NCBI GenBank assembly: GCA_964016885.1
Contig: OZ024763.1
Span: 2,418,001-2,482,000 of the forward strand
DNA: 64,000 bases
Direction: 5' to 3'
Source: Eledone cirrhosa
Taxonomy: Eukaryota
Below the pieces are notes generated by a model. It ran no database searches and had not been told where the DNA came from. It saw only the letters and a program-made list of their open reading frames with translations. This document shows positions 1 to 64,000 of this stretch, one piece after another. Within the stretch, counting starts at the first letter, position 1, and each line of letters begins with the position of its first letter. The position numbers and the translations under genes were made by a program.

Positions 1-14658: not shown

Positions 14659-14990
14659 ACTGGTGGTAGTAGTGGTGGTAGTAGTGGTGGTGGTGGTGGT
14701 AATGGTAGTAGTAGTAGTAGTGGTAATGGTAGTAGTAGTAGTAGTAGTAGTGGTATGGTAGTAGTAGTAGTAGTAGTGGTGGTAATGGTAGTAGTAGTAG
14801 TGGTGGTGGTGGTAGTAGTAGTAGTGGTAATGATAGTAGTAGTAGTGGTAGTAGTAGTAGTGGTAATGGTAGTAGTGGTAGTAGTAGTAGTGGTAGTGGT
14901 AATAGTAGTAGTAGTAGTGGTACTGGTAGTAGTAGTAGTAGTAGTAGTGGTAGTAGTAGTAGTAGTGGTAGTAGTAGTAGTAGTAGTATG
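14275..14990. repeat. (GTA)/(GTG) trinucleotide repeat
   Basis: Direct periodicity. Confidence 0.95.
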
Positions 14991-15010
14991 TTGTTATTAA
15001 TCAAACCATC

Positions 15011-15056
15011 TCTAATAAATCACCTTTTCTTTTCTTTCTTCTCTTTCCAGGTGAGT
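15011..15056 (+). promoter_or_regulatory. Strong 3' splice site directly followed by a 5' splice site (candidate recursive splice site)
   Basis: Branch-like CTAAT at 15012, ~25-nt pure pyrimidine tract, CAG (15048-15050), then GTGAGT. Confidence 0.6.
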
Positions 15057-15649
15057 TCTTGTTTCCTGTTGTTGCTGTTGTTGTTGTAGCTGTTCTTTAA
15101 TCAATTTTAAAGTCTGTTTGTTCCTCCTCCTCCTCCACTTCACACCTGGTGTAGGTGAGAGGAGACACAACAACAGCTGGCAGGGCAGGGCCTGGTCTGG
15201 CTAGCTAGCCCCTGCCTCCCTGTACACTGCCAGGATGATGTGTGAGTGTGTCTCTGCGTCTCAGGTAAAACTGACCTCATACATCAGAACATCATTAAAG
15301 GTATGTCAATAGAATGACAGGTAAAAAAAAATAATTAAAAAAATAATAATAAAAAGATCAAAGAATGAGAAAAATATATAAATAAAAACACAAAAATATA
15401 AACCAAAACAAAAAAAAATCAATGATAAAGATACGGGGAGGGGGGTTCTCCCTATATTTTTTTAATTTCTTTTTCTGTTCTATTTTTTTTTTTTTATTTG
15501 TTTCAGTCATTGGAATGTGGCCATGCTGGGGCATTGTCACTTTTTAATATTTATTTGAATCCTATTGATATGGTACCAGTAATTATTTCTGTCTGCTACC
15601 TAACTTACTATATATATATACATACTCGTGTATAATCTACGCTTTTATA

Positions 15650-15985
15650 ATAACCATATTTACTTGAATATAATCACCCCACCCTATTTTATGCCTGAGA
15701 GATGGGGAAAAATCCAAACCTTATTTATAAGCACCGTGTATATTACTCTTGCATAACCATATATACTTGAATATAATCACCGCTGCCGGATTTTATGTCT
15801 GAGAGATGGGGAAAAATCCAAACCTTATTTATAAGCACCATGTATATTACTCTTGTATAACCATATATACTTGAATATAATCACCACTGCCGGATTTTAT
15901 GTCTGAGAGATGGGGAAAAATCCAAACCTTATTTATAAGCACCATGTATATTACTCTTGTATAATAACCATATATACTTGTTATA
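15650..15985. repeat. ~104-bp tandem repeat (3+ units) resembling Tc2/pogo-type transposon ends
   Basis: ccatat(a/t)tacttgaatataa recurs at 15654 and 15757 and 15861, partially at 15968. Confidence 0.7.
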
Positions 15986-16482
15986 ACATTGCCAGAAATA
16001 ATAACAGAACACACTCACTGTTTGGTTTAGATTGGTTTTCGCTTCCGTAAATGTTATATCTCCGTAGTTAATTTATCTGGCAATCGATGTTTATCATTGT
16101 TTGACCAACAGTTAAAAATATAGATATGAACATATATATATATATTTAGTCTATCAAAGTTCTTTCATCACACACCTGTGACATCATCAGTGGTATTATT
16201 ATGTTTATATATATATATATATACACACAAAACTTATCGAGTCCTTGATGGATTTTGGTCTTTATATATATTATTGCCACTATATATATATATACATATA
16301 TAAACATGGTTTGGTGTTAGGAAGGATGTCCAGCTGTAAAATACCCAGCCAAATTTACAGTCCACGCTGGAGTAAGGTATGACACTTGGACAATCCTGGT
16401 CAAACTTCCCTCCCGGCATGGACAACCCGTCTAACCCATGCAAGCATAGAAAAATTGACGTTAGACTGTGATGATGATGATG

Positions 16483-16562
<80 letters not shown>

Positions 16563-16696
16563 TACACACACATAATATATATGCATACGTACACACACAC
16601 ACACACATACTTAAACATGAATATGGGATCTATATATGCACACACATATATATATAGATACATATGCACACACATATATATATATATATACATATG

Positions 16697-16734
<38 letters not shown>

Positions 16735-16739
16735 CATAT

Positions 16740-16775
<36 letters not shown>

Positions 16776-16799
16776 GCACACACATATATATATATATAT

Positions 16800-16832
<33 letters not shown>

Positions 16833-16842
16833 CATACATATG

Positions 16843-16890
<48 letters not shown>

Positions 16891-17292
16891 CATATGCACA
16901 CACACACACACACATATATATATATACATACGCACAAATATATCTTTATTTCAACAACTTTTTTTTCCTTTTTACCACTTTCTCATATGTCAAAAGCTAT
17001 GGAAGATGAGAAAATTCCTTTTTTTCTCAAATAGCTGCTAGGAATTCTTGTGTGTGTATCATATATTCAGTAGAACTCCAGAAATACTCCAAGACCTGAG
17101 TAAGGGTAGTGTTTTCTAAAGAAGAATCACCAAAACTATTTAGGTTCAGGCGTGAAACTCTTAATAGCCGAAATACCGCCAGGAAAGTACATGAAAAATA
17201 ATCCGGTTCGGAAAAATTTGGATTCCATTTCATGATATTTGTTTCAGTCAATGGACTGTGGCCATGTTAGGGCACAGGCTTCAGGAATTTTT

Positions 17293-17323
<31 letters not shown>

Positions 17324-17384
17324 AATGATTATAGTTATTGATGATTATGATAATATGTATCATGTTTATATATATATATATATA

Positions 17385-17580
17385 TATTTGAAAAAAGGAA
17401 AAGAATGACTTCACTTGTATTTCTAAACAATTTGATTTAATTTTATATTATAATATTATACCAACACATAATATTATAATATTATAAAATAAAATAAAAT
17501 TGTTTAGAACTACAAGTAAAGTCATTCTTTTCCTTTTTTCAAATATACCTAACTGTACCAAGAATTTCACACATTTTCCA
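17385..17580. mobile_element. AT-rich fold-back element in (TA)n (arms within 17385-17545)
   Basis: tttgaaaaaaggaaaagaatgactt ... aagtcattcttttccttttttcaaa. Confidence 0.7.
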
Positions 17581-17747
17581 ATATATATATATATAATAAT
17601 GAAATTATTGTGTAAAGTGCTCAGGTGCACTACAACTTGTCAATATAGTACATAGAATAATACACAAATGTCAGGGAAGTACATGTGTGTATGTGTTAGC
17701 TGTTCTGTTGGCGGATCTCGGGAAGCATGGAGGACTATATATATATA

Positions 17748-18100
17748 TACGATATTAACAAATGGAAACTATATTTATAAAGAATGCAGCCATTACTGTT
17801 GGAAGCTCCCATTACTCTCTCACTATCTGGGAGCTTCCAACAGTAATGGTTGCATTCTTTAAGGGTATGTCAATATTTATTTATAAAACTGCTCTATATT
17901 ATATTTTATCTGATGAAAGCACACCATAATTTAACTTGGTGTCCTTGAAATATGTATAATGAAATAAATATGGTTTTATAAATATAGTTTCCATTTGTTA
18001 ATATCGTATTTTTACTCCAATTATTTGTTGAGTGCTTTATATCAGTTATAAAAATATTTGCTTGTTGTATCCCAACAATTTAAATGGAACTTTTACATAT
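17748..18100 (+). mobile_element. Family A pLTR with 5' hairpin (17778-17861) and hammerhead (CTGATGA 17910, GAAA 17947)
   Basis: Stem II aag c acacca/tggtgt c ctt; stem I tattttat/atgaaata. Confidence 0.82.
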
Positions 18101-18103
18101 ATC

Positions 18104-18174
<71 letters not shown>

Positions 18175-18312
18175 ATGATATTAAATAAATGGAAACTATA
18201 TTTATAAAACCATATTTATTTTATTATATATATTTCAAAGGTACCAAAATTTGGGTACGCTCTCATCAGATAAAATACAAAGTTTGTTTTATAAATGGTG
18301 ACATACCCAGGA
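18175..18312 (-). mobile_element. Family A pLTR fragment with hammerhead (TCATCAG 18263-18269)
   Basis: Minus strand: tattttat-CTGATGA-gag c gtacc..ggtac c ttt-GAAA-tatata..ataaaata. Confidence 0.78.
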
Positions 18313-19234
18313 AACCAGACCGTATACAGAGAGAAAGAGGGAGAGGGAGAGTAGAGTACAGCATTTGGTTTATGTCAGATGTTGTGACCCTGGATGGACC
18401 AGTACTACCCCAGTTGGTAGGGGTCAAAACTGCCCAAGTCTATCTCAACACCCTGGAGTTTTTGTCCTTCATTTGTATATTTTTTCTTTAAATAATTTTT
18501 TAAGGTTTCCTCTTAAAAAATTGTTTGTCATTTTGTTTTGTTTCCGTTTGTTGTCTTATCATTTCTTTGTTAATTTCCTTAAGTTTATATATATGTGTGT
18601 GTGTGTGTGAGTGTGTGTGTGTGTGAGTGTATGTGTGAATGCGTGTGTGTGAGTGTATAATATAATATAATGAAATTATTGTGTAAAGTGCTCAGGTGCA
18701 CTACAACTCGTCAATATAGTACATAGAATAATACACAAATGTCAGGGAAGTACATGTGTGGATGTGTGTGTGTGTGAGTATGTGTGTATGTGTATGTGTG
18801 TGTGAGTGTGTGTATGTGTGAGTGTGTGTATATGTGTGTGTGTGTATGTGTGAGTGTGTGTGTGTGTATATATGAGTGTGTTGATGATGATGATATATAT
18901 ATATAGAGAGAGAGAGATCAGGATTTTACCAGTTTTAAACTAGTAAGACCATTGTTCAGCAGAGTACTCAATACGTGAAATAGTAGAGTGTAACTATAGT
19001 AGAGAGTTAGGACCCGACAGCTGAGCTCTTGCTGTTTCGACAGCAAATTCAGTCGAGGGGGGGGGGGGGCTTACTCTCTACAATATGTGTGCCTGCGTGT
19101 GTGTGTGTGTGTATGTGTGTCTGTGTGTGTAAGTGTATATCTATATATGTGTTTGTGTGTGTCTCATTTGTCATTAAAGATTACAAACCAGAAAACTGTT
19201 CTCATTAGTCATTAATCGAGTCATTAAATCTTTA

Positions 19235-19286
19235 CCTCTCTCTCACTCTCTCTCTCTCTCTCCCTCTCTCTCTCTCTCTCCCTCTC

Positions 19287-19366
<80 letters not shown>

Positions 19367-19680
19367 CTCTCTCCCTCTCTCACTCTCTCTCTCTCTCTCC
19401 CTCTCTCACTCTCTCTCTCTCTCCCTCTCTCACTCTCTCTCATTCTCTCACTCTCACTCTCTCACTCTCTCACTCTCTCTCATTCTCTCTCTCATTCTCT
19501 CTCTCATTCTCACTCTCTCTCTCACACTCTCTCTCTCACTCTCTCTCTCACTCTCACTCTCTCTCTCACTCTCACTCTCTCTCTCTCACTCTCACTCTCT
19601 CTCTCTCTCACTCTCTCTCTCACTCTCTCTCTCTCTCCCTCTCTCTCTCTCACTCTCTCTCTCACTCTCCCTCTCTCCAT
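19235..19680. repeat. (CT)n microsatellite
   Basis: Direct periodicity. Confidence 0.95.
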
Positions 19681-20337
19681 TTATCAGATCAATACCAATC
19701 CTTCCTGCTGTTTCAATTTCCTTACTTTCCCCCCACCCCACTCACCCTACCCCACAAGACAGGTGAGGTGTATTTGCCCTGGGGTACATTAATCAGACCC
19801 TGCACCCACCCATCCATGTCCCTTACACCCCCATAACAGGATTAAACAATATATGCCACCCTGTCACCTCCACACTCACCCCCTCATCCCCACCTCTCCC
19901 CTCCACTTACACCCTCCCTCTGTCTCTCTCTCACTCATTTTGTTTTTCACCCTCTATCTCTCACTCTCCCCCTCTCTGTCATTCTATCTCTCTCCCTGTC
20001 ACTATCTCTCTCCCTCTCTCTGTCACTCTATCTCCCGCTCTGTCACTATCTCTTTCTCTCTAGCCCTCCCACCCACCCCTCACCATATTACACCAAGCTA
20101 ATCCAATTATCTCATCTCCTCCCCCCCTCCTCTTGGTAATCTTTAGTCTCCATCTTCTCCTCTCCAACACACACACACTCACATTCACACACACACACTC
20201 ACATTCACACACACAAACCACACACACATTTACACACACACTTACTCACTCAAAGATTCTCTGATACGTACACATGCTCACACACATATTTCTCTCACTC
20301 GCACATAAACTTGCAAATGCACACACACAAAACATGC

Positions 20338-20397
<60 letters not shown>

Positions 20398-20448
20398 GAA
20401 TATGAATATATAGATATGTATATGTGTGTGTGTAAATGTATGTATGTC

Positions 20449-20492
<44 letters not shown>

Positions 20493-20909
20493 TATTCTTT
20501 CATCCTTACGGGGTCGATAAAATAAAGTACCAGTAATGCACTGGGTAATTGCTGGCCTTGTACCTAACGTATAAACAATTATTATTATTGTCGTTATTGT
20601 TGTTATTACATTGTTTTTTTCTCTCGTGCAATAGCCATATTCGATAACGAGAGGGCAGCCATCATATATTTATATAAATATATATTCATTGAACCTTATA
20701 GGGTGTTATGTTCTTTCCATATACTTTTCACACACACACACTATATATATATGTATCACTTTAGTTTGTCTTTTATTTCTCATTCTATCTTTTGATGAAG
20801 GACCTGTGTCCAAAACGTTAAGACTCTTCTCTTATTATTTCAAGTGTTAAACTAATATATTTCTTCATTCTACTGTGATATCTGCTTTGTTATTTCTGTT
20901 TACATTATG

Positions 20910-20956
<47 letters not shown>

Positions 20957-21073
20957 TTTAGAATGTGAACTTTCTAATTAAATAGCTCTGTTCTATACTA
21001 CATAGAGCACTCTTTTTTCCTTTGCTTTTCCTTCGGAATTACCTAACATATATATATATATATATATATATAC

Positions 21074-21265
21074 ATACAATATGTTGTAAAGGTAACACAC
21101 TAGAGAGAGATACAGTGCGCTATCAATAAAACAGGGCACTGTATCTCTCTCTAGTGTGTTACCGTTTCAACATATTGTATTTTAAAGAGCTCAGGATTCC
21201 CTCTCCTTTGAGCACATTATTTACAGGGAATGACGAGAGTCTATGGCTCCGTTAATGTATCATGA
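21074..21265. mobile_element. Fold-back element in (TA)n (arms ~21074-21118 and ~21135-21180)
   Basis: ggtaacacactagagagagatacagtgc/gcactgtatctctctctagtgtgttacc. Confidence 0.7.
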
Positions 21266-21282
21266 TATATATATATATATAT

Positions 21283-21625
21283 GGAGGCACGTGGCTTAGT
21301 GGTTAGAGCATTGGCCTTGCAATCGAAAGGTTGTGAGTTCAATTCTCAGACCGAGTGATGTTTCCTTGAGCAAGACACTTTATTTCACATTGCTCCAGTT
21401 TACTCAGCTGTAGAAATGAGATGATAGGGCCTGGGGTCCATATCATTCCACTGTAAAGTGGTCGTGGAGGTGCCACGGCAAAAAAGCACCCAGCACTCAC
21501 TGTAAATGAGGTTGGTGTTAGGAAGGGCATCCAGCTGTAGAAATCAAGCCAGAATCAGTTCCCGTCCCACCCTTGCAAGCAGGGAAAAGTGGACGTGAAA
21601 TGAAATGATGATGATGATATGATGA
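21283..21625 (+). mobile_element. Full-length tRNA-derived CORE-like SINE with LINE-type tail ending in (GAT)n
   Basis: tggcttagtgg (A box), gagttcaattc (B box), ccttgagcaagacactt core, ggaagggcatccagctgtagaaa tail. Confidence 0.88.
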
Positions 21626-21652
21626 TATATATAAATATTTATTATAAGACCA

Positions 21653-21875
21653 GATCAAATTTTAAGCAAAGAATCGATGCTTTCACCCATTACAAGATCT
21701 TCTGATGCACAAGATCCGGTAAGGGGTGAAAGCAGCGATACTTTGCTTAACATTTGATATATATTTATAATAAATATGTTCGATATGGGTTTTTATAAAT
21801 ATATATACTTTTATATATATATCATCCTTATCAAGCCCTCTTCCAGATGTTAGTCTTCATATTAATTATTACTAT
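21653..21875. mobile_element. Family E fold-back element (arms within 21653-21760)
   Basis: ttaagcaaagaatcgatgctttcaccc/ggggtgaaagcagcgatactttgcttaa; tail shared with 16235-16280 and 61705-61752. Confidence 0.65.
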
Positions 21876-21939
21876 ATATATATATATATATATACAATAT
21901 ATTAATAAATGGAAACTATATTTATAAAAGCATATTTAT

Positions 21940-22003
21940 TTTATTATACATATTTCAAGGGCAACCAAGGCAAATTATGGTGCGCTTTCATCAGATAAAA
22001 TAC
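21940..22003 (-). ncRNA. Hammerhead ribozyme, family A (sense with the PLE ORF)
   Basis: TCATCAG at 21988-21994; reverse complement of 23704-23770. Confidence 0.8.
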
Positions 22004-23450
22004 AGATTTGTTTTATAAATAAATATTGACATATCCGGAAAAAAGACAACCTTAACGGTTGGAGCTTCCTGGATAGTGGAGATAATATTTTATTGAGGGT
22101 AATACAAAGTTATGAGTAAGTATGCAAATGAGTGTTCGAAAAGTTGAAAAGATAACGGTTTGTTTAAATTAAACTGTTGGAAGAGGAGGATATGTAAGGG
22201 AGAGAGAGAAAAAAAGAAAAAAGAAAAGGAAGGAGAAAGAGAGAAGAGAAAAGAAAGAACGATTATACATAGTGATATTGAAGAAAGTCAGAATGAATGA
22301 AGAAATAAGTTTTAATGGAAAAATATACATAGCGTGAAAGAATAATATTTAGAATATAGGGTTCATTACGTTGTGATTATAATATTTATAATGATAGGTT
22401 GAAAAATTATATTAAAATTAAAAATTAGAAATCAAAATTAAAGATTAAAGATTAAAATTTGCCTTAATATTAAAGATTTAATTTAATAATTTAATATTAA
22501 TATTAAAAATAAAAAATAAAAAAATAAAAATTAAAACAGAAGTATTTATATTATATTAAGATGTATTAGTAATAATATATTGGTTTAGATGTGTATGTTA
22601 CGGATTATAAATTATTTAAATAAATATATAGTATTTTACATTAGAGAAAATCTAGTATAGTTTATTTTATTAAAGTAAGATTGGCAAAATTATATTTATT
22701 AATAGTTGTAAGTTAAAATTTAAACATCCAAATAATTCTAAATTTATGAAAATTTACGAGAGTTTACAAAGGAATAACTACTTATTAAAACTATATTATA
22801 AAAACAGTAAGGAAGTATGAAGGAAGTTAGAAGTGATTTTTTAAGATCTCAAATGATTCCAAGGATTAAATGTTATAAAGTTAAAAATGTTATCTTAAGA
22901 ATATAATTAAAACATAAAACATATGTTATTTTATAAAAAGTCATAAATTTATCTTAAGAATATCATTAAAACATAAACCATAGGTTATTTTATAAGAAGT
23001 CATACTTGCTATAAAGTTTTAAAAATTCATCTTAATATAGTTAAAACAAACCATAGGTTATTCCACATATATATAAAAAAAACTATATATAAAAATCATA
23101 TGTTATCCCACATATATATAAATATTTGGATACATATATTAAAAATGTTTGAAGATATAAAAATATTGGAAGATATGAAAATAATGTTTTTTTCATATCT
23201 TTCAAAGGAACTTTCAAATAATTTTCTAAAACCTTCCGAAAGTTTTTCAAGGAAAATTTTCCTTAAAAGAATTTCAAGTAGTCATATAAAAAAGGTTATA
23301 ATCTATTGATAAGTGTAATAATATATTTATGAGGTAGAGATAATAGAAAGTAAATTAAATATATATGAATCATATAAAGATATAATCTGAAGGATGATGT
23401 TGTAGGTGGTTGGATATAGAAAACATTATGTAAAGGAGATTAACCATATA

Positions 23451-23660
23451 TTACATTTTATATATATATTTAAAAGTTGAGTTTAAACGATGTTTACAAG
23501 AACTAAATAAATTATTTCGCAAATTAATAGAGTTCTTACTTTTTAGTATAAAGAATATTTCTTCAACGCAAAGGGAGCAATTTTTGGATAGAGCCGTGTA
23601 TGAAGGAGCTTTGGAGATAATTTCCCAAAATAAAGAATAGTTAATATTCTTGGATTTTAA
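23451..23660 (-). pseudogene. PLE GIY-YIG endonuclease C-terminal fragment (69 aa + stop)
   Basis: Hand translation LKSKNINYSLFWEIISKAPSYTALSKNCSLCVEEIFFILKSKNSINLRNNLFSSCKHRLNSTFKYIYKM*; W-x-I..Y..CxLC..E..N-x-R..C-x-H pattern as recalled for PLE endonuclease tails. Confidence 0.75.
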
Positions 23661-23703
23661 GTTTTTTTTCCGGGTATGTAATATTTATTTATAAAACAAA
23701 TCT

Positions 23704-23770
23704 GTATTTTATCTGATGAAAGCGCACCATAATTTGCCTTGGTTGCCCTTGAAATATATATAATAAAATA
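23704..23770 (+). ncRNA. Hammerhead ribozyme, family A
   Basis: tattttat-CTGATGA(23713)-aag c gca cca..tgg t tgc c ctt-GAAA(23751)-tatata-TA-ataaaata; 8-bp stem I. Confidence 0.82.
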
Positions 23771-23899
23771 AATATGGTTTTATAAATATAGTTTCCATTT
23801 ATTAATATATTGTGTATTTACTCCACTAATCTGTTGAGTGCTTTATATCAGTTATAAAAATGTTTAAGCTTGTTGAATCCCAACAAATGAAATATAACC

Positions 23900-23968
<69 letters not shown>

Positions 23969-23976
23969 ATATATAT

Positions 23977-24245
23977 ATACAAATAGTGAAAACAATGAAA
24001 TTAAACAAAAAACGGTTAATTCATAGTAAAACTCAAAATAATGAGTTTTACTATGAACTAACCGTTTTTTTTTTGTTTAATTTCATTGTTTTCACTATTT
24101 GTATTTTTGACTCTGTATCCAATGAATTATATCGTTGAAAATTTTGTATTTTAAACTTTGCTTCACGACATCTTCTACATACGGATTACATTGAGTTCTT
24201 TATACGGCTTAGACCCTACCATTGATTGGTGGATTTATCTGTGTA
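23977..24245. mobile_element. Fold-back element (palindrome 23977-24103) with 3' tail; fragment also at ~33612-33665
   Basis: tacaaatagtgaaaacaatgaaattaaac/gtttaatttcattgttttcactatttgta. Confidence 0.7.
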
Positions 24246-24257
24246 TATATATATAAG

Positions 24258-24449
24258 TTTATCTCGGGTTCAATCAGGGGTAACCACAGTAAGTAAGGTA
24301 CTCAATACATAGCAGAGTATAAATATTTAATATAGAAAAGGCTTCTACAGGACTAGAACTGTTTCATTCGGGTGAAGTCATCAGGGCCTTCCTGATGATT
24401 TCTTCCGAAGGAAACAGTTCTAGTCCTGTAGAAGCCTTTTCTATATTAT
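24258..24449. mobile_element. Family B fold-back element with head-to-head hammerheads (TCATCAG 24378, CTGATGA 24392)
   Basis: cttc-CTGATGA-t ttc ttcc gaa g-GAAA-cag ttctagtc ctg-TA-gaag. Confidence 0.8.
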
Positions 24450-24469
24450 ATATATATGCGCATATGTAT

Positions 24470-24505
<36 letters not shown>

Positions 24506-24512
24506 GCATACG

Positions 24513-24547
<35 letters not shown>

Positions 24548-24659
24548 GCACACACATACAACCACAGACACTCTCAAGTGTCTCATAGTATCTAGTTTAT
24601 TGTTAGTGTTTCTAACCATTGAATGCAAGAAATTACAATTGGAATAAAAAAACAACCAA

Positions 24660-25075
24660 AACATCATCATCATCATCAGTAGTAGTGGCAGCAGCAGCAG
24701 TAGTAGTAGCATCAGCAGCAGTAGTAGTAGCAGCAGCAGTAGTAGTGGCAGCAGCAATAGTAGTAGTGGCAGCAGCAGCAGTAGTGGTAGCAGTAGTAGT
24801 AGTGGCAGCAGCAGCAGTAGTAGTGGCAGTAGTAGTAGTGGCAGCAGCAGCAGTAGTAGTGGCAGCAGTAGCAGTAGTAGTAGCAGCAGCAGTAGTAGTG
24901 GCAGCAGCAGTAGTAGTAGTAGCAGCAGCAGTAGTAGTGGCAGCAGCAGTAGTAGTAGTGGCAGCAGCAGCAGTAGTGGTAGCAGTAGTAGTAGTGGCAG
25001 CAGCAGCAGTAGTAGTGGCAGCAGCAGCAGTAGTAGTAGCAGCAGCAGTAGTAGTGGCAGTAGTAGTAGCAGTGG
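24660..25075. repeat. (GCA)/(GTA) trinucleotide repeat
   Basis: Direct periodicity. Confidence 0.93.
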
Positions 25076-26750
25076 GTTGGAGTTTTTTCAGTCTCTGATT
25101 TGATTTCTGGGTTTTATTGTGATGGCCAGTATGTTAGTGGTGGGGTGGTGGGGTAATGGTTATTGTTGGTGGTATAGGTGGTAGTTGTAGTGGTGGTAGT
25201 TGTGAGTATGGTGGTGGTGGTGGTAGTAGTTGTGAGTATGGTGGTGGTGGTGGTGGTGGTGGTGATAGTTGTGAGTATGGAGGTAGTGGGGGTATTTGTG
25301 GTGGTGTGGGAGGAAAATTTGAAAAAACTGGACCAAAGAATGGGCAATGGTAGCATCCCCACCTTCATTGTTAGCCCCACCACTGCCACTACCACCACCA
25401 TCACCACCACCACCACCACCACCACCACCACACCATCACCACCACCACCACCACCACCACCACACCATCACCACCACCACCACCACCACCACTACACCAT
25501 CACCACCACCACCACCACCACCACCACACCACCACCACCACCACCACCACCACCACCACACCACCACCACTACCACCACCACCACCACTACACCATCACC
25601 ACCACCACCACCACCACACCACCACCACTACCACCACCACACCATCACCACCACCACACCACCATCACTACACCACCACCTCCACCACCATCAACAACAG
25701 TAGTAACAGTAGTTCTATATATAAAATGTAAGTCAATGTTTTATTGGTCAGAAATTTTTTTTTGTGTTTTGTTGTTGTTGTTACTTTATTGTATTTCTCA
25801 GTCTTCCATCATTTTCCAGCCCATTGCCATTGTTGTCTCTCTCTCTCCTTCTCTCTCTCTCTCCCTCTCTCCCTCCCCCCTCTTCCTCTCCCTCCCTCTA
25901 TCCCTCTCTTCCTCTCCCTCCCTTCCTCTCCCTCCCTCTCCCTCTCTTCCTCTCCCTCCCTCTCCTCCTCTCTTCCTCTCCCTCCCTCTCCCTCTCCCTC
26001 TATTCCTCTCCCTTCCCCCCTCTCTCTCACCCTTCCCCCTCTCTCTCCCTATCCCTCTCTCTCTCTCTCCCTTCCCCCTCTCTCATCCCCTTCCCCCTCT
26101 CTCACCCCCTTCCCCCTCTCTCCCTTCCCCCTCTCTCTCTCCCTTCCCCCTCTCTCTCTCATTAACTATCTGGCTCTCTCTCTAGCTAGTTATCTCTTTT
26201 CCTCTCTCTCACTTACTCTCTCTCTCTAGCTATCTTTCTATCTCCCTTTCTCTCCTCACTCCCTACATTTCTACTATTATAACACTACTACTACTACTAC
26301 TCCTCCCATTGTCAGCAACATAAGCCCTGATCACCATCCCCATCCCCACTATGGCCAGTACCACCCACCATCACAACTATTCCCCAACTACCACCACCAT
26401 CGCCATCATCCCCACCACCACCACTACCACCACCATTATATTCTCTCTCCCAACCTCTCCTCTACTACTAACAATGTGTCAGTGATCCTTTATCTATTAG
26501 CCCCCTCTACTACCATTAATCTAAACCCTGACCCCCACCCACCCACCCTCATATGTGGGGCAAGGAAGGAGTCTGCCCCTAGCATACAACTCCCATCACC
26601 ACCACCACAAGGAACATATGGATTTGAAAGTCATCAAGGAAACCTCAAGGCAGTTTTTTCCCCTTTAACTGACCTGCTAGAATTAGTAGCTAATTCTCCC
26701 TCAAATCATAGCCACACCACACTACCCCCATCATCCACATACCATTTTAA

Positions 26751-26961
26751 CCCTTTAGTTACCAACCTGGCCAAAACCAGCTCTGGTTCTATGAAATAAA
26801 ATCAACTATTTTAAAGGTTTCCAATTTAAATTTTAATCTTCCAACATAATTTTATATAAGAACCTTACATTAAGTTACTGTCTTAGTAAAGAAATAATTA
26901 ATAATTATAGTAAATCCTTTAAAATCGAGTGTATTTCGGTAGAAATGCAGTCTTGAAAGGG
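26751..26961. mobile_element. piggyBac-type MITE
   Basis: TTAA-CCCTTT ... AAAGGG-TTAA. Confidence 0.8.
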
Positions 26962-27011
26962 TTAACCGTGTCATTACTATATTTCTAATGAAAGGCACTG
27001 CCTATGTTTAA

Positions 27012-27432
27012 CCCTTTAGTTACCAACCCAGCCAAAACTCTCTCTGGTTCTAGGAAATAATTGTTTCTACTTTAGGCACAAGGCCAGCAATTAACCAGTG
27101 GATTACTGGTACTTTATTTTATCGACCCCGTAAGGATGAAAGGTAAAGTCAACCTCGGCGGGATTTGAACTCAGATGGTAAAGGGACGTAACTATGCTGG
27201 AAAGCATGGCATCCGACCCTCTACCAATACTGCCAATCAGGAAATAATACCACCTATTTTAAAGGTTTCCAGTTTAAATTAAAATCATCCAACATAATTT
27301 TATGTAAGAACCTTATATTAAGTTACTATCTTAGTAATGAAATAATTAAAAAATTTTTCATAAATCCTTTGAAATTCTTCATTACTTAATTGAAATAGAG
27401 TGTATTTCATTAGAAATATGGTTGTGAAGGGG
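27012..27432. mobile_element. Second piggyBac MITE copy interrupted by a SINE
   Basis: TTAA-CCCTTT ... AAGGGG-TTAA; homologous to 26751-26961. Confidence 0.78.
27062..27238 (-). mobile_element. Meta-like SINE with target-site duplication aggaaataat
   Basis: 10-bp direct repeat at 27052-27061 and 27239-27248. Confidence 0.85.
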
Positions 27433-40664: not shown

Positions 40665-43600
40665 TGCACTGCTTTGTGGTTAGGATGTTTGGCGGAGATG
40701 ATTGTGTGTGGTTCTGTGTGGTTGTGGGTTTGAGTTTGGTTTCCAGTGAAGCACTGTGTCCTTAAGCAAACGGCTATTTGCTTAGAATGTTTGGCCGATG
40801 TAGTTAGGATGTATGGTTGTGGGTTTGAGTTTGGTTTCCAGTGAAGCACTGTATCCTTAAGCAAACAGCTATTTGCTTAGAATGTTTGGCCGATGTAGTT
40901 AGGATGTATGGTTGTGGGTTTGAGTTTGGTTTCCAGTGAAGCATTTGTCCTTTAGCAAATGGCTTTCTGGTTAGAATGTGTCTTTCATTAGAATTACAAT
41001 TGTGAAAGGGTTAGAGCTGAACATTCTAAAACAACCAGGGTTTTTATCATACAAGAGTCAGAGAATAATTTTATGTGGGCTGTATATATATATATATAAG
41101 TTTAATCCTTTACCATTTACATTACTCTATATATGCTATTATATTTTGGTTTCCAGTGAAGCACTGTGTCCTTGAGCAAACAGCTATTTGCTTAGAATGT
41201 TTGGCCAATGTAGTTGGGATGTATGGTTGTGGGTTTGAGTTTGGTTTCCAGTGAAGCACTGTGTCCTTAAGCAAACAGCTATTTGCTTAGAATGTTTGGC
41301 CGATGTAGTTGGGATGTATGGTTGTGGGTTTGAGTTTGGTTTCCAGTGAAGCACTGTGTCCTTAAGCAAACAGCTATTTGCTTAGAATGTTTGGCCGATG
41401 TAGTTGGGATGTATGGTTGTGGGTTTGAGTTTGGTTTCCAGTGAAGCACTGTGTCCTTGAGCAAACAGCTATTTGCTTAGAATGTTTGGCCAATGTAGTT
41501 GGGATGTATGGTTGTGGGTTTGAGTTTGGTTTCCAGTGAAGCACTGTGTCCTTAAGCAAACAGCTATTTCCTTAGAATGTTTGGCCGATGTAGTTGGGAT
41601 GTATGGTTGTGGGTTTGAGTTTGGTTTCCAGTGAAGCACTGTGTCCTTAAGCAAACAGCTATTTGCTTAGAATGTTTGGCCGATGTAGTTGGGATGTATG
41701 GTTGTGGGTTTGAGTTTGGTTTCCAGTGAAGCACTGTGTCCTTAAGCAAACAGCTATTTGCTTAGAATGTTTGGCCAATGTAGTTGGGATGTATGGTTGT
41801 GGGTTTGAGTTTGGTTTCCAGTGAAGCACTGTGTCCTTAAGCAAACAGCTATTTGCTTAGAATGTTTGGCCAATGTAGTTGGGATGTATGGTTGTGGGTT
41901 TGAGTTTGGTTTCCAGTGAAGCACTGTGTCCTTAAGCAAACAGCTATTTGCTTAGAATGTTTGGCCAATGTAGTTGGGATGTATGGTTGTGGGTTTGAGT
42001 TTGGTTTCCAGTGAAGCACTGTGTCCTTAAGCAAACAGCTATTTGCTTAGAATGTTTGGCCAATGTAGTTGGGATGTATGGTTGTGGGTTTGAGTTTGGT
42101 TTCCAGTGAAGCACTGTGTCCTTAAGCAAACAGCTATTTGCTTAGAATGTTTGGCCGATGTAGTTGGGATGTATGGTTGTGGGTTTGAGTTTGGTTTCCA
42201 GTGAAGCACTGTGTCCTTAAGCAAACAGCTATTTGCTTAGAATGTTTGGCCGATGTAGTTGGGATGTATGGTTGTGGGTTTGAGTTTGGTTTCCAGTGAA
42301 GCACTTGTCCTTAAGCAAATGGCTTTGTGGTTAGAATGTTTGGCCGATGTAGTTGGGATGTATGGTTGTGGGTTTGAGTTTGGTTTCCAGTGAAGCACTG
42401 TGTCCTTAAGCAAACGGCTATTTGCTTAGAATGTTTGGCCGATGTAGTTAGGATGTATGGTTGTGGGTTTGAGTTTGGTTTCCAGTGAAGCACTGTATCC
42501 TTAAGCAAACAGCTATTTGCTTAGAATGTTTGGCCGATGTAGTTAGGATGTATGGTTGTGGGTTTGAGTTTGGTTTCCAGTGAAGCATTTGTCCTTTAGC
42601 AAATGGCTTTCTGGTTAGAATGTGTCTTTCATTAGAATTACAATTGTGAAAGGGTTAGAGCTGAACATTCTAAAACAACCAGGGTTTTTATCATACAAGA
42701 GTCAGAGAATAATTTTATGTGGGCTGTATATATATATATATAAGTTTAATCCTTTACCATTTACATTACTCTATATATGCTATTATATTTTGGTTTCCAG
42801 TGAAGCACTGTGTCCTTGAGCAAACAGCTATTTGCTTAGAATGTTTGGCCAATGTAGTTGGGATGTATGGTTGTGGGTTTGAGTTTGGTTTCCAGTGAAG
42901 CACTGTGTCCTTAAGCAAACAGCTATTTGCTTAGAATGTTTGGCCGATGTAGTTGGGATGTATGGTTGTGGGTTTGAGTTTGGTTTCCAGTGAAGCACTG
43001 TGTCCTTAAGCAAACAGCTATTTGCTTAGAATGTTTGGCCGATGTAGTTGGGATGTATGGTTGTGGGTTTGAGTTTGGTTTCCAGTGAAGCACTGTGTCC
43101 TTGAGCAAACAGCTATTTGCTTAGAATGTTTGGCCAATGTAGTTGGGATGTATGGTTGTGGGTTTGAGTTTGGTTTCCAGTGAAGCACTGTGTCCTTAAG
43201 CAAACAGCTATTTCCTTAGAATGTTTGGCCGATGTAGTTGGGATGTATGGTTGTGGGTTTGAGTTTGGTTTCCAGTGAAGCACTGTGTCCTTAAGCAAAC
43301 AGCTATTTGCTTAGAATGTTTGGCCGATGTAGTTGGGATGTATGGTTGTGGGTTTGAGTTTGGTTTCCAGTGAAGCACTGTGTCCTTAAGCAAACAGCTA
43401 TTTGCTTAGAATGTTTGGCCAATGTAGTTGGGATGTATGGTTGTGGGTTTGAGTTTGGTTTCCAGTGAAGCACTGTGTCCTTAAGCAAACAGCTATTTGC
43501 TTAGAATGTTTGGCCAATGTAGTTGGGATGTATGGTTGTGGGTTTGAGTTTGGTTTCCAGTGAAGCACTGTGTCCTTAAGCAAACAGCTATTTGCTTAGA

Positions 43601-44345
43601 ATGTTTGGCCAATGTAGTTGGGATGTATGGTTGTGGGTTTGAGTTTGGTTTCCAGTGAAGCACTGTGTCCTTAAGCAAACAGCTATTTGCTTAGAATGTT
43701 TGGCCAATGTAGTTGGGATGTATGGTTGTGGGTTTGAGTTTGGTTTCCAGTGAAGCACTGTGTCCTTAAGCAAACAGCTATTTGCTTAGAATGTTTGGCC
43801 GATGTAGTTGGGATGTATGGTTGTGGGTTTGAGTTTGGTTTCCAGTGAAGCACTGTGTCCTTAAGCAAACAGCTATTTGCTTAGAATGTTTGGCCGATGT
43901 AGTTGGGATGTATGGTTGTGGGTTTGAGTTTGGTTTCCAGTGAAGCACTTGTCCTTAAGCAAATGGCTTTGTGGTTAGAATGTTTGGCCGATGTAGTTGG
44001 GATGTATGGTTGTGGGTTTGAGTTTGGTTTCCAGTGAAGCACTTGTCCTTTAGCAAATGGCTTTGTGGTTAGAATGTTTGGCCGATGTAGTTATGATGTA
44101 TGGTTGTGAGTTTGAGTTTGGTTTCCAGTGAAGCACTTGTCCTTTAGCAAATGGCTTTGTGGTTAGAATGTTTGGCCGATGTAGTTATGATGTATGGTTG
44201 TGAGTTTGAGTTTGGTTTCCAGTGAAGCACTTGTCCTTAAGCAAATGGCTTTGTGGTTAGAATGTTTAGCCGATGTAGTTATGATGTATGGTTGTGGGTT
44301 TGAATTTGATTTCCAGTGAAGCACTGTATTCTTGAGCAAACGGCT
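40665..44345. repeat. 95-bp satellite derived from a SINE head, with a 1644-bp higher-order duplication
   Basis: ORF track steps of 95 bp; identical spacer ORFs at 40978 and 42622. Confidence 0.95.
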
Positions 44346-44530
44346 TTTTTTAGAAAATTAAGGAAATTTAACTTGTCCTGCTTCCTGTCATTTTACTTTA
44401 TAATATGTATGTGCATGTGTGTGTGTGTGTGTCAAGAACATAAACACACTTTTTTTTCTTCTCTGTTTTTTTTTTGCTTGTTTCCTTAAAGTTTACCATC
44501 ATTCCGTTGGTATACAACTATTATGCAATT

Positions 44531-44592
44531 TACACCTGATGATGTCAGCGGGTTCTTATGCAACATGGCCACTGATATATGTATAGTGTTTG
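44531..44592 (+). ncRNA. Degenerate hammerhead-like motif (GAAA missing)
   Basis: acac-CTGATGA(44536)-tgtcag..ctgata-..gtata-gtgt. Confidence 0.4.
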
Positions 44593-44645
44593 TAGAAATA
44601 AATAATTAAGGAAATTCAACATTTTCAGCCTCCTATAATTTCACT

Positions 44646-44700
<55 letters not shown>

Positions 44701-44702
<2 letters not shown>

Positions 44703-44930
44703 CGAAGGACATGTGGTAAGGAACCAGGTGGACATAACGCACCAAAGTACTCAATACTTAGGGTAGTAGAGTGGGTAATAGGAACGAGTAGGACCCCGAC
44801 GGCTGAGCTCAAGCCGTTTCGACGGCTAATTAGGACCCCGACGGCTGAGCTCAAGCCGTTTCGACGGCTAATTCTGGACAGAATTAGCCATCGAAACGGC
44901 TTGAGCTCAGCCGTCGGGGTCCTACTCGTA
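44701..44930. mobile_element. Family I element with internal 42-bp tandem duplication and fold-back
   Basis: taggaccccgacggctgagctcaagccgtttcgacggctaat twice, then its reverse complement. Confidence 0.78.
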
Positions 44931-45573
44931 TATATATATGCCACAAACTATATATATGTGTGTGTGTATGCGCCTACGTGCATGAGTGTGTAGAAATGTT
45001 CATGTTGACACGAGTTAAAAGAAACAACTCTGTGTATGTCCTGTGAAGATCACATGAGAGTAAGTGGCATACTTAAAACTTTAAAAATAAAGTATTTAAT
45101 GGCGTCAGGGTTAGGGTAACAAGCAACAATAGTGGGGGGGGGGGGGTGATGGTGGGATGGTGGTGGCGGCGGTGGTGGTGGTGGTAATGGAGGTGATAGC
45201 ATGCTGATGGTGGTAGTGTGATGGCGATAATGATGATGATGGTGGTGGTGGTGAAGGTGATAGCATGATGATGGTGGTGGTGGTGGTGATGGTGAAGGGG
45301 ATAGCATGATGATGGTGGTGGTGGTGGTGGTGGTGGAGGGGATAGCATGATGATGGTGGTGGTGGTGGTGGTGAAGGGGATAGCATGATGATGGTGGTGG
45401 TGGTGGTGGTGGTGGTGGTGGTGATGTTGGTGGTGAAGGTGATAGCATGATGATAGCATGATGATGATGATGGTGGTGGGGAGGGTGATGATAATTTTGT
45501 AATGGGAGATGATAATGGAGATGAGGAGGATGGTGGTGATGATCATGATGATGCTGACAATGAAAATGATGAC

Positions 45574-45604
<31 letters not shown>

Positions 45605-45890
45605 GTGATGATGGATCGATAATGAGGATGATGGGGGGAGGGCTGATGATGTTAATGGTTGTTGTGATGGGATGATGATGATGATAATGATGCTATATGT
45701 AACAATTTCTCTCGTCCCCTCACCCCTGCCTCTTCCCTCACCCCACCTCTTTTGTTGCAAACCCATAGCCTTCTGTTATTTTTAGTATTCTGCCTTGTGT
45801 TTCAAATAATCCGACATATAAAGGATCTTCACGCTCTGATAATTAAGGGGTCATTGAAAAAAGGGGACTTCAGTTATCACCTGATGAGTC

Positions 45891-46006
<116 letters not shown>

Positions 46007-46271
46007 CCAGCAGACCTCAACCATTAAGGTTGTCTTTATGTGGGTATGTCAATATTTATTTATAAAACAAATTTGTATTTTATCTGATGAAAGCGCACCA
46101 TAATTTACCTTGGTTGCCCTTGAAATATATATAATAAAATAATTATGGTTTTATAAATATAGTTTCCATTTATTAATATATTGTATATTTACTCCACTAA
46201 ACTGTTGAGTGCTTTATATCAGTTATAAAATTTTTAAGCTTGTTGAATCCCAACAAATTAAATATAACCTC

Positions 46272-46275
<4 letters not shown>
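46007..46275 (+). mobile_element. Family A pLTR with hammerhead (CTGATGA 46084, GAAA 46122)
   Basis: Near-identical to 23670-23905; (TA)n on both sides. Confidence 0.83.
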
Positions 46276-46306
<31 letters not shown>

Positions 46307-46590
46307 ATTCCTATAAATACATGTATACATATATGTATACATTCTTTCTCTCTCAGAGCTTCTGTTTATGTGTGTAGATAATTGTGTGTGTATATATTTA
46401 TATATATAGAGGTAAATATGTGTGTGTGTATATATATATATATATATGTGTGTGCATACATATGTTTGTATATATATATATGTATATATGTAAATATGTA
46501 TGTATATATACATATATATATATATATGTATGTAAATATGTATGTATATATATATATGTATATATATATATATGTATTTAAATATGTATG

Positions 46591-46629
<39 letters not shown>

Positions 46630-46660
46630 ATGTATATATGTATGTATATATATGTATGTA

Positions 46661-46995
46661 TCATCATTTCATTTTACGTCCGCTTTTCCCTGCTTGCAAG
46701 GGTGGGACGGGAACTGATTCTGGCTTGATTTCTACAGCTGCAGGCCCTTCCTAACACCAACCTCATTTACAGTGAGTGCTGGGTGCTTTTTTGCCGTGGC
46801 ACCTCCACGACCACTTTGCAGTGGAATGATAGGGACCCCAGTCCCTATCATCTCATTTCTACAGCTGAGTAAACTGGAGCAATGTGAAATAAAGTGTCTT
46901 GCTCAAGGAAACAACACATCACCCGGACTGAGAATTGAACTCACAACCTTTCGATTGCAAGCCCAATGCTCTAACCACTAAGCCATGTGCCTCCA
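46661..46995 (-). mobile_element. Full-length CORE-like SINE
   Basis: Reverse complement of 21283-21625. Confidence 0.88.
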
Positions 46996-47014
46996 TTATT
47001 TGTATGTATGTATA

Positions 47015-48030
47015 TATCAGAGCTGTGATCTCTCACATCTGTCCAGTGATTCTTTCTTGAGACAATCTAACCACATGTCCATAAGTATCAGAGCTGTGAT
47101 CTCTCAATTCAGAGAAGTAGCAGCTCTACATGGAGTCACTCTCTGATCTCCGAGCTACAAATCTGTCCAATGATTCTTTCCTGAGACATTCTATCCACAT
47201 GTCCATAGTATCAGAGCTGTGATCTCTCAATTTGGTGAAGTAGAAGCTCTACCTGGAGTCACTCTCTGATCTTTGAGCTACAAATCTGTCCAGTGATTCT
47301 TTCCTGAGACATTCTATCCACATGTCCATAGTATCAGAGCTGTGATCTCTCAATTTGGTGAAGTAGAAGCTCTACCTGGAGTGACTCTCTGATCTCTGAG
47401 CTACAAATCTGTCCTGTGATTCTTTCCTGAGACATTCTAACCACATGTCCATAGTATCTGAGCTGTGATCTCTCAATTTGGTGAAGTGGAAGCTCTACCT
47501 GGAGTGACTCTCTGGTCTCTGAGCTACAAATCTGTCCTGTGATTCTTTCCTGAGACATTCTAACCACAGTCCATAGTATCAGAGCTGTGATCTCTCAATT
47601 CAGAGAAGTAGCGGCTCTACCTGGAGTGACTCTCTGATCTCTGAGCTACAAATCTGTCCAATGATTCTTTCCTGAGACATTCTATCCACATGTCCATAGT
47701 ATCTGAGCTGCGATCTCTCAATTTGGTGAAGTAGAAGCTCTACCTGGAGTGACTCTCTGATCTCTGAGCTACAAATCTGTCCAGTGATTCTTTCCTGAGA
47801 CATCTAACCACATGTCCATAGTATCAGAGCTGTGATCTCTCAATTTGGTGAAGTAGAAGCTCTACCTGGAGTGACTCTCTGATCTCTGAGCTACACTCTC
47901 TCAAGTACCATTACTCCGAAGACCGTTTGGAGGAACCCCGTCTCTGCCACTTGTATTTGCAATCATGTTCAGTCATTATCAAAGATTCCTGACTATAGGT
48001 AAGTCTTGGTACAAATACCAAATTGAAGAT
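47015..48030 (-). mobile_element. RTE-clade LINE fragment with a 123-bp coding segment tandemly amplified ~7x
   Basis: VFVPRLTYSQESLIMTE..IQVAETGFL..SSEIRESLQVE(P/L)LLHQIERSQLRYYGHVDRM resembles the RTE ORF C-terminus. Confidence 0.85.
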
Positions 48031-48394
48031 AGCAAGTTTGGATCCTGCACCTGATTACCGAATGCTGAAGCTGGTACATTACTCCTCCCAATTAAAAAAT
48101 TTAAAAAAAGGGGTCCTTATATTACTTAAGATATAGGATGATGTTTTTCTTTCTTTTTCTTTATATATTTATATGTGTATTTATTTATATATTTATGCAT
48201 TTATTTTATTTATGTTTTATTTTTTGTTTATTTATTTGTTTAATTATCTGTTTATTTAATTATTGCCCTAATCAATCCAGATGTTGGATGTTAAATTTTT
48301 GACTCTTTTGGGAATTAAGGAAATTGGTCCAACATTCTTCCCACAACTTCTGAAATTCCTGCTCTGCTATACAAGATATTGGATCATCAAGTCA

Positions 48395-48444
<50 letters not shown>

Positions 48445-48460
48445 TATCTATCTCTATCTA

Positions 48461-48840
<380 letters not shown>

Positions 48841-49000
48841 GTATGTAAAAGGTAAACAGAAATAACAACACAATCGGTACAGTATATGGAAGGAATATAT
48901 TAGGTCAACGCTTGAAATAGCAGGAAGAGGGTCTTAACGTTTTGTACGCTATATATATATTGTTTACTTGAAGTAGATTTAGTTCAAAGTGTACTCTTCA

Positions 49001-49053
<53 letters not shown>

Positions 49054-49054
49054 G

Positions 49055-49230
49055 TTGTGTGTTAAGTATTTCCGTAGAAAGATAAAAGAGAAAAGAGTGC
49101 TCTATGTATTGTACAGAGCTATTTAATTACATAATACACAACACAATATAATTATTCCATTACCAAAGGTTCCAGGAGACTAGATGATTCTTACAGAAAT
49201 GTCCAGCTCATTCATCAGATGAAATAGTTA
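49055..49230 (-). mobile_element. Family O pLTR with hammerhead-like motif; tail also at ~20972-21050
   Basis: atttcat-CTGATGA-..-gGAA-cctttgg-TA-atggaat. Confidence 0.6.
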
Positions 49231-49239
49231 TATATAAGT

Positions 49240-49458
49240 GAAGGCGTGTGGTTGAGTGGTTAAAGAATTGGATTCGCAATCGTAAGGTTGTGAGTTCGAT
49301 TCCTGGACCAGGCGATGCGTTATGTCCTTGAGCAAGACACTTTATTTCACGTTGCTCCTTCTACCTGGAGTTGCGACCGATAGATAGTATTAGCAATTGG
49401 AAAGACCAACGGAAACATTGTTCCCTCGGTCCGATTTGACGAAAGTCGATCGTTCCTT
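49240..49458 (+). mobile_element. CORE-like SINE with alternative tail ending in (TA)n
   Basis: tRNA head (gagttcgattc) plus ccttgagcaagacactt; near-identical to 61400-61622. Confidence 0.85.
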
Positions 49459-49503
49459 TATATATATATAATTATAAAATGTGGAGAAGGAGCACACGAG
49501 TTG

Positions 49504-49537
<34 letters not shown>

Positions 49538-49539
<2 letters not shown>

Positions 49540-49800
49540 GTGGGAAAGTAAGAAATCGGAGAATAGACGGTTAAAACATGTTTATTTAAATAAACATGTT
49601 TTAACGGTCTATTCTCCGATTTCTTACTTTCCCACATGCTTACGTTCTGCTAACTCTCTAGCCCACTAAATATTAACACTTCAAATATTTAATACTCCCG
49701 GCACTAGTATCGAGCACCTTTGGCATATGCTACTCGGCAAATAACTATATGTATCACCTATCCTCCCCTTTTTTTCTCTCTCTTGATACGTAAATACTGT
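49538..49800. mobile_element. Fold-back element (~49-bp arms, no spacer, 49539-49636) with 3' tail
   Basis: gtgggaaagtaagaaatcggagaatagac/gtctattctccgatttcttactttcccac. Confidence 0.72.
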
Positions 49801-49816
49801 ATATATATATATATAT

Positions 49817-50330
49817 ACGGGGTAACAAATAATTGTTATATGCAGTCCACTTAGGTGTAGTCCAGTTATGGTACTCCGGGTAGTGAATGATATCAACGCT
49901 TGGCTAAGTTTGACTCAACAAGGCGTTTCCATAGTGATGCTGCGAGTACGCTGTAATTCCTATGTTGTAAACACGTGGAGTAATAATAAATCAGGAAAGA
50001 AGAGTGACACGGTTTGCTATACAAAAAAGGTTTTTAATCTCATAGCTGACAATTGTTTCTCTGAACTGGTAGGTCTAAAGATCGCTATCCGCTTATTTTC
50101 ACGTTACTCGATCGCCAATACAAAGTTATAATCAGTCAGTTCATTGGAGCTTGCGAGAATCATTCTTGCAAGCTCCCATGAACTGACTGGTTATAACTTT
50201 GTATTGGCGATCGAGTAACATGAAAATAAGCGTATAGCGATCTTTAGACCTACCAGTTCAGAGAAACAATTGTCAGCAATGAGATTAAAAACCTTTTTTG
50301 TATAGCAAACCGTGTCACTCTTCTTTCCTG

Positions 50331-50338
<8 letters not shown>
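49817..50338. mobile_element. Family H element with ~175-bp arms (49985-50160, 50162-50337)
   Basis: Near-perfect palindrome with (TA)n flanks; contains a variant hammerhead-like fold. Confidence 0.8.
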
Positions 50339-50370
<32 letters not shown>

Positions 50371-50378
<8 letters not shown>

Positions 50379-50621
50379 ATAGAGAGAAAAAGACGATTAT
50401 TAGGAAGAAAAATTTTTTAAATTTTTATAGACAATTATTAAATATATAAATAAATAAATGCCATTGTTAATTAATAAATAAATTAACTAATATCTTAACA
50501 CTTCACACAAAGTAAAATATTTTGTTTTAAACATTTTCTAACCCAGAAAAAAGAGAAAAAATAAAAGGTAAAAAAAAGTTTTTCTTCCTAATAATCCGTC
50601 TTTTTCTCCCTATTTTCATAT
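50371..50621. mobile_element. AT-rich element with ~50-bp inverted termini in (TA)n
   Basis: atgaaaatagagagaaaaagacgattattaggaagaaaaa/tttttcttcctaataatccgtctttttctccctattttcat. Confidence 0.65.
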
Positions 50622-50685
50622 ATATATATATATAAATATAAATATAAAATATATATATGTATGTATGTGTGTGTGTGTATGTATA

Positions 50686-50740
<55 letters not shown>

Positions 50741-51754
50741 TTGTTTCTTGTTGTTGTTACAGTTCACACCTCTCTAGGTTTAGTTGGGCCCTTAAAAAGT
50801 TGTATCTCATAAGGTTCAGTTATTTTAATGGCATGGACCCCAGTTCTATCATGTTGTTATTGTTGTTGTGTGGTGGTGATGGTGGTGTTGGTGATGGTGA
50901 CAGTGATGATGATGGTGGTGATGGTGACAGTGGTGATGATGGTGTTGGTGGTGTTAGTGAAACAACCAACCAAGAAATATATTTAAATCAGATTAGAACA
51001 CAATAACTAGAGATTGATTAGAATATTCTAGTGTGGTGGTGGTGGGTGTGTGTGTATATATATATATGTGTGTGTGTGTAGTGTGGTGTGTATGAGTGTG
51101 TGTGTGTGTATATATGTGTGTGTGAATATATATATTGTGTGCATGTGTATATATATATGTATGTATGTAGAACAACGCAGTAATAACACCACCAATAATG
51201 ATGTCTTTCAATTGTTTCTTTATTTTTAATAATAAAATTGACAGTGGTGGTGGTGGTAGTAGTAGTAGTAGTGGTGGTGGTGGGGGTGGTGGGGGTTCTG
51301 ATTTGATTGGAGACGGGTGGGGGGGGGTCATAAAGCCCCTCAGTGTTTTGTGTTATAAAACAGGAAATGAGGGTGTTGTGACATTTGTGCATTTCCTAGA
51401 GAGAGATAGAGTGTGTCTGAGAGGGAGATTGAGTGTGTGTGTGAGAGAGAGAGGGAGAGAGAGAGTGATAGAGTGGATGAGAGAGAGAGAGGGCAGCATT
51501 ATGAGAGAATATGAGAATAAAGTGGGGAGGGAATGTTGGGGAATAGTGGCGGGGGAGGGGAGGAAGCCAATGGAAGTACTAAAATAAATCTAAATCACCA
51601 AGGAAGGTCATGACAGCTACCAACTAGCCAAGCAACCAACTAGTCAACTAACCATCCAACCAACCAACCATCCAACCAACCAGCCATCCAACCATCCAAT
51701 CATCCAACCGAACACCCAACCATCCAACCAATCACCCATCCAACCAAACAATAT

Positions 51755-52470
51755 ATTATTTATTTTTAGAGCATTACCTTAACATAAGTATAAGTGGCCA
51801 GTTATGGCCAGTTTGAACAGAAAGAGGTGAGAGAATTCTGACCAGATAACCCTTTAACATTTACATTACTCTATATATACTATTATGTTTTCAAGGTAAA
51901 GGCTTTAGCTCACATAATATCTCCCATAACATTTACATTACTCTCTATATACTATTATGTTTTCAAGGTAAAGGCTTTAGCTCACATAATATCTCACATA
52001 ACATTTACATTACTCTATATATAGTATTGTATTTTCACAGTTAAGGCTTTACCTCACATAATATCTCACATAACATTTACATTACTCTATATATACTATT
52101 ATATTTTCAAGGTAAAGGCTTTATCTCACATAATATCGAATCTATGAGATTTTGATATTATTTATTTTGAGAACAATACCGTAACATCAGTATCAGTGGT
52201 CAGTTACAGCCGGTTTGAACAGAAAGAGGTGAGAGAATTCCGGCTGGATATGGCTGGTTTAAATGCTAAAATCTTGAACCTGAAAACTCTAAAACCATGG
52301 AAGTAATTCCCTCAAAATTCTTCATTAATTCATTGAAATTGAGTGTCTTTCATTGGAAATGTAATCGTGAAAGGGTTAGAACTGAACATACTAAAAGAAC
52401 CGGGGTTTTTATCATACAAGAGTCAGGGAATAATTTTAGTTGGGCTGCTATAAATATAAGTTTAATATAA
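51755..52470. mobile_element. piggyBac MITE pieces with ~72-bp internal tandem repeat (inverse of 58655-59717)
   Basis: taaccctttaacatttacattactctat..; taaatgctaaa end; related piece at 27585-27780. Confidence 0.72.
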
Positions 52471-53394
52471 TTTTTTAAAAAAACACACACAGAGAGAATC
52501 CCAGAATTCCAGAATAGGTTGTTCAATGGTTGAATGGTTCAATGATTCAATTAAAATATGTTATATGTTATATTGTGGCTGGTGGGTTATTGATTTTTGG
52601 TGGTGGTGGAGGTTGTGGAGGTGGTGTTGATTGGTGGTGGAGGTTGTGGTGGTGGTGGTTGGTTGGTGGTGGTGGTGGTGGTTGGTTGGTGGTGTTGGTT
52701 GGTGGTGGTGGAGGTTGTGGTGGTGGTGGTTGGTTGGTGGTGGTGATGGTGGTGGTGGAGGTTGTGGTGTTGGTGGTTGGTTGGTGGTGTTGGTTGGTGG
52801 TGGTGGTGGTGGTGGTTGGTGGTGTTGGTTGGTGGGGGTGGAGGTTGTGGTGGTGGTGGTTGGTTGGTGGTGGTGGTTGGTTGGTGGTGTTGGTTGGTGG
52901 TGGTGGTGGTGGTTGGTGGTGTTGGTTGGTGGTGGTGGAGGTTGTGGTGGTGGTGGTTGGTTGGTGGTGGTAGTGGAGGTTGTGGTGTTGGTGGTTGTGT
53001 TGTTGTTGGTGGTGGTGGTGGTGGTGGTGTACTTAATGGCAGTTTTTGTTCTGGCTGACTTGTTGCTATGGTAACCAGGGAGAGTGTTCAGTAGTCCAGC
53101 TGTTGTTACCATAGTAACCTGGGATAGTTTAATAGTCCACCTATTGCCCACCATGGTAACCAGTGGTAGAGCTTAGTGGTCCAACTATTGTTACCATGGT
53201 AACCAGTGGTAGAGCTTTGCAGCATAGAGTTATTGCCCTTTGTGTTCTGAGTTCAGAACCCGTCGAGGTTAATTTTGGCTTTCATCCTTACGGGGTCGAT
53301 AAAATAAAGTACCAGTGATGTACTGGGGTCGATTTAATCGACCCCCCCCCCACCCTTCATATTGCTGGCCTTGTGCCTAAAGTATAAACAATAA

Positions 53395-53439
<45 letters not shown>

Positions 53440-53983
53440 GTGTGTAGGTAACACGGTAAAAACCTCCCAGTCCACACTGTAAACGTGGTTGGTGTTAGGA
53501 AGGGCATCCAGCCGTAGAAAACCCGCCAGACAGTCCTATACGAGCAGGACAACCAATGTTGCCTCAAGTGGGAAAACTGCCGTCCAGACCCATGCAAGCG
53601 TGGAAGATGGACGTTAAACGATGATGATGATGATGATGATATATATATATATGGAGAGAGAGAGAGAGAGAGAAAAGTTGAAATTGGAAATAGCACGGAG
53701 AATATATTTAAGGATCTGTTTTTCTTTTTTTCTTCTTTGATTCGTCAAAGTAACATTATTGAAAAAATGAAAGGGGACAATTCTTTTCAAAAAGGAGTTT
53801 TATAATGTATATAAAATATAACCGGTTTCAATGTATCAGTGAAATCCATCTTATCAAATGTTGAGTATTACAATTAAAAAGAATTAAAACTTAAAGATTT
53901 GAAATTTAGTGTTGAGGGAAGTTTGTTCATCTTTCTTGTTGAGAAGATGACTGGGAAAATGGAATCTTGTATATATATATACA

Positions 53984-54325
53984 AGCACATGGCTTAGTGG
54001 TTAGAGCATTGGCCTTGCAATCGAAAGGTTGTGAGTTCAATTCTCAGACCGGGTGATGTGTTGTTTCCTTGAGCAAGACACTTTATTTCACATTGCTCCA
54101 GTTTACTCAGCTGTAGAAATGAGATGATAGGGACTGGAGTCCCTATCATTCCACTGCAAAGTGGTCGTGGAGATGCCACGGCAAAAAAGCACCCAGCACT
54201 CACTGTAAATGAGGTTGGTGTTAGGAAGGGCATCCAGCTGTAGAAATCAAGCCAGAATCAGTTGCCGTCTCACCCTTGCAAGCAGGGAAAAGTGGACGTA
54301 AAATGAAATGATCATGATGAATGAT
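53984..54325 (+). mobile_element. CORE-like SINE
   Basis: Same as 21283-21625. Confidence 0.88.

Positions 54326-64000: not shown

Follow-up and report, generated by a model that had tools for sequence, protein, structure and literature searches.

Bulged hairpins and a long spacer in a probable truncated Hydra-clade Penelope-like element of Eledone cirrhosa

Layout of the element

In the window, by which we mean the whole stretch of 64,000 nucleotides of Eledone cirrhosa DNA analyzed here (contig OZ024763.1, positions 2,418,001 to 2,482,000), two runs of TA microsatellite enclose the remnant of an endonuclease gene, a long AT-rich spacer, and two hammerhead-bearing pLTR arms in inverted orientation (Table 1). 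According to our analysis, 21895-23903 is best explained overall as a non-coding copy, truncated at its 5' end, of a Hydra-clade Penelope-like retroelement (PLE) in a (TA)n microsatellite, an explanation that we consider probable, and the assignment to the Hydra clade is close to certain. As DNA, the truncated copy is no more than an ordinary decayed repeat, and its architecture is already known for PLEs; the analysis adds a covarying hairpin, duplicated in RT-bearing relatives, that marks the two element ends, and an unusually long spacer. PLEs carry direct or inverted pLTRs and a tail at one end, and both features are present. The element ends form an inverted repeat of 161 nt (21887-22047 and 23661-23820; identity, 95.7%), and a tail of ~86 nt (23818-23903) is found on the inverted arm, the sense arm being without one. 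Seven of the 161 positions differ between the arms, so that both may, but need not, derive from a single RNA template. The (TA)11 and (TA)31 flanks agree with the (TA)n insertion reported for Hydra PLEs, which also carry canonical hammerheads (PMC8557442).

Table 1. Features of the element and of other repeats in the window (positions are those of the window)
Feature	Position	Strand	Remarks
(TA)11 target microsatellite, left flank	21873-21894
Sense pLTR arm, tailless	21895-22047	-	End ~2 nt before the hairpin 1 position
Type I hammerhead, sense arm	21937-22002	-	Sense to the frame; predicted cleavage after 21945
AT-rich non-coding spacer (3' UTR), 1.4 kb	22048-23450	-
Last 69 codons and stop of Hydra-clade GIY-YIG endonuclease	23451-23660	-	CxxC, E, N, CxH
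Inversion junction	23655-23661		~5 nt compatible with both arms
Inverted pLTR arm with tail	23661-23903	+
Type I hammerhead, inverted arm	23705-23770	+
Bulged hairpin 1	23820-23842	+	4-bp stem, 2-nt bulge, C-G pair; A-T foot
(TA)31 target microsatellite, right flank	23904-23965
Family A tailed fragment and inverted pair	1107-1404		Tailed fragment 1107-1222; tailless/tailed pair 1245-1404
Family A inverted pair, tailed/tailless	1461-1856		Sister subfamily; core 87-88% identical
Family A inverted pair and single arm	17740-18296		Tailless/tailed pair 17740-18090; tailless arm 18184-18296; sister subfamily
Family A single tailed arm	46035-46273	+	98% identical over hammerhead core; same subfamily as element
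Near-perfect palindromes, 100-170 nt	17383-17547, 21074-21180, 21635-21777, 23977-24104		Beside (TA)n
Family B, second hammerhead pLTR family	29391-29765, 33906-34320		Related to family A; inverted tailed/tailless pairs
Family C, single tailed arms	20964-21069, 49040-49225		Canonical G-C hairpin
Family D, inverted pairs	1875-2137, 24243-24457		Hammerhead-like core; same bulged hairpin in tail
Family E, short arms in (TA)n	14049-14095, 18957-19049, 33723-33848, 44701-44929, 61135-61371		Apparent hammerhead 3' half and tail hairpin
Further short repeat family	7970-8142, 20774-20943, 48832-48951, 62322-62520		Hammerhead-like core, complete at 62472 (-)
tRNA-headed SINE-like repeat, ~360 nt	21263-21633, 46660-47019, 53970-54334, others		Rfam tRNA matches at 21290-21353 and 46927-46986
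Tandem array, 95-nt unit	40668-44355		Includes apparent 1.95-kb duplication

Endonuclease tail and full-length relatives

The sequence-only reading had taken a stop-free stretch of the minus strand for the tail of a PLE GIY-YIG endonuclease, and this holds up. The frame runs from 23660 to 23454 (69 codons) and is closed by a stop at 23453-23451. Stop-free runs of such length are common, with 321 segments in the window; the W..Y..CxLC..E..NxR..CxH motif is unique to the fragment among the 1826 six-frame segments. When the window was searched with an HMM of relatives built without the fragment, the fragment scored an E value of 1.2e-17 and the next segment 0.75. The clade can now be named as well, the residues C28-x-x-C31, E34, N46, and C55-x-H57 making up the C-terminal motif of Hydra endonucleases, of which CxxC and CxH have been described as potentially Hydra-specific (Craig et al. 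2021, PMC8557442). A glutamate that is near-invariant in the relatives is an asparagine in the window copy. A phmmer search with the 69 amino acids gave 772 matches at an E value of ≤1e-3; an unrelated bacterial Ig-repeat protein ranked second among the 150 matches listed. The nearest proteins among those listed are ~53% identical to the fragment. In the ESM Atlas, the fragment fell with eukaryotic clusters named transposase and GIY-YIG fragment (0.94-0.95). Protein searches by word index, in which the fragment was compared with longer proteins and with those near it in length, gave no match.

As many as 141 of the 166 tblastn matches begin at 23660 or 23663, which is the start of the inverted arm. 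This onset of homology exactly at the arm start indicates that the ORF was cut by the inversion, and an inverted pLTR at a truncated 5' end, as had been read from the letters, is confirmed by it together with the 161-nt inverted repeat. The GIY-YIG motif itself and the region upstream have been lost from the window copy, and the fragment matches the C-terminal part of the endonuclease. The domain is C-terminal in the window copy, in which the stop follows the motif, and in the relatives the match ends 4-15 amino acids from the C terminus. The element differs in this from Naiad and Chlamys PLEs, since its endonuclease is C-terminal and not N-terminal and hammerheads are present. Hydra-1_Obim, an octopus family, was considered as the identity of the element and set aside, its hammerhead and endonuclease tail being different in a comparison by eye.

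A profile search yielded 299 longer proteins, and the best 120 of these plus two earlier matches were examined. Among these 122 relatives, 37 are at least 650 amino acids long, and all 37 carry a YRDD-type RT motif, a linker CxC, YIG, CxxC-E, and N-CxH. Loose patterns recovered the CxCX5C linker in 37/37, a DKT-like motif in 36/37, and an RWK-like motif in 26/37, all in the region that the window copy has lost; a crude pattern for CCHH, which is absent from the Hydra endonuclease, matched one of the 37, likewise in the lost region. Pfam assigned no RT or GIY-YIG family to the fragment, to 21 relatives, or to 46 other open window segments, and a PDB sequence search gave no match for the RT or GIY-YIG of the relatives. 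Since Pfam names neither domain, one relative was folded. The best matches of its full-protein model (pLDDT 90.7) by VIA-align are telomerase RTs (Z 16.8 and 16.0; for the top one, rmsd 5.2 over 288 aligned residues), and Foldseek ranks DRT9 RTs ahead of telomerase, with both appearing together in its list. The model of the C-terminal domain (pLDDT 92.1) matched I-TevI (Z 8.8, rmsd 2.4, 89 aligned), T4 EndoII (7.7), and UvrC (6.2) as ranks 1 to 3; with the endonuclease model, Foldseek found nothing at the E≤0.001 cutoff. Among the proteins collected, P0255, annotated as coming from the pipefish Entelurus aequoreus, has a Hydra-type endonuclease tail, and the Hydra family table in the accessible part of PMC8557442 names no vertebrate host.

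Hammerheads of the pLTR arms

The sense hammerhead pLTR noticed earlier was found again, with a type I hammerhead in the sense arm, and at the motif level the element appears to show the hammerhead in sense to the ORF that is expected in a PLE pLTR. In the predicted form, stem I has 8 bp, the cores read CUGAUGA and GAA, and stem III is nearly palindromic. A pattern scan recovered 12 hammerheads from the window, of which 11 belong to two repeat families, whereas each of 20 shuffles gave zero. Across nine distinct copies and 12 drawn pairs, 108 of 108 cells are paired, and three of the pairs have changed in both partners; because the same nine copies served to draw the structure, the slid control is lenient. 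Rfam at its gathering score did not detect the window hammerheads. Free-energy folding was dropped as support since the z-scores of the two arms (-0.5 and -0.8) are not significant. In PMC4209133, PLE hammerheads are described as type I motifs with a short palindromic helix III, proposed to act as dimers; those of the window are likewise type I, with a predicted helix III of 8 nt (3-4 bp) and a stem I of 8 bp. Compared by eye with the listed Hydra hammerheads, Hydra-1_Obim included, those of the window stand apart by the 8-bp stem I combined with a long stem II.

Bulged hairpins and element ends

Scanning of metagenome contigs provided 78 Hydra loci (L001 to L078), from the best 80 of 435 confirmed stretches; they represent one sub-clade with families repeated, so that counts made on them are not independent. 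In these relatives, two bulged hairpins lie in tandem in the 5' UTR, downstream of the hammerhead and upstream of the ORF. Where at least 200 nt precede the ORF start, two hairpins are present in 34 of 46 cases and at least one in 43, at a spacing of 55-74 nt, and the motif does not occur in 99.9 kb of ORF interior. In it, a stem of 4 bp is followed by a bulge of 2 nt and by an upper stem that varies. The first base pair of this upper stem, which lies outside the search pattern, is Watson-Crick in 89 of 91 distinct hairpins (64 C-G, 24 T-A, and 1 A-T), a figure reached in 0 of 10,000 permutations, with a statistic that ignores relatedness. The hairpin at 23820-23842 has A-T in place of G-C at its foot, and among the 12 window hairpins, distributed over five families, the foot is A-T in ten and G-C in two, all with a pair above the bulge. 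Since the hairpin is shared, the pLTR is linked to the Hydra clade without recourse to the protein. With the relaxed hairpin pattern, nine of 19 window matches were dropped (eight in a tandem repeat at 30983-31415 and one at 48614). None of the five hairpin-bearing families of the 64-kb window was detected by Rfam.

On inspection by eye, the published Hydra-1_Ajap consensus (supplement of PMC8557442) shows both hairpins at its 5' end, and the words hairpin and stem-loop are absent from the main text and supplement text of that paper as accessible. A published description of the Hydra hairpin or of PLE twin priming was not found in a search mainly outside subscription papers and Repbase. In L001 to L078 and in the window alike, the motif has on its 3' side six bases (AG-YR-CT) that form a perfect or near palindrome in every case, which could let two copies pair or a dimer bind.

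Copies end a few bases before hairpin 1 if tailless and before hairpin 2 if tailed. In the relatives, ends could be traced in only nine of the 41 hammerhead copies lacking two hairpins. Six of these nine lie 2-4 nt before hairpin 1 or 2 (one of the six being a contig end), and the remaining three lie 12, 24, and 24 nt away, measured against diverged references. Four tailless ends were tested among the window copies, and they precede hairpin 1 by 2, 4, 4, and 9 nt. Hairpin 2 was found in none of the family A copies and is predicted just beyond the tail, whose ~86 nt exceed the 55-74 nt hairpin spacing of the sampled relatives. An ATG in the tail near 23868 was rejected as the ORF start, given that the start codon of the relatives comes after hairpin 2, beyond the tail, and that most family A copies are without this ATG.

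All ten classified inverted pairs combine a tailed with a tailless arm (four in family A and two each in families B, D, and E), an outcome expected about once in a thousand at equal odds per arm; the window families and references were picked by eye, and at least four palindromes lie outside the classified set. The four near-perfect palindromes in Table 1 may be further PLE-derived inverted pairs.

Spacer, copy depth, and short copies

The long AT-rich 3' region of ~1.4 kb that had been pointed out before is present between 22048 and 23450, with an A+T content of 79%, and contains a 59-nt tandem repeat (2.2 copies) and, on its sense strand, no open frame of more than 65 codons. From stop to hammerhead, the distance is 1,456 nt. 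In the relatives, 58 of 81 endonuclease tails have a downstream hammerhead core at 46-515 nt (median, 131), with none beyond 600, and 15 of the 23 tails without one have less than 300 nt of contig left. The window spacer is about three times the longest and about 11 times the median of these distances, and judging from the sequence it is the clearest difference from known Hydra elements. The 27 listed Hydra families have total lengths of 1.1-3.0 kb (PMC8557442), and a full copy of the window family would reach ~3.9 kb if the spacer is native, against generally less than 3 kb for Hydra. On the minus strand, 22176-22260 holds a polypyrimidine tract (near 22200-22260) followed by AG, ~180 nt before the hammerhead, which resembles a splice acceptor below the scan threshold.

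Contigs of two runs from one sample, possibly the one from which the window comes, cover the whole interior of the element at a summed depth of ~1,000-10,800, which is no copy number, single contigs having mostly 5-17. One contig of 290 nt matches 23445-23660 and beyond that point departs from the window sequence for 72 letters. From this depth and from the contig that runs past 23660, we conclude that the interior is a multi-copy unit of which at least one copy continues upstream. From the pLTR into the spacer, the depth steps down from 554,000 to 161,000, 24,000, and then ~1,000-8,000, a pattern predicted by 5' truncation. In a second organism, the pLTR was found with only patches of the interior.

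An autonomous partner had been postulated, and here the outcome is divided. RT motifs are present in all 37 long relatives; on the other hand, protein and word searches, the 78 Hydra loci, and the metagenome contigs yielded no RT-bearing copy of the window family, that is, none with the window pLTR. The pLTR has no DNA match in the 78 loci, the exact 34-nt pLTR pattern has none in the metagenome contigs, and Hydra relatives are absent from viral contigs. We infer a partner for the window element through a link at the level of the clade only.

Over the hammerhead core, the short family A copies share 87-98% identity with the element; the copy at 1245, like the arm at 46035-46273, belongs to the subfamily of the element. 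A low-complexity family A match at 57974 was dropped. The earlier suggestion that the short hairpins are more severely truncated products of the same element stands in part, as they share its pLTR and three of them reach into the spacer adjoining it, but the range of identity and their own compensatory stem changes indicate that some derive from sister subfamilies and not from the exact master.

These observations leave room for two other views of the unit and its short relatives. The spacer may be a captured insertion or a retained intron, and the unit a non-autonomous derivative that starts near the endonuclease tail. A length far above the range of the relatives, the A+T content, and the sense-strand polypyrimidine tract would suit this view, as would the fact that no contig piece spans the whole stretch. 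PLEs are, moreover, reported to retain spliceosomal introns, and in D. virilis an intron ends at hammerhead helix I (PMC4209133). Nevertheless, we hold it to be unlikely, given that in run X1 the spacer (~1,000-10,800) and the endonuclease tail (3,800-9,300) are similar in order of depth, that no joint skipping the spacer is among the joints listed, that the acceptor scan found no site at threshold, and that one contig runs past 23660 with other sequence. Somewhat better placed, if still the less probable option, is the view that the short hairpins are self-standing non-autonomous elements, retrozyme- or SINE-like, that are transcribed and mobilized in trans and are not one-off truncations of long copies; this view is compatible with our best explanation. 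The summed depth of the pLTR, though no copy number, is hundreds of times that of the interior, subfamilies keep compensatory stem changes, four more pLTR-like families in the window are without a coding remnant, and non-autonomous PLE derivatives have been described (bioRxiv 10.64898/2026.07.22.740005, PMC8557442). Against it, the inner breakpoints of the short copies vary, the stepwise fall in depth fits 5' truncation, and the short copies are placed head to head, not in the head-to-tail arrays that define retrozymes (bioRxiv 10.64898/2026.07.22.740005).

Proposed formation of tail and inversion

The formation of PLE tails and inverted ends is described as an open question (PMC8557442, PMC11167929). 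We propose that the RT-endonuclease nicks both strands of the (TA)n target and that one cDNA would start just 5' of each of the tandem hairpins, to which the protein would bind. If begun before hairpin 1, cDNA synthesis would yield the tailless arm of 1,766 nt and halt within the endonuclease domain; if primed from the other target strand and begun before hairpin 2, it would yield the tailed arm of 243 nt. The two cDNAs would then be joined head to head at a short shared sequence of ~5 nt. The short family A hairpins would result from the same reaction stopped earlier, on RNA of the window subfamily or of sister subfamilies. That the hairpins define RT start sites seems probable to us, and for priming on both strands as the cause of the inversion the balance tips slightly in favor. 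The full proposal is more tentative, with chances a little below even: the clade-wide duplicated hairpin would be a protein-binding and start signal and a protein dimer seated on the two hairpins would prime both (TA)n strands, explaining the tail, the inverted pLTR, and the mass of short hairpins in the genome, and the 3' UTR would be native and ~10 times the usual length. For the Poseidon PLE PAc, both target strands are cut and extended in vitro (Frangieh et al. 2024, PMC11167929), RT starts at two internal sites that bound the tail, and a dimer is predicted (PMC11167929).

The same Hydra element could instead have acquired its tail and inversion at the DNA level, through an endonuclease that would resolve a fold-back intermediate on recognizing the motif, be it in DNA or in cDNA, the hairpin then being the mark of a cut site and not of an RT start. 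Craig et al. put the one-sided tail down to endonuclease-mediated resolution (PMC8557442), the endonuclease of Drosophila virilis required tail sequence for recognition, as cited in PMC11167929, every motif variant seen has a perfect or near palindrome in its 3' six bases, and one tailed plus one tailless arm is likewise what this model predicts. We nonetheless judge it improbable, about as much as a captured spacer, since 89 of 91 hairpins pair across the 2-nt bulge, which suggests a folded single strand and not a duplex site, and since RT start sites delimit the tail of the one PLE assayed in vitro (PMC11167929). Inverted terminal repeats and TA flanks would also be expected of a MITE or another DNA transposon bounded by terminal inverted repeats, in which the open frame would be there by chance; we regard this as practically out of the question, as it is refuted by the HMM score of the frame, the covarying hammerheads, and the RT-bearing homologues, and sits badly with the asymmetric tail, the single arms, and the variable truncation.

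Priming from both target strands accounts for 5' inversion in L1 twin priming. The window element differs in that its arms overlap on the template and that two fixed ends are tied to hairpins. Poseidon PAc of Anolis shares with it the AT-rich targets and the hammerhead in the pLTR, but the start sites of PAc lie inside an AC-rich stem-loop 111-118 nt into the ORF, whereas in the Hydra loci the ends lie in the 5' UTR, immediately ahead of one or the other of the duplicated hairpins. Tails measure 30-40 nt in PAc (PMC11167929) against ~55-90 nt in Hydra. Within the Hydra clade of PLEs with a C-terminal endonuclease (EN+), the window family is set apart by its spacer and by the full length this would imply (PMC8557442). 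Non-LTR retrozymes are, like the window short copies, short non-coding hammerhead derivatives of PLE pLTRs (bioRxiv 10.64898/2026.07.22.740005); retrozymes are head-to-tail tandem units, and nowhere in the window did we find two or more such units each with a hammerhead, its short copies being single arms or head-to-head pairs.

If our reading is right, the hairpin, at 20-28 nt in length and 2-9 nt beyond the element ends, would be a precise cis-signal with which the origin of PLE tails and inversions becomes testable, and which could serve to steer a PLE RT to a chosen RNA. It would also be a DNA-level marker that places short non-coding hairpin repeats in the Hydra clade.

Other repeats of the window

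Besides family A, the window contains several repeats that deserve mention, for which coordinates are given in Table 1. The hairpin core of family B agrees with hairpin 2 of locus L004 at 22-23 of 23 nt. Families C, D, and E contribute short arms or pairs with the bulged hairpin, and a further short family has a hammerhead-like core. The tRNA-headed, SINE-like repeat and the tandem array with a 95-nt unit complete the list.
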